Below are positions 1 to 64,000 of a stretch of DNA of 64,000 nt, in pieces. This DNA is from Myxococcota bacterium (GTDB taxonomy: Bacteria; Myxococcota_A; Bradymonadia; UBA7976; UBA1532). The translations under genes were made by a program, and so were the position numbers. Within the stretch, counting starts at the first letter, position 1, and each line of letters opens with the position of its first letter. Under the pieces are notes generated by a model. The model searched no databases. It was not told the origin of the DNA and saw only the letters and a list, made by a program, of their open reading frames with translations. The DNA lies in the NCBI GenBank assembly GCA_036337435.1, contig JAYZEG010000062.1, positions 1 to 64,000 of the forward strand, in the 5' to 3' direction.

Positions 1-1
1 T

Positions 2-2944
2 GAGGCAAACACGGCTGATGGGTCTGGTGAAGCGGTTGATGACTTTGACTTTAGCTTTGGGATTAAACAGCCGATTACAGAAAATCCAAAAGCGTCAGGC
101 CCGCTTAAGGATCTCTTTGACGACTTAGATGACCTACCTGCGCCCAAGTCAACGTCAGATTTTGATATTGAAGATCTACCAACCCCGATCGCCTCGACTA
201 ACCCCTTCGATGATTTGGAGGATTTACCCAGTCCCAAAATGCCGGGTGAACCCAGTCGTGTTGTGTCGCCCCAACCGGATCAAGACTCAGACGGTCTATT
301 TGCACCTGATGTAGACGGGTCTGATGCGGTGCCATCTGCATCTGAAGAGCCAGCCGTGGTGTCCCTTGAGTCTCCGCCCTCTCCGCAGACCGGGACCGCA
401 ACTGCGAAAGACTCGACCGGCGGCAGCAGGACCGTTCTTTGGAGCATCATGGGTCTGTTGGTTCTCGGCGGTGGGGGCGTAGCCGGCATGATGATGCTGG
501 AAATCGGTCCGTTCGCGGCACCAGTGAGTCAAACAGCGAAACGCACCAAAGCACCGAAGAAAATTAAGCCAGCGGTCACAGCCAAACCAAAAGAGGCGGC
601 AAAAGCAGCGAGCAAACCCCCCGTTGTTGCTGCCAAGAAAACGCCCCAACCTGTTGCTGCTCCAGCGAATCTGAAGACGTCTGCAGCTGGGGCCACAATG
701 GCTGAGATTGCAGGCTATCGCGATGGGATTGCAGCACTTGAATCGAAGAAGGATAAACTTGAACCAAAGATGAGTGCTCAGTTGCTGAATTTGTATGCAC
801 TCGGAAGTCTCGATTACCCAGAAAACACACAGTGGCAACGAGCTGGCTCGAAGTTGTTAAAGGGTTTGGACCCGACGATCAAAACTCAATTCCCGTCGGC
901 GGTTCTGGCCGCACGACTCGCTGACGGAGACGAAAACGTAGCAGCTGAGATCGAAACGGCCGCTCGAAAGGCACCAAAGAATGCCGCACTTCAATCACTA
1001 CTCGGACATGCCCGATTAAAATCGAACAAGCTGGAAGGTGCGTTTAACGCATTCAAACGTGCGTATGGCTTGGATAAATCTCAACTGTCAGCACAGCGTC
1101 ATACCGGTGAGTTAGCTCTGCGGCTTGGGCGAGTCCAGGAAGCCTTGGCGACGATGCAAGCACTCTATGAGGTTGCGCCTGGGACGCCGCGGGTGAATAT
1201 CATACTTGCTGAGATCGAAAATCATCGAGGGAATATCAGTAAAGCGATTGCCTTGGTGACACAGACTCTGACCTTGAAACCACCAGGACGTGTCCGGCCT
1301 CAAGATCGCTCAGATGCCTTTGTTCTTCGAGCCCGAATCTCAATGAAGCAGGGCAAAACTGAGTCTGCAATCGGTGATTTGAAATCAGCAGTTCGTGTTT
1401 GGCCTGGAAACTCTGAAGCACTCGGCTTACTGAGCGATGAGCAGATCAAAACGGGTCGTTTCGACGAAGCGATCAACCAATTGAGAGCCCTTGAACGAGC
1501 GGGTGCTAAAAGTGCTGAAACGTCTATAAAAATCGCCCAATGTTACACTCAAATGAGCCGGCACGACCGAGCTTTCGAAGTGCTTAAGGCTGCCAGTAAG
1601 GCATATCCAGCAGATGCCAATGTGATGATCGAGTTAGGGTCTGTCCACGAAGCAAAACAAGAGTTTGCAGAGGCGAAAAAGAAGTATGAGGCTGCGATTA
1701 AGCAAGACCCTGACTCTGGCGTAGCACGGTTGCGTGTTGCAACTCTTATGGTCAAACAGGCAAAGATCGATCCTGCCATTGAATATCTCACCAAAGCAGC
1801 CTCTGAGTATCCGCGGGATCCACTTATGCAAGTGGGTCTGGGCGACTTACGAATCCAAATGGCCGGCACCGTCAGTAACGGTAACGCAAAGCTATTCAAT
1901 CAAGCGGAAGCCCATTATCGCGCAGCACTGGCACTCGACCCGGGTTCTCTACAGGCACGTAGGGGGTTGCTGACAACTTTGATCGAAAACGGCAAGGCCC
2001 GTGAAGCCATGGCTGAGATTAAGCGTCTGCAGCAGCGAACCGACTTTTATGGCGTGCTCGATTATGAATTGGCCCGAACCAATCAATTACTTGGTCAATT
2101 CAAGACGGCCCTGACTCATTTTCAGACGGCTTTGAAAAGAGAGCCAGATAACGTCCAATATCTGAAAAATGCGGGCTTGACTCACTATGCTGCCAAAGAT
2201 TTGTCTGCCGCAGAGAAGACTTTTGGACGAGTCGTCCATCTCGACATCAAAAACACGACCGGATTTTATTACCTTGGGTTAATCGCCTTTCAGACGAAGC
2301 GACCTGATCAAGCGATTCAGATGTTTCAAAAAGTATTGGAGCGCGACAAACAGCACCATTTTGCCCGATATTGGAAGGGCAGAGCCCTACAAGAATTAGA
2401 TGGTGGACGCTCTGATAAAACGGCAAGAGCCGAATATGACATGGTGGCGAAAGCGGTCAAGAAGCAGCCAAAATTAAAAAGGCAACTCTGCGATGTTTTC
2501 TGGAGGCGTGGCGCCTTGATGGCGAGCAACTTCAAAGAGTGGAATGCAGCCGAAAAAGAGCTGACAGAATTTCTCAAGTGCGACCCAAAGAAAGCTCAAG
2601 CCTGGTATGTCAGGGGGCGATTGAGAGCCGACCTTGGTAAACTCAATGAAGCCATAAGCGATTTTGATAAAGCTGGCCGACTCGATGGCAACATGGGTAA
2701 AGCCTTTGCTCAGAGTGCCTATGTTCGAATGCGTAAACCGAAATTTGACGAACGAAAGGTACAAGGGTTGCTCAAAAAAGCGATTCGCTCAGATAAGTCA
2801 TTGGCGAGACCCAATTACATTCTCTGCAATATGGTCAAAGAAAAGAATAAGGCCCAGGCAAAACGCTACTGCAAGACCTATCTGAAGCTTGCACCCAAGG
2901 GTGATAATGCCTCCGAAGCACAACTTCTCTTGCGCAGCTTGTAA
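2..2944 (+). CDS. Membrane-anchored multi-TPR protein, 5'-truncated (acidic DLPxPK-repeat linker, one TM helix, long TPR array)
   Basis: The frame is open from base 2. It has DDLPAPK/EDLPTP/EDLPSPK repeats, a TM segment LWSIMGLLVLGGGGVAGMMML, then many TPR-like units. Confidence 0.8.
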   Translation, partial: EANTADGSGEAVDDFDFSFGIKQPITENPKASGPLKDLFDDLDDLPAPKSTSDFDIEDLPTPIASTNPFDDLEDLPSPKMPGEPSRVVSPQPDQDSDGLFAPDVDGSDAVPSASEEPAVVSLESPPSPQTGTATAKDSTGGSRTVLWSIMGLLVLGGGGVAGMMMLEIGPFAAPVSQTAKRTKAPKKIKPAVTAKPKEAAKAASKPPVVAAKKTPQPVAAPANLKTSAAGATMAEIAGYRDGIAALESKKDKLEPKMSAQLLNLYALGSLDYPENTQWQRAGSKLLKGLDPTIKTQFPSAVLAARLADGDENVAAEIETAARKAPKNAALQSLLGHARLKSNKLEGAFNAFKRAYGLDKSQLSAQRHTGELALRLGRVQEALATMQALYEVAPGTPRVNIILAEIENHRGNISKAIALVTQTLTLKPPGRVRPQDRSDAFVLRARISMKQGKTESAIGDLKSAVRVWPGNSEALGLLSDEQIKTGRFDEAINQLRALERAGAKSAETSIKIAQCYTQMSRHDRAFEVLKAASKAYPADANVMIELGSVHEAKQEFAEAKKKYEAAIKQDPDSGVARLRVATLMVKQAKIDPAIEYLTKAASEYPRDPLMQVGLGDLRIQMAGTVSNGNAKLFNQAEAHYRAALALDPGSLQARRGLLTTLIENGKAREAMAEIKRLQQRTDFYGVLDYELARTNQLLGQFKTALTHFQTALKREPDNVQYLKNAGLTHYAAKDLSAAEKTFGRVVHLDIKNTTGFYYLGLIAFQTKRPDQAIQMFQKVLERDKQHHFARYWKGRALQELDGGRSDKTARAEYDMVAKAVKKQPKLKRQLCDVFWRRGALMASNFKEWNAAEKELTEFLKCDPKKAQAWYVRGRLRADLGKLNEAISDFDKAGRLDGNMGKAFAQSAYVRMRKPKFDERKVQGLLKKAIRSDKSLARPNYILCNMVKEKNKAQAKRYCKTYLKLAPKGDNASEAQLLLRSL

Positions 2945-2988
2945 ACTCATCGTAGAGACGGAGCATACGCATTGGTCAAGAGGCGATT

Positions 2989-4260
2989 ATGCTCGATATC
3001 AAACAGATCAGGAAAAACCCCTCTCTATTCGCAGAACGGTTGGCACTTCGTGGCAATGAAGATGCCCTCGCTAGCCTCATTGAATTGGACGCGACACGCC
3101 GACAATTAATCGCTGAGTCAGACGAACTTAGGCATTCTAAGTCTGAAACTGAACGCGGCATGCGAACGGCCGATAAGAGCAGCACTGAATTTGCCCAGTT
3201 TAGAGACAGTATGCGAGCTGTCGCTCAGCGCATCAAAGAGGTGTCTGAGCAGCTCAAGACGGTTGAATCAGAGCTGGGCGACATGTTGTTACAAATCCCC
3301 AATATTCCTCATGAGTCGGTCCCTCCTGGCGCTAACGAAAGTGCGAATGTTGTGGTTCATCTCAGGGGAGAAAAGCCTGAATTCAACTTTGAACCAAAAC
3401 CTCACTGGGACGTCGCGGGTGACCTTGGCTTACTGGATTTCGAAGCTGCATCCAAAATGAGCGGTGCTCGATTTGCTGTCTATAGAGGGGCTTTAGCTAG
3501 ACTCGAGCGAGCCCTCATCTCCTTCATGTTGGATACCCACACCGATCGGTACGGCTATACGGAGATCTTGCCGCCGTACCTTGTTCATCCAAGATGTATG
3601 ATTGGAACCGGTCAGTTTCCTAAATTTGCAGAGGATGCTTACGTTCTTGAAAAAGATGACCTTGTCCTGATTCCAACAGGTGAGGTGCCGCTGACGAATC
3701 TTCACCGAGATGAAATATTGGAGGCATCATCTCTGCCGGTCAAATACACAGCTTTTACGCCTTGTTTTCGCAGAGAGGCGGGTGCCTATGGTCGAGATAC
3801 ACGTGGCTTAATTCGACAGCATCAATTTCAAAAGGTCGAGTTGGTTCAATTTGTAGAGCCCGAATTGAGCGATGAAGCACTTGAATCTCTCACAGGTCAT
3901 GCCGAATCAATTCTCGATGAGCTCGGCCTTCATTACCGCCGGGTCAGCCTTTGTGCCGGAGATCTCGGTTTTACTGCGCAGCAAACCAATGACCTGGAAG
4001 TTTGGTTGCCGAGTCAAAAAACATATCGTGAAATCAGTTCTTGCTCGAATTTTGGTGATTTTCAGGCAAGGAGAGCCGCCATTCGTTATCGAGCTGTAGA
4101 TGCGAAAAAACCGCAGCTTGTTCACACGCTCAATGGCTCTGGTTTGGCGGTTGGCCGAACAGTTGTCGCCATACTCGAGAATTATCAGCAGGCTGATGGG
4201 ACAGTCCTGGTGCCAGATGTGCTGAAGCCTTACATGGGCGGTTTGGCACAACTTGGTTAA
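2989..4260 (+). CDS. serS: Seryl-tRNA synthetase
   Basis: MLDIKQIR start and motifs [30 protein letters not shown] and [19 protein letters not shown]. Confidence 0.98.
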
Positions 4261-4404
4261 TTTTTTGGTCCCATAACGGGAGCCCATGATCGGCTCGGTT
4301 CGGTGAATATGAATCGAAGGTCTCATGGGTTGCAGACCAGGGGCCGAATGGCGGGGATGTGCATGAGTAAGAGCGTTTCGGATCTGGACTCGCGCACTTT
4401 GTTC

Positions 4405-4433
4405 TTGACGGTTCTAAGACCCCTCATTATAAA
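4405..4433 (+). promoter_or_regulatory. sigma70-type promoter for the tRNA-Ser cluster
   Basis: TTGACG-N17-TATAAA, 30 nt upstream of tRNA-Ser(TGA). Confidence 0.65.
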
Positions 4434-4462
4434 AGCCATTCGCGAGCATGTTGGCATTCTAA

Positions 4463-4552
4463 GGAGGAGTGGTCGAGTGGCTTAAGGCGGCGGTCTTGAA
4501 AACCGTTGAGGGGTAATTCCTTCCGTGGGTTCGAATCCTACCTCCTCCGCCA
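4463..4552 (+). tRNA. tRNA-Ser(TGA)
   Basis: GGAGGAG/CTCCTCC acceptor stem, TGA anticodon, long variable arm, GTTCGAATCC, encoded CCA. Confidence 0.97.
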
Positions 4553-4632
4553 CATTCTCGCTTTCGTTCGTTGAAATTATCAAGCTCACTTGGTCTTTCA
4601 GCACACGTGTGTGAACCGAGTTGGGGATTTAA

Positions 4633-4723
4633 GGAGAGGTGGCCGAGCGGCTGAAGGCGCTCCCCTGCTAAGGGAGTATGGGTCAAAAGCTCATCGAGGG
4701 TTCGAATCCCTCTCTCTCCGCCA
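4633..4723 (+). tRNA. tRNA-Ser(GCT)
   Basis: Anticodon arm CTCCC-CTGCTAA-GGGAG, long variable arm, encoded CCA. Confidence 0.97.
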
Positions 4724-4729
4724 GTTTTT

Positions 4730-4803
4730 GCACTCGTAGCTCAGCTGGATAGAGCATCGGTCTACGGAACCGAGGGTCGCAGGTTCGAATCCTGCCGAGT
4801 GCG
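4730..4803 (+). tRNA. tRNA-Arg(ACG)
   Basis: Anticodon arm TCGGT-CTACGGA-ACCGA and acceptor GCACTCG/CGAGTGC; no encoded CCA. Confidence 0.97.
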
Positions 4804-4804
4804 C

Positions 4805-4847
4805 TAAACCCGGCACGGGACAATCCGTCGCCGGGTTTACTTTTTTT
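4805..4847 (+). terminator. Rho-independent terminator after tRNA-Arg(ACG)
   Basis: TAAACCCGGC...GCCGGGTTTA stem followed by T7. Confidence 0.8.
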
Positions 4848-5343
4848 GGAGTGGATGTGCTTCAGGAAAAAATAGACATTCAATGGATGAGGGAATGTCT
4901 CAACCTCGCTCGAGACGCAGCCGTGCGTGGCGAAGTCCCTGTGGGCGCAATCGTGGTACACGATGGTGTGATTATTGGGCGTGGATATAATCTTCGAGAG
5001 GCAACTGCTGACCCAACTGCACATGCTGAAGTGATTGCGCTTCGAGAAGCCAGCCAACACCTTGGGTTTTGGCGCATCTTGGATGCAACCCTATATGTGA
5101 CCCTGGAACCCTGTGCAATGTGTGCAGGTGCTTTGGTGAATGCTCGAGTATCTAGGCTGGTTTATGGGTGTAAAGACCCAAAAAGCGGGGCAATCGATTC
5201 GGTGTTTAAGATCGTAACTGACACCCGCCTGAACCATCGTTTAACGGTGACATCTGGTGTGTTAGAGCGGGAATGTGCTGAGATACTCAGTGAGTTTTTT
5301 CGTGAAAAGCGCCGCCAGAAGGCGGAGTTAAAAGCGAAAACAA

Positions 5344-5432
<89 letters not shown>

Positions 5433-5467
5433 TGATTTTAGAGTATCCTGATCAGGATACGAGCTTT

Positions 5468-5555
5468 GGAGAGGTGGCCGAGCGGCTTAAGGCGCACGCT
5501 TGGAAAGCGTGTGTGCCCCAAAAGGGTACCGAGGGTTCGAATCCCTCTCTCTCCG
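5468..5555 (+). tRNA. tRNA-Ser(GGA)
   Basis: Anticodon arm CACGC-TTGGAAA-GCGTG, long variable arm; no CCA. Confidence 0.96.
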
Positions 5556-5583
5556 CTCTGAGTCGTGTTATGACGGCTCTTAT

Positions 5584-5678
5584 GATGACCGGACCTGGTG
5601 ACCGGAGTCCATGAACTCCGCCAGGGCCGGAAGGCAGCAACGGTAGTGGTCCCTTCGGGGTATCGGGTCTCGGTCATC
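5584..5678 (+). ncRNA. ffs: Signal recognition particle RNA (small bacterial 4.5S)
   Basis: Long hairpin GATGACC...GGTCATC containing the helix-8 motif CAGGGCCGGAAGGCAGCA; canonical position upstream of dnaX. Confidence 0.93.
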
Positions 5679-5718
5679 GACTTTTTCATCTGGACAGCCA
5701 CAGTTTTGGGGAATCATT

Positions 5719-7998
5719 GTGTCGTACCTCGTACTGGCTAGAAAATGGCGTCCAACGCATTTTGACGAGGTCGTTGGACAATCCCATGTTACGCAGACTC
5801 TCAAGAATGCGATCGAACTCGGTCGAGTTGCTCATGCATTGTTGTTCACCGGCAGCCGTGGGATTGGAAAAACCTCCTGTGCCCGAATTCTCGCGAAGGC
5901 GTTGAATTGTCAAACGGGTCCGACTGCCTCCCCATGCGGGGTCTGCTCATCGTGCGAACAGATTAGTTTGGGCACCTCCGTTGACGTTTTCGAAATTGAC
6001 GGTGCCAGCAACAACAGCGTCGAGCAAATTCGAGAAATCCGAGAATCAGTAAAGTTCTTGCCCGCGGGTGGTCGGCGTAAAATTTATATAATCGACGAAG
6101 TCCACATGCTATCGACCAGCGCGTTCAATGCATTGCTCAAGACATTGGAAGAACCGCCAGAACACGTCCTCTTTATTTTTGCGACAACGGAACCACATAA
6201 AATACCAGACACGATCATCTCCCGTTGCCAGCGATACGATTTTAAGCGTATTCCCGAGCGGATTATCGTCGATGCCTTGGTCAAGATTGCGGAGAAAGAG
6301 GGTTTGGTGGTCGATGAGTCGGCTCTTTTCCACGTTGCCCGAGAAGCAAATGGTGGCATGCGCGATTCTCTGTCGTTGCTCGACCAAGTGATCGCATACT
6401 GCGGTTTGACCATTTCTGAGGCTCAGACCAGAGACATTCTTGGAATCGCTGACAGGCGGGTGTTTAGTGCGCTTGTTGACGCAATCATCGCGTCCGATAG
6501 CCAACAGGTGTTGGGTCTCATTGACGAACAATATCGTCGAGGGCTTGATTTACAGAAGTTTTCTGCCGAATTTGTGCGTCATGTCCGTGATTTGATGGTC
6601 TTGCGGGTCGTCGATGACGCTCACCAACTCGTTGATTTACCGCCCGATCAATTGGATGAAATGAGACGGAAAGTATCCGATGTTGAACCGGCTCGTCTTC
6701 ACAGAATGCTGTCCACTTTACTGACGGGGGCTGAGGAAGTGAGTCGTTCCTCTTTTCCCAAGCTTGCCTTTGAAATGGTCCTCCTGCGTATGTGTCAGCA
6801 GGGCTCGACACTACCCTTGGCAGAGGTCCTATCTGGTTTAGAAAGGTTAGAAGCAAGCTTAGCGCAATCTCCTGCGGGTCAACTCGTTGAGACGGAAGTC
6901 GTCCACACGCCTGTGCAGTTGGTTCCAGAGATCGAAACACCAAAAGAACATTCGCCAAAAAAAAACAATGATGCTGTTCAAATTGAGCCTGAGACCCGTC
7001 CGCCATGGGAAGCGCAATCGGTTCAGAATGACGAGTCGATGAACTCGCCAATACCGGCACATCTAGACGAGTCTGCAAAGATGGGAACACAGGCTGAATC
7101 AGGGGATCAACTGGCCGAAAAATCAAGTGATGTCGGTGGCGATTTTCATCAGGTCGAGCCGTCAGCTAACGCACAAGGGTCGGATGAGTCATCGTCTACC
7201 AATGAGGCCTTCAATTCAGAACAAATTGAGTCTAATACAGGCGGCGACGAGGCGTCGGGCTCGGGTCTCAAATCCCGCCCGGATGGCGATGGCACTTACG
7301 ATGATCTCAGCGGTGGGCCACCGAAACCGAGACCTGTCGATTCGTTGCGACCGCTGGCAGTGAAACCCCGCACACCTTTGGCGATTTCTGAAGATGAGGT
7401 CAGGCCTTTTTTAGTCCAGGCGGCTGAACCGCCGAGCCAACAGGCTGAGACATCAAACCATCAGAAAGAGACTGAGGTTGAAAGCCGAGATCGAGGGCAT
7501 GGAGGGCCGGCATCCACGCCAGCTGACTCTGCTGGAGGCATGCTTGCAGATAACATCCCTTTATCGACGTCTCCAATGGATGCCTTCACGAATTTATTGA
7601 AACGGGTCCAGAACCAGGATGCGTTCCTTGGATCAGAACTGACCCAATGTTTACATTTGCTTGAGATCAGCACGTCACGGCTGTCCGTCGCAACACTCGA
7701 AGCCCACTGGAATACCATTGGCTCGAGTGCCGAGGCCCTGCTCAACCAAGTCGCTAAGGCGACCTTTGGAGATGATTTCAAGGTTGAGATTAATGTATGC
7801 ACGTCGAAAGATGAGAGTACGCAGAGTGAGACAGTCTTCGAACGCCAACAAAGGTTAAAGCGCGAACACGATGCGATGAGGATTGAACAAGCCAAACGTG
7901 ACCCCAATATCGTTCTCGCTCAACGTGTCCTCGAGGCAGATATTGTCGACGTCAAATTGGCATCTATGCCGCAACAGAATGAATCGAGAGGAGAATAG
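5719..7998 (+). CDS. dnaX: DNA polymerase III subunits gamma/tau
   Basis: MSYLVLARKWRP, GSRGIGKT, zinc module, IIDEVHML, SRCQ; long acidic/Pro linker; A9 run at 6957-6965. Confidence 0.97.
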   Translation: MSYLVLARKWRPTHFDEVVGQSHVTQTLKNAIELGRVAHALLFTGSRGIGKTSCARILAKALNCQTGPTASPCGVCSSCEQISLGTSVDVFEIDGASNNSVEQIREIRESVKFLPAGGRRKIYIIDEVHMLSTSAFNALLKTLEEPPEHVLFIFATTEPHKIPDTIISRCQRYDFKRIPERIIVDALVKIAEKEGLVVDESALFHVAREANGGMRDSLSLLDQVIAYCGLTISEAQTRDILGIADRRVFSALVDAIIASDSQQVLGLIDEQYRRGLDLQKFSAEFVRHVRDLMVLRVVDDAHQLVDLPPDQLDEMRRKVSDVEPARLHRMLSTLLTGAEEVSRSSFPKLAFEMVLLRMCQQGSTLPLAEVLSGLERLEASLAQSPAGQLVETEVVHTPVQLVPEIETPKEHSPKKNNDAVQIEPETRPPWEAQSVQNDESMNSPIPAHLDESAKMGTQAESGDQLAEKSSDVGGDFHQVEPSANAQGSDESSSTNEAFNSEQIESNTGGDEASGSGLKSRPDGDGTYDDLSGGPPKPRPVDSLRPLAVKPRTPLAISEDEVRPFLVQAAEPPSQQAETSNHQKETEVESRDRGHGGPASTPADSAGGMLADNIPLSTSPMDAFTNLLKRVQNQDAFLGSELTQCLHLLEISTSRLSVATLEAHWNTIGSSAEALLNQVAKATFGDDFKVEINVCTSKDESTQSETVFERQQRLKREHDAMRIEQAKRDPNIVLAQRVLEADIVDVKLASMPQQNESRGE

Positions 7999-7999
7999 A

Positions 8000-8323
8000 A
8001 TGGCGAAGCGACCCGGCGGAAACGCCAATATCATGATGCAGGCGCAGCGAATGCAGACCCAGATTAAAAGACTCCAGGAGTCCCTCGAAGAAGAGATTTA
8101 TGAGGGCGCAGCGGGTGGTGGTTTGGTTCGGGTCAAAGTGGACGGTCGCCAAAATATTAAATCCATCGAAATTACCCCAGATGCCATCAATCCTGATGAC
8201 CTAGACGAACTCGCTGATCTTCTGGTCGCGGCCACCAATATGGCTTTGACAGACAGCAAGGAGACCAGTCAATCAGAGATGCGGAAGATAACAGGCGGTC
8301 TATCCTTGCCCGGTCTGTTCTAG
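8000..8323 (+). CDS. ybaB: YbaB/EbfC nucleoid-associated protein
   Basis: MMQAQRMQ...GAAGGGLVRVKVDG...LADLLVAATN...TGGLSLPGLF; GAGGAG RBS; lies between dnaX and recR. Confidence 0.95.
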   Translation: MAKRPGGNANIMMQAQRMQTQIKRLQESLEEEIYEGAAGGGLVRVKVDGRQNIKSIEITPDAINPDDLDELADLLVAATNMALTDSKETSQSEMRKITGGLSLPGLF

Positions 8324-8325
8324 TT

Positions 8326-8919
8326 ATGAAAAACGCTCCTGATCCGATTAGACGACTCGTTCATGCATTGACGAGATTGCCCGGAATTGGTGAGAAATCG
8401 GCGCAGCGATTGTCGTTCTTCATCGTCAACGCGGATGATTATGTTGCGACCGATTTGGCGGATGCCCTGGTCGATGTGCGACACAATGTTGGTTTATGTC
8501 AAATTTGTGGGAACTTGACTCAGACCCCCACCTGTCTGATTTGCGAAGACACTCGACGAGATAAGCAAATTATATGCATCGTTGAGTCTGTTCCAACTCT
8601 TTATGCCGTAGAATCAACAGGTGAATTCAAAGGCCTATACCATGTTTTGCATGGTGTCCTGTCACCGCTCGACGGCATTGGTCCGGAGCAATTGAACCTC
8701 AAGACCTTGATGAGCCGTTTGGCCGAGGTAGATGAAATTATCGTCGCCACCAATCCCAGCGTCGAGGGAGAGGCGACGGCTCTCTACATTCAAAGGTTAT
8801 GCAGCCCACTTGGCATTAAAGTCAGTCGAATCGCGAGTGGTGTCCCTATGGGATCGGATCTTGAGTATGCAGATCAAGTCACTCTTGCGAGGGCATTTGA
8901 GGGACGCCGCGAAATCTAG
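8326..8919 (+). CDS. recR: Recombination mediator RecR
   Basis: LPGIGEKSAQRL HhH motif, C4 zinc finger, YHVLHGVLSPLDGIGP, VEGEATA. Confidence 0.97.
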   Translation: MKNAPDPIRRLVHALTRLPGIGEKSAQRLSFFIVNADDYVATDLADALVDVRHNVGLCQICGNLTQTPTCLICEDTRRDKQIICIVESVPTLYAVESTGEFKGLYHVLHGVLSPLDGIGPEQLNLKTLMSRLAEVDEIIVATNPSVEGEATALYIQRLCSPLGIKVSRIASGVPMGSDLEYADQVTLARAFEGRREI

Positions 8920-8938
8920 CTCAATCTGACAGCTCAGC

Positions 8939-8967
8939 TTGTTCGCCTTTTCCCCCAGTGCTAGGTT
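8939..8967 (+). promoter_or_regulatory. Putative sigma70 promoter for mglBA (extended -10)
   Basis: TTGTTC-N17-TAGGTT preceded by TGn. Confidence 0.45.
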
Positions 8968-8998
8968 TAACCCGTAGCGACGACTGAGTAAACTGAAC

Positions 8999-9472
8999 GT
9001 GAGTGTCCTAATCCTTTTAGAAGATGATGCGAGCCGCCTCGAGCAATTATGCACGGATTTGCTTGAGAAAACGTGTTCACAGGCGGTTCTCCTCATCGAT
9101 CGAGATGGACAGCTTGTGACCTGGTCGGGCAAATTGAAAGATTTTGACGTCGTTTCGCTTGCAAGTTTGACAGCAGGGAATATGGCGGCCACCGATGGCC
9201 TTGCTCATCTCTTGGGTGAGACCAGTTTTGGCTCTATTTTTCACCAAGGTGATCGAGAGAGCATCTTTATTGCTGATACCGGTCGAAGACTGTTCGTCGT
9301 CACCATATTCAATGAACGCTCATCGATCGCGTTGGTCAGGTTGCGACTCAACGACCTGTTGCCCCGTTTGCTGGAAATTATAGACGACATACTTCGTAAA
9401 TCAAGCGAGTCTGATCTATCTTCAGTGGGGATAACTGATCAGGAACTCACGGCTCTTTTGGGCGAGGATTAA
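8999..9472 (+). CDS. mglB: Roadblock/LC7 GAP MglB
   Basis: LIDRDGQL, SLASLTAGNMAA, LVRLRL and an acidic C-terminal helix match Myxococcus MglB; upstream of mglA. Confidence 0.92.
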   Translation: MSVLILLEDDASRLEQLCTDLLEKTCSQAVLLIDRDGQLVTWSGKLKDFDVVSLASLTAGNMAATDGLAHLLGETSFGSIFHQGDRESIFIADTGRRLFVVTIFNERSSIALVRLRLNDLLPRLLEIIDDILRKSSESDLSSVGITDQELTALLGED

Positions 9473-9484
9473 ACGGAAACGAGT

Positions 9485-10072
9485 ATGTCATTTATCAATT
9501 GGGCATCACGAGAGATCAATTGCAAGATCGTTTACTATGGGCCCGGATTAGGCGGCAAGACCACTAATTTACAGCACATCTATGACAATACAAATCCCGA
9601 TGCGAAGGGGCGCATGATCTCACTTGAAACCGAGACTGAGCGGACTCTTTTCTTTGATTTCTTACCCTTGTCTCTTGGTGAAATTAGGGGATTCAAAACG
9701 CGGTTTCATCTGTATACGGTGCCCGGCCAAGTTTTCTACGATGCCAGTCGAAAGCTGATCTTGAAGGGTGTCGATGGCATTGTGTTCGTCGCTGATTCTC
9801 AGGTTGAACGACTCGACGCTAATCTTGAGAGTTGGGAAAATCTCGAAGATAACCTGATTTCGCAGGGCTATGATTTCGAGACCATTCCAAAGGTGATCCA
9901 ATACAACAAAAGAGACGTGAATAACGCTGTCGAGTTGGCCTATTTACGTCGGACTTTAAATCCAAACCTACTGCCTGACTTTGAAGCGGTCGCGAAAAAC
10001 GGTGATGGCGTATTCCCTACCTTAAAGTCCGTCGCCAAACAGGTTCTGATTCATTTAAAGCGGACCCAATAG
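9485..10072 (+). CDS. mglA: Small Ras-like GTPase MglA (polarity/gliding)
   Basis: [53 protein letters not shown]. Confidence 0.96.
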
Positions 10073-10075
10073 ACG

Positions 10076-10933
10076 ATGCAGCTTGAGCAAATCCATGCGC
10101 TCCGGTCCCGATGTCAGTTTGTTGAAGAAGCCGTTGATCTTCCACTTCCGAAAAAAGCCTTCGAGCTCTATTTATTGGTTCGTGATACCCAGCGGTATAT
10201 CGCTGTTCTTGACGAACGCTTGGTTCGTGCCGCTCGAGAGCGTAATGACGCCTTGGTTGTCCTTGGTCAGACCATACTGAATGACGAATCTCCCGCAACA
10301 ATAACGGGTGCATTTCATTTTGAATCGACCATGAAACAAATTAAAGAGCATCGACAAAGTTTGACCACAACAATCAAAGGCTTGGAACAACAGATCGGGA
10401 ATTTAAGGGGTCGACTGGTTGAAATATTGTCCGAGAAGGACGCTCAGATTAGCGAACTGAAGACCGATGAGAGATTATTTATTCACGAGACCAAGCGTTT
10501 GCAGAAAAACGCGCAAAATGACAGTAAGATAAGTGAATTAGAACAGCAGCTGAAGCAGAATAAGCAGCAACAAGAGTCTTTGATACAAGAGCGTACTCGA
10601 TTGGAACGAGATGGATTGCTCGAGTTTGATCAACTCAGCGAACAATTGGCGAGCTATGTCACGCAAATCAAAGAGACCTCTGTTCGTGCCGAAAAGGTCC
10701 AGCGCGATCTCGGGCGCGCAGTTCTTCAGTCTGAGCACAAGAGTACAGATTCAGATGTCAACGCGGTTGCTCGGGAAAAGCTAAAGTATTTTGAAGTACT
10801 GCGGGAGCAGAGAATAGACGCGGTTGATTTCTTGTCTGAAATCGATACCGAACCCCTGTCAAAATTCATCGGTGTTCTCGGGTTATCCACCCTTATCGCG
10901 ATTGCTCTAGTTTGGGTATTCACTCTTTTTTAG
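10076..10933 (+). CDS. Coiled-coil protein with C-terminal membrane anchor, unknown function
   Basis: Heptad-rich Q/E/K/L sequence and hydrophobic C-terminus FIGVLGLSTLIAIALVWVFTLF; starts 3 nt after mglA. Confidence 0.75.
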   Translation: MQLEQIHALRSRCQFVEEAVDLPLPKKAFELYLLVRDTQRYIAVLDERLVRAARERNDALVVLGQTILNDESPATITGAFHFESTMKQIKEHRQSLTTTIKGLEQQIGNLRGRLVEILSEKDAQISELKTDERLFIHETKRLQKNAQNDSKISELEQQLKQNKQQQESLIQERTRLERDGLLEFDQLSEQLASYVTQIKETSVRAEKVQRDLGRAVLQSEHKSTDSDVNAVAREKLKYFEVLREQRIDAVDFLSEIDTEPLSKFIGVLGLSTLIAIALVWVFTLF

Positions 10934-10979
10934 GCTGTAAATTCGATCGTTTACCGAACTCAGTTTACACTCACCTCCT

Positions 10980-11456
10980 ATGCGACAAGAACGAATGAAC
11001 CAATTGCTTGAAGTGGCGGAACGCCATATTCAAGCGGGTCGACCACGCCGTGCGGTATTCGCTTATCGAAAGACATTGGCGATCTCGACTTCAATAGATT
11101 GGCAATGGGAGTTTGCCCAGCTTCGCCTGGCCGAAATTCATTTGGCTCGTGGTCAGACAGAGCTCGCATTTGCTCATCTGCTCAAGGCAAATGAACGGTG
11201 CTCCAATGAGCCGCGCTACGCTTACCTCTTGGGCCATATCTTGCGGCGTCTCGGTCAGCCGGAACGTGCCATTCCCTATCTCATGACGGCGGTCGAGGCC
11301 ATCCGTGAGCGCACTTTAGCCTTGGTTGAACTCGCCTATGTGACCGCTGACCTGGGCGATCGAGAAACGGCCCGTCTTCTTGTCAAAAGCGTTCGACAGA
11401 TCGAACCAGAGCACCCCGAAATCAATGCGGCTTGGCTCTATTCACTCGATTCCTAA
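10980..11456 (+). CDS. Small TPR-repeat protein
   Basis: Helical repeats LAEIHLARGQTELA, LGHILRRLGQPERA and LAYVTADLGDRETA. Confidence 0.75.
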   Translation: MRQERMNQLLEVAERHIQAGRPRRAVFAYRKTLAISTSIDWQWEFAQLRLAEIHLARGQTELAFAHLLKANERCSNEPRYAYLLGHILRRLGQPERAIPYLMTAVEAIRERTLALVELAYVTADLGDRETARLLVKSVRQIEPEHPEINAAWLYSLDS

Positions 11457-11578
11457 ATCAAGGGTTCGCAGTATAAGCCTACGTCTTTGGTTGTTATCTG
11501 AACTGGTGACGTATTATTCGCTCGATCGGAGCAGATTGACCTTCAAGATTCTGCCGGTTTTGACGATGTAGGGGGTGA

Positions 11579-12472
11579 GTGCCGGGTATGATTCTCGTAT
11601 CCGCAATCACGGAGGTTATATCGTTGATTCGAATTGCAAATCCGGGTGTTTATGTTGTGCCGAAGGTAAGTGGTACAACGGGATCTCTATCCAATGGACA
11701 ACGACAAGCACTGAATGCAAAGAGGGAAGACGGCGTGACTCTGGGACGCGCGTCACCTCTAAAAGACCCATTGGCTGAGATGAAAAGTCTCAAGACAAAA
11801 TCTCACCAAAACGAACTCAAACAAAGCGAACAGGCACGGGATCTTCGCAGCGCCATCAATGCGTTGCCACGCGATGCCAGAGGAGCCATCAGTCCTGAAA
11901 TTTTGGTTGAGGAAGAAAAGAAATCATCCCTCGGTCAAGCCATTGAACGACTGGTACTGGAAGGGCTCGGCACAGGTGCAGACATCGCCTTTGAACACGC
12001 TGTGCAATCCTTGTTTTCTCGCTATGCCGATGACTTAGGATTGGACGAAGCGGAATTTCAACAAGCCAAGACGTTGATGCTCAAAGAGGTGCGGGACGTT
12101 GTGGCCGATAATGAAATTCGTCCATGGGACCCCAGTCAACCTGCGCCCGCGAAAATGGACCTTGAGGAAACTGTAGAAATGCTTCAGGAGAAGGTCTTTA
12201 ACCGCCGCCGAATGATGTTGGAAGCATCCGGAGACTTGAGTCGCGTGTTGGCCGAATTGACGGTCTCGGCCCAGAACGGCGACACCGAGGAGTTGACCAA
12301 GTTGGGTGGGTTCCTTCAAAAATTCGGCCAAGCAGTCCGTGCCAGGTCATCGCATGCTCTGCGGGAGACCGCCAAAAAACAATTGCTCACTGCGACCCAT
12401 TTAGAGCCCGAACGTCCCTCAAATAACCATTGGGCGGAAGCGTTTCTCGATAAATTAGCAAACGTAAGCTGA
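11579..12472 (+). CDS. Hypothetical helical protein (start uncertain)
   Basis: A 297-aa ORF that fills the gap in a co-oriented run; no recognisable motif. Confidence 0.65.
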   Translation: MPGMILVSAITEVISLIRIANPGVYVVPKVSGTTGSLSNGQRQALNAKREDGVTLGRASPLKDPLAEMKSLKTKSHQNELKQSEQARDLRSAINALPRDARGAISPEILVEEEKKSSLGQAIERLVLEGLGTGADIAFEHAVQSLFSRYADDLGLDEAEFQQAKTLMLKEVRDVVADNEIRPWDPSQPAPAKMDLEETVEMLQEKVFNRRRMMLEASGDLSRVLAELTVSAQNGDTEELTKLGGFLQKFGQAVRARSSHALRETAKKQLLTATHLEPERPSNNHWAEAFLDKLANVS

Positions 12473-12600
12473 CCTATCGGACGCTCGCATATAGTGATTA
12501 AACACGTTTCTTTCTTCACTCGAGAAGCATTTAGTTCGGTGTTGCATTGACCGCAGTGTGAGGATCGTATTTGATCCAAATACTTGGTTGGATGATTAAA

Positions 12601-14481
12601 ATGACGGACGGACTCGAAACAGCTAAAAATGGTGGACTTCTAGGGTTTCTGGAAGAGACGGCTGATTCGCATAGGGATCCGGCTCAACAGTCCCAACTCG
12701 ACCAAGCTAAAGAAGCATTCAGGGCGCTTGAAAAACTCATCAAGAACGTGAGTCTGTATGGCCTTGAACACCAGTCGACTGACCGCTTCTTGCAGAATAC
12801 TTATATCGCTTTCCAAGACGCGATCTCCACGACGGGTGAGCTTGAAATTATCGTTCGTCCCTATGATCTAACCGTTCATGACGAGGCTGTTCTAGAAAAC
12901 CCGAGCCCGGAGAGGAACTTCATCTACACGCTCTATCTCGACGGTGTGAGACGCTTGTGTTTCCTCCCGCAAATTACTGCGGACGAACTGTTTCGCTTCG
13001 TTCAGATATTGCTTACTGATTGGGATCAACCAGGCTTGTTTGAAGATGACATGGTCACCCTGCTCTGGTCTGAGCACTTCCTTGGTCTTAAGTATTCAGT
13101 TCTTGATAATTTCGCGGAAGACATCCGGGAGGACGACAGCAACACCTACACGGTCGCTGGTGTGATTGATCGAGTCCGAGCAAAAGGGAGATTTCTAGCC
13201 GAAAAGCCCGATAGCCTCGCGGCGGATGGTGCCTCTCGACGTCTCAAGCGGGTCAATTTGAGCGGTATGTCTGTGACCGACACAGATCTAAGTGAGTTTA
13301 GTGAAGTCGTATTTGCAATGGATCCAACAGAGTTTAGACGACTTCAGAGAACAGTTCATACGACAGCCCGTGAAAAATTAGAGAAATTCATCGAAATTCT
13401 TTTCAAAGTTCATTTGATTCAAGAGGTGAGCGAAGAAGCCCGCCGAGGCCGTATAACAGAATTATTTGATCGAATTGCTGACCTGTTGCTTGAAAATGGT
13501 GCCATCGGCGAATTGGAGCGATTGCTCAGAACGATAAGGCGACTCAACGGGCCAGAAAACCAGGTTATTCGCGAAAATGTATTGGCCATAGAACACATCG
13601 TTGACCATTGGTCTGCCCAGCCCTTCATCGATCGTATCACATTGGGTCTGCGCCAACCCGGTTTTTCATATAGGCCATCTGTAATTGGAATCTGCCAATT
13701 GTTGTCGAAACGAGCCGCATCTCACATCGCTCGTGTGGCGGGTCGCATCGATGACCCAGCGACCCGGGAGCTGCTGTGGCAATTGGTTTCTGAGAAATTG
13801 AGTGGTCAAGAGCGGTCAATTGCAGACCTCTTAAGGGATGCTAATCGTCAGCATGCACACGAAATATTTAGGCTCCTCAAAAAAGCAGCCGATCCCGATG
13901 AACTCAAATATGCAATCGAAGTCGCTCTAGGCAATCCAGATCCATCTGTTCGATTGGAGGCCTTGACCAATCTACCGACCAAACGGGTTGATGTATATCA
14001 TAAGCCACTCATTCGGATGTTGACCGACAAGGCGAAACCAATTCGGTCTCGTGCGTTACACTTGCTCGCTCGATGTCAGAAACAGAGTGTCCATGAGCGA
14101 ATTGTCGCTTGCATAAATCAGAAAGAATTTGGCGATTTCGAGCTTGATGAAAAACGCCGATTTTTCGCCGCCGCGGCTCTGACTGGCGGCACGTCTGAAT
14201 ATTGGCTGGAACAGTTCAGGGCCAATGCCCTTTTGTCGACAAAAGGGCAAGATGCCCTGAGGCATTGCGCTGCTGTCGCCATTGGTATCCGAGTTTACCA
14301 AGACGGTTTGTCATCGCTCGAAAAGGAAGTGAAAAGACGGCTTAAATATCCACTGGCAGCAGAGGGAGCGGCTTGGGCTGTTCAGCACATGCAATGCGAC
14401 AGAGACGAGCGAACACGCCAGCTTTATGAACTGTTCTATCACGGCCAGCTAGTCACTCAGACAGGGGTCCTCAATGTCTGA
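12601..14481 (+). CDS. HEAT-repeat protein
   Basis: N-terminal KNVSLYGLEHQ...LYLDGVRRLCF domain and C-terminal HEAT-like units (LGNPDPSVRLEAL, LTDKAKPIRSRAL); overlaps the next gene by 8 nt. Confidence 0.75.
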   Translation: MTDGLETAKNGGLLGFLEETADSHRDPAQQSQLDQAKEAFRALEKLIKNVSLYGLEHQSTDRFLQNTYIAFQDAISTTGELEIIVRPYDLTVHDEAVLENPSPERNFIYTLYLDGVRRLCFLPQITADELFRFVQILLTDWDQPGLFEDDMVTLLWSEHFLGLKYSVLDNFAEDIREDDSNTYTVAGVIDRVRAKGRFLAEKPDSLAADGASRRLKRVNLSGMSVTDTDLSEFSEVVFAMDPTEFRRLQRTVHTTAREKLEKFIEILFKVHLIQEVSEEARRGRITELFDRIADLLLENGAIGELERLLRTIRRLNGPENQVIRENVLAIEHIVDHWSAQPFIDRITLGLRQPGFSYRPSVIGICQLLSKRAASHIARVAGRIDDPATRELLWQLVSEKLSGQERSIADLLRDANRQHAHEIFRLLKKAADPDELKYAIEVALGNPDPSVRLEALTNLPTKRVDVYHKPLIRMLTDKAKPIRSRALHLLARCQKQSVHERIVACINQKEFGDFELDEKRRFFAAAALTGGTSEYWLEQFRANALLSTKGQDALRHCAAVAIGIRVYQDGLSSLEKEVKRRLKYPLAAEGAAWAVQHMQCDRDERTRQLYELFYHGQLVTQTGVLNV

Positions 14482-15979
14482 TTTTAGTCGCGATGTAGGT
14501 GCTTTAGATTTCCTGACTCAATTAAGCGAAGGACTCGATCATGAGCGCATTGAGACTTCGAGAAAACTTGTCAATTACCTCTTCGTTTTGATGCGCTCTG
14601 CGGCAATGCATGACCTAGAAAATGAAGCACTCAATCGGCCGCTTGAGCAGATGTCGGATACATTAGCACAATGTTTCTCGGGTGGTTTAGATAAGGTTGA
14701 AGTCGCGCTCCTTGATGGAAATTTCTTCATTAATGGCCGGCTCTTACAACTCGACTATTCGACATTTCAAAACACCCGATATCTGAGAAAAATATATGAG
14801 TATCTCGATATTGCGGAAATCTCTTTCTCGGCCGTTCCCTCATCAATTGACCTGCGAGCTTTGCTGGATGCTTTCGTACGCGTTCTGAGAGGTGAATTAG
14901 ACAGTATCAAGTCGGCTGACCTTAAGCCCATCCATGTGGGTGACCGGACCGTTGAAAATTTTGTTGGATTGTATGGTGAGGGCGACCCCCGCCATCATGT
15001 TCTTGGCCTTTATGCGTCCGGTCTCTTAATGCTGAGACAATTTGTCAACGACCTCCGTAAAGGTCAGGCTCCGAGATATCCAAAGATCAAACGATTGTGT
15101 TTGCAATTGATTGATTTAGAGCCGCGCTACCATAATTTGCTCATCGCGCTGACCCACCTAGAAGGATATAAAGGAAACTTATTTAGCCACATGCTCAATA
15201 CTGGAATTCTCAGTATTGCCTTTGGCAAACGAATCGGCCTGAACAGAGAGCTCCTACTCGATTTAGGCATGACAGCTTTCTATCACGATCTAGGCTGGCC
15301 TTTGATTGGTACACTGAGTGAGTCGAGTGAATCTTTGCGGGCCCTCACCATGGATGGCATCAATCGGATCAGAAATAATACTGATCCCAGTATGGACGAC
15401 CTGCGCGTTAAAGTCGCTCGTGCTTTAGTTCGTATTGGCGGTTTTAATGAATTGGTCATAAGCCGCTTAATCGTGGCGTATGAGAGCCAAATTCCAACAA
15501 CCTTCAAGCCGGAAGGTTTGTATTATGGCGAGATCGGTGCCAATTTTATGACCCATATCGTCCGGATGGCGAGCCGATATGACGATTTGACGACCGCAGG
15601 GACAGATGCCCCGCCAATGCGTCCAGACGAAGCGATGCGTGTGCTCTTAGACGACGGTGGCAAGGTCTATGATCCGTTCCTAGCCACACTGTTCGTAAAT
15701 GCACTTGGTTCATACCCGGTCGGGACACTGGTTGAATTAAATACTGGCGAGCTTGGCTTGGTCGTCAATCTTCCTACTGATCCGGTTCACTTCAATCGAC
15801 CACAGATCAAGATTCTTATCGATCGTGCCGGACAGAGAAACCAAAGCGGGGCAGTTGTAGACCTGGCGGAAAAAAATCGTTCGGGCTTATTTTTGAGAAC
15901 TGTTGAGCGAACCTATGACGCCCGAAATTTTGGGATCAGTATCACGTCGTTCTTTTTTGGTGCTGAGGGTGGTCACTAA
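14474..15979 (+). CDS. HD-GYP-like domain protein with a degenerate active site
   Basis: SHMLN...FYHDLG and YDDLT...YDPFLATLFVNALGSYPVGTLVELNTGELGLVV; the HHE and GYP motifs are missing. Confidence 0.8.
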   Translation: MSDFSRDVGALDFLTQLSEGLDHERIETSRKLVNYLFVLMRSAAMHDLENEALNRPLEQMSDTLAQCFSGGLDKVEVALLDGNFFINGRLLQLDYSTFQNTRYLRKIYEYLDIAEISFSAVPSSIDLRALLDAFVRVLRGELDSIKSADLKPIHVGDRTVENFVGLYGEGDPRHHVLGLYASGLLMLRQFVNDLRKGQAPRYPKIKRLCLQLIDLEPRYHNLLIALTHLEGYKGNLFSHMLNTGILSIAFGKRIGLNRELLLDLGMTAFYHDLGWPLIGTLSESSESLRALTMDGINRIRNNTDPSMDDLRVKVARALVRIGGFNELVISRLIVAYESQIPTTFKPEGLYYGEIGANFMTHIVRMASRYDDLTTAGTDAPPMRPDEAMRVLLDDGGKVYDPFLATLFVNALGSYPVGTLVELNTGELGLVVNLPTDPVHFNRPQIKILIDRAGQRNQSGAVVDLAEKNRSGLFLRTVERTYDARNFGISITSFFFGAEGGH

Positions 15980-16618
15980 GTGGGAATGCTGTCCATCGAT
16001 AGTGCGGTTCCACCACCGGAATTCTCAGCGACTTTAGCGAAGCAATTTGGTCGATGGCAATCGACGGGACACATACCCATTGCTCTGAAAGCCCACGCCC
16101 TCCTAAAGACTGAAAAATACCGAAAACTGCTGGAATTTGGTATCGAACTTGAGCGTCGCATGCCAGACACGTTGGGGAATGGATTTATCGACGACCTTAA
16201 GCGTTGGATCTCGTCAGGACAGGCATCAGCATCCGTCTTACTTCAACCTGAAATGGAAGAGGCCTACCGGGCTGTCGTCGAGTATGTGAATCGAGGGGAT
16301 TTACATAATGCGTCACTGGGTACACTTGCTCGCTTTTTACATTCGAACCGGGATGTGTTGCCCACAACCACACAGCCAGCACTCGACCAAGGCGACGATC
16401 AAACGACCTTCGTAGGCCAACAACCCGACTTGTCAGACATGTCAGATGTGAGTCTTGAACACGCCTTAGACATTGGCCAAGAAAGAGCAAGGCCCGACCA
16501 AACTAAACCAAAGACAAATCTTGATTCGTCACGCGCTGAACCGGCCTATTCAGCCTTGATCATTGGTGCGGTCGTTATGCTTCAAATCCTTGTGATTTAC
16601 TTTTCGCTCTTCCGTTAA
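15980..16618 (+). CDS. Hypothetical protein with C-terminal TM helix
   Basis: ORF abuts the previous stop and ends in ALIIGAVVMLQILVIYFSLFR. Confidence 0.65.
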   Translation: MGMLSIDSAVPPPEFSATLAKQFGRWQSTGHIPIALKAHALLKTEKYRKLLEFGIELERRMPDTLGNGFIDDLKRWISSGQASASVLLQPEMEEAYRAVVEYVNRGDLHNASLGTLARFLHSNRDVLPTTTQPALDQGDDQTTFVGQQPDLSDMSDVSLEHALDIGQERARPDQTKPKTNLDSSRAEPAYSALIIGAVVMLQILVIYFSLFR

Positions 16619-16971
16619 GCGAGGATCCGATTTAACGCTGTTTCGACTTCATCGACTTGGTATGCATCTTCACCAACCACTGATAAGTAATGTGGATGTC
16701 CTTCGATCTCCAGATTACATATCGTGATTGGGTGTCCATGGGTCACAAGATTAACCAAGCCGTCTCTGGGGTGTGTTCCTGGTCCGGCAATCGTGGCGAG
16801 TGTTGCGATTGCTTCAACGTTCAATGGAGATGGGGCACCGGCGACCACGGCACCATCCCGATGACTCAACGTAAGGGCTTTTAGGGCATTTCTTTTCGCA
16901 GTCGAGGCCAAGTACAGTTTTGCCGCTTCTAATGGATCATTACTTCTCGTCTGCCGTCGTTCGCTTTCCAT
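16615..16971 (-). CDS. Small hypothetical protein, possibly roadblock/profilin-like
   Basis: ATG at 16971 with GCGGGAG RBS; MESERRQTRSNDPL...ALTLSHRDGAVVAG. Confidence 0.65.
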   Translation of the reverse strand: MESERRQTRSNDPLEAAKLYLASTAKRNALKALTLSHRDGAVVAGAPSPLNVEAIATLATIAGPGTHPRDGLVNLVTHGHPITICNLEIEGHPHYLSVVGEDAYQVDEVETALNRILA

Positions 16972-17110
16972 ACTCGTTCTCCCGCTGTGCAAATACTACA
17001 TTAGCTTACATGTAGTCGGCCTGCAAAAAACTTGTTGGAAAAATCCGCTACTTTCGTGCGATTCACTCAGTGCAAAAATTGATGAGAACTGCTGGAATTG
17101 AGCGCCATCG

Positions 17111-17368
17111 CTACTCAATTTCAAATGAATCATCCATGAGAAGGTTCGGTATATTGTCGTTCACTTGAAACGCCCGCCGACCATCGACCGTGATCAGCAA
17201 GCCATCGACCTTTTTTGTCAAGGCGTCACCGTTTCGAGTCACGATTTTGCCGTTCTCAATCTTCGCGTTTATTGAATCCACCAGGTTTGAATCAGCAATT
17301 TTGAGTTTTACGTTCGTTTCAGGACAGATCAAAATCGATACGAAATCAGGGTCAATGGTCATAATCAT
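17111..17368 (-). CDS. Trm112-like protein
   Basis: IDPDFVSILICPET...GLLITVDGRRAFQVNDNIPNLL; AGCAGGA RBS. Confidence 0.85.
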   Translation of the reverse strand: MIMTIDPDFVSILICPETNVKLKIADSNLVDSINAKIENGKIVTRNGDALTKKVDGLLITVDGRRAFQVNDNIPNLLMDDSFEIE

Positions 17369-17514
17369 TCCTGCTCTTCTACAAAGACATTGTCCAAAAG
17401 ATGCGCTTGATCCAAACAGTTTTCAAGGCTCATTCGAACCGATGACCAAGAGCTGGCTTTTGATTGGTTTTGAGCATCATTTTTTAACTACAAAGTACGT
17501 AAAAACGCACAGTG

Positions 17515-17542
17515 TTGACAAAATACTACATTACCCTACAAT
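17515..17542 (+). promoter_or_regulatory. sigma70 promoter for ftsK
   Basis: TTGACA-N16-TACAAT, then a GAGGGAG RBS and ATG at 17569. Confidence 0.6.
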
Positions 17543-17568
17543 TAAAGCTCACAGAGGGAGACGTTAAT

Positions 17569-20397
17569 ATGGGGGCAAAAGCCGAAGCTGCTGCGACGCC
17601 GCGTAAAAGTCGAGTCGCCACGAAGAAAAAGGCACCGGCGAAACAAAAGCGGCGGGCCGCTGACCATGAAGTTGAAGCCTTAAAAAACGAAATGCTAGGG
17701 ATTGCGATTGCGGTCGCATGTCTTGCCGTTTTTCTGGCTTTAATTTCCTTCTATCCTGAGGACGTTACCAAAACTGGATCGGCTGCAACCACTGGACGAA
17801 CCCACAACTTGATTGGCCCGGTTGGTGCCAGCATTGCCAACATCATTCTGGCCATTTTTGGTTTGGCGGGATTCCTATTACCAATCACCTTCGTTCTGCC
17901 AGGCCTCTGTTTTTTGACGGGCCGGAAACTGAGAATCCGTCTAACCGATGCTCTTGCATACCCAGCATTGATTCTATGTTGTGCGATGGCCGCACATTTA
18001 TGGTTGGAGACAAGAACCGTTCTTGGGCATCTACCTGGTGGTTGGATTGGTGCCCACGGGGCTGAAATATTACGGTCATTTTTCGGAACAACTGGGGCCT
18101 ACTTATTAATTTACTCGGTTCTCGCTCTCACATTTGTCATGTCGACAGGCATTAGTCTGGTGGCCATAGTCAAGAAAGCGATCAAGCCCATGTGGGAGTG
18201 GTTCGCTTCGAAAGTTGGCCAAATGAGCACCGCCCTCCGCCGTCTTCCTGGCCGTATTTGGGTTGATGTCCAGGACATCTGGTCCAACCGCACGCGAGCG
18301 TCTACAAAGTCGGAGAAGACCGACGAGTCGAAGATAAAGACGTCGCGAGCGCAAGAACCGAAGATTACCGACCGTCGGAACGCGATTGCAGAAAAAGAAA
18401 CAAAGGCGGCGACGTCAAATTCTGTGACCGACGAAAGTAATCTACAAGAGCCGCCAGAGAAGCGGTCTATCTTTAGCTTAAAGCGATCGAAATCAGATGA
18501 AAATAGAGAGAGTGGTGTGTTCACTATGGGCGACTCTTCCATCGCGGAACCCGCGGTCGACATCGTCCATGACGTTGACGACATAGGCGTCCAATTTGAC
18601 GATCCTATGGACGCAAAGGCTGTCCAGGGGCACGGTGATACTGTTCTAGGAACTGCAGCCGTGACTCAGCCACCGAGTCAAATGGAAAGTCATGGCTCGA
18701 CTTCACGTGAGGAACGCAAGCCCGTTGTTAACCGTCGACGTAACAAAGAGACGCCACCCGAAGAGCAAATTGAAATTCCCCTTCCTGAGGGACTGAAGTG
18801 TGAAGGTTACCGACTACCACCCCTACATTTTCTCGACTATGACAATTCTGACCAAGTTGAAATCGACCCAGATTTTCTACAGGCGCAGGCCACACGCCTA
18901 GTCGAAGCATTGGCGACATTCAAAATCGAGGGTCGGGTGACTGAAATTCATCCGGGTCCCGTTGTGACCATGTATGAATTCGAGCCAGCTCCGGGGGTCA
19001 GAATCAGTAAAATTGCAGGTTTGTCAGACGATCTTGCCATGGCTCTCAAAGCGTTTCGGGTGCGAATTGTCGCTCCGATTCCGGGAAAAGGTGCAGTCGG
19101 CTTCGAAGTACCGAATCAAAGTCGCGAGACGGTCTACATTAAAGAAATTATCGGTGCTAAAGCATTTACACAGAAAAAGCATAACCTACCGATGGTACTC
19201 GGCAAGAATATCCACGGTGAACCTGTGGTCACTGACCTCAGTAAAATGCCACATCTTTTGGTTGCCGGTACGACAGGTTCTGGTAAATCCGTTGGTGTCA
19301 ATTGCATGATTACCAGCTTGCTCTATCACTGTAATCCTGAAGAGTGCCGATTCATTATGGTGGACCCCAAGATGCTCGAATTGAGTATTTATGAGGGGAT
19401 TCCACATTTACTATTGCCTGTGGTTACAGATCCGAAGAAAGCATCAATGGCACTGAAATGGGCTGTTGATGAAATGGAACGCCGATATGAATTGATGAAG
19501 AATGCAGGCGTTCGTGATTTGAGGGGCTACAATCGACGCGTCGAAAAGGAGCTTGCAGAGGCAGAGGCGGCACAATTGCGAGCCAAGGCCAACGCTCTTG
19601 ATCCGAACTTCGACGCCTCTGGGCACGTCGATACGGACAGCAATGGCGCAGTAGACAGAGTCGAGCCAAACCAGCTAATCGTCGAGGAAACACCTCAAAA
19701 GCTTCCGTATCTCGTCGTCGTCATCGATGAATTCGCGGATCTTATGATGGTTGCTGGGAAGGAAGTCGAACTGTGCGTAGCTCGAATTGCTCAAAAAGCG
19801 CGAGCCGCCGGTATTCACCTTATCTTAGCTACACAGCGGCCATCGACAGATGTAATTACAGGCCTTATCAAGGCCAACTTCCCTACTCGGATCGCCTTCC
19901 AGGTCAGCAGTGGAATCGACTCTCGGACAGTTCTAAATACCATCGGAGCAGAAAACCTATTGGGTAAAGGCGACATGCTTTTCATGCCACCAGGGAGCTC
20001 AAAGCTAACCCGCGTCCATGGGGCATTTGTCAGCGAAGAAGAGATCAGTGGTGTTGTTGAGTTTATAAAGGAGCAGGCGGCACCAGACTATTTGGATGAA
20101 TCGATTTTGCTCACAGACGATGAGAAAGACGATCTTGTTGATAATGACGACGTCGAAATGGACGAAATGTATGAAGAGGCTGTTCGCGTCGTCGCGCGAG
20201 ATGGTCGAGCCAGCACGAGTCATTTACAGCGTAGATTATCGCTTGGATACAATCGCGCCGCACGAATTGTTGACCAAATGGAGCGCGATGGACTGGTGGG
20301 CCCAAGTCGTGGAGCTAAACCACGGGAAGTAAACAAAGCGTTGATCCACGAGCTTGTCAATCGTTGGGATGGTGGGGCGGCACAGGCTGTCATTTAA
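17569..20397 (+). CDS. ftsK: DNA translocase FtsK
   Basis: N-terminal TM domain, PHLLVAGTTGSGKS, VVIDEFADLM, ARAAGIHLILATQRPS, and gamma domain LQRRLSLGYNRAAR. Confidence 0.97.
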   Translation: MGAKAEAAATPRKSRVATKKKAPAKQKRRAADHEVEALKNEMLGIAIAVACLAVFLALISFYPEDVTKTGSAATTGRTHNLIGPVGASIANIILAIFGLAGFLLPITFVLPGLCFLTGRKLRIRLTDALAYPALILCCAMAAHLWLETRTVLGHLPGGWIGAHGAEILRSFFGTTGAYLLIYSVLALTFVMSTGISLVAIVKKAIKPMWEWFASKVGQMSTALRRLPGRIWVDVQDIWSNRTRASTKSEKTDESKIKTSRAQEPKITDRRNAIAEKETKAATSNSVTDESNLQEPPEKRSIFSLKRSKSDENRESGVFTMGDSSIAEPAVDIVHDVDDIGVQFDDPMDAKAVQGHGDTVLGTAAVTQPPSQMESHGSTSREERKPVVNRRRNKETPPEEQIEIPLPEGLKCEGYRLPPLHFLDYDNSDQVEIDPDFLQAQATRLVEALATFKIEGRVTEIHPGPVVTMYEFEPAPGVRISKIAGLSDDLAMALKAFRVRIVAPIPGKGAVGFEVPNQSRETVYIKEIIGAKAFTQKKHNLPMVLGKNIHGEPVVTDLSKMPHLLVAGTTGSGKSVGVNCMITSLLYHCNPEECRFIMVDPKMLELSIYEGIPHLLLPVVTDPKKASMALKWAVDEMERRYELMKNAGVRDLRGYNRRVEKELAEAEAAQLRAKANALDPNFDASGHVDTDSNGAVDRVEPNQLIVEETPQKLPYLVVVIDEFADLMMVAGKEVELCVARIAQKARAAGIHLILATQRPSTDVITGLIKANFPTRIAFQVSSGIDSRTVLNTIGAENLLGKGDMLFMPPGSSKLTRVHGAFVSEEEISGVVEFIKEQAAPDYLDESILLTDDEKDDLVDNDDVEMDEMYEEAVRVVARDGRASTSHLQRRLSLGYNRAARIVDQMERDGLVGPSRGAKPREVNKALIHELVNRWDGGAAQAVI

Positions 20398-20399
20398 AC

Positions 20400-20432
20400 A
20401 AAAAAAATCCCCGAATAGACATTCGGGGATTT
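20400..20432. terminator. Terminator between convergent ftsK and tRNA-Asp (U-tract on the - strand)
   Basis: A-run, then stem AAATCCCCGAAT-loop-ATTCGGGGATTT. Confidence 0.8.
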
Positions 20433-20437
20433 GAGAG

Positions 20438-20511
<74 letters not shown>

Positions 20512-20613
20512 ACACCGTAGCAGGATGTGGGTTGTATCAAGACAACCCACTCCGGTCAAAGATAAAATGAACGAAAGACCACGCCGTTCATCATCCACCC
20601 AAAGAGTGAAAAG

Positions 20614-20686
20614 TGGGCAGGACAGGGATCGAACCTGCGACATACGGTTTGTAAGACCGTCGCTCTACCAACTGAGCTACCCGCCC
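20614..20686 (-). tRNA. tRNA-Val(TAC)
   Basis: Reverse complement GGGCGGGTAGCTCAG...ACGGT-CTTACAA-ACCGT...CCTGCCCA. Confidence 0.96.
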
Positions 20687-20773
20687 ACAAGCAACACGCT
20701 GACTGGTCAGCGATCGCCTATTTAGCATTCTCTGCCACGAGTTGCCAATTAACTTATCGAAGAATAGCTAAAA

Positions 20774-23191
20774 TTATACTGTTGGCTGCGTTTTCTCTGG
20801 ATCCAGGGGAGGCCGAGCTGCCTCGTCCATTTTCTTAGCGACACGGCCTTTCCAAACGGATGCACCCGCCTCCAAGGCGATTTCCAAGACTTGATCGGCA
20901 TGAGACACAGGAATAATTGTCATACCCTTACGGACTCGATCCGGGATGTCCTTAATGTCTTTCTCGTTCTCTTCAGGGATAATCACCGTCGTGATCCCGC
21001 CCCGTTTAGCAGCAATGGTCTTCTCCCGCAGGCCTCCGATGGGCAGAACTCGTCCACGGAGTGTAATTTCACCTGTCATCGCCACATCGTGTTTCACCTT
21101 AATTGAACATAAGGCACTGACGAGCGCGGTCGCCATCGTAATGCCAGCTGACGGGCCGTCTTTAGGTATCGCACCTTCAGGAAAGTGCATGTGGATATCT
21201 TGGTTTTGGTAGAACTCTGGATCGAGTCCAAGGTCTGCAGCGCGACTGCGTACGTAACTCAAAGCAGCCCGTGCACTCTCTTGCATAACATCACCGAGCT
21301 GACCCGTAATGATCAACTTGCCCTTACCGGGCACAGTCGTACATTCCGTCTGTAATAAATTACCGCCCCAAGACGTATACGCAAGACCATTGACAAGACC
21401 AACTTCTGGCTCGCCATCGTTTACACCGTACTTGTAACGCGGTGGCCCGAGGTATTTCTGAATTCGACTCGGCGTAACTCGTAGTTTGAATTCGCTGACC
21501 GGTGTCTTCTTGATGCCATCGATGACATCCTTGGCAATTTTTCGACAGACCGAAGCGACTTCTCGATCCAAGCTACGGACACCGCTCTCACGGGTATATC
21601 TGTTTACCAAAAGAGAAAGTGCTGAGTCGGACCATTTAATCTGTGCGTCCGCGATGCCGTTCCGTTTTGTTTGCTTAGGCACAAGATGTTGTTTCGCGAT
21701 GCGAACCTTTTCGTACTCCGTGTAGCCGGACAAATCTATAATCTCGAGCCGGTCTTGCAATGGCAGCGGGATCTGGTGACGGTTATTTGCTGTCGTAATG
21801 AACATGACTTCAGACAAGTCATAATCCAGATCTAGGTAATGGTCGTTGAACGTCCCATTTTGTTCCGGGTCGAGTACCTCGAGCAGTGCCGATGATGGAT
21901 CACCGCGAAAGTCTGTGCTCATCTTGTCGATTTCGTCGAGCAGCATAATGGGATTGTTCGTGCCAGCTTTCTTCAAGCTCTGGATGATTTTCCCAGGCAT
22001 CGCCCCAATGTATGTTCGTCGATGGCCCCGAATTTCTGCTTCGTCGCGTACACCGCCTAGGCTCAAGCGAACGAACTTGCGACCCGTCGCACGCGCAATT
22101 GACTGGGCCAAGGAAGTTTTCCCGACGCCGGGTGGGCCAACCATGCAGAGAATCGGTCCCTCCAGCTTCTCAACCAACCCATGGACAGCGAGGTATTCCA
22201 GAATCCGCTCCTTCGGCTTCTTCAGGCCATAATGGTCCGCATTCAAAACCGACTCCGCATCCCCAAGGTCTTTGTTATCTTCGCTTTTTTCGGACCAAGG
22301 TATCGATAAGATCCAGTCGATATAATTTCTGACGACGGTTGCTTCAGCACTCATTGGGCTCATCATTTTGAGCTTCTTTAGCTCTTTGGCAACTTTCGTC
22401 TTTGCCTCATTGGACATCTCTTTTTTCTTGATGCGATCTTCGAGTTCTTCGAGTTCGTTCTTAAACTCGTCTCTTTCACCCAATTCCTTTTGAATCGCCT
22501 GCATTTGCTCATTGAGGTAATACTCTTTTTGATTCTTCTCCATCTGCTTCTTGACGCGAGAGCGAATCTTTTTCTCAACCTGAAGGATTTCGAGCTCTGA
22601 CCGCATGAGTTCAAACAACTTTTCCAAGCGGGCCACAGGGTCTTCGGTCTCTAGAATCGTTTGTTTGTCGTTCAATTTTAGATTGAGGTGAGCGACGATT
22701 GTGTCTGTGAGTTTCGCAGGGTCATCGATTTTCTCGACGGTCATCTGCATTTCGGGTGGTATCCGTTTGTTCAACTTGACGTAGGCTTCAAATGTTTCTC
22801 TGACCTGACGAAGAAGCGCATCGGCTTCCGCATTGTCTACATCGCTGGCCTCCAGCACTTCACACTCAACACGGAAAATGTCGTCCGTCTCCAGGTAGTC
22901 TAGAATTCGAGCTCGAGTCTTGCCCTCAATGAGAACCTTGACGGTGCCATCGGGCAATCTCAGCAACTGAATAATCGTACCGATGGTGCCCACCGTGAAG
23001 ATGTCGTCTGGTTTCGGATCATTTGTCTTGGCTAGCTTTTGCGCCGCGAGCAGCACGTCTTTTCCGCCCGACATCGCCTCTTCGAGGCTCTTGATTGATT
23101 TTTCTCGCCCCACGAAGAGCGGCACGACCATGTGCGGAAATACAATAATATCGCGGAGAGGAAGAAGTGGAATTGTACGCGTGTTTGACAT
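20774..23191 (-). CDS. lon: ATP-dependent protease La
   Basis: [27 protein letters not shown] catalytic Ser, GGLREK. Confidence 0.98.
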
Positions 23192-23328
23192 TTTTGCCCG
23201 TTACCTCTTGGACTCGTTTTGAGTCGTTATTGGCCCTGAACTGTGACTCAGGCCGTATCTATGTCCGGTGCTAGACAGAGTGCTGAAGAAGCGAGACGGT
23301 AGACGGCTGGAGCACCGTCCCACATGGC

Positions 23329-24582
23329 TCACGCTAATTTTGCATCGTCCTCGTAGAGAACGAGAGGCTTCTCCTTATTGAGGATGACCTCTTCATTGAT
23401 AATGACCTCGGTCACACTGTCTTCGCTTGGGATTTCGTACATGATTTCAAGCATAGCTGTCTCGAGGATTGACCGTAGACCTCGCGCTCCTGCCTTATGC
23501 CTTAAGGCTTGTTGCGCAATGGCTGTCAGGGCTTCAGGCGTGAACTTAAGCTGCACATCATCCATGTCGAACAGCCGCTTGTACTGCTTCACGAGCGCAT
23601 TCTTAGGTTCAGTCAAAATCCGAACCAACGCTTCAGCCGTCAACTCATCAAGTGTTGCCACAACCGGCAGGCGCCCGATAAATTCTGGAATGAGTCCGTA
23701 TTTAATCAGGTCCTCAGGTTGCGTATCTGCCAGTAGCTCTCCAATCTTTTTCTTCTCTTTGCTCTGTATCTCAGCACCAAATCCCATACTGGATTTGCCG
23801 AGCCTCTTATCGATGACCTCGTCTAATCCAGAGAATGCTCCTCCACAGATAAACAAGATATTGGTTGTGTCAACCTGTAGGAACTCCTGTTGGGGATGTT
23901 TTCTGCCACCCTTGGGTGGCACACTGGCTGTGGTTCCTTCGACAATCTTGAGAAGAGCTTGCTGTACACCCTCGCCGCTGACATCACGCGTTATTGACGC
24001 GTTGTCACTTTTTCGACTGATTTTGTCGATTTCGTCTATGTAAATGATACCGCGTTGTGCCTTGTCGACATCATGGTCGGCCGCTTGGAGCAAGTTGACG
24101 ATAATGTTTTCAACATCTTCGCCTACGTAGCCAGCTTCCGTCAGATTGGTTGCATCCGCTATGCAAAATGGCACGTTTAATATCTTAGCGAGGGTCTGGG
24201 CAAGGAGCGTCTTGCCGCTGCCTGTCGGCCCGATCAGAAGAATGTTGCTTTTTTGAAGTTCAACATCCTCTCGACCGAGTCGGGTTTCGATCCGTTTGTA
24301 GTGATTATGAACAGCGACGGCCAACACTTTTTTGGCCTTCTCTTGCCCAATTACATACTCATCTAGAACCTGCGTAATTTCGCTGGGCTTAGGAACATTG
24401 AGGCCCGAAGACCCTCCCTCCCCCGACTCTAATTCATCGGCAATGATATCGTTACAAAGGCCGATACACTCGTCGCAGATGTAAACACTTGGGCCGGCGA
24501 TCAGCTTTCGAACCTCTCTTTGCGACTTTCCGCAGAAAGAACAACTTAGATTGCTTTTAGAATCGCCTGAATTTTGACTCAT
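23329..24582 (-). CDS. clpX: Clp protease ATP-binding subunit ClpX
   Basis: CSFCGK...ICDEC zinc-binding domain, [16 protein letters not shown]. Confidence 0.98.
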
Positions 24583-24598
24583 TGACGCGTCCTATCAA

Positions 24599-25234
24599 CT
24601 ACAGTTCGCTCTTCTCACGGCTCATAACCTTGTCTACAAGGCCGTATTCCATTGCTTCCATGGCGGTCATGTATCGGTCCCGGTCGGTGTCGAGCGCAAT
24701 CTGCTCTAGCGGTTGGCCAGTATTCGAGGCCAAGATATTGTTCAGCAAGTCACGTAAACGCAAGATTTCTTTTGCTTGAATCTCGATGTCACTGGCCTGA
24801 CCTTGTGCCCCACCCAATGGCTGGTGCACCATGATTCGCGCATGAGGCAGCGCAAAACGTCGTCCTTTGTCGCCGCTGGACAATAAAAACGCACCCATGC
24901 TCGCAGCTTGGCCGATACAAATCGTACTCACAGGACATTTGACGTGATGCATTGTGTCATAAATTGCCATGCCGCTCGTGATCACGCCGCCCGGAGAGTT
25001 TATGTAAATGGAGATCTCCTTGTCAGGATCTTCACTCTCCAAATATAGCAACTGGGCTATCACGATGTTTGCGACACGGTCATCAATCGGCGTTCCGAGA
25101 AAAATAATTCTATCTTTCAGCAACCGACTAAAAATATCCCATCCTCGTTCACCACGATGTGTTTGCTCAACAACAGTGGGGATTAGGTTTGTGGGAACAA
25201 ATTCGAACCAATCAGGTGAGGCCATCTTGTGCAC
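24599..25234 (-). CDS. clpP: Clp protease proteolytic subunit
   Basis: [32 protein letters not shown]. Confidence 0.97.
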
Positions 25235-25275
25235 CTTTATTCTACTTTTAACGTTTCAGAGACCACAAAACGGCC

Positions 25276-26592
25276 TCAGGTTTCAGATTCACGACCGGGT
25301 ATGTCACGATCCGCAGTTGTCACGTTAGCTTGGGTCAGCAGAAAATCAAGCACCTTGTCGTGTCTTATTCGTCTCGTCAGCTCAGCGCGATGCTCAGGAT
25401 TGCGGTACATCTGCATAATTTGTTGCGCATATGGCCCCATGGTCATCATCATTTTTTGGAATTCTTCGCGCATGTCCTCTTCGGAGACGTCGATTTTTTC
25501 TGCCCGTGCAACTGCATCAATAACCAGGTAGGCACGAATGTCCTGACGGACTTTATCCTCCTCATCCCCAATTCGGTTGTTCACATCTGCCTGAGCTTCT
25601 TCAGCCGACTGACCGTTTCTCATGGCGTCTTGGATCATTGATTTCCGGTGGTCTTCAAGACTCGATTTAAACAAGGACGGGGGTACGTCAAACTGATATT
25701 CTTCGCCCAGCCGATCGCGGAGTTTATCTCTCGCATCGCTTATCGCCTTAGAATTATATCGGTCCTCAATCTCCGTTTTGAGCTTTGCCCTCAGGGCATC
25801 TAAGTCCGCTTCGCCCATTTTTTCAGCCAGTTCTGGTCCGATAGCCACTGGAACTTTTGCTTTGAGTTCTTTCAGGGTACACGCAAATACAGCCGCTTGG
25901 CCTTTCAGATTTTCTGCGTGATAGTCATCAGGAAAAGCAACATGAACATCGAAAGAATCACCGACGGTTTTGCCGACAATTTGTTCCTCGAAGCCTGGAA
26001 TAAACTGCCCAGAGCCAAGAACCAATGGTGCATCAGTGGCGGTGCCACCAGCAAATGCTTCCCCGTCAATGCTACCCGCGTAATCGATAATGGCCTGGTC
26101 ACCATCTTCGGCTATCGAGCGGTCTTCGATGGCTTCAAACTCGCTGACATGCTCGGCCAGTTGCTCAAGTTCGTTGTCAACGACCTCATCGGATGCCGTC
26201 CAGTTCTCTCGCTCGATGTCGATTTTGTCGAAAGAATCCAGTTCGATGGTCGGTGCTACGTCAAAAGACATTGAAAACTTGTAGGATTGCCCTGCCTTAA
26301 CAGGTTCAACAGCACCCAATTCCGGCTCACTGAGCGGGATTACATCGTGTTCGTTCAAAAGTTCCCGCCACCCCGCATCTACAAGTTTCTCGGTCACGGT
26401 AAACTTCGCTTGATTCCCATAGAGCTTGCGAACATGGCTCAACGGCACTTTACCTTTTCGAAATCCAGGCAGTGATGCTTTTTGCGCAAGCTGGTTGTAG
26501 ACAGCAGCAAATGTGGAATCAACACGCTTTGCGGGGACTTCGATGTTCACCTGCTTGCGAACTGAACTTTTTTCTAGAATTTCGAATTGCAT
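25276..26592 (-). CDS. tig: Trigger factor
   Basis: PGFRKGKVP ribosome-binding loop and FKBP domain (GSGQFIPGFEEQ); GGAGGGAG RBS. Confidence 0.96.
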   Translation of the reverse strand: MQFEILEKSSVRKQVNIEVPAKRVDSTFAAVYNQLAQKASLPGFRKGKVPLSHVRKLYGNQAKFTVTEKLVDAGWRELLNEHDVIPLSEPELGAVEPVKAGQSYKFSMSFDVAPTIELDSFDKIDIERENWTASDEVVDNELEQLAEHVSEFEAIEDRSIAEDGDQAIIDYAGSIDGEAFAGGTATDAPLVLGSGQFIPGFEEQIVGKTVGDSFDVHVAFPDDYHAENLKGQAAVFACTLKELKAKVPVAIGPELAEKMGEADLDALRAKLKTEIEDRYNSKAISDARDKLRDRLGEEYQFDVPPSLFKSSLEDHRKSMIQDAMRNGQSAEEAQADVNNRIGDEEDKVRQDIRAYLVIDAVARAEKIDVSEEDMREEFQKMMMTMGPYAQQIMQMYRNPEHRAELTRRIRHDKVLDFLLTQANVTTADRDIPGRESET

Positions 26593-26731
26593 GATGCTCC
26601 CTCCCACACGCCTCAATAGGCGGGGAAACAACTAGGCCTCTTGTTAACTGTACTCGTGTATTTTCTGCGCCAGAAATGTGGACTTCGATGAAAGTACCGC
26701 TCGGTTTTTACGTCGTGTTTGAGAAGAAAAG

Positions 26732-26813
26732 TACGAGGAGGGGGAGTCGAACCCCCACGGGTTTCCCCGCTGGAACCTAAATCCAGTGCGTCTGCCAATT
26801 CCGCCATCCTCGC
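26732..26813 (-). tRNA. tRNA-Leu(TAG)
   Basis: Reverse complement GCGAGGATGGCGGAATTGGCAGACGC...CTGGA-TTTAGGT-TCCAG with a variable arm. Confidence 0.96.
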
Positions 26814-26994
26814 TTATCGATACCTGATTTTGTGCTAGCCATCGTGCCCAAGTCGGCTTTTCAAAAATCAAAAGGTCTTCGACCAAAACAGGGTGATTTT
26901 GCCACAAAAGCGGCTTTTCTGCGTGAGCCGAGATACAAATCCGAGGGCATCAGTGCCCCCGGATTTGATTCTTTTCAACCTCGAGTGTTGACAG

Positions 26995-27067
26995 TGGGCC
27001 ATGAAGGAATCGAACCTTCAACCTGCGGATTAAGAGTCCGTTGCTCTGCCAATTGAGCTAATGGCCC
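26995..27067 (-). tRNA. tRNA-Lys(CTT)
   Basis: Reverse complement GGGCCATTAGCTCAA...CGGA-CTCTTAA-TCCG...ATGGCCCA. Confidence 0.95.
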
Positions 27068-27073
27068 AAGTTG

Positions 27074-27147
<74 letters not shown>

Positions 27148-27173
27148 AAATCCACTCGGGAAAAAAAGAAAGA

Positions 27174-27250
27174 TGGGGAGGATGACGGGGCTTGAACCCG
27201 CGACATTCGGTACCACAAACCGACGCTCTACCGACTGAGCTACATCCTCC
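27174..27250 (-). tRNA. tRNA-His(GTG)
   Basis: Anticodon arm TCGGT-TTGTGGT-ACCGA, encoded G-1/C73 pair and CCA. Confidence 0.96.
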
Positions 27251-27255
27251 GTTTG

Positions 27256-27329
27256 CACGCCTGAGTGGACTCGAACCACTGACCAACGGCTTAGAAGGCC
27301 GTTGCTCTATCCAACTGAGCTACAGGCGC
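27256..27329 (-). tRNA. tRNA-Arg(TCT)
   Basis: Anticodon arm ACGGC-CTTCTAA-GCCGT. Confidence 0.96.
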
Positions 27330-27411
27330 TCAGACTATCCACCCCGGAAAGTGGCATCATCATACTCACTATACCGTTCGGCTTTCAAAGAACCACTTCG
27401 CATTCCAAAAA

Positions 27412-27488
<77 letters not shown>

Positions 27489-27512
27489 CCATGGATGATC
27501 CGAAGACGCAGG

Positions 27513-27541
27513 AACCTAACGGTGAGTTGTCCAACCGTCAA
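27513..27541 (-). promoter_or_regulatory. sigma70 promoter of the tRNA-Pro/Arg/His/Arg/Lys operon
   Basis: TTGACG-N17-TAGGTT on the - strand, 25 nt before tRNA-Pro. Confidence 0.65.
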
Positions 27542-27596
27542 TGAAAAAGTGCGTTTAAGTGACAGAACCTCGCCGCTTAACCCCAGATCCCCCTGA

Positions 27597-28208
27597 TTAT
27601 ACCCCGATAACTGACTTGAGTGCATCAATTATCTGTTGAGTTGCTTGACCACGGTGGCTGATGGCATGTTTTTCATAGGCTGAGAGCTGAGCCATGGTTC
27701 TTCCATCGCTTACGGTAAAAATTGGATCATAACCAAATCCGTTTTCGCCGTTTGGTTCGCGGGCGATCTCTCCGTAGCAGTATCCAACAGAGACCCAACA
27801 TCCGTCTCGAAACATCAAAGGCATTGTCAGATCGTCTTGCGGCAATCCAGCAATGGCAATTGCACATGCGAATCGAGCCGTTCGATTGGGCTGGTTTTCC
27901 ATTTCGCTCAGGAGCTTCAAGTACCGATCACGGTCCGTTCCATCAGCATAACGGGCACTCAAAACACCGGGCCTTTGGCCGAGAGCCTCGACCTCCAAGC
28001 CGCTGTCGTCTGCCAGTGCAGCTAGACCTGTATGTAGATGGACGGCCTGGGCCTTCAAGATGGCATTTCCAATGAAGTCAGGCGCGCTCTCAACAACGGG
28101 TTCCATGGGAGGAAATTCGGACATTGAAGCCAAATTGATGCCGGGTAGCAGAGAACGATATTCGTCGAGTTTGTGGGCGTTTCCAGTCGCAACGACAAGG
28201 GTCTTCAT
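27597..28208 (-). CDS. rdgB: Non-canonical purine NTP pyrophosphatase (RdgB/Ham1)
   Basis: ATGNAHK, ADDSGLEV, GFGYDPIF, KHAISHRG. Confidence 0.95.
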   Translation of the reverse strand: MKTLVVATGNAHKLDEYRSLLPGINLASMSEFPPMEPVVESAPDFIGNAILKAQAVHLHTGLAALADDSGLEVEALGQRPGVLSARYADGTDRDRYLKLLSEMENQPNRTARFACAIAIAGLPQDDLTMPLMFRDGCWVSVGYCYGEIAREPNGENGFGYDPIFTVSDGRTMAQLSAYEKHAISHRGQATQQIIDALKSVIGV

Positions 28209-28930
28209 AGACAGTCCAGTGCCGCCAAGGCCTGCTCTTGCGCAGCGATCAGGCGAGTCGCTGCCTCGTTTGCGTGCTGAAGCATTTCGTTGAGTTGATG
28301 GTGGGTGAAAGGCTGGCGTTCCGCAGTACCCTGAATCTCGATCATGCCAGCTGGACTTGCAATAAAGTTAAGGTCCACATCAGCACCGCTGTCTTCCAGG
28401 TAGCAAAGATCTGTTCTGACTGTTCCGTCCACGACACCAACGCTGACACCGACGACGGAGGGCGGTCTGATAAACTGTTTGTTATCTATTTTGCTGATCA
28501 TCTTCAAGGCTTGGCATGCCGCGATGTATGCGCCAGTTACCGATGCACAACGAGTTCCTCCATCAGCGTTTAAAACATCACAATCGATTCGAATGGTCCT
28601 TGCTCCTAAAGTATCGAGATCAAAAACAGCCCTCAGACTGCGTCCGATTAACCGCTGAATCTCCGCAGTCCGGCCGCCCACACCATTTCGGTCGCGTCGA
28701 ATTCTGGAATCGCCGGATGCAGGTAACATCGCATACTCGGCCGTAAGCCATCCACCGCCAGAATCATAACGGTGTGGTGGCACGCGATCTTCGACAGAGG
28801 CGGCGCAAATCACATGTGTGTTGCCCCAACGGATGAGAACGCTACCCGCGGCTTGCGGTTGTATGTTTCCTTCGAATGAAATCTCTCTGAGTTGGTCCAT
28901 AGTTCGACCATCTGGACGTGTCACTTTCAT
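28205..28930 (-). CDS. rph: Ribonuclease PH
   Basis: RPDGR, GWLTAEYAMLP, EIQRLIGRSLR, ADGGTRCAS, EIQGTAE. Confidence 0.97.
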   Translation of the reverse strand: MKVTRPDGRTMDQLREISFEGNIQPQAAGSVLIRWGNTHVICAASVEDRVPPHRYDSGGGWLTAEYAMLPASGDSRIRRDRNGVGGRTAEIQRLIGRSLRAVFDLDTLGARTIRIDCDVLNADGGTRCASVTGAYIAACQALKMISKIDNKQFIRPPSVVGVSVGVVDGTVRTDLCYLEDSGADVDLNFIASPAGMIEIQGTAERQPFTHHQLNEMLQHANEAATRLIAAQEQALAALDCL

Positions 28931-29700
28931 TTATCCTTTCCCTGATTTCGGCTGAAGTGGATAAGCTCTCCGTAATCTAGAATCGCCAATGAAATGGCTT
29001 TCGCAATCTCTTCGAGGCCATCATCGCTTGTGATGTAAAGACCCTCTTTTGCGTGGTTGAGAAACCCTATTTCGCAAACCACTGCGGGCATTGATGTTCC
29101 CTTCAGAACACCAAATGGAGCCTGTTTGACTCCTCGGTCGGGAAATGGGGAGGTCATTCGCATTCGAGCTTGGATGATCTCAGCCAAACGTCTCGAGTCT
29201 TGCTGCGCGCGGTGGCGGGTCAAGTCCAGCAGAATATTTCCCACATGTTCGTCTTTTGGCACCTCTGCCAGCCGAGTTTTCAGAGTTTTCGACTCGCGAT
29301 TTTCGAATTCCACCAGTTTTCGAGTCGCTTCATCTGCTGCTTCTTGTGCCAAGAAGAATGTTGCATGCCCTTGCGGACCAGGTTTTTCCGTCGAGTTCAG
29401 ATGAAGACTGATAAACACGTCGGCGTTTGTACGATTGGCCATCAACACCCGCTCTTTGAGTCCGAGTTCAACGTCCTTTTCGCGGGTGAGTAGGACCGAA
29501 ACATTTTCGGACCGAAGCGAATTCCTGATCATATGTGCGAGTTTCAAGGCGTATTTTTTTTCAAAAGTGCCCGGTCTCATCAGGGCGGGGGCTCCCTTGT
29601 TCTCGTCACCGCCGTGACCCGGATCTAGCATGACGGTCAATGGACGGGCAGACGCTTGCCCGATTAAAAGTCCGATTATAACGAGGTAGGGTCGCATCAT
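28927..29700 (-). CDS. N-acetylmuramoyl-L-alanine amidase (Amidase_3, AmiA/C-like)
   Basis: Signal peptide, LDPGHGG, EK, FISLHLN, PAVVCEIGFL. Confidence 0.92.
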   Translation of the reverse strand: MMRPYLVIIGLLIGQASARPLTVMLDPGHGGDENKGAPALMRPGTFEKKYALKLAHMIRNSLRSENVSVLLTREKDVELGLKERVLMANRTNADVFISLHLNSTEKPGPQGHATFFLAQEAADEATRKLVEFENRESKTLKTRLAEVPKDEHVGNILLDLTRHRAQQDSRRLAEIIQARMRMTSPFPDRGVKQAPFGVLKGTSMPAVVCEIGFLNHAKEGLYITSDDGLEEIAKAISLAILDYGELIHFSRNQGKDK

Positions 29701-29736
29701 GCTCGTACCCGAAGTTAGGGCTCCGACAAGCCGATC

Positions 29737-29812
29737 TGGAGCCGACAATCGGACTTGAACCGATGACCTGCTCGTTACGAATGAGCTGCTCTACCAACTG
29801 AGCTATGCCGGC
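29737..29812 (-). tRNA. tRNA-Thr(CGT)
   Basis: Reverse complement GCCGGCATAGCTCAG...TTCGTAA...GTCGGCTCCA. Confidence 0.95.
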
Positions 29813-29836
29813 ATAATCAGCTTGTCGAAGAAGGGC

Positions 29837-29865
29837 AACCTAGCGAAGGATTACAGCACTGTCAA
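29837..29865 (-). promoter_or_regulatory. sigma70 promoter for tRNA-Thr and amidase-rph-rdgB
   Basis: TTGACA-N17-TAGGTT on the - strand. Confidence 0.7.
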
Positions 29866-29884
29866 ACATCAACACGGACCTGTC

Positions 29885-31342
29885 TCATTCTGACTGATTG
29901 ATCTCATATTTCTTCATGAGTCTGTAGACATGGCGTCGGTCGATACCGGCTTCTCGAGCGACCCTGCTGATGTTCATGTTGTGACGTTCTAGCAAACTGA
30001 ACAGGTAATCTTTTTCAAAATGAGCAATCATTCGCTCTTTTGCTTCCTTTAGGCCTGTTCCGGGCGGAAGTGCTTTTACGCCTGGGGCATTCGAATCAAT
30101 CGGCGTTCTTCCCAGTCTCGCTTGCAGGTCATTAGGCAAATCGCCCACACTCACATAATCTCCTTCACAGAATGTAATCGAGCGTTCGACGACATTACGA
30201 AGCTCTCTAATATTTCCCGGCCAATTATACTGACTCATCAACGTAAGGGCGTCTTCTGAAAACCCTTTGACGTTAGCCAGGTGCGGCTGACCTGATTTGA
30301 TTTGTTCGAGAAAGTGCAGTGCGAGACGGCCCAAATCGTCCGGTCGTTCCCTCAACGGGGGCAAAGTCATGGTTACTTTAGCCATTCGGTAAAATAAGTC
30401 CTGGCGAAATGAGCCATCGTCAACCATGCCCAGCAAGTTTCGGTTGGTTGCAGCGACGACGCGAACGTCTGTTTTAATGGTTCGTTCCCCTCCGACTCGC
30501 CTAATCTCTCCGCTTTCGAGGGCCCTCAAAAACTTGGGTTGAAGATTCGTCGGCATTTCGCCGAGCTCGTCGAAGAAGACAGTCCCACCTTCAGCCCGCT
30601 CAAAAACGCCGCGGTGGGTCCTGATAGCCCCTGAGAACGCCCCCTTTTCATGACCAAACAATTCCGACTCGAGTAAGTTCTCTGGAAAGGCCGAACAATC
30701 GAAAATAACGAGCGGGCCTTTGCTTCTTCGAGAATTGGCATGTATGGCTCTCGCGGCAAGCTCTTTGCCAGTACCGGTTTCACCCTCGATGACGACAGAT
30801 AACTCGCTGGGAGCAATTTTGTCGATCAGACCGTAGACATCATGCATTCGAGCTGAAGCTCCAACCATCTCTCCGTATTGGTGATGGTTGATCGGATAAA
30901 TTTTCACCTCTTCGACCATCGGCATGAATCGAACCAGCGAATTGCCAATAAGGATCTCACAATTGGCATACAGTATGGCTTCTCTTACCTTTAATTTACC
31001 GATAAACGAACCGTTGGTGGATTGCTTGTCAACAAACAGATATTCACCGTTTACTTGTCTAATTTCGCAGTGAAAGCGACTGACTGTGTCATCATCAAGA
31101 ACGAAATCGTTACGTTCATTCGCACCGATTCGAACAATTGACTTCTGGACAGCAAGTTCTTTCCCTTTATCGTTGCCGTCTACAACCACCAGCTTACATG
31201 TTTCAATGGTTAACAAATCGGTCATCACACCCAAACTCACTTCTAGAGTCTCCGGCTCCGCATCCTGGAATTTTCCCTTTGGACCCTTGTGGTTAAGCGT
31301 TGGGGCAAATCCCTGATTGTCATCAATTGAATTAGATGCCAT
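29885..31342 (-). CDS. FHA-domain sigma54-dependent enhancer-binding protein (FHA-AAA+-Fis HTH)
   Basis: FHA (VSRFH, STNGS), GETGTGKE, ESELFGHEKGAFSGA, WPGNIRELRN, C-terminal HTH. Confidence 0.93.
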   Translation of the reverse strand: MASNSIDDNQGFAPTLNHKGPKGKFQDAEPETLEVSLGVMTDLLTIETCKLVVVDGNDKGKELAVQKSIVRIGANERNDFVLDDDTVSRFHCEIRQVNGEYLFVDKQSTNGSFIGKLKVREAILYANCEILIGNSLVRFMPMVEEVKIYPINHHQYGEMVGASARMHDVYGLIDKIAPSELSVVIEGETGTGKELAARAIHANSRRSKGPLVIFDCSAFPENLLESELFGHEKGAFSGAIRTHRGVFERAEGGTVFFDELGEMPTNLQPKFLRALESGEIRRVGGERTIKTDVRVVAATNRNLLGMVDDGSFRQDLFYRMAKVTMTLPPLRERPDDLGRLALHFLEQIKSGQPHLANVKGFSEDALTLMSQYNWPGNIRELRNVVERSITFCEGDYVSVGDLPNDLQARLGRTPIDSNAPGVKALPPGTGLKEAKERMIAHFEKDYLFSLLERHNMNISRVAREAGIDRRHVYRLMKKYEINQSE

Positions 31343-31375
31343 TTTGGAACTCCATACCGGTGTGACATTTTAAGC

Positions 31376-31414
31376 ACTTTATCTCTTTGAGGATGGTGTG
31401 TCAATCATGACACA
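31376..31414 (-). promoter_or_regulatory. sigma70 promoter of the bEBP gene overlapped by a palindromic operator
   Basis: TTGACA(31404-31399)-N17-TAAAGT; TGTGTCA-ATCA-TGACACA at 31397-31414. Confidence 0.6.
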
Positions 31415-31494
31415 GTCCGGTTTTTTTAGGCCGTCATGAATGTGTCGGCCTGCTTGTCGTCGGCATTTTGGAATAGATCGATTAGGAAAATCTC

Positions 31495-32256
31495 ATGAAT
31501 CAGATGGTTTGGAACTTCGGATCTTGCTTGCTGCTCCTGCTTGCTATTGGCGTCGCCTGGGCCAACCCCACTGGCACAGATGAAGGCGCGGGAACACCGG
31601 CCGCCGAGTCAAAAGACAAGAGCGGAAAGGGGCCGTCGATGGAGGGGGACGCTAACTCTAGACAGGTCAGCTCCGTTGATGATGTGGTTGATGGTATCCA
31701 AAGTTTCTATCGAGATGCACGGGACCTAAAAGCCGAATTCCAACAGACCTACACCTATACTCAAATGGGCAGAAAACAGTCCAAATCTGGCAAAGTTTTC
31801 TTCAAGAAACCAAGTCGAATGCGCTGGGACTACAAGCAACCGGTTCCCCAGGTCTTTGTGTCAGACGGCTCCGTTCTCTGGGTTTATCAACCGACAGACG
31901 CACAGGTTTTTAAACAGACCCTGAAGAACTCGCAATTGCCTGTTGCTCTGACCTTTATGAGTGGGCGCGGTGAACTGAGAACAGAGTTCAAAGCCCAATT
32001 AATTGAGCCGTCGACGAAGGCCGATTCGTACACCGTGCAACTGATCCCAAAGAAAAGCGAAGTGAACTACAAATCCGTCTTGCTTACCGTACGGAAAACG
32101 GACTTTTCTGTCTTGGAGAGTGTCGTCGTCGACCCCGTCGGTAATGAAAACAGGTTGGTCTTCAAGAAAGTCGTTCAAAACACTGACATCCCCGACAGAG
32201 CATTCGAATTTAAAGTGCCGAAAGGGGTGCGTGTAATCGACGGTGAAGCCAACTGA
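31495..32256 (+). CDS. lolA: Outer-membrane lipoprotein carrier LolA
   Basis: Signal peptide, AEFQQ, GKVFFKKPSRMRWDY, VSDGSVLWVY, FEFKVPKGV. Confidence 0.92.
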   Translation: MNQMVWNFGSCLLLLLAIGVAWANPTGTDEGAGTPAAESKDKSGKGPSMEGDANSRQVSSVDDVVDGIQSFYRDARDLKAEFQQTYTYTQMGRKQSKSGKVFFKKPSRMRWDYKQPVPQVFVSDGSVLWVYQPTDAQVFKQTLKNSQLPVALTFMSGRGELRTEFKAQLIEPSTKADSYTVQLIPKKSEVNYKSVLLTVRKTDFSVLESVVVDPVGNENRLVFKKVVQNTDIPDRAFEFKVPKGVRVIDGEAN

Positions 32257-32273
32257 CCGAGAGCCGGTCGACT

Positions 32274-33605
32274 TCAGATGGGCTCAGCCACGAGGTCATA
32301 ATCGGTTGATTGTGTGACAACTGCGCGTACGATTTGGCCGGGCTTTACTTGGTCGGACGAACCCAGATATGTGATGCCATCGATTTCAGGCGCTTGAAAT
32401 TGAGTTCGGCCAATCCAAACAAGCTCAGATTCATCGCTGCGCTTTTCAACCAGGACGTCTACCTTACGACCGACCATACTCTGATTGTGCTCGCGTGCGA
32501 TGGAGCGCTGTTCAAACATGAGACGGTCGAGTCGTGTTGCTTTTGTATTTTCGTCGAGTTGTTGGCTCAGTTCATATGAGGGGGTGCCCTCTTCACGGCT
32601 GTATGCAAAGGCACCAAGACGCTCAAACTTGGATTCTTTGATAAACTCCAACAGTTCTTCAAAATCCTGGTCGGTCTCACCCGGATAGCCGACAAGCATT
32701 GTGGTTCGCATACAGATGTTTGGAATGGCCTCTCTAAGCTCACTGACTCGCTTTCGGATCGCGTCACCCCGAGTACCTCGCTTCATGCCCTTCAAGACCG
32801 AATCAGAGATATGCTGCAAGGGCATATCAAGGTACGGGACAATTTTTTCCTCGGTTGCCATTAACTCGACCAAGCCCTTTGGAAATGACCGCGGATACGC
32901 GTACATCAAACGGATCCAGCGTATCCCATCGACTTTGACCAGTTCTCGCAGCAGGTGAGTCAGGTTTTGTCGCGGCTTCAGGTCATAACCCCACGCAGTA
33001 AGGTCTTGAGCGATGAGATTGAACTCGACGACGCCTTGTTCGGCTAATTGGGTTGCTTCTCGGACGACTGAGTCAATATGTCTGCTCCTCTGCGGGCCAC
33101 GCAACGTCGGAATGATACAGAATGCGCACGTATTAGAGCAGCCCTCTGCCACTTTAAGATAGGCGGTATGCCCACCCATCGAGTTGTATCGTGGCGCATC
33201 CCAATTGAAATCCCGGCGATCGGGATCGCCTACGGAGACTCGGCCCCCTGTTCGTCCGTCGAGTATTTCCGTGACGAGAGTCAGATCATTCGTTCCCACG
33301 AAGTGATCGACCTCAGGCATCTCTGACGCAAGTTCCTCCGGGTATCGCTGAGCGAGACAGCCAGTCACAACCAATTTTTCGATTTGGCCTTCGTCTTTTC
33401 GTTGCGCCATTTCCAGTATCGTTTCGATACTTTCCACTTTGGCATCTTCAACAAAAGCACAGGTGTTGACCACGACGATATCGGCATCATCGGCACTGGG
33501 CGTGAGTGAGCAGCCTTCATCGGACAGGCCGGCCAGCATAGTTTCTGTGTCGACCCGATTCTTGGGACACCCCAGGGAGACAAAATGCACTCGCTTACCA
33601 GTCAC
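32274..33605 (-). CDS. rimO: Ribosomal protein S12 methylthiotransferase
   Basis: SLGCPKNRVD, NTCAF, GCLAQRY, radical-SAM CSNTCAFC, APEIDG TRAM domain; AGGAG RBS. Confidence 0.96.
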   Translation of the reverse strand: MTGKRVHFVSLGCPKNRVDTETMLAGLSDEGCSLTPSADDADIVVVNTCAFVEDAKVESIETILEMAQRKDEGQIEKLVVTGCLAQRYPEELASEMPEVDHFVGTNDLTLVTEILDGRTGGRVSVGDPDRRDFNWDAPRYNSMGGHTAYLKVAEGCSNTCAFCIIPTLRGPQRSRHIDSVVREATQLAEQGVVEFNLIAQDLTAWGYDLKPRQNLTHLLRELVKVDGIRWIRLMYAYPRSFPKGLVELMATEEKIVPYLDMPLQHISDSVLKGMKRGTRGDAIRKRVSELREAIPNICMRTTMLVGYPGETDQDFEELLEFIKESKFERLGAFAYSREEGTPSYELSQQLDENTKATRLDRLMFEQRSIAREHNQSMVGRKVDVLVEKRSDESELVWIGRTQFQAPEIDGITYLGSSDQVKPGQIVRAVVTQSTDYDLVAEPI

Positions 33606-33715
33606 GGTATCACTCCTAGATGCTTTTTTGGTTCTTCAGCACGGATCCAGCAGTACCCGATACAGGGAACGCCGCATATTGTTGGGAAGGTCTGAGCTTA
33701 CTAATTTGGCTAGGG

Positions 33716-33895
33716 TTAGCGAGTTGGTTGCTCGTGACCACACTTATCGCAAAGCCAAAAAATACCACTTGGCTGCGTTTGTCTCACGAATTTTACAGCG
33801 GTCATCGCCACGTTGTTACAACCAGCCTGAGGGCATATCTTCGTTTTACCAGCATCCCGGCCACGGCCGGCAATCTTCGCGGGTCTAGTCCCCAT
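33716..33895 (-). CDS. 59-aa basic zinc-ribbon protein (missing from the ORF track)
   Basis: MGTRPAKIAGRGRDAGKTKICPQAGCNNVAMTAVKFVRQTQPSGIFWLCDKCGHEQPTR*; AGGAGA RBS and a dedicated promoter. Confidence 0.82.
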   Translation of the reverse strand: MGTRPAKIAGRGRDAGKTKICPQAGCNNVAMTAVKFVRQTQPSGIFWLCDKCGHEQPTR

Positions 33896-33957
33896 TGTCG
33901 TCTCCTGTTGTCAGTCTCCATCGGACGGTACGTCACGCATGCCGCCACGGGCGTGGC

Positions 33958-33986
33958 ACCCTATCCGACCAAAGTCTAATTGTCAA
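33958..33986 (-). promoter_or_regulatory. sigma70 promoter for the Zn-ribbon gene and rimO
   Basis: TTGACA-N17-TAGGGT on the - strand. Confidence 0.7.
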
Positions 33987-34005
33987 CTCTCGTGAGCCAA
34001 GCTCA

Positions 34006-35841
34006 CTAACCTTCATAGTCTTCTAATTCGCCGATCATTGATGGATCATCGAATAGTGCATCCAGCATCGGTTCACATGGGGTGCCCATGAGCATCTCCC
34101 TCAATCGCCATTTAACCGCGTTTTCGATGCTCTCAGCGGTATTTAATTCTAAGATCTCATTGACCAAACTTTCGCATTCGGCCACCGACATGTTGCGGAC
34201 CATCGCCTTGATCAATGGAATACTTGTCGCGTTCATAGACAGATTTTTGAGTCCCAATCCAATGACTATGGGCAAACAAAGTGGGTCGCCAGCCATCTCT
34301 CCACACATAGACACGTCAATACAGGCACCGCGAGCTGCGCCAACGATGATGCTGATCAAACTCAGCATAGCCGGGTGCATGGGGGCGTAGAGCCTAGCAA
34401 CATGCGGATTCCCGCGGTCAACGGCCAAGGTATACTGAACAAGGTCATTGGTGCCAATCGAGAAAAAGTCAACCTCACGCGCGAGATGCTGTGCAATCAA
34501 GGCTGCTGATGGAACCTCGATCATGATTCCAAAAGGAATGTCGTTGGCAATCGGTACACCCTCGGCTTCGAGTTCTCGACGACATTGCCGAAAAATCGAT
34601 TTGATTGCGCGGACCTCGTCTAGCCGGGATATGAGTGGCACCATGACCCTCAATTCTCCATGGATACTCGCCCTGAGCAGTGCGCGGGCTTGGACTCTGA
34701 AGATATCGGGATGCATCAGGCAGAAACGAACTGCCCTCAGCCCCATTACCGGGTTGTCTTCTGATTCAACGCGGATGAAGTCGGCCAGTTTATCGCCACC
34801 AAGATCGAGCGTTCGTATCGTTGCATGACCGGGCAAAGCCTTTTCCACAACCTCCCGATAACATGCATACTGTTCATCCTCGCTCGGCAGACTGGATCGG
34901 TTCATGTACAAGAACTCGGTTCGGTAAAGCCCAACGCCTTCCGCTCCATGTTCAATGACGATGTTTGTCTCGGTTGGCAGTTCTATATTTCCATTGATTA
35001 GAATCCGATGGCCATCTTTGGTCTGCGCGAAGCCCTGTTTAACCGCGTTTAACTTTGCTTTTTCAACCTCATAAGTCGCTTGACGGTCTCGATAGCGTTT
35101 CAGTTCTTTCGGGGCCGGATTGATATGGACACGCCCATTGGAGCCATCGACGACCAACAGGTCGCCCGTGCCGACATGTTCTGTCAGCTCGTCGATTGCG
35201 ATGACTGCAGGGAGTTCTAGAGAACGGGCCATAATTGCCGTATGACTTGTACGTCCACCGACTTCGGTCACAAAACCAAGCACTGATGAATTAAGCATTT
35301 GAGCGGTATCTGCGGGTGACAAGTCGTGCGCGACAACAATGCTATCGGGTTTGATATTGGCCAAGGTTGGCTCATCTTTACCCAGAAGGTTTCGTAGAAG
35401 CCGGTCTGCAACAAATCCGATGTCAGCGCGCCTCTCTTTAAAATATTCGTCGTCAATATTATCGAACACCTTTTTGATGCCTCGAACAACTTTCTGCAAC
35501 GCCCATTCTGCGTTTAAAGATTGTTCTCGAATCAGCTGCTCAGTGCCCGTGACGAGCATATCATCTCGTAGCATCATTGTATGGGCTTCCAAGATGAGGT
35601 CGTGTTCTTGGCCCTGACTTTTGAATCGAGCTTTGAGAAATTTGAGCTGCTTCTCTGACAACGCGATCGCATCCTGGAATCGGTCAATTTCTGAATCGAT
35701 CTCAGCTTGTTCGACATGGCGGTGGGGCACTTTTATCTTCTTACGATCCACAAAGTGCGCACGTCCTATCGCATAGCCTGGAGAAACTCCAAGGCCGACC
35801 AATCGTGTTGGTCGCGGCTTAATGAGGTGACCATCTGTCAC
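34006..35841 (-). CDS. ptsI: PTS enzyme I (PEP-protein phosphotransferase)
   Basis: GGRTSHTAIMAR phospho-His, GVGLYRTEF, FSIGTNDLVQY, MCGEMAGD. Confidence 0.96.
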   Translation of the reverse strand: MTDGHLIKPRPTRLVGLGVSPGYAIGRAHFVDRKKIKVPHRHVEQAEIDSEIDRFQDAIALSEKQLKFLKARFKSQGQEHDLILEAHTMMLRDDMLVTGTEQLIREQSLNAEWALQKVVRGIKKVFDNIDDEYFKERRADIGFVADRLLRNLLGKDEPTLANIKPDSIVVAHDLSPADTAQMLNSSVLGFVTEVGGRTSHTAIMARSLELPAVIAIDELTEHVGTGDLLVVDGSNGRVHINPAPKELKRYRDRQATYEVEKAKLNAVKQGFAQTKDGHRILINGNIELPTETNIVIEHGAEGVGLYRTEFLYMNRSSLPSEDEQYACYREVVEKALPGHATIRTLDLGGDKLADFIRVESEDNPVMGLRAVRFCLMHPDIFRVQARALLRASIHGELRVMVPLISRLDEVRAIKSIFRQCRRELEAEGVPIANDIPFGIMIEVPSAALIAQHLAREVDFFSIGTNDLVQYTLAVDRGNPHVARLYAPMHPAMLSLISIIVGAARGACIDVSMCGEMAGDPLCLPIVIGLGLKNLSMNATSIPLIKAMVRNMSVAECESLVNEILELNTAESIENAVKWRLREMLMGTPCEPMLDALFDDPSMIGELEDYEG

Positions 35842-36113
35842 TCTTCTTCCCCAAAACGGCTGTCAATGCACTGCTCGATCGCGTCGGCAGCAGCGGTTGC
35901 ATCTTCTCCGCTGCATTTAACTCTCACCATTGAGCCCAGGCCCGCAGCGAGTGTCATCAGGCCCAGAATAGACTTCGCATCGACTGTAAAGTTACCCTTC
36001 TCCATCTTGATATCGCAGGCGAATTGACTCGTCACTCGGACCAGCGCCGCGGCCGCACGTGCATGAAGCCCCAACTTATTTACAATTCGTATCTCTCTGA
36101 TGACTTCTGTCAT
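35838..36113 (-). CDS. ptsH: Phosphocarrier HPr
   Basis: NKLGLHARAA (His15) and DAKSILGL (Ser46). Confidence 0.96.
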   Translation of the reverse strand: MTEVIREIRIVNKLGLHARAAAALVRVTSQFACDIKMEKGNFTVDAKSILGLMTLAAGLGSMVRVKCSGEDATAAADAIEQCIDSRFGEEE

Positions 36114-36126
36114 AGGTATACCACCT

Positions 36127-36924
36127 TCACATTATGGGGAATGCTGAATTGAGAAACATGACCAACGATGCTGTGCCAAAAGCAGCCAAGTAAAGGAGCG
36201 AAACCATGGATATGCTTCGTTTTAGACCCAGCAAAAAGATCAGCATCATTGAAAAGAGCAGGAATGGCTCAACGCCATCGGCCAGCCTGAATGGCGAATT
36301 CATTGCGCGATCTGCAAAGATCGCAGCGATCGCACCTAAAAATAGAGCCGCCAAGTAGTGCGTTCGATCTGCAAATTTGACCAGTGCAAGTTTATGAATT
36401 CGTTCGCAAATTTGTTCACCATCTCGATACCCATAAAAAAGGCCAAAGGTGCGCAATCCAAGGTGACAAAGGTTAAACAAAATCAAAAAACCAATGGGAG
36501 CCCAGAGGATGCCGCTGAGTACCCCCATAACGGCCCATGCCGCGGCGAAGGGCCGCAAACTTGCCCAAAAAAAACTATCCCCGATCGCAGCCATTGGACC
36601 CATCATATAGCGTTTAAAATTGGAGACATCGTCGGGTTGGCGAGTGCCATTGGCGATCTCTTCTTCAATGCGGATAGACGCGCCGATCAATGCGCCGGAC
36701 ATGTACGGATGTGTATTGAAAAATTGAAGGTGACGCTGCAAAGCTTGGTTGAGGTCCTCGCCAGAGTATAGTTTTCTCAGTGCAGGGGAGATGCAGAAAC
36801 AGAGTCCAACATTTTGCATCCGTTCGAAATTGGACGCTGCTTGGATGAAAAAACTTCGCCAAAGGACCCGTAAGAGAACCCATTTGCTGATGGCCCCCCG
36901 TGCGTTTTTGGAACTCGCTATCAT
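36127..36924 (-). CDS. manZ: PTS mannose/fructose/sorbose family EIID
   Basis: NFERMQNVG, FFNTHPY, MGPMAAIGDSFFW; ATGA overlap with the EIIC stop. Confidence 0.9.
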   Translation of the reverse strand: MIASSKNARGAISKWVLLRVLWRSFFIQAASNFERMQNVGLCFCISPALRKLYSGEDLNQALQRHLQFFNTHPYMSGALIGASIRIEEEIANGTRQPDDVSNFKRYMMGPMAAIGDSFFWASLRPFAAAWAVMGVLSGILWAPIGFLILFNLCHLGLRTFGLFYGYRDGEQICERIHKLALVKFADRTHYLAALFLGAIAAIFADRAMNSPFRLADGVEPFLLFSMMLIFLLGLKRSISMVSLLYLAAFGTASLVMFLNSAFPIM

Positions 36925-37631
36925 GCCGAGTACCCTTGGGTCAAAATGGTGGCTACGACCGCAAAGGTTACAGATGCGAGTACGATACCGCGCCGATGAC
37001 GAAGCATTGAAAGTGCCACAGCAACGCCGAGAGATGGGATTAAATAGAGGCCAATCACACCAAGCACGTCCGTCCAATTGGACGTCAGCACACTCTGTAA
37101 TCGTGTTAAAAGGTAGAGCATAGATGCAGTAAAGACTGCTGTGGCCGTCGAATTGGCAAAAAATGTTCGAATCAGAGCGAGAAAGATAAGGAAAGCGATT
37201 TGCCTAGTCTCTCCGCTTCGGACAGCATCATCCGCCTTTGTTGCGAGTCCCAGATTCAGATGGTCGAGTTTGATATCCAGCCACTGGCCGGCAATACAGA
37301 TGGGTGCCCCAAGTAAGATGGCTAAACACCAAACTGCTGGATCAATTTCGCCGACGTGACGTCCGTATAGAAAGACCGCGCCGGCGATGTTAACCGACGC
37401 AAGCGTATCGTTCCTGGGTACGTTTGACCCAAAGAGGACGCAAGACATCCACAAAAGCTGGAGGTATGCACCCAACATCACGCCCAGAGAAGATTCGTTA
37501 AACATCCAGCCGAGCAAAGAGACCGCGACGAGTGGCTGTGATGCCATAAATTGAAATGCAGCCCTTCGGTCCAGGCTCAAGAGTCCGCTAACGCCAGCGA
37601 CAAGGGCCAGGTCGAGCGAAAAGTCGATCAC
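36921..37631 (-). CDS. manY: PTS mannose family EIIC
   Basis: LDRRAAFQFMASQPLV, GVMLGAYLQLLW, multiple TM segments; lies between EIIB and EIID. Confidence 0.85.
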   Translation of the reverse strand: MIDFSLDLALVAGVSGLLSLDRRAAFQFMASQPLVAVSLLGWMFNESSLGVMLGAYLQLLWMSCVLFGSNVPRNDTLASVNIAGAVFLYGRHVGEIDPAVWCLAILLGAPICIAGQWLDIKLDHLNLGLATKADDAVRSGETRQIAFLIFLALIRTFFANSTATAVFTASMLYLLTRLQSVLTSNWTDVLGVIGLYLIPSLGVAVALSMLRHRRGIVLASVTFAVVATILTQGYSA

Positions 37632-38114
37632 CTATTGGGCCTCAAGAACGCGTCTGAGGTCCGTCGGTGTTTCACTTGGAAGTGTTTGGATATTAATCCG
37701 TAATCCACGACTCAGGAGCGATTTCAACTCGGTCTGCTCATTCTCGTCTAAATAGACCGCATTGGTAATTTGAGCCTTACCTGCTGCATGGTGAATATTG
37801 CCAATATTGAGTTGCGGAAATGGATGGCCTGCTTCGAACAAGGCCTGTGCATCTGATACGGATTCCAGCAATACCAAGATTGATTCTGTTGAATTTCGGT
37901 TGTCATTGAGAAAGCGCGCAGCGTCTTTAATGGACAGTGCAGTAAACCCATGTTCAGCTGGGATAGCCATTCTGAACATGGTCATTTGCAAGGCGTTTTT
38001 TGGAACCGCGTCATTGGCAATCACAAAATGACGAACTCTCAAATGCGGCATCCAAGTCGAGATAATTTGACCGTGGACTAATCGATTATCTATCCGGTAA
38101 AAAATGCTCATCAA
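37632..38114 (-). CDS. PTS mannose family EIIB
   Basis: RIDNRLVHGQI and LNIGN motifs. Confidence 0.92.
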   Translation of the reverse strand: MMSIFYRIDNRLVHGQIISTWMPHLRVRHFVIANDAVPKNALQMTMFRMAIPAEHGFTALSIKDAARFLNDNRNSTESILVLLESVSDAQALFEAGHPFPQLNIGNIHHAAGKAQITNAVYLDENEQTELKSLLSRGLRINIQTLPSETPTDLRRVLEAQ

Positions 38115-38515
38115 GTATTTCCGGATGCTCGCATCATCGCGCCTGCAACCAGGATGTTATCGCGCCCATGAGATTGAATTAATTTCGCCACATCGCTCAG
38201 CGGTTTGTCTCGACAGGTAAAGAGTTTGAGCAGCATTGGTAAGTTGACACCGGTCACAACCTCAATGTCTTGGCTGAGCAGTGACAAGCTGACGTTAGAT
38301 GGGGTGCCGCCAAACATGTCACATAGGACGATTGTGCCGGAACCGCGTTCCACGACCTTTATTGCCTCGGTGAGTTCATCGACAATTTTTTCGCCGCTGT
38401 CGCCGGTTTGAACAGTCACCGATGCGCTGTTCTCAAAAGTGCCGACAATCATTGTTGCCGCATCCAACAGAGCCGGTGCTAAATTCGAATGCGTACAAAT
38501 CACAACCCCAATCAT
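38111..38515 (-). CDS. PTS mannose family EIIA
   Basis: IGVVICTH, DMFGGTPSN, GVNLPML. Confidence 0.93.
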   Translation of the reverse strand: MIGVVICTHSNLAPALLDAATMIVGTFENSASVTVQTGDSGEKIVDELTEAIKVVERGSGTIVLCDMFGGTPSNVSLSLLSQDIEVVTGVNLPMLLKLFTCRDKPLSDVAKLIQSHGRDNILVAGAMMRASGNT

Positions 38516-39399
38516 GATGACTCCTTTGACACGTCGCGATGCCGAATCTTCGGATCACGTCCACCAAATCGCAAATGTGCAGCAATCCGCTCGGTCAAAG
38601 CGACCGAGCGGTGCTTGCCACCCGTACATCCAATCGCGATGGTCAGATGGCTCTTTCCCTCGTTTTCGTAAGCAGGAAGCGTCATGTCAACTAATCCCAG
38701 AAAATGCTCTAAGAACTGTTCGGTCTCTGGTCGCTCATAAACATAATCCTGAACGGGCTTATCGAGCCCGGTCTGCGGTCGTAAGGTCTCTACAAAGTGG
38801 GGATTTGGCAAAAAGCGAACATCCCAAACAACATCGGCCTCGCTAGGAACGCCGTATCGAAACCCGAAGCTCATCAATGAAACAAAGAGATCTCTGGGCT
38901 GACCGCCTGTCGCAAATGACTGAATCAGTCTTTTGCATTCGTGTACGTTCAAATCCGACGAATCAAGAATCCTCGATGCCCGCTCCCTGATGGGGTGCAT
39001 AATGAGCCGCTCCGTTTGAATTGCTTCCGCAATTGGGAGTCCATAACGACCCAATGGATGAGGCCTTCTGGATACGCTGAAGCGCCGGAGTAGGACGTCA
39101 TCACTCGCCTCCAAATAAACGATCTCAATATTTACATCTTCTTTTCGAAGGTCGTTTAGTATTTGGAGAGACCCTTCGACATCTTCGACGTTTCGGGCAT
39201 CTAAGCCGATTGCAAGCCGGTCGAATTTGTCACTTCCACGCGCCAGGTCTATCAACTTCGGGAGGAGTGGCGGTGGTAGGTTATCGACACAGAAAAAGCC
39301 GAGGTCTTCGAGAGCGTGACTCGCAGTTGAAATACCCGACCCACTTAATCCTGTGATCACCATCAGCCGTAGATGGGCGGTTTTTGTTTCGTCACTCAT
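38512..39399 (-). CDS. rapZ: RNase adapter RapZ (YhbJ/YvcJ) P-loop protein
   Basis: ITGLSGSG, FCVDNLPP, SFGFRYG, DVRFLPNPHF, GCTGGKHRSV. Confidence 0.95.
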   Translation of the reverse strand: MSDETKTAHLRLMVITGLSGSGISTASHALEDLGFFCVDNLPPPLLPKLIDLARGSDKFDRLAIGLDARNVEDVEGSLQILNDLRKEDVNIEIVYLEASDDVLLRRFSVSRRPHPLGRYGLPIAEAIQTERLIMHPIRERASRILDSSDLNVHECKRLIQSFATGGQPRDLFVSLMSFGFRYGVPSEADVVWDVRFLPNPHFVETLRPQTGLDKPVQDYVYERPETEQFLEHFLGLVDMTLPAYENEGKSHLTIAIGCTGGKHRSVALTERIAAHLRFGGRDPKIRHRDVSKESS

Positions 39400-40384
39400 C
39401 GGGTTCCTCTGATGCCATAGACGGGGGATCGGTCCAATTTTCTTCAGCTTGCTCGATGTGCTCGCTCAGCTGGAGGGCGAATGCTTTCGCTGAATGGGTG
39501 CCCTGTTCCTGCAAAAGTCGGTTTCTGGCGGCAACCTCAATAATCAAACTGAGTGACCGTCCAGGCCTCACCGGAAGGCTGATGAACGGCACACCAACCT
39601 CCGAAAACTCAACCCGTTTCTGCTCTAATCCTAATCGATCGACTTCATTCAAATCGTCCCATTCAACGAGTTCGACGGCCAACTCAATACGTTTTCTAGC
39701 TCTCACCGCAGCCACGCCATATAGATCCTTGATATTGATGATACCAAGTCCTCTAATCTCCATGTGATGACGTGTGAGTTTGGGACTATGGCCCACAACA
39801 GTATTGCTGCCTGTTTTTTCGCAAATGACCACATCATCTGCAACCAGGCGATGGCCACGAGAAATTAACTCGAGAGCAATCTCGCTTTTTCCGATCCCGC
39901 TTTTTCCCAGTAAGAGAACACCGACGCCATGCACGTCAACCAAGGCAGCATGGCGAACTTCTCGCGGAGCATACCAAGATGACAAGACTTGATTGAGCTC
40001 ATCGGTCGCAACCGTAGACTCTTGGTCGGTTGCCAGCAAAGCGACACCAAATTCATCACAAACATTGATCATCTCTGGCGGGATGTCCTCACCAGCTGTA
40101 ATGACAATCGCTGGAATTTCTGTCTCACATAAAGTCCGAAATAACTTTGTCCGCTGCTCAGAGTCTTGCTTGGCCAGATAGCTCATTTCGGTGCGACCGA
40201 GCAGTTGAATTCGCGTCCTGACCAAGTTATCGATATGACCGATAAGGGAAATACCGACGCGTTGAACTTTCGGTGTCCCGATGGTTCTTGAAAATCCTCT
40301 CGGACCGCCCGCCATGACCCGAAAGTTTGGCAGCGTAGCTAGTTCACTGATGCTGATCTCGGTCGTTGCTCGTAATTGATTCAT
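39392..40384 (-). CDS. hprK: HPr(Ser) kinase/phosphorylase
   Basis: GKSGIGKSE, GHRLVADD, EIRGLGIIN, PVRPGR. Confidence 0.96.
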   Translation of the reverse strand: MNQLRATTEISISELATLPNFRVMAGGPRGFSRTIGTPKVQRVGISLIGHIDNLVRTRIQLLGRTEMSYLAKQDSEQRTKLFRTLCETEIPAIVITAGEDIPPEMINVCDEFGVALLATDQESTVATDELNQVLSSWYAPREVRHAALVDVHGVGVLLLGKSGIGKSEIALELISRGHRLVADDVVICEKTGSNTVVGHSPKLTRHHMEIRGLGIINIKDLYGVAAVRARKRIELAVELVEWDDLNEVDRLGLEQKRVEFSEVGVPFISLPVRPGRSLSLIIEVAARNRLLQEQGTHSAKAFALQLSEHIEQAEENWTDPPSMASEEPDE

Positions 40385-40393
40385 CGAGAACTT

Positions 40394-40855
40394 TCAAAGT
40401 TTGGCATCTTCGGCCACAACGATCTGGTAAATGGCGTCGGCGTCAGGGGCGGCTAGAAGTTGCTCTCTAAAACCCGGACTTTTGAGCAGTCTCGATAGAC
40501 GCGCCAGAGCTTTCAGGTGGAGGCCTTCCGCTGCTTCTGGGATGAAAAGCGTAAAGAAAAGATGTGTTGGTTGACCGTCTAAACTATGAAAGTCGACACC
40601 CGCCTTGCTTCGCCCAATACAACCAATAATTTTGTCTACAATCTGTGTCCGGCCATGGGGCATGGCCACCCCATTACCGATTCCGGTACTCTGTAGTTTT
40701 TCACGCCGAGTCAGGGTTTCAACGAGCAGGTTTGGGTCTAGATCAGGGTTAATTTTCAGTGCCAGACCCACCAGCTCTCGAATTACGCCCGGCTTACTGG
40801 AGGCACTTAGGTCATCTTCGATGGCGCGGATGTCAAGAAAGTCGGTGATCTGCAT
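40394..40855 (-). CDS. ptsN: PTS EIIA(Ntr)
   Basis: REKLQSTGIGNGVAMPH and HLKALARLSRLL; follows rpoN. Confidence 0.92.
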   Translation of the reverse strand: MQITDFLDIRAIEDDLSASSKPGVIRELVGLALKINPDLDPNLLVETLTRREKLQSTGIGNGVAMPHGRTQIVDKIIGCIGRSKAGVDFHSLDGQPTHLFFTLFIPEAAEGLHLKALARLSRLLKSPGFREQLLAAPDADAIYQIVVAEDAKL

Positions 40856-40895
40856 GTTGCGATTGGTCCTTCACCATTCATCTGAATGCGGTTGG

Positions 40896-42383
40896 TTAAA
40901 ACAAGCGCTTTCGTTTAGAGCTAGGAAGAATATTCATTGCTTCTCGATATTTCGCAACGGTTCTCCTTGCAATCGTGACGCCTTCTTCTTTCAACAGATT
41001 AACGAGTTTTTGGTCAGATAAAGGTTTCTTAGGTGGTTCTGCGGCTACGAGTTGCCGAATTTTACTTTTAACGGCCTCGCTGGCCAGGTCGCCCTGCTCA
41101 CCCTGAATCGAGGAATTGAAGAAGTATTTGAGTTCGAACATCCCTTGTGGGGTGTGGACGTATTTGTTTGTCGTGACTCTGCTGACGGTGGATTCGTGCA
41201 TACCGATGTCGTCGGCGACATCCTTGAGGATCAGCGGCTTGAGACGCTCCACGCCCAAATCGAAGAAGTCCCGCTGAAACTTAATGATGCTCTCGGTCAC
41301 TTTAACAATGGTTTTCTGTCGCTGATCGATGCTGCGAATCAACCAGGCTGCCGAGTTCAGCTTTTCAGTGACATACTTCTTTGTCTCAGACGAATCTGCG
41401 CCGCGTAATGCATTTCGATAGAATTTGGAGATTCGGAGCCGGGGCATACCATCATCGTTAAGAACGGTTTTATAACCGCCGTTTTCTTCGTCTTTTCGGA
41501 TATAGATATCCGGTGTGATATATCGAGTTGTCTCCGTGGAAAATGGACGGCCTGGTCTTGGTTCAAGCTGGCAAATTAACTTGGCTGCTTCAATGACCTC
41601 ATCGAGCTCGATGCCCATCGTTCGGGCGATCACCTGGTAATTTTTCTTTTCCAGGTTGTCCATGTGGTCACTGATGACGTCTTCTACGATGGCACCAAGT
41701 TCCAGCAATCGCGCCTGAATCAGCAGACACTCGCCCAAGTCACGGGCACCGACACCGGGCGGATCGAAACCTTGGAGAAGCTCCAAGACTTCTTCCACAT
41801 ATTCGAAATCGTTTCCCGTCTCGTGGCAGACCATGGAAATGATAGCGTCGCTTGAAATTGCGTCGCCATCTTCGTCCCGACCTTTTAAATAACCCTCGTC
41901 ATTAATATTGCCGATGAGGATGATGGCCACACGTTCTTCTTGCTCGGTAAAATCGGATACCTGTAATTGCCACATTAAGTGGTCGAACAGAGTCTCGGTG
42001 CGCGTAAGCGTCGCTTCATAACCGGGCAGATCATCATCGCGTAAGCGCTGCTGCCCCGTGCTGGGCGTTGGTGATGAGTAATTTTCGAAATACGATTCCC
42101 AATCGATATCAGTTCGTTGCTCAGTAATGTTTTCTTCTACTTGGACATCGGCGGTTTGCTCGTTTTTCTCTCTCTTTTCAACATCCTGTGCCGATTCGAC
42201 CCGGGCTTCCGATGCTGTTATCTCGGAGTTTTCCTCCAGCATCGGGTTTTCCATCAACTCATCGCGAACGGCTTCGATGAGGTCCGTACGTGCTAGTTGC
42301 AATAGCTTGATCGCTTGCTGCAGCTGCGGTGTCATCACCAGTTGCTGCTGCATTTTTAGATCAAGTCTGAGGTCAAGTCCCAT
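40896..42383 (-). CDS. rpoN: RNA polymerase sigma-54 factor
   Basis: MTPQLQQAIKLLQL, HESTVSR, RpoN box ARRTVAKYRE. Confidence 0.98.
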   Translation of the reverse strand: MGLDLRLDLKMQQQLVMTPQLQQAIKLLQLARTDLIEAVRDELMENPMLEENSEITASEARVESAQDVEKREKNEQTADVQVEENITEQRTDIDWESYFENYSSPTPSTGQQRLRDDDLPGYEATLTRTETLFDHLMWQLQVSDFTEQEERVAIILIGNINDEGYLKGRDEDGDAISSDAIISMVCHETGNDFEYVEEVLELLQGFDPPGVGARDLGECLLIQARLLELGAIVEDVISDHMDNLEKKNYQVIARTMGIELDEVIEAAKLICQLEPRPGRPFSTETTRYITPDIYIRKDEENGGYKTVLNDDGMPRLRISKFYRNALRGADSSETKKYVTEKLNSAAWLIRSIDQRQKTIVKVTESIIKFQRDFFDLGVERLKPLILKDVADDIGMHESTVSRVTTNKYVHTPQGMFELKYFFNSSIQGEQGDLASEAVKSKIRQLVAAEPPKKPLSDQKLVNLLKEEGVTIARRTVAKYREAMNILPSSKRKRLF

Positions 42384-42439
42384 TGAGCATCCATATTTCA
42401 ATACGTTCGACGAGCCTGACGGCTCAAGTGTACGCTACC

Positions 42440-43165
42440 TCATTTTTTCGCAGTGCCATAGTGTGTACCTAAATAGGTATCCCGAACTCGGATATTTTGT
42501 GCAACTTCGTCCGGGTCGCCACGACAGATGATGTTGCCTTCGTGGAGTATATAGATCTGGTCACAGAGGGCCAGCGATTGAGACACATCATGATCGGTTA
42601 AGAGAACAGCTGTTCCCCTCTTTGCGATCTGTCTCAAATGCATGGACACGTCCTGTACAGCGATTGGATCAAGGGCTGCAAAAGGTTCATCGGCCAAAAG
42701 TACAGTCGGTGTAACTCCGAATCCGCGCGCCAATTCAACCCGCCGTTTCTCCCCGCCGCTCAGATTCGATCCCTTCGCTTGAGCCAATTTTTCAAGACCG
42801 AATCTCTTCATGAGCTCATACCGGCGGTTTTTGCGCTCTGCCTTGGACAAACTCAACAAACCAAAATCAATATTTTCTTCCACGGTAAAGTCGAGTAGCA
42901 CCGACGGCTCTTGTGGTATGTAGGCGAGACCCAGCCGACAACGGCCCCAAAGCGGTCGCTTTTCGACTCGATGGCCCGATAAATTAATCGCTGTATTTCT
43001 CGCTGTTAATTGTCCAGTGAGTAACTTGAAAAGAGTCGTTTTACCGGCCCCATTGGGCCCTAAAACACCAACGATTTGACCTTTGTCCACATCAATGTCG
43101 ATGTGGTTGAGAACCAATCGCCGTCCATATGTGTAGTTTAGGTTTTTTGCTGAGAGTGCAGTCAT
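42440..43165 (-). CDS. lptB: LPS export ABC ATPase LptB
   Basis: GPNGAGKTT, LSGGEKRRVE, DEPFAALDP, TDHDV, YLG; upstream of rpoN. Confidence 0.92.
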   Translation of the reverse strand: MTALSAKNLNYTYGRRLVLNHIDIDVDKGQIVGVLGPNGAGKTTLFKLLTGQLTARNTAINLSGHRVEKRPLWGRCRLGLAYIPQEPSVLLDFTVEENIDFGLLSLSKAERKNRRYELMKRFGLEKLAQAKGSNLSGGEKRRVELARGFGVTPTVLLADEPFAALDPIAVQDVSMHLRQIAKRGTAVLLTDHDVSQSLALCDQIYILHEGNIICRGDPDEVAQNIRVRDTYLGTHYGTAKK

Positions 43166-43617
43166 CTGTTTTGCGGTTGGATTTGCTTTAATTGTTTCAA
43201 ATCAAACACACCCTTTGGTTTATCGACGACGATTCGTTCGCTGCTCAGCCAGATCGAAATACGCTGTCCGACCAGACGGCTTCCGTTCCTGGTCAAGCTT
43301 GGTTGTCCAGTAAGTACTAAGGTTTGTTGGTTTTGGTCGTAGGCCGCTCGTTTGGCTGTTGCCTTCATGTTGCCTTTGTCGACTTTGACATCGCCAATTG
43401 CATTGAGTTCGATCAATTCGCTGTCTTTGTACCGACCGGTCAGTCGTGTGCAAGATAATTTGAGAGACCCGCGGACAACCAATACATTGCCGCTGAATTC
43501 AACCTGTCCACTGCGATGTATGATTTCAACTCGATCGGCACTAATCTGAACTTTTTTCGCCGCATGAGTCGTTGGAGCCACGGGGGTAGACATAGCAATG
43601 ATCAAAAGAAGAAGCAT
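43162..43617 (-). CDS. lptA: LptA/OstA family periplasmic protein
   Basis: Signal peptide, ISAD, FSGNV, LVLTGQP, GQRI beta-jellyroll pattern. Confidence 0.88.
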   Translation of the reverse strand: MLLLLIIAMSTPVAPTTHAAKKVQISADRVEIIHRSGQVEFSGNVLVVRGSLKLSCTRLTGRYKDSELIELNAIGDVKVDKGNMKATAKRAAYDQNQQTLVLTGQPSLTRNGSRLVGQRISIWLSSERIVVDKPKGVFDLKQLKQIQPQNR

Positions 43618-43646
43618 GGCTAGATTGTTATCGGTTTTTCAGTTGG

Positions 43647-46172
<2,526 letters not shown>

Positions 46173-46533
46173 TCGAGAAGTAGAATATCGTTGTCGTAGA
46201 GCAGCCACCCGTCAAGGGTCTTTGCTTACCGGTCAAGGTGTCGAGCTGACCACCGACTTTTTTTGTGACCCGCACGTTTTAGATAATCCCGTTCATCAAG
46301 GCGGCTCAAGGACTTCAAAAAGCCACCAAAGCAGAGGGCCCAGAGGCGTGATTCTGATCATGGAGTTGCCACATCCCCGTACCCTCGATTAGGATTGGGC
46401 CGAGCACGACAACCATGCTCAACATGGTGACAGGTTATCTGGTATTTTATCGGACCAGCATTTGTGGGAGAACGCTGTGAAAAAGAGTTTCGTGAGTGGT
46501 CATGAATCATATCTGAGCGCGAGGGGATTCCAA

Positions 46534-47673
46534 TTGACCCGTTGTTTGGTCGTCATGACATGGATGATAAGTTTGGTGGCGGCTGACATGGCTTTCGCTC
46601 AAGCGAGTGATTACGAAGATGCCAAGCGTCAGGCTGCAGAGGCCTTTAAAGGCGGAGATTTCGACAAAGCTGCTCGCCTTTTCCGACAAGCGTTCGATTT
46701 TAGCCCCCGGGGCAATCTGCTCTTCAATGTTGGTTTTTGCTACGAGAAGGCTGGTAATCGACTTGAGGCCATTAAGTATTATAAACGTTTTTTAGACGCC
46801 GTTCCCAACTCTCCTCGCCGGTCCGATGTACAAGATAAAATCACCGACCTGTCAAAGGGGCTTGATTCCCGTTACAGGCAGGTCATCGTGACAACCGAAC
46901 CCCCTGGCGCATACATTTACTTGAATGAGCGATCCAGCGGCGCGGTGGGAAAATCACCCGTGCAGATCCCCTTGTTGCCGGGTAAGCACAAGGTGATTGC
47001 GCACCACAAAGACTTCGAGCCCGAAGAACGGGATATTACTGTCGGCTCCGATGCAGAGACCAAAGTTGATATCGTATTGCTGCCGAGTGAAGAGTTTGCG
47101 GACGTGAAATTTATGGTTTCAGAACGGGGCGTCGATGTCATGGTCGATCGGCGTCGAGTCGGCAAGAGTCCTATCGTTGGTGTCAAACGAATCCGGCAAG
47201 GTAAACACCAAGTCATTGCGATGAAGCAAGGTTTCGAAAATTGGAATCGCACCATCACAGTGCAAGGCGGGAAGGGCCAAACAATCGATATCCAAATGCT
47301 GGCTGAGGGTGTTGTTGAATCCGGTGTCGATGACGAGTCCACCCCATCTAAGGTTTGGCCTTGGGTGACGATGGGGGTCGGTACAGCGATCTTGGCCGGT
47401 GGCACTGTGACCGGCTTGATGGCGAGCGGACTTTACAACAAACTGGATGAAAAAAAGCAGCTGTCCGAACCCATTGCTCAGTCTGATATAGACACGGGCA
47501 ACCGGCTTGTCTTGATGACCAACGTCATGTTTGGTTTGGGAACGGCTATCGTAGCCGGTGGATTGACATGGTATTTTATGGAACCGGCACCGGTCGATTC
47601 TGAGGGTGATATTACAACGGTCTTTGTTCCCATTGAACGCGGTGGAGCGATCCACATAGGAGGGCAGTTCTAA
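46534..47673 (+). CDS. Secreted TPR + 2x PEGA domain protein with C-terminal hydrophobic hairpin and terminal Phe
   Basis: GAGGGG RBS before TTG 46534 (the ORF is open from 46462); signal peptide, TPRs, PEGA repeats (TEPPGAYIYLN...GKSP...PGKHKV); ends GGAIHIGGQF. Confidence 0.88.
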   Translation: MTRCLVVMTWMISLVAADMAFAQASDYEDAKRQAAEAFKGGDFDKAARLFRQAFDFSPRGNLLFNVGFCYEKAGNRLEAIKYYKRFLDAVPNSPRRSDVQDKITDLSKGLDSRYRQVIVTTEPPGAYIYLNERSSGAVGKSPVQIPLLPGKHKVIAHHKDFEPEERDITVGSDAETKVDIVLLPSEEFADVKFMVSERGVDVMVDRRRVGKSPIVGVKRIRQGKHQVIAMKQGFENWNRTITVQGGKGQTIDIQMLAEGVVESGVDDESTPSKVWPWVTMGVGTAILAGGTVTGLMASGLYNKLDEKKQLSEPIAQSDIDTGNRLVLMTNVMFGLGTAIVAGGLTWYFMEPAPVDSEGDITTVFVPIERGGAIHIGGQF

Positions 47674-50600
47674 TGTTTAATCTCCTGTGCAAGTACATGG
47701 TGACCCTTTCTTTTGTCCTTTTGACTGCTGGTTGTTCTTTGGATTTTGAAGAATTTTCTGCACCAAGCGAGCCTGACTTAGGTATGGCCGACATCCCTGA
47801 TGGCACTGTGCTCGATTCGGGGGCTGATCAAGGGTCTATGGTCATGCCCGATATGACCCTTGATCTTGGTTTAGATGATGCCGATGGCGATGGTGTGCCA
47901 GATGGTGATGACAACTGTCCCAATGAGGCCAATCCGGACCAATTAGACCTCGATGAGGATGGCCTTGGTGACGCTTGTGATGATGATGCTGACGGTGATG
48001 ATGTCGTCGACGATAACGACAACTGTCCAATGGTTGCTAACCCGGATCAGCTTGATCTAAATGGCGACAGCGAGGGCGATGCCTGTGACGGAGATATCGA
48101 TGGAGATGACGTCAGCAATGAGGATGAGGAGACCAATGGCACGGATCCCTACAATCCCGACAGCGATTATGACGGGGTGGCCGATGGCCCATCCGGTGAT
48201 CCAGATTCAGTCGCAGACCTTTGTCCATTGGCCATCGACCCCTTGAATCTCGACCGGGATAACGACGGAATTGGTGACGTGTGTGACGATGATGATGATG
48301 GCGATGGCATTAAAGATTGGTGGGACGATTGCCATCTTGGAGACAATGTTGCGGGAGATGACCCCGCGGTCGGCGCAGCGCGTTGTCAAGAGGACTACGA
48401 TCACGATGGTGTCTTGGACGTCGATGATCCATGTCCCTATCGCCCCGGGCTGCCTCAGACACCGGAGGGTCAACCCTGCGAGACCAACGTGGATTCATTC
48501 ACTTACGCTCGCGAGACCCGTGACCTTTTTGTTCTGCGGGTAAATGGTCAAGTCAATCTATCGCGCTTGCTCGCAGCGACGGCCGGCGGTCTTGTCGTGG
48601 GTTCACAACCTCCGTCCGTGATTGGTTTAAATACGGGTCTCGATGATTACAGTGTCCGTACGCTGCATGCATCTCAAGATGATTGGTTTCTCCTCACGGA
48701 CAGTGGCCTATCCATCTACGACCCTAATACGGCGCGTGTTTTTAATGTCCATCGTCGCGAACTGCCATCGGGCATTGATTCACAATTAACCGCTGTTGCA
48801 GGTGGTCCAGACACCATCTGGGTTGCGTCAGACCGTGGCTTGAACGTGTTGAAAGATGGGGCTTGGACGCTGCTTGGCGAAGAGACTTTACCCGCCACTG
48901 AAGTCACTGATTTACATTGGGATGCTCTCGACCGAGTTTGGGCGATTACGCCCGCAGGTCTCGTTCGTTTTGTCGGCGGTGAAATAGATTTTACGCTCGA
49001 TGCCTTGCCTATGGAGGTTGGCGCACTCGTTTCGGTCTCTGAGTCTCCCGACGCTGAAATGTGGGTCTTTGGTGAACAGGCTGCATTCATCATCGGGGCT
49101 GACGACACAATTACAAACGTATTACCCGATGTCGTGGGTACTGGTGCGGCTCATAATGGCTCTGAGACCTATGTTGCTCATGAGTCCGGGCTGATTAGAG
49201 TAGATGAGTCCATGAGGTCTTATCCAGTGTCACGAGCTCCAATTCCGGAGAGTCAGGTCACGTCTGTTGCCCCTGATCCCGGTCTTAACATAACGGCGGA
49301 TCGTTTTTGGGCCGGCACATCCAAAGGCATATTTAATTTTGGCGGAGCATTTGCCACCTATGGTGCCAATCAAACGCCCAGCTGCGTTCGTTTTACCGAC
49401 CGAATTAGGGGAGTTGAGGGCCTTTGGATAGGGACAGATTCGGGTCTTTTAAGACAGTCGACAAGCGGGTCCATCGAAGCATTAGATGGCTCACTTCTGC
49501 CGGGATATGATCCCAATACAGGGACGTCTCCAAGGGTTAATTTTGCAGTCCGAGTTGATGGGCAAATTTGGGTCGGGACATCTCATGGGGTTGGTCGATA
49601 CGAGCTCAATGGTGAGCCCGCTGGCGCGCTACAAGGCGTTTTCGATGAGCCCGTCGACGTCTTAAGTTTTGAACAATACGGGCAAGACATTTGGCTGGGC
49701 ACAGCAAATCATGGACTCAGGCGCCGCAATGATGCTGGTCAATGGGAACCGCCGTACACGACGGCCAGCACATCTGACTTCCTCGTTAGCAATCAGATCA
49801 CAGGCTTAGCAATTCGGGGGGATATTTTGTGGATCTCCACCCCGTCAGGGATTTCAAAATTCGCTCTGATAAGCAGTGAGTTCTTAGACCCCGTGACGTT
49901 GCGCGGCGGTCGATTACTGACCAACAATATCACGGGTGTTTCGGCCAACGACGGATTTCTATTTTTCGAATCATCTGAGGGGGTGTCCGTTCAGTCTGGA
50001 CTAGATGACTGGACTCATCTGCGTCGAGACAACAATTCGATTCCTGATGAGGCGGGGACCAATACCGTTTTAGCAACAACCTTTGATGGCGAATATCTGT
50101 GGGTTCTCTTGGGGAACTCAGCGAGACAGCCGAACGGGTCATTATTACGGCGCTCGCCAGACCCAAATGTCAATGCGCCGGAGACGATGACACTCTTTCC
50201 GCTGGGAGAGATCGGCTTGCCAGCAGTTGGTGATGCGACAACAGCGACCATGTCGGCAAAGACCACGGACGGTGGCGAGATCAGAATTGGATTTTGCGGT
50301 GATGACAACACTCCAGGGGGTGCGTCTATCCTGGGTGCCCGCGAGCTGCTGCTCGGCAGCTTGGCCGACAGGTTTAACCAGCAAACGCGGTACGCTCTGA
50401 AGGGTCGGGGGGTCGACTCAGCACTGGTTACAGGGCCGACAGGACTGCCGATGTTGGTTGGGCGTGAAGATCAACAAGCCATTGCAACTGAATTGGTACC
50501 CTTTGATGAACAGGCACCGGCGAATCCGTGGCCGACAGAAATCTCGCTGCCCAATTCTTTTAACCAGCCGCCAACCGATTGTGATTTAACTCCAGACGGG

Positions 50601-51320
50601 GAGAGACTGTGGTGTCTATTCGGAACTGAGGGGTTTGCGAGGCGAGAAAATGACGGACAGGCTGCTGTTCAATGGCAACCGACCGATGCCGATACCATCG
50701 GACTACTCTCCAATGCCGAGTTGCGCAAGATCGCTGTTCTAGGGCCAAGCAGCTGGTGGATGGCCACAAATAAAGGGATTTTTCGTTATCAAGGGGGTGG
50801 TTTCCTTGATTATAATGTGGTTCGAACCGGCGGTGAATTGCCGAGCGACGACGTGCGAACAATCTTTGTGCATGATGACAAGGTCTATGCAGGGACTGCC
50901 CTCGGAGTTGGCATTCTGGACTTGGGTGAAAACAGCTGGACAACACTCGGTCGAGCTGAATTGGGCCGGCACTCTTCGGTAAGAAGTCTTGCCTTGGCAG
51001 ATGACCAGACTTTATGGATCGGATCAGATCAGGGGCTGGTCAAGTACCCATTAGCTGATGGTGAGCAAGAACTGCAAATCTTCACGACAGAAGATAATTT
51101 ACCTGCCCTTCGCATAAATGACATTGTGATCTCTGAATCCGGCCGAGTGATTGTCGCGACCCCGGGTGGCCTCGCACACAGGGCTGGCATGGGCCGTTTT
51201 GAACGCGTCGGCTTTGCACAAGGCTTGCCGGGTCGAGCTGCCAAACAGCTGTTTATGGATGCCACTCGATATGTTTGGGTCCTCAGCGATTTTGGCGTTG
51301 GACGTCTGAACTTGGAGTGA
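47673..51320 (+). CDS. Large lipoprotein: thrombospondin type-3 Ca-binding repeats plus beta-propeller repeats
   Basis: Lipobox LTAGC; DGDGVPDGDDNCP...NPDQLD...GLGDACD repeats; many WxGTxxG/LPSxxV propeller blades; TAATG overlap with the upstream gene. Confidence 0.87.
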   Translation: MFNLLCKYMVTLSFVLLTAGCSLDFEEFSAPSEPDLGMADIPDGTVLDSGADQGSMVMPDMTLDLGLDDADGDGVPDGDDNCPNEANPDQLDLDEDGLGDACDDDADGDDVVDDNDNCPMVANPDQLDLNGDSEGDACDGDIDGDDVSNEDEETNGTDPYNPDSDYDGVADGPSGDPDSVADLCPLAIDPLNLDRDNDGIGDVCDDDDDGDGIKDWWDDCHLGDNVAGDDPAVGAARCQEDYDHDGVLDVDDPCPYRPGLPQTPEGQPCETNVDSFTYARETRDLFVLRVNGQVNLSRLLAATAGGLVVGSQPPSVIGLNTGLDDYSVRTLHASQDDWFLLTDSGLSIYDPNTARVFNVHRRELPSGIDSQLTAVAGGPDTIWVASDRGLNVLKDGAWTLLGEETLPATEVTDLHWDALDRVWAITPAGLVRFVGGEIDFTLDALPMEVGALVSVSESPDAEMWVFGEQAAFIIGADDTITNVLPDVVGTGAAHNGSETYVAHESGLIRVDESMRSYPVSRAPIPESQVTSVAPDPGLNITADRFWAGTSKGIFNFGGAFATYGANQTPSCVRFTDRIRGVEGLWIGTDSGLLRQSTSGSIEALDGSLLPGYDPNTGTSPRVNFAVRVDGQIWVGTSHGVGRYELNGEPAGALQGVFDEPVDVLSFEQYGQDIWLGTANHGLRRRNDAGQWEPPYTTASTSDFLVSNQITGLAIRGDILWISTPSGISKFALISSEFLDPVTLRGGRLLTNNITGVSANDGFLFFESSEGVSVQSGLDDWTHLRRDNNSIPDEAGTNTVLATTFDGEYLWVLLGNSARQPNGSLLRRSPDPNVNAPETMTLFPLGEIGLPAVGDATTATMSAKTTDGGEIRIGFCGDDNTPGGASILGARELLLGSLADRFNQQTRYALKGRGVDSALVTGPTGLPMLVGREDQQAIATELVPFDEQAPANPWPTEISLPNSFNQPPTDCDLTPDGERLWCLFGTEGFARRENDGQAAVQWQPTDADTIGLLSNAELRKIAVLGPSSWWMATNKGIFRYQGGGFLDYNVVRTGGELPSDDVRTIFVHDDKVYAGTALGVGILDLGENSWTTLGRAELGRHSSVRSLALADDQTLWIGSDQGLVKYPLADGEQELQIFTTEDNLPALRINDIVISESGRVIVATPGGLAHRAGMGRFERVGFAQGLPGRAAKQLFMDATRYVWVLSDFGVGRLNLE

Positions 51321-51681
51321 GACACTGAGCTGTATGTCGTCGGATCCGAATGTCTGTGATTAGAGCGAGCGCGGCAATAGGGCGAAATAGACGGACGGCT
51401 CCTAATCCATACATCGGTCTTCAGTCCCTCGACTTGAAAAAAAAATGCACTTAACTGAAAAAAAGTTTCGACGTCTAAATCCCCAAAATAAAAGGATTGT
51501 CGTAGACTGGCATGGATAAGTTTAAAGCAGCTTGAGCTCAATCTTTTAGAAACCGCTTTATGTGGACGATGTCTTGTTTGGCTTCGGAACTCGTAAAGAC
51601 TCGAGTTTTGGACGCTCCGCGAATCGAGACCCATCGACAAGTGGATTTTAAGCTCGGCAAATACCCCGGCCGGGCCTGACT

Positions 51682-51719
51682 TGAGCCCGACTGCCCCCAG
51701 TCGGGCTCATCCTTTTTTT
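51682..51719 (+). terminator. Strong Rho-independent terminator
   Basis: 12-bp stem TGAGCCCGACTG-CCCC-CAGTCGGGCTCA, then TCC and T7. Confidence 0.85.
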
Positions 51720-51913
51720 GGCCCATTTAATTATTGACGGTTCTCTGCATTGCTTCGTTTTAAACGAGGTCCGAATTGGGGACATGAATACTAAATTCAT
51801 TGAGATAAAGACTTCACTTGGGAGTATTTGCTATGCTCCTGTTCAGGGACGCTTAAGGTGCTTTCCTCGAGGTCATCGACAATCACCATCGTTTTAAATG
51901 TCCGTAGGATACC

Positions 51914-54900
51914 ATGCGCTTTTTCATTTTGGCTTTGTGTATTTCTTTTTCCGGTCCGGTTTACGGTCAGCAACAGATCACGGGCCCAAATGGCCAGACC
52001 TATAGAGTCGACGGGCGCGGGCACGGTGGGCTTGTTGGCCCCAGTCCCTATGAAGGTTGGCCTCAGCTCTGTGTACGCGTTTGCAATAACGACTGTAATT
52101 TGGCCTGTGATGTGGATTCAATTTATTCGGCAGCAGGCGTCGCCCCGACTCAAACGGATGGTCTCCAAGGCTTACAAATGGCGACCGTGCAATTGGCTGG
52201 ATTACAGGTTTCACGGCACATCTGGATTCCGGCGGCAGGCCCGCAGAATGCAGACGGTTTTGTCGTTTACTTCGATGAGCTTTTCAATCCAACCAATGCG
52301 CCGATCACAGTCAATATTCGGTTGGGTACGGTGGCTTCCGGTCGGGGCCAAATCAACGACGCCAATGCTCGCGTTTGGCGGACTCAATCAGACGATTCGA
52401 TTCTCGAGATCCGTGACCGTTGGTTCTTGGTCGACGATGATCAGGCATTTGGCGGACGGCCATCTTTGGCGGTGCTCACCCATGGAGCAGGGGCTCGTCA
52501 GGCGTTAGGCAGCATTCAACAAGCTGCCTTCGACAATGACCAAGCTGGTCAATTGAATTGGACATTTGACCAACACACAATTCCAGCAGGTTCCCGATCG
52601 GCCTTCATTTCAGTCCTTTCGCTAAACGCGACCCGGACCGATGCCCTCGATGAAATTGAAAGCCTGATTCGGATGCGTGATGTCGATGTTTTGTTCGCGA
52701 CATCAGCAGAGCGTCGACGAGCCGTCCAGAACTTTGACATCGACCCAGACAATGCATCCCCCGTCGCCAATGCGGGTGGACCCTATACCACCGACGAAGG
52801 TCTTCCCATCGATTTGTCGGGCGTTTTTTCCTACGATGCTGAAAACGTACAGCTCCAATATTCTTGGGATCTAACAGACGACGGTGTGGATAATTTTGGC
52901 GATGCATTGACGGCCAATGCGCGTGCTCAGTTTTCTGATGATGGAATCTACACTGTCCGACTCAGAGTTGACGACGGGACGGGTAAGTTCGATATAGACA
53001 ACGCGCGCATCCAGGTGCGCAATGTCAACCCTCGAATCGATGCCATTTCGACATCCAGCCCTGTCCAAGAGGGCGAGTTAATCGATTTTGAAATCGATGC
53101 CAGCGATCCGGGCGCTGACCGGTTAACCTATGAGTTTGATTGGGACGGCGATGGTCAATTTGACACGGACCCGAGTCCGGACAATCGAGCTCAATACCGA
53201 CACCAGGGTGATGGCGAGTTGAACGGCATTGTACGTGTTCGAGATGATGATGGCGGTTTTGTCGATGGCCCTTTTTCTGTGTCCATACTCAACGCGCCGC
53301 CGCGAATCAATCAGATCGTGGCTCCGCCCGGTATTGCTGAAGGTGCCACCTTTGAGATCCGCGTGATTGCGGAAGATGGCGGCAATGATCCACTCATTTT
53401 CTCTTATGACATTGATGAAGATGGGCGAAATGATTTTTCCGGACTCGACCTAGACCGTATTGAGGTCGCTTACCAGGACGATGGATTGTATGTGGTTCGG
53501 GTTCAAGTTTGCGACGATCAGAATGCATGCTCCACAGGTGAGGTGCCCGTCAACGTCGGCAATATCCGCCCGCGTATTCTCGATGTGACCGCGACCACAC
53601 CCATTGTTGAGGGTCAGAGTTCACGGATCGTTGTCAACGCCGTGGATGTCGTCGGCGACCCGCTCTTGTATGCCTTCGATATCGACAATGATGGAGACTA
53701 TTCAGACGACGTGGAGAACCAGCTCCAATCGGCACTCACCATTCCATTTGCAGACGATGGCATTTATTTCGTCGGTGTCCGAGTTGATGATGGCGATGGG
53801 GGGATCGTCACGGACGTTGTTAGAATTGAAGTAACGAACGCGCCTCCCACTGCCGAGATTCGCGGTCCCGTATCGACCAGACAAGGCCTTCAAGAGCAGT
53901 TTACATGCCAGGGCTCAGATGTGGGCGATGACCGATTACGTTACGATTGGGATCTCGACGGAGATGACTTGTACGAAGTCAGTCGAGGACAAGCCCAAAT
54001 CACCCATAGCTTTAGAGCGGTCGGATCCTTAACAATCCGCTGTCGGGTGAGTGATGGAGATGGTGGGTTTGCTTTTGCAGAGCATCAAGTCTTCGTCTCC
54101 AATGAGCGCCCGCAGCTCGATATCGAAGTTGCGTCACCTCAAAATGAGGGGACCGAGGTGATTATACGGGCCTTCGGCTCCGATGCTGGCGGTGACACCC
54201 TTGCCTACTCCTACGATATTGATGGAGATGGTGAAATTGACTACGGCCCAACCGATGAGGCCATCATTCGTCATACCTACCCAAATCAGGGCTTCTTTAC
54301 TGTTCGAGCGTGGGCGGATGATGGAATCGACCAAATCGATGCGAGTGCACAGATTCGAATCTCGAATGTTGACCCCACAGTCCGTTTATCAATTCAGTCC
54401 CCGGTTAATGAAGGCGATGAAGTCGCAGTGACAGCGGAGGTATCGGACCCGGGTGCTGATTTAATTACGCTCCGATGGGACTTGGATGGCGATGGAGAGC
54501 CTGAGCCAGACCGCAGCGATACAGTAGAAGATGGACTTGTTGAACAGCGGTTTTTGACCAGCGATGATGGTCGCTACGACGTGACCGTCTGGGCCGATGA
54601 TGGCGATGGTGGGGAAATCAGTGTGGCGCAAGCACTGATCATCGAAAATGTGGCACCTCAATTTCCTGATGGGTACCAACCGCCCGCGGCGGTCGAAGGG
54701 CGACCCTATAATCGCGCGATTCCAGCCAATGATGTCGCTGGTCAAAATGACCCAATTCGATATTCGCTACTCGACCCACCAGAAGGGGTTGAAATCGAGG
54801 AGAATACAGGCTTGCTCCTATGGACTCCCACCTATGCCGATTTTCTGAATCGACCCGTTGTTCTGCGGGTTCGCATCGATGACGGAGATGGTGGAACCAC

Positions 54901-56482
54901 TCAACGTGCGATTCCCTTTGATGTCCTACCCACTGACGAAGATGATGATGGCATTCCTGATAGCTATGAAATCAACGCATGCTCTGCTGACGGCGTCTGC
55001 CTTGACCCAACCAACCCCGACGATGCAGATGCTGATCCCGATATGGATGGTCGATCGAATCGGCAAGAATGGACTGATGAAACAGACCCGTATGCCTATG
55101 AAGGTCCTGAGCCAACCGAGTTGTTGTTTCCCGAAGACGAAGACCGTGTCAATACGCTGAGTCCTCAGTTGGTGGCGAGGCGCGTACAAGATAACCAAGG
55201 CAATGCCATCTTTATTGAATTTGAGCTCTTCGATACTGACCAACCGACGATGCCAATCGTATCGAGTGGTCGTGTCCTCCAGCCAGTTGATGGGGATACA
55301 CGATGGATGATTCCGGAGGGTCTACTCGATGAAGATGTTTGGTATTGGTGGCGGGCGAGAGCTGTCACAGCTCGGCTCAATACACCATGGACATCTCTGT
55401 TTGTCTTTAGAACCAATTCGGAAAACTCTGCGCCAACCACGCCACAACTTCTTGGTCCACCGGATGGGTCCAGTCTTGGTGATCTCAGACCGACTCTCAG
55501 AGCAACAGTCGCTACGGATGCCGACGAGGACTATTTGCGATACGTGTTTCGCATCTATGGTCCAAATGGGGAAATCTTTACCACCGGAGCCGGAGAGCCT
55601 ATTGACGGTGAAATCCATTTCAGAACACCCGCTTTGATCGAAAACACCACAATGACATGGGATGTTGTGGCCATCGATGAGGCCAGTGCAGAATCCGCCC
55701 CATCGGAATCGTGGTCCATTTATGTTGATACAGAAAACAGTGCGCCCAGCACACCTCGATTCCTGCGACCCATAGACGCTGAGGTGATTGGCACCGTCAG
55801 TCCTGAATTCGCTGTGACGCCCAGTGAGGATGAAGATGGAGACACGGTCACGTACTTGTTTACGATTCATTCCCAAGACGGCGAACTGGTCCTAGCGAGT
55901 GAAGCAATTGCTGACTCTGGCGACGAAGAAATCATCTGGCAGCCTGACTTTGAATTGGATGAAGATCATGAATACACCGCCTCTATTTATGCACAAGATG
56001 AGCGTGGTGCTGTTTCGTCCGAAGACTCAGTGACATTCTTTGTCTCCACCGAGAATGACCCACCATCCATCCCCATGCCACTGTCTCCTCGGAATGCATC
56101 CGAAGTCTTTGGAGACGATGCGATTCTAATTTGGACAGATGCAATCGACCCAGAAGGCGCAGTGGTCAATTATGTTGTTGAACTGTGTGCCGGCGAGATG
56201 TGTGTACGGAGCGAACCACAGACTGAGGTATCGATTTCCATGGCCAATATTGTTCAAGATGGAGAGACGTATTCTTGGCGTGTAGAAGCCATCGATGCCG
56301 ATGGGCTTTCGTCTGGATTGAGCGAACCCTGGCAATTTACGATTTCCGGAACCTCGACCTCGTCAGATGCCGGCGACTCGGGCTGTAGTTGCCATGTTGG
56401 AGATGCGCCAAAACCGCCGAATATTTTGACTCTACTTCTTGTCTTGATTGGGTTGGTTGGTCTCCGCTTCCGTAAGGTTTGA
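51914..56482 (+). CDS. Large surface protein: PKD/Ig-like repeats, Ca-binding motifs, Fn3-like repeats, MYXO-CTERM sorting signal
   Basis: Signal peptide; repeated YxWDxDGDG...GxYxVxVRVxDxDGG; NxAPxxP repeats; C-terminus GCSCHVG-hydrophobic-RFRKV; AGGA RBS. Confidence 0.9.
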   Translation: MRFFILALCISFSGPVYGQQQITGPNGQTYRVDGRGHGGLVGPSPYEGWPQLCVRVCNNDCNLACDVDSIYSAAGVAPTQTDGLQGLQMATVQLAGLQVSRHIWIPAAGPQNADGFVVYFDELFNPTNAPITVNIRLGTVASGRGQINDANARVWRTQSDDSILEIRDRWFLVDDDQAFGGRPSLAVLTHGAGARQALGSIQQAAFDNDQAGQLNWTFDQHTIPAGSRSAFISVLSLNATRTDALDEIESLIRMRDVDVLFATSAERRRAVQNFDIDPDNASPVANAGGPYTTDEGLPIDLSGVFSYDAENVQLQYSWDLTDDGVDNFGDALTANARAQFSDDGIYTVRLRVDDGTGKFDIDNARIQVRNVNPRIDAISTSSPVQEGELIDFEIDASDPGADRLTYEFDWDGDGQFDTDPSPDNRAQYRHQGDGELNGIVRVRDDDGGFVDGPFSVSILNAPPRINQIVAPPGIAEGATFEIRVIAEDGGNDPLIFSYDIDEDGRNDFSGLDLDRIEVAYQDDGLYVVRVQVCDDQNACSTGEVPVNVGNIRPRILDVTATTPIVEGQSSRIVVNAVDVVGDPLLYAFDIDNDGDYSDDVENQLQSALTIPFADDGIYFVGVRVDDGDGGIVTDVVRIEVTNAPPTAEIRGPVSTRQGLQEQFTCQGSDVGDDRLRYDWDLDGDDLYEVSRGQAQITHSFRAVGSLTIRCRVSDGDGGFAFAEHQVFVSNERPQLDIEVASPQNEGTEVIIRAFGSDAGGDTLAYSYDIDGDGEIDYGPTDEAIIRHTYPNQGFFTVRAWADDGIDQIDASAQIRISNVDPTVRLSIQSPVNEGDEVAVTAEVSDPGADLITLRWDLDGDGEPEPDRSDTVEDGLVEQRFLTSDDGRYDVTVWADDGDGGEISVAQALIIENVAPQFPDGYQPPAAVEGRPYNRAIPANDVAGQNDPIRYSLLDPPEGVEIEENTGLLLWTPTYADFLNRPVVLRVRIDDGDGGTTQRAIPFDVLPTDEDDDGIPDSYEINACSADGVCLDPTNPDDADADPDMDGRSNRQEWTDETDPYAYEGPEPTELLFPEDEDRVNTLSPQLVARRVQDNQGNAIFIEFELFDTDQPTMPIVSSGRVLQPVDGDTRWMIPEGLLDEDVWYWWRARAVTARLNTPWTSLFVFRTNSENSAPTTPQLLGPPDGSSLGDLRPTLRATVATDADEDYLRYVFRIYGPNGEIFTTGAGEPIDGEIHFRTPALIENTTMTWDVVAIDEASAESAPSESWSIYVDTENSAPSTPRFLRPIDAEVIGTVSPEFAVTPSEDEDGDTVTYLFTIHSQDGELVLASEAIADSGDEEIIWQPDFELDEDHEYTASIYAQDERGAVSSEDSVTFFVSTENDPPSIPMPLSPRNASEVFGDDAILIWTDAIDPEGAVVNYVVELCAGEMCVRSEPQTEVSISMANIVQDGETYSWRVEAIDADGLSSGLSEPWQFTISGTSTSSDAGDSGCSCHVGDAPKPPNILTLLLVLIGLVGLRFRKV

Positions 56483-56546
56483 CGCCTGAACAGCCTACAA
56501 GTAACGTATCGACCAAAGAATGACCGATAGTCTTTAGGAGTTCGCT

Positions 56547-57809
56547 TTGGCAAACAATAAGATCCTGCTCTTAGACGACGTTGAAGATGATCTGAATCGA
56601 CTCGCAGAGATCGTGGAGTCCATTGGGATATCCATCGAGAAAGCCGACTCACAACAGGCAGCATTGGTCCAATGCGAACGAGGTGTTTCCTGCGTTTTCC
56701 TCGACCCAACCGGCGAGTCCATCAATGCGACCGAACTCTATGCACAGTTAGACAAGCTTGGATTGCCATTCGTTTGTGTGAGTAAAGAAAGCAGTCGTGA
56801 AGATGTCATTAGTGCACTTCGGTCTGGTTGTTTGGACTGGTTGGACAAACCCATCGAGGCAGAGGCGGTTAGATCGGCTTTTCGCCGCATTGAAAAGCGG
56901 GCAAAAATTTCATTGGTCGAGGACAAACAGAAAAGTTCATCGACGACAGGACGAGGTTTAATTGCAGAGATTGCAAAGCGAATTCGGGATGGGAACGTCG
57001 ACTTACCTGAAGTCCCAGACATCGTAAAAGAATTGAATCACCTTTTGGTCAATTTGGACGTTGAAGCAGACGCTGTACAAGCCGTTGTTGAGCGTGACCC
57101 ATCCCTTGCGGCTCGGCTGGTTGCGACCGTGAATACTGCGACCTATGGTGGTGCCTACTGGAAAGGTCAGATTACCGACATCAAAGCTTGCGTCACGAGA
57201 CTGGGCAATCAGGCCATTCGTAATCTGGTTCAAACCGATGCCATCAAAGGCATGTTTCAGTTCCGATCACCCGCCTTTAAAGCCGTCTTTGATAAGATGT
57301 GGCGTTGCCACTTCATGAGCGCGTGTCTGGCGCGAGATGTCGCAGAAGCTGCCGAGCTTGGGGACATTGAAGAAGTGTACTTGGTTGGGTTAATCCATAA
57401 CATCGGCGAGCTTTTTCTTCTCCGGGTTTTCGGTGAGCTTTTTCAAAGGCAGAACAACCAGGTTTTGTCCATGGACGAAGTGCTCGATATGGTGCGTGAT
57501 TATCATTGCGTCTTTGGCGAAGCTTTGGTGAAAAAGTGGGACCTCGGTGACCAGTTTGCTTTTGTGACCCGCCATCATCACGATTTAAAAATGTACCAAG
57601 ATACGGAAGGTGAGAATAGTCATGTCAAACTCATGCACTGCGTGAATTTGGCCGACCAACTCGTGAATTACACAGGCGCAACCTACTACGCCAAAGCACT
57701 TCCAGCACCCAGCTTGCAAGAGAGTTATCAGGTCATCGAAGTGGATGCGGATGCCAAAGAAAAACTACGCCATCGAGCCGAGAAAATGTACGGTGAGTTG
57801 TTTGGCTAA
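56547..57809 (+). CDS. Receiver + HDOD domain signalling protein
   Basis: ILLLDD...FLD...S...KP receiver; LPEVPDIV...DPSLAARL...GLIHNIG HDOD domain; AGGAG RBS. Confidence 0.85.
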   Translation: MANNKILLLDDVEDDLNRLAEIVESIGISIEKADSQQAALVQCERGVSCVFLDPTGESINATELYAQLDKLGLPFVCVSKESSREDVISALRSGCLDWLDKPIEAEAVRSAFRRIEKRAKISLVEDKQKSSSTTGRGLIAEIAKRIRDGNVDLPEVPDIVKELNHLLVNLDVEADAVQAVVERDPSLAARLVATVNTATYGGAYWKGQITDIKACVTRLGNQAIRNLVQTDAIKGMFQFRSPAFKAVFDKMWRCHFMSACLARDVAEAAELGDIEEVYLVGLIHNIGELFLLRVFGELFQRQNNQVLSMDEVLDMVRDYHCVFGEALVKKWDLGDQFAFVTRHHHDLKMYQDTEGENSHVKLMHCVNLADQLVNYTGATYYAKALPAPSLQESYQVIEVDADAKEKLRHRAEKMYGELFG

Positions 57810-57817
57810 AGCCCGGT

Positions 57818-58282
57818 TTATTTGAGTGCTCGATCAGAGTTAAGGACGGGCCATTTACCGTATTTGGCGGCTGCTTCCGGTCCAGAGAAAACTTGGATTG
57901 CAACCAAGGGGTCTGGCCCGTTTACAAACGAGACCTCGGCCCCAGCAGGCATATAAATGGTCATGCCGGCCGAAACCTGAATCGTTTGACCATCGATGGT
58001 CATTTCACCCGCTCCGCTGACGATGACTAAATATTCCTCAGTTGGATCTTTATGCAAGGGCACGCGCGCACTCGGCGCGAGCCACAATCGCCCGATGAAA
58101 GCATTTTTACCTTGGGCGAGCCTTTGAATCTTGGCTTTTCCATTGGTGAGACCTCGAGTCTCCAGATTGTCTGAGCTTGTAATTGTGTATTTGGCCCCAT
58201 TGGCCTTTGGCGATGCCCACACACTCGTACAAAAGGTCATCATTAACAAAACTCGAATAAGGTCCATTGCTAGCCCTTTCAT
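57818..58282 (-). CDS. Secreted cupin-domain protein
   Basis: Signal peptide; VPLHKDPTEEYLVIVSGAG...GMTIYMPAG cupin motifs. Confidence 0.82.
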   Translation of the reverse strand: MKGLAMDLIRVLLMMTFCTSVWASPKANGAKYTITSSDNLETRGLTNGKAKIQRLAQGKNAFIGRLWLAPSARVPLHKDPTEEYLVIVSGAGEMTIDGQTIQVSAGMTIYMPAGAEVSFVNGPDPLVAIQVFSGPEAAAKYGKWPVLNSDRALK

Positions 58283-58292
58283 TTACCTTCAT

Positions 58293-60155
58293 CTACCGCC
58301 GCTCGACCCGGTATACATAGTCATTCTGACCTTGTCCGAATAGAATGACTCGCACCTTGTAGACACCCGCATTGAATCGATTTGGCAGCTCAACACTGTG
58401 GTTGTTCGCTCCGTTGAGGTCGAATCCAACCAGATTGAGGTCGCCATCGTACACGAGAAGATCGATATCGCCTCGGGCTCCATCAAATTCGATGCTAAAG
58501 GTGATAGATTCGGACTCAGCTTTTGGCAGACTGAACCAATCTTCACTTTGCCCGCATACGACACGCTCTTGACCCACCAAGTTGCCTTGCGCTGGTAATT
58601 CGAAAGCGTCGTCTGGGCTGTCATCCGGTTCAAACTGGTCGTCGTTGCAAGTCGTGCCCGTGGCTGGACGCGTAGCGATCCAATACTGGCCACCATCCCG
58701 GGCTACTCCAGGTAAATTGAGCTCGACAAAGAGATTGTCATCGATGTCCGGATAATCGAAGGAAACCCATGGTGTGCCGGTATCTCGCCCAAAGGCGATT
58801 CGGTCAATCAGGCCGTTATTTGCCCGACTTACGTCGGCTTCGATGCTCGGCAATGCTGTTTTCAGGAGGAGACTGCCCTCACGGTCTCTCCGTCTTTGCC
58901 TTATCTCATACCAATCACCATTGCCCGGGCAGAGTCGAGCTGCGATGCGTGCTCCAGATGCCCCGATCGTCGTGGCTGAATCAGGCCCATTATCTGGTTC
59001 TAAGACATCCTCCTCACAGATGATGGTTCGGTCTTTGACATCGAACCTGTATGCGACACTCTCGGCGGTCGTCCCGAGAAAGAAGCTTGGGCTGCTGAGG
59101 ACCAGCTCTGCACCTGGTTGAAGAGTAATTGTACGGATTGTTTGACCTTGTCCTGCATCCAACTCAGTGAGTTCTATTGGGCCACTGGCGTCGTTCAGAG
59201 ACAAAACAGGCTCATCGATGTCATCGCTGATGGAAAAATAATCAAGATCAGTTGGACATAGAGTACCTTCGACAGGTCCAAGGGCATCAATCTGCGTCAA
59301 CTCGGACAGTCCATTATTCGGTTCATAATCGTCCAAGCCGCACAATGGCAGCCGACACTCACTGTCTATACACGACTCGTTTGGCAGGCAGTCCTCATCG
59401 GTGACACAGTCTACGCACTGATTTGTCCCTGTCTCGCACACGAGTCCATCTTCGCAATCTCGGTCTAATAGACAGTCGACACATTCACCTGTGTCGAGTC
59501 GACATTGCAGGTCAGCGTCGCACGGCCCGCAAAGATCATCAGGAATGCACTGAGCATTGACGCAACGTTCAGCGGATGCGCAGACGGGATCGCACAGGTC
59601 AATCTGGACGCATTGACCATCCCGGCATTGGAGGTCAGGCCCGCAGTCATCGGCTGAGTCGCAGGACTCGCTTGCTTGACACAGATTATCGACGCAGATG
59701 AATCCCGAGTCGCAGACAGGATTACAGCCAGCGGCGAAGGAACCGATGACAAATCGGTGATAGCCAGTGCTTGGAAACGTATCGCGTCCTCCGGGGCCTT
59801 CAACCACGATCCGCAGCAAGATGGCCTTGTCGAGGACACTGCCAGGGAGCCGTCCTTCCCATGAATCAGAGCGGACTTTGAACATCTTTATTTCTGTCAG
59901 TGAAGCGGGCTCTGCTGCTTCATCCCGCCACTCTGCATAGGCCCGGTTGATGGACCCCCAAGTTTGAGCACTGACCAGGTACGGTCCTGTTCGATCAGAC
60001 GTGTCCGATGGGACATTGACTTCAAGGATATCGGGCGGAGCAAGACCACAGCCGACAGCCCAAATCCACTGAGCCGATAAAACGGCAAAAATTAAGGTCG
60101 AGGTGCGCAAATACTGGCCGCATCTTCGAGTACATTTTCGTTTTCGCTTCTCCAT
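58293..60155 (-). CDS. Cys-rich lipoprotein with C-terminal PPC-like domains
   Basis: WAVGC lipobox-like motif; CxxDxDC repeats; three DDxxEPxN/D...C...DW/YF units. The start may be the TTG at 60110. Confidence 0.8.
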   Translation of the reverse strand: MEKRKRKCTRRCGQYLRTSTLIFAVLSAQWIWAVGCGLAPPDILEVNVPSDTSDRTGPYLVSAQTWGSINRAYAEWRDEAAEPASLTEIKMFKVRSDSWEGRLPGSVLDKAILLRIVVEGPGGRDTFPSTGYHRFVIGSFAAGCNPVCDSGFICVDNLCQASESCDSADDCGPDLQCRDGQCVQIDLCDPVCASAERCVNAQCIPDDLCGPCDADLQCRLDTGECVDCLLDRDCEDGLVCETGTNQCVDCVTDEDCLPNESCIDSECRLPLCGLDDYEPNNGLSELTQIDALGPVEGTLCPTDLDYFSISDDIDEPVLSLNDASGPIELTELDAGQGQTIRTITLQPGAELVLSSPSFFLGTTAESVAYRFDVKDRTIICEEDVLEPDNGPDSATTIGASGARIAARLCPGNGDWYEIRQRRRDREGSLLLKTALPSIEADVSRANNGLIDRIAFGRDTGTPWVSFDYPDIDDNLFVELNLPGVARDGGQYWIATRPATGTTCNDDQFEPDDSPDDAFELPAQGNLVGQERVVCGQSEDWFSLPKAESESITFSIEFDGARGDIDLLVYDGDLNLVGFDLNGANNHSVELPNRFNAGVYKVRVILFGQGQNDYVYRVERR

Positions 60156-61687
60156 AGGGGTAAGAGTACGATCTGACAGACAGTCCCCTCAAGACAGTTT
60201 TCGTCAGGATTCATCAAATCGCAGGGTTCTACGCAAAAACCCTCCGCCGAACACCACCTAGAACGGCATTCGATATCGTGTTGACAACCCGCCCCAGCCC
60301 CACGGTCGCCGATGGCTCTCTGGCAGCGCGTTGTCCAACCCGCACGCTGTGAATCGGGCTTTAAGACGCACACCTCGTCGTCGATACATGACCGACTCTC
60401 GCAGTCGCTATCGCTCCCAAAATTGGGGAGGCATCCGGAAAAACCGAGATACGGACCATTGGCGTCATTTGCCTGTGCAACGAGATAATGGACGTTCTCA
60501 TAACAGACGTGCCCAATGCCACAGTGGCCTTCTGTATCGGGAACGCATGGACCCCAGCAGGTGGCATCTAAGCAGACCTGGCTCTGGCAATCGCTGTGGT
60601 TTTGGCAGCGGCTTCCGGGATTACGGCCAGGTGGTGTCGGTTGACAGGTGAGGCGTGTCCTCTGATCTGCGACGCTTGGCAGACACGTACGACCAACAGC
60701 ACACTCGATATCGTTTTGGCAGCTCAGATCCTGAGCGATACACGTGCGCAGACTGTAGGTGGCTTGGCCAACGGACCACGCGTCAAGCGCGCACAAACCG
60801 CTTGGGCAATCTGAACCGCTTGAACAAGGCCAAAAGCAAAATCCGGATTCGAGGCATGCCCCAGACGGACAGCTTTGATCGTCCGTACAGAGTTGAAAAG
60901 TCCGAGGGCGTTCACCTGTTGTACATCGCCGCTTTGGCTGCTCCTGCTCCAGTATCACCTCGCAATATCCGTCAACACAGTCAGGATGCCGTAAACACCT
61001 GTTGGTCAGACATTCACGAGTGTCTGGGTCACACTGCCCGGGTTGGCAGGTCGGCGAATTCAATCGGCAACCTGGCTCGCATCTGCCATCGTCACAATCC
61101 TCGACGACTTGGCAATCTTGGTCTGAATCGCAGTCTCGCTCAATGCATCGTTGAGTCTCCTGGTCACACATCTCCGTCACTGGGCAATCGGCCGATTCTC
61201 TGCAAGCTGAATTGCAGGCTGTTCCATCGCAAGACTCATCTAGCGCACGACTTGGATTGTCACAGGGAGTTGCGTCACAGGACCTCGGCAGCAGACACTG
61301 GCCTCGAGTTTGATCACATTCACCGAATAGACAGTCACTATCCGTCTGGCAAACACCTGGGACAGCCGATTGGCACCAACCGAGAATGCATAACCGGTCG
61401 TCGCCACAGGTCGAGTCATTTTCACATTGACGTGGTGAGCAAATCGAATTGAGACAGACGTCTGTTGGGCCACAGTCACTATTCCGTTGGCATTGTTGTG
61501 GTGCCTGACATCGCATAAACCGACAGATCTCGCCTGACCTACAGTCGTCTTCTGTTCGACATGAAAGATGAGACGCTGGGTCCGAACAGTTCAGTAACGC
61601 CAACAAGAACAAGGGCCAGCATGCGCTCCGAATCTGTGCTGAGCCCTCGGCTTTGAACTTAAGGAGACGTCTTTTTCTCTCGCCCAT
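60092..61687 (-). CDS. Cys-rich repeat (Dickkopf/EB-like) putative lipoprotein
   Basis: LFLLALLNC signal, then near-continuous CxxDxDCxxxxxC repeats; start uncertain. Confidence 0.8.
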   Translation of the reverse strand: MGERKRRLLKFKAEGSAQIRSACWPLFLLALLNCSDPASHLSCRTEDDCRSGEICRFMRCQAPQQCQRNSDCGPTDVCLNSICSPRQCENDSTCGDDRLCILGWCQSAVPGVCQTDSDCLFGECDQTRGQCLLPRSCDATPCDNPSRALDESCDGTACNSACRESADCPVTEMCDQETQRCIERDCDSDQDCQVVEDCDDGRCEPGCRLNSPTCQPGQCDPDTRECLTNRCLRHPDCVDGYCEVILEQEQPKRRCTTGERPRTFQLCTDDQSCPSGACLESGFCFWPCSSGSDCPSGLCALDAWSVGQATYSLRTCIAQDLSCQNDIECAVGRTCLPSVADQRTRLTCQPTPPGRNPGSRCQNHSDCQSQVCLDATCWGPCVPDTEGHCGIGHVCYENVHYLVAQANDANGPYLGFSGCLPNFGSDSDCESRSCIDDEVCVLKPDSQRAGWTTRCQRAIGDRGAGAGCQHDIECRSRWCSAEGFCVEPCDLMNPDENCLEGTVCQIVLLPLWRSENENVLEDAASICAPRP

Positions 61688-63812
61688 CGACGAATTCAGC
61701 TTTCCGCCAGACTCGTCCGTTGCGTCTCCACCAAGTCCAAAGTCCGGCGCGTTTGCCTTGCTCAAATTGGCCCTCACCTTTCTTTTGACCATCCAGGTAG
61801 AAGCGTACCCAACGTCCATCTGCTTCGCCCGCTCGATAGACTCCCGTCTCGATCAGGGTACCATCGTCGGCCCACCAAACCCAATCACCCGTTCTTTTGC
61901 CGGCGTCGTATTGGCCCATAGACGATTTTTTCCCATTGGGGTGAAATGTGGTCCACTCACCCACCTCTTCTCCTGACTGATATTGCCCACGATAGCGTAC
62001 TTCGCCTGTGGAAAAGTAACCCACCCACGCGTCTGTTGGCATTCCATTCTCATAGCGTCCCGCCTGCATGGGTTTCCCATTGTCGAAAAACTCGACCCAA
62101 CGTCCCTCTTTTTGCCCAATCTCGTACGTGCCGCGTCGTTCCACGCGTCCATTTGGGTGCCACCAAGTCCATTCGCCGACCTCAAGAAGCTTCTGGTCGC
62201 CTTTTTCTTTAGGTCGACAAATCAGACATCCCACGCGCCTCTGGTCTGAGTCTACGGTCCATTCTCCCTGACGTTGATCGCATTCACCTCGAGCGGGTGA
62301 GCGCTCCACGCCGTCCACATATTCGATCGATCGCCATAATTCTCCTGATGCCCACCATTCGGTCCAAACACCGGTTTTCAGTCCATTCAGAAAGGCTCCT
62401 TCGCCCATTTTCTTGCCGTTTTCATGCCAGAGGGTCCAATCGCCATCCCGCTTGTTTTTTAAAAAATGGCCGGATGCTTCGGGATGACCCTCCCAGTGAT
62501 TGCGCTTCCAAAGACCATGGCGCCCGGTGTCGTTGTATTGGCCTTCCCACGCAATCCGCCCGTTTCGATAATACGCGGTCCAATACCCACTTCGTCGACC
62601 ATTGATATACCCACCATCAGCCTTGACTTCGCCGGTGTCGTAGTGGCTTTTCGCGGGCCCTGTCTTGATTCCTTCGACCCAAGTCTCTTGGGTATCCATT
62701 AGGCTTGTTTTGAAATAGCGAGTCCACGTGCCTGTTTTACGAGCACCGCTATATTGGCCCTCCTCTTTCTTCACTCCGCTGGGGTACCAGCTCGACCATA
62801 CGCCCTGGCCATCGATGACCGTTGACTCTCCAATGGGTTGCCCACTGGTGTCCAAGAAAACGTGTGTTCCCTCCGGTACATGATTAAAGTAGGCTCCCCG
62901 TCGCAACAGCTCGCCTGTCGGATGATATTCCACGAAAGGCCCATGTAGGAGACCTGCCCGGTAGGTTGCAGTCCACTGCTTAGACCCGTCTCCGTAAACA
63001 GCCGTCCACAGGCCAACTCGGGAGGCATCGACCAAGCACCCTTGGCTTCGGTCGGCATAGTCTAAATGCCAACCACCGCCCTGATCTCGGCACTGTTCAT
63101 AGAGAGCACCCTGTCGGACGCCTTTGTCATACTTGACACGATTCCACTCGATGCCATTGAGCAGGTATTCAATCCACTCGCCTTGTTCTAAATCAGACGA
63201 AAAGGGTCCTTCTTTTAGTTTCGGACCTTCCCGATGAAATTCCGACCAATGCCCGTCTCTTTTGCCGTCAGCGTATGTGCCTTTCCATTCAACATTCCCA
63301 TTGGAGTACCATTTGGTCCACGGACCCGACCGCTCGCCGTTGACGAATTGCCCTGTCAGTGATGGCTGACAATTCTGATACCATTCTTTGACAGGTCCAT
63401 CGCGTTTACCTTTCTTCCAAGTCAGTTCAAAACCCAATTGGCCGCCGTCGTAGAAACCACTAAAGACCCCGTGTTCGACACCATCTTGCATTTGGCCTCT
63501 GATCCGAATGCGGCCCGAAGGGTAATATTCTCTGTGTGCCCCATGATGCTTGTCGCCAACCAAGTCAGCGACGATTTTCAGATACCGCACCCCGTCGTCG
63601 GTCGTCTCATAGAAGCGCCAAGTGCCCTCCGCCTTGCCACTGATTCGACACCCTTCCATTCGCCGATCTTGGTGCCACGCCCCTTTGCTTTGGTGGCACT
63701 CGATGGGCCCGTCGACCGTCTTGGTCGCCTTGTTCTTTGCAGGTTTAGCGAGACCGACAGGAATTAAACTCAGACAGATGAGACAGGTTAAGATGTGCTG
63801 TTTGATTTTCAC
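61659..63812 (-). CDS. Secreted MORN-variant repeat protein
   Basis: Signal peptide and many GxWxxY/WYxNGxxxxEGxYxxG repeats; AAGGA RBS. Confidence 0.85.
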   Translation of the reverse strand: MKIKQHILTCLICLSLIPVGLAKPAKNKATKTVDGPIECHQSKGAWHQDRRMEGCRISGKAEGTWRFYETTDDGVRYLKIVADLVGDKHHGAHREYYPSGRIRIRGQMQDGVEHGVFSGFYDGGQLGFELTWKKGKRDGPVKEWYQNCQPSLTGQFVNGERSGPWTKWYSNGNVEWKGTYADGKRDGHWSEFHREGPKLKEGPFSSDLEQGEWIEYLLNGIEWNRVKYDKGVRQGALYEQCRDQGGGWHLDYADRSQGCLVDASRVGLWTAVYGDGSKQWTATYRAGLLHGPFVEYHPTGELLRRGAYFNHVPEGTHVFLDTSGQPIGESTVIDGQGVWSSWYPSGVKKEEGQYSGARKTGTWTRYFKTSLMDTQETWVEGIKTGPAKSHYDTGEVKADGGYINGRRSGYWTAYYRNGRIAWEGQYNDTGRHGLWKRNHWEGHPEASGHFLKNKRDGDWTLWHENGKKMGEGAFLNGLKTGVWTEWWASGELWRSIEYVDGVERSPARGECDQRQGEWTVDSDQRRVGCLICRPKEKGDQKLLEVGEWTWWHPNGRVERRGTYEIGQKEGRWVEFFDNGKPMQAGRYENGMPTDAWVGYFSTGEVRYRGQYQSGEEVGEWTTFHPNGKKSSMGQYDAGKRTGDWVWWADDGTLIETGVYRAGEADGRWVRFYLDGQKKGEGQFEQGKRAGLWTWWRRNGRVWRKAEFVDGREKKTSP

Positions 63813-64000
63813 GGCTTATCCTTCACTCGTCGGGCTCGTCTGGGCCGTCCAATTAGGCTGTCGATCGCTTGTTTTGCGTCGGAGCGAATGGCGCGTCCAT
63901 CGAGGCTGCTAATATCGCTCTGGGTCATCTCTATTTTTGGAGAGAACCCATCGTTATGAAAGGCATCTATGGCGGCACTTACGGGTTCATCTTCCGGTTC
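63809..64000 (-). CDS. 3' end of an unknown gene that runs off the window
   Basis: Open frame EPEDEPVSAAID...RRVKDKP*, whose TGA overlaps the GTG start of the MORN gene (GTGA). Confidence 0.6.
   Translation of the reverse strand, partial: EPEDEPVSAAIDAFHNDGFSPKIEMTQSDISSLDGRAIRSDAKQAIDSLIGRPRRARRVKDKP

Follow-up and report, generated by a model that had tools for sequence, protein, structure and literature searches.

In the stretch of Myxococcota DNA analysed here (64,000 nucleotides of contig JAYZEG010000062.1, henceforth the window), the genes ptsI and rimO are separated by a gap of 400 nt. The question raised by this locus is whether the gap holds a gene and, if it does, what the product of that gene binds. 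An earlier note on the window had proposed that a hidden open reading frame (ORF) of 59 aa encodes a small basic zinc-ribbon protein and leads rimO as a co-transcribed gene. The comparisons set out below establish that this gene, here called zr, is conserved across its class, has a housekeeping character and encodes a small basic protein. Taken together, the findings would be best, though still tentatively, explained by a housekeeping zinc-ribbon protein that binds nucleic acid, with rRNA as the target favoured here.

The gene, its family and its product

The coding sequence of zr lies at positions 33716-33895 of the minus strand (59 aa, with the stop codon included, from an ATG start), inside the gap between ptsI and rimO, and all three genes are on the minus strand. 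The sequence quoted for the ORF in the earlier note is exact at this position, and the frame is kept open in relatives. When the zr protein was compared with related genomes, the frame was open and conserved in 40/41 relatives at E<=1, and identity at the matches with E<1e-8 ranged from 98% down to about 42%. All 20 orthologues that were extracted start with ATG, 19 of them reading MG[TAN][RK]PAK and one MAAGKKAK, and AGGAG-like motifs precede most of these start codons. The gene is present as a single copy in the window's genome, the second listed match (E 0.84) being interrupted by an internal stop. In the closest pair of sequences 15 synonymous changes are found against 1 non-synonymous change (dN/dS 0.014), and the medians over the full set of 171 pairs are 0.72 for pS and 0.17 for pN per site. 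Such substitution patterns, which the earlier note had named as a check, indicate strong purifying selection, and zr is almost certainly a real gene.

The distribution of the family was followed with a profile, A2, made from 31 diverse zr members. One copy was found in each of 56/58 genomes of the class Bradymonadia, so that the conservation search suggested with the ORF found an orthologue nearly throughout; the two genomes without a match to A2 are 87% complete. Among other Myxococcota the profile matched in 2/243 genomes, in both cases weakly or in part. A single-copy protein that is present in almost every genome of a class, and nearly unseen elsewhere in the phylum, usually has a central role. 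The 42 zr loci fetched from a species-representative collection stand under titles that are mainly Bradymonadia, Myxococcales, Myxococcota or Deltaproteobacteria; 41 of these loci are labelled as metagenome-assembled genomes, and the exception is titled as a Bacteroidaceae bacterium.

A single-sequence search of 1.84 billion representative proteins returned eight matches at E<=0.001, two of which fall outside the zr family: one is a topoisomerase, the other a repeat protein of SpaA type (P0011). The latter was rejected as a relative, the match being one of composition. A profile search of a collection of 5.8 billion proteins yielded 262 clusters, and the names among the 120 of them that were listed are either ‘hypothetical protein’ or one of two automatic JGI labels: ‘ssDNA-binding Zn-finger/Zn-ribbon topoisomerase 1’ (several members) and a label of the DUF1610/HVO_2753 type (one member). 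No Pfam, NCBIfam or PHROGs model matched zr above its cut-off. The matches below threshold are to generic ribbons, those of zr members to Pfam falling in 73 different families, and no function is known for the PHROGs that were matched. The nearest clusters in the ESM Atlas are unnamed hypothetical proteins, with uninformative scores of 0.91-0.92, and literature searches on Bradymonadales returned no account of zr. With every curated model below its cut-off, the novelty claimed for the protein holds, in that no characterised family was matched; as judged by these searches, zr is an undescribed family that is confined almost wholly to the class Bradymonadia and has a fold of a known kind.

The protein is formed by two parts. 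The first is a basic N-terminal arm (residues 1-20; 33836-33895, minus strand), which carries the most conserved motif of the family, [KR]-P-A-K-[IL]-[AS], with A6 and K7 invariant. The second is the zinc ribbon (residues 21-52; 33740-33835, minus strand), with knuckles C21/C26 and C49/C52 and a hairpin that holds the invariant residues R38, G44 and W47. These five positions are the invariant ones in the A2 alignment, where P5, A9, C21, P22, M31 and S43 are conserved in at least 90% of members. It follows from this pattern that the best-kept elements are the N-terminal motif and the hairpin V-R-x3-P-S-G-M-F-W, and that the zinc ligands are kept less. Most members have the arrangement CPxC...CxxC. 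The first knuckle of the window's protein, CPQAGC (CX4C), bears a two-residue insertion that is seen only in its closest relatives, and the remaining Cys-bearing members almost all read CPxC there. In one family the second knuckle is C-x4/5-C and is accompanied by a C-terminal extension, and in another family and a few other genomes most or all of the Cys residues are lost and an acidic loop is present instead. Lengths across the family range from 57 to 72 aa. The zinc ligands have been lost in some lineages, with the arm and the R..G..W hairpin remaining invariant.

An AlphaFold2 model of the protein (pLDDT 75.6) has a three-stranded ribbon, with strands at residues 30-36, 44-48 and 55-57, preceded by an N-terminal arm of low confidence (mean pLDDT 60 and 62 for its two 10-residue blocks). 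The design described in the earlier note, a basic tail together with a C4 zinc ribbon, is borne out. In the mechanism that is proposed here, an unstructured N-terminal arm with the invariant P-A-K motif would be followed by a three-stranded zinc ribbon, and the ribbon hairpin, whose invariant Trp and Arg recall the ribbons of topoisomerase I and of the TFIIS type, would bind single-stranded nucleic acid together with the basic arm. That the ribbon is of a nucleic-acid-binding kind is probable; because of the type of ribbon, the invariant hairpin Trp and Arg and the basic arm, we infer that the nucleic acid bound is probably single-stranded.

Promoter and transcripts

The signals in front of zr could be read directly from the minus strand. 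A -35 hexamer TTGACA (33981-33986), part of a pattern conserved in relatives, is followed after a 17-nt spacer by the -10 hexamer TAGGGT (33958-33963; family consensus TAGnnT), after which comes the GC-rich sequence gccacgccc. A strong Shine-Dalgarno sequence, AGGAGA (33901-33906, minus strand), is present 5 nt before the ATG, in agreement with the earlier note. The same note had called the promoter near-consensus, which is right for the -35 hexamer and for the spacing but not for the -10 hexamer: TAGGGT agrees with TATAAT at just 3/6 positions, and for this reason the promoter is absent from a consensus-scan listing.

In the window's family and order, the pattern TTGACN-N17-NANNNT is found upstream of zr in 27/29 distinct upstream regions, standing 59-123 nt before the ATG, and the hexamer is exactly TTGACA in 19 of them. 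In 1000 shuffles the mean count of the pattern was 0.16 and no shuffle had more than 2, and there were 0 occurrences on the opposite strand. The two regions without the pattern could be read as carrying TTGACA-N18-TAGTTT in one (L039) and TTGATC-N17-TATACT in the other (L017). Outside the closest pair, the sequence around the promoter is about 56-68% identical, and a consensus anchored on the promoter has conserved C residues and a GC-rich stretch right after the -10 hexamer. In other families the pattern was not found within 200 nt. On the strength of this conservation, zr very probably has a conserved sigma-70-type promoter of its own.

Little structure was predicted in the transcript around the gene. 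The zr leader folds less stably than shuffled sequences (z 1.57), and the spacer of 110 nt between zr and rimO (33606-33715, minus strand) shows no gain in fold stability over shuffles (z 0.80). No terminator-like site was found in this spacer, as the earlier note had observed, and Rfam returned no RNA family in 33300-34300. The metatranscriptome contigs at the locus are short and of low depth (2-4), with DNA carry-over possible, and cannot rank expression. One RNA run covers 33681-33850 and 33900-34050. The second piece (depth 2) bridges the ptsI stop and the promoter region, and therefore read-through from ptsI may also occur. The contigs of three other RNA runs lie wholly within rimO, and none of these short, low-depth contigs joins zr to rimO.

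Gene neighbourhoods and the possible target

The genes next to zr differ between lineages. In a branch of two families with 40-48% identity, zr is located directly upstream of rpsR (bS18) on the same strand in 14/14 loci (L046-L048, L050-L060), and it has the same position in L066. Three gaps between the two genes were measured and are 26, 35 and 41 nt. In each of the three genomes checked, the rpsR next to zr is the only copy and rpsF lies on another contig. The outer flanks of the pair vary from locus to locus and include type II secretion genes, a phosphotransferase, asparagine synthase, metH, dUTPase and infC, the last of which is upstream of the pair in one locus. Since the pairing with rpsR persists while the flanks change, and since zr is a universal single copy with zinc-bound and zinc-free forms and strong expression signals, the ribosome is favoured as its target, though at less than even odds. 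The molecule bound would then be ribosomal RNA, and zr would be a protein specific to its lineage that is part of the ribosome or associated with it, perhaps placed near bS18 on the small subunit. The tight pairing with rpsR, seen in a lineage other than the window's, also gives independent, if circumstantial, support to the notion that zr is a ribosomal or RNA-polymerase-associated protein. The proposal that zr is a nucleic-acid-binding microprotein, possibly ribosome-associated, is put forward with some doubt. Its more specific version is rather unlikely: here zr would be a class-specific ribosomal protein of the Bradymonadia, and a new family among bacterial ribosomal proteins, that occurs in zinc-bound and zinc-free forms. 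It would have its place close to bS18, on the platform of the small subunit, and a strong promoter, GC-rich just past the -10 hexamer, would drive its expression.

Most contexts of zr are unrelated to translation, in that the gene is found after PTS genes, before a HEAT-repeat gene and DUF192, or in no pattern at all; in the Cys-less family no consistent neighbour gene was found. In the window's genome, rpsF-rpsR-rplI form a normal operon without zr. The codon usage of zr scores 0.01, against a median of -0.021 for the background and 0.03 for the ribosomal-protein set, with a standard deviation of about 0.03 in windows of 59 codons; 14% of the background windows reach or exceed the score of zr, so that the lean toward the ribosomal-protein set is not significant. 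Codon bias is weak in the window's genome, which limits what such a score can tell. A replacement by zr of a missing small ribosomal protein or of HPF was also considered and was rejected, as bL33, bS21, bL31 and HPF are each present in 5/5 genomes. If zr is ribosomal or ribosome-bound, the bacterial ribosome would gain a component peculiar to one lineage, and zr would offer a natural example, beyond the known set, of a protein with zinc-bound and zinc-free forms.

The rival that survives best places the protein on DNA. Here zr would be a DNA-binding protein of the nucleoid, transcription or replication, in which a stand-alone ribbon of topoisomerase-I/TFIIS type and a basic arm act on single-stranded or distorted DNA, or on RNA polymerase, and not on the ribosome. 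Such a function is itself somewhat unlikely, and a role associated with DNA or RNA polymerase is nearly as likely as a ribosomal one. The sole profile match of zr above noise is a C-terminal ribbon of a type IA topoisomerase (hhalign against one ribbon repeat of P0013, probability 89%, E 2e-6; phmmer E 1.7e-4 over four stretches). RPA12/TFS ribbons are the next-best matches, and several zr members bear the JGI label for a topoisomerase-type ssDNA-binding protein. In the window's family, zr closes a cluster whose first gene is rpoN, and the position just upstream of rpsR, held by zr in the branch described above, is occupied by ssb or priB in many bacteria. Against a DNA-binding role, the acidic hairpin of the TFIIS type is replaced by RQ(S/T)xPSG, the lineage's own TopA has no convincing match to the zr profile, and no gene of DNA metabolism is found among the conserved neighbours of zr. 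Should DNA or RNA polymerase be what the protein binds, the class would have a nucleoid or transcription factor of its own, in a group of bacterial predators that has received little molecular study. As cultured relatives encode an orthologue of zr, direct tests are possible; two of the clusters, P0087 and P0076, bear NCBI names as hypothetical proteins of Bradymonas sediminis and Persicimonas caeni.

The other explanations are drawn from gene order. In the window the genes run in the order rpoN, ptsN, hprK, rapZ, EIIA/B/C/D(Man), HPr, ptsI, zr, rimO. The last gene of the rpoN-to-PTS cluster, and the conserved upstream neighbour of zr, is ptsI (PTS enzyme I; 34006-35841, minus strand); the downstream neighbour is rimO (32274-33605, minus strand), with UPF0004, radical SAM and TRAM domains. 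The earlier note had looked to synteny with rimO, and this link proved to be local to the window's genus, the conserved partner within the order being ptsI. The latter is located upstream of zr on the same strand in 12/20 loci of a first set and in 19/42 loci of a second, and in three loci of a sister family from the same order zr comes after rapZ and a gene of EIIA(Man) type (with the EIIA domain identified by Pfam in one of them). It could be supposed from these arrangements that zr works with the regulatory PTS (HPr, EI, EIIA or RapZ) as a regulatory partner, e.g. a small adaptor set by the phosphorylation state of the PTS. This partnership is improbable, however: zr has its own promoter, the link is absent from the other four families, in which zr is equally conserved, and synteny inside one order can be mere inherited gene order.

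From a second set of neighbours, zr could be supposed to be the partner of a class-wide HEAT-repeat protein. A gene for such a protein, of roughly 750-860 aa, follows zr on the same strand in 18/18 loci, from one whole family and one genome of another, and the same arrangement is found in L061; in 16 of the 18 loci the HEAT gene is in turn followed by DUF192, which is not in the fetched stretch of the other two. The HEAT-repeat protein is also encoded in the window's genome, on another contig, and the zr protein of the lineage with the tandem carries its own C-terminal extension. A nuclear-localisation-type peptide docks into importin, and in a similar way the basic N-terminal peptide of zr would dock into the HEAT solenoid. 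Given the gap of roughly 100-250 nt between the two genes and the lack of adjacency in other families, this docking is very improbable. A prediction of the complex of zr with the HEAT-repeat protein (Bradymonadaceae locus, alignments A3/A4) scored 0.00 twice and, having been run without controls, speaks neither for nor against binding.

The remaining neighbour is rimO itself. It is co-directional with zr in 4/20 loci of the first set, all from the window's genus, and in 3/42 of the second, and it is convergent with zr in 9/20 and 13/42 loci, respectively. In the second set rimO adjoins zr in 16 of the 42 loci, and in 13 of these 16 the two genes lie tail to tail on opposite strands; the co-directional arrangement is found only in the window's genus, and in other genera where the genes adjoin they are convergent. 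The defining feature of the earlier note, a leader gene co-transcribed with rimO and tied to the modification of uS12, agrees with the tandem in this genus, where 110 nt without a terminator separate the genes, and with the adjacency just described, but is opposed by the opposite strands in 13/16 and 9/13 of the rimO-adjacent loci, by the lack of an RNA contig bridging zr and rimO and by the absence of adjacency from other families, so that it has only a slight chance of being right and, as a general feature, is largely refuted.

Comparison with known zinc ribbons

The protein of the leading explanation, a housekeeping zinc ribbon that would bind nucleic acid, could be set beside several known groups of ribbon. 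The C-terminal ribbons of TFIIS, TFS, RPA12, RPB9 and RPC10 resemble zr in having two knuckles about 22-24 residues apart and a three-stranded sheet. Against PDB sequences, the profile matched the RPA12 ribbon best (E 0.002 and 0.0077), followed by eL42 (E 0.029) and RPB9/TFS (E 0.03). Foldseek returned nothing from the PDB at E<=0.001, and its top ranks were held by ribbons of RPA12, RPB9, TFIIS and RPC10. The TFS model TIGR01384 scored 18.4 bits on zr (E 0.0027) against a cut-off of 64.75, and PF01096 was matched by 12/31 zr members at a best E of 0.0047, below its curated cut-off. In ribbons of the TFIIS type, the D-E pair at the tip of the hairpin is catalytic. This acidic tip is absent in zr, where RQSRPSG is aligned with RSADEG of RPA12 and the A2 consensus has no acidic pair. 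The zr protein further differs from the TFIIS/TFS ribbons in being bacterial, in standing alone and in having a basic N-terminal arm.

The C-terminal zinc-ribbon repeats of type IA topoisomerases bind single-stranded DNA. The motif SGxFWxC is common to zr and one variant ribbon repeat of P0013, and the CX4C first knuckle of the window's protein resembles the CPxPxC knuckles of that enzyme. However, the ribbons of topoisomerase I are repeats in an enzyme of 800 aa, whereas zr stands alone, and the C4-ribbon model PF01396 was matched by 5/31 zr members at a best E of 0.027, which leaves them outside that family. An origin of zr from the TopA of its own lineage was considered and is not supported, as the TopA ribbons have no convincing match to the zr profile: in the window's genus the C-terminus of TopA has no zinc ribbons, and the canonical ribbons of another genome's TopA (G029) gave domain scores of 0.3-0.8 bits (whole-protein E 0.0063).

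Similar limits apply to the small stand-alone and archaeal-type ribbons. The small archaeal zinc-finger proteins of the HVO_2753/DUF1610 type (PF07754) are like zr in their length of about 60 aa, in standing alone and in their CPxC knuckles. PF07754 was matched below threshold by 4/31 zr members (best E 0.0017), with E 5.8 against the PDB, and zr falls outside this family as well. HVO_2753 has four C(P)XCG motifs that form two pockets, in contrast to the two knuckles of zr. The archaeal and eukaryotic ribosomal proteins eS31 (S27ae) and eL42 (L44e) both have, as zr does, a C4 ribbon behind a basic segment, and neither match is significant. The likeness to eS31 claimed in the earlier note shrinks to stretches of 11-17 residues around the first knuckle: eS31 chains in the PDB matched the profile at E 0.79, 1.9 and 6.9, at query positions 16-26, 11-27 and 13-26 only, and no S27-type Pfam family was returned for zr at E<=10. 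With eL42 the match is local (E 0.029-0.1), covering a stretch like VRxxRPxGMxW and half of the ribbon, and the second knuckle of eL42 lies far downstream. Judged from sequence and predicted structure, the ribbon of zr is of the classical nucleic-acid-binding kind, yet stands outside every defined family.

The closest analogues for the ribosomal function favoured here are the zinc-ribbon proteins of the bacterial ribosome. An origin of zr as a paralogue of bL33 was rejected, since A2, compared by hhalign with 30 distinct bL33 sequences from Myxococcota, gave a probability of 2.5% over 6 columns, and no sequence or profile match of zr to any ribosomal protein family was significant (bL33 2.5%, eL42 E 0.03, eS31 E of at least 0.79). 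Zinc-ribbon ribosomal proteins are said, in work attributed to Makarova et al. 2001, to occur likewise both with and without their Cys residues. In a single genome from another lineage, rpmG takes the place of zr in front of rpsR. A mycobacterial operon of alternative ribosomal proteins has been described (PMC5912738). Although homology to ribosomal proteins is not detectable and most lineages place zr outside translation operons, the zr protein is like bL33, bL31, bL32, bL36, uS14 and bS18 in its size and basicity, in the disordered arm joined to a ribbon, and in the occurrence of both Cys-bearing and Cys-less forms.

Genes on either side of the microprotein gene

Upstream of the zinc-ribbon microprotein gene (zr), a long co-directional cluster occupies window positions 34006-46126 on the minus strand, running through pyrG, a lipid A acyltransferase gene, lptA, lptB, rpoN, ptsN, hprK, rapZ, the genes for the mannose-class EIIA, IIB, IIC and IID components and the HPr gene, and ending with ptsI. 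No hpf was found between rpoN and ptsN in this cluster; an S30AE/HPF match in the window's genome is located on a separate contig (C24). At the ptsI end, a perfect 6-bp hairpin, GTGAGC-TTG-GCTCAC, can be read from the sequence at 33992-34006 (minus strand), where it overlaps the final base of the ptsI stop codon. This hairpin has no U-tract and, as judged by eye, is not conserved in the nearest relative. On the other side of zr, orientation was compared between the window and loci L005-L020 and L024-L062, and the window's genus differs from the family's remaining genera in the direction of rimO alone (window 32274-33605), which is inverted; beyond rimO, the orientation of the genes encoding LolA and a sigma-54 activator is unchanged between these groups.

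The HEAT-repeat protein

A protein of approximately 750-860 amino acids, with HEAT repeats at its C-terminal end, is present in all five genomes searched (four other families), and no Pfam match was obtained for its N-terminal half. The loci concerned are L065, L068, L073, L074 and L085-L098, together with positions 17676-19940 of contig C28 in the window's own genome (G000). In one family, zr is followed by the HEAT-repeat protein gene and then by a DUF192 gene, and in the same family a gene for a BrkB/YihY-type membrane protein is often found 5' of zr.

Other ribbon proteins and ribosomal protein genes

The topoisomerase I (TopA) of the window's genus (L109, G001:C47) has a long C-terminal region devoid of cysteine, with repeats of a GR[FY]GPY motif and a basic tail; canonical C4 ribbons are present in topoisomerase I of L108, from a genome of another family. 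Outside the class, a 54-aa relative of the ribbon (L104, G050:C334, 2995-3159) lacks the conserved N-terminal P-A-K arm, has a degenerate first knuckle and is adjoined by a HAD hydrolase gene.

On contig C66 of G000, an ORF read from its N-terminal sequence as rpsJ (S10; 84022-84333) has immediately after it one read likewise as rplD (L4; 83388-84008), and the sole L3 (rplC) match of this genome is on a different contig (C24:18200-18457). The genes rpsF, rpsR, rplI and dnaB are contiguous in the window's genome; rpsF and rpsR are separated in G029, G033, G040, G030 and G035, being located on different contigs or 2 Mb apart. In L084 (G035:C1), rpsR (1740-1988) is directly preceded by rpmG (1495-1650), encoding a Cys-less bL33; rpmG here takes the position that zr holds in another family.
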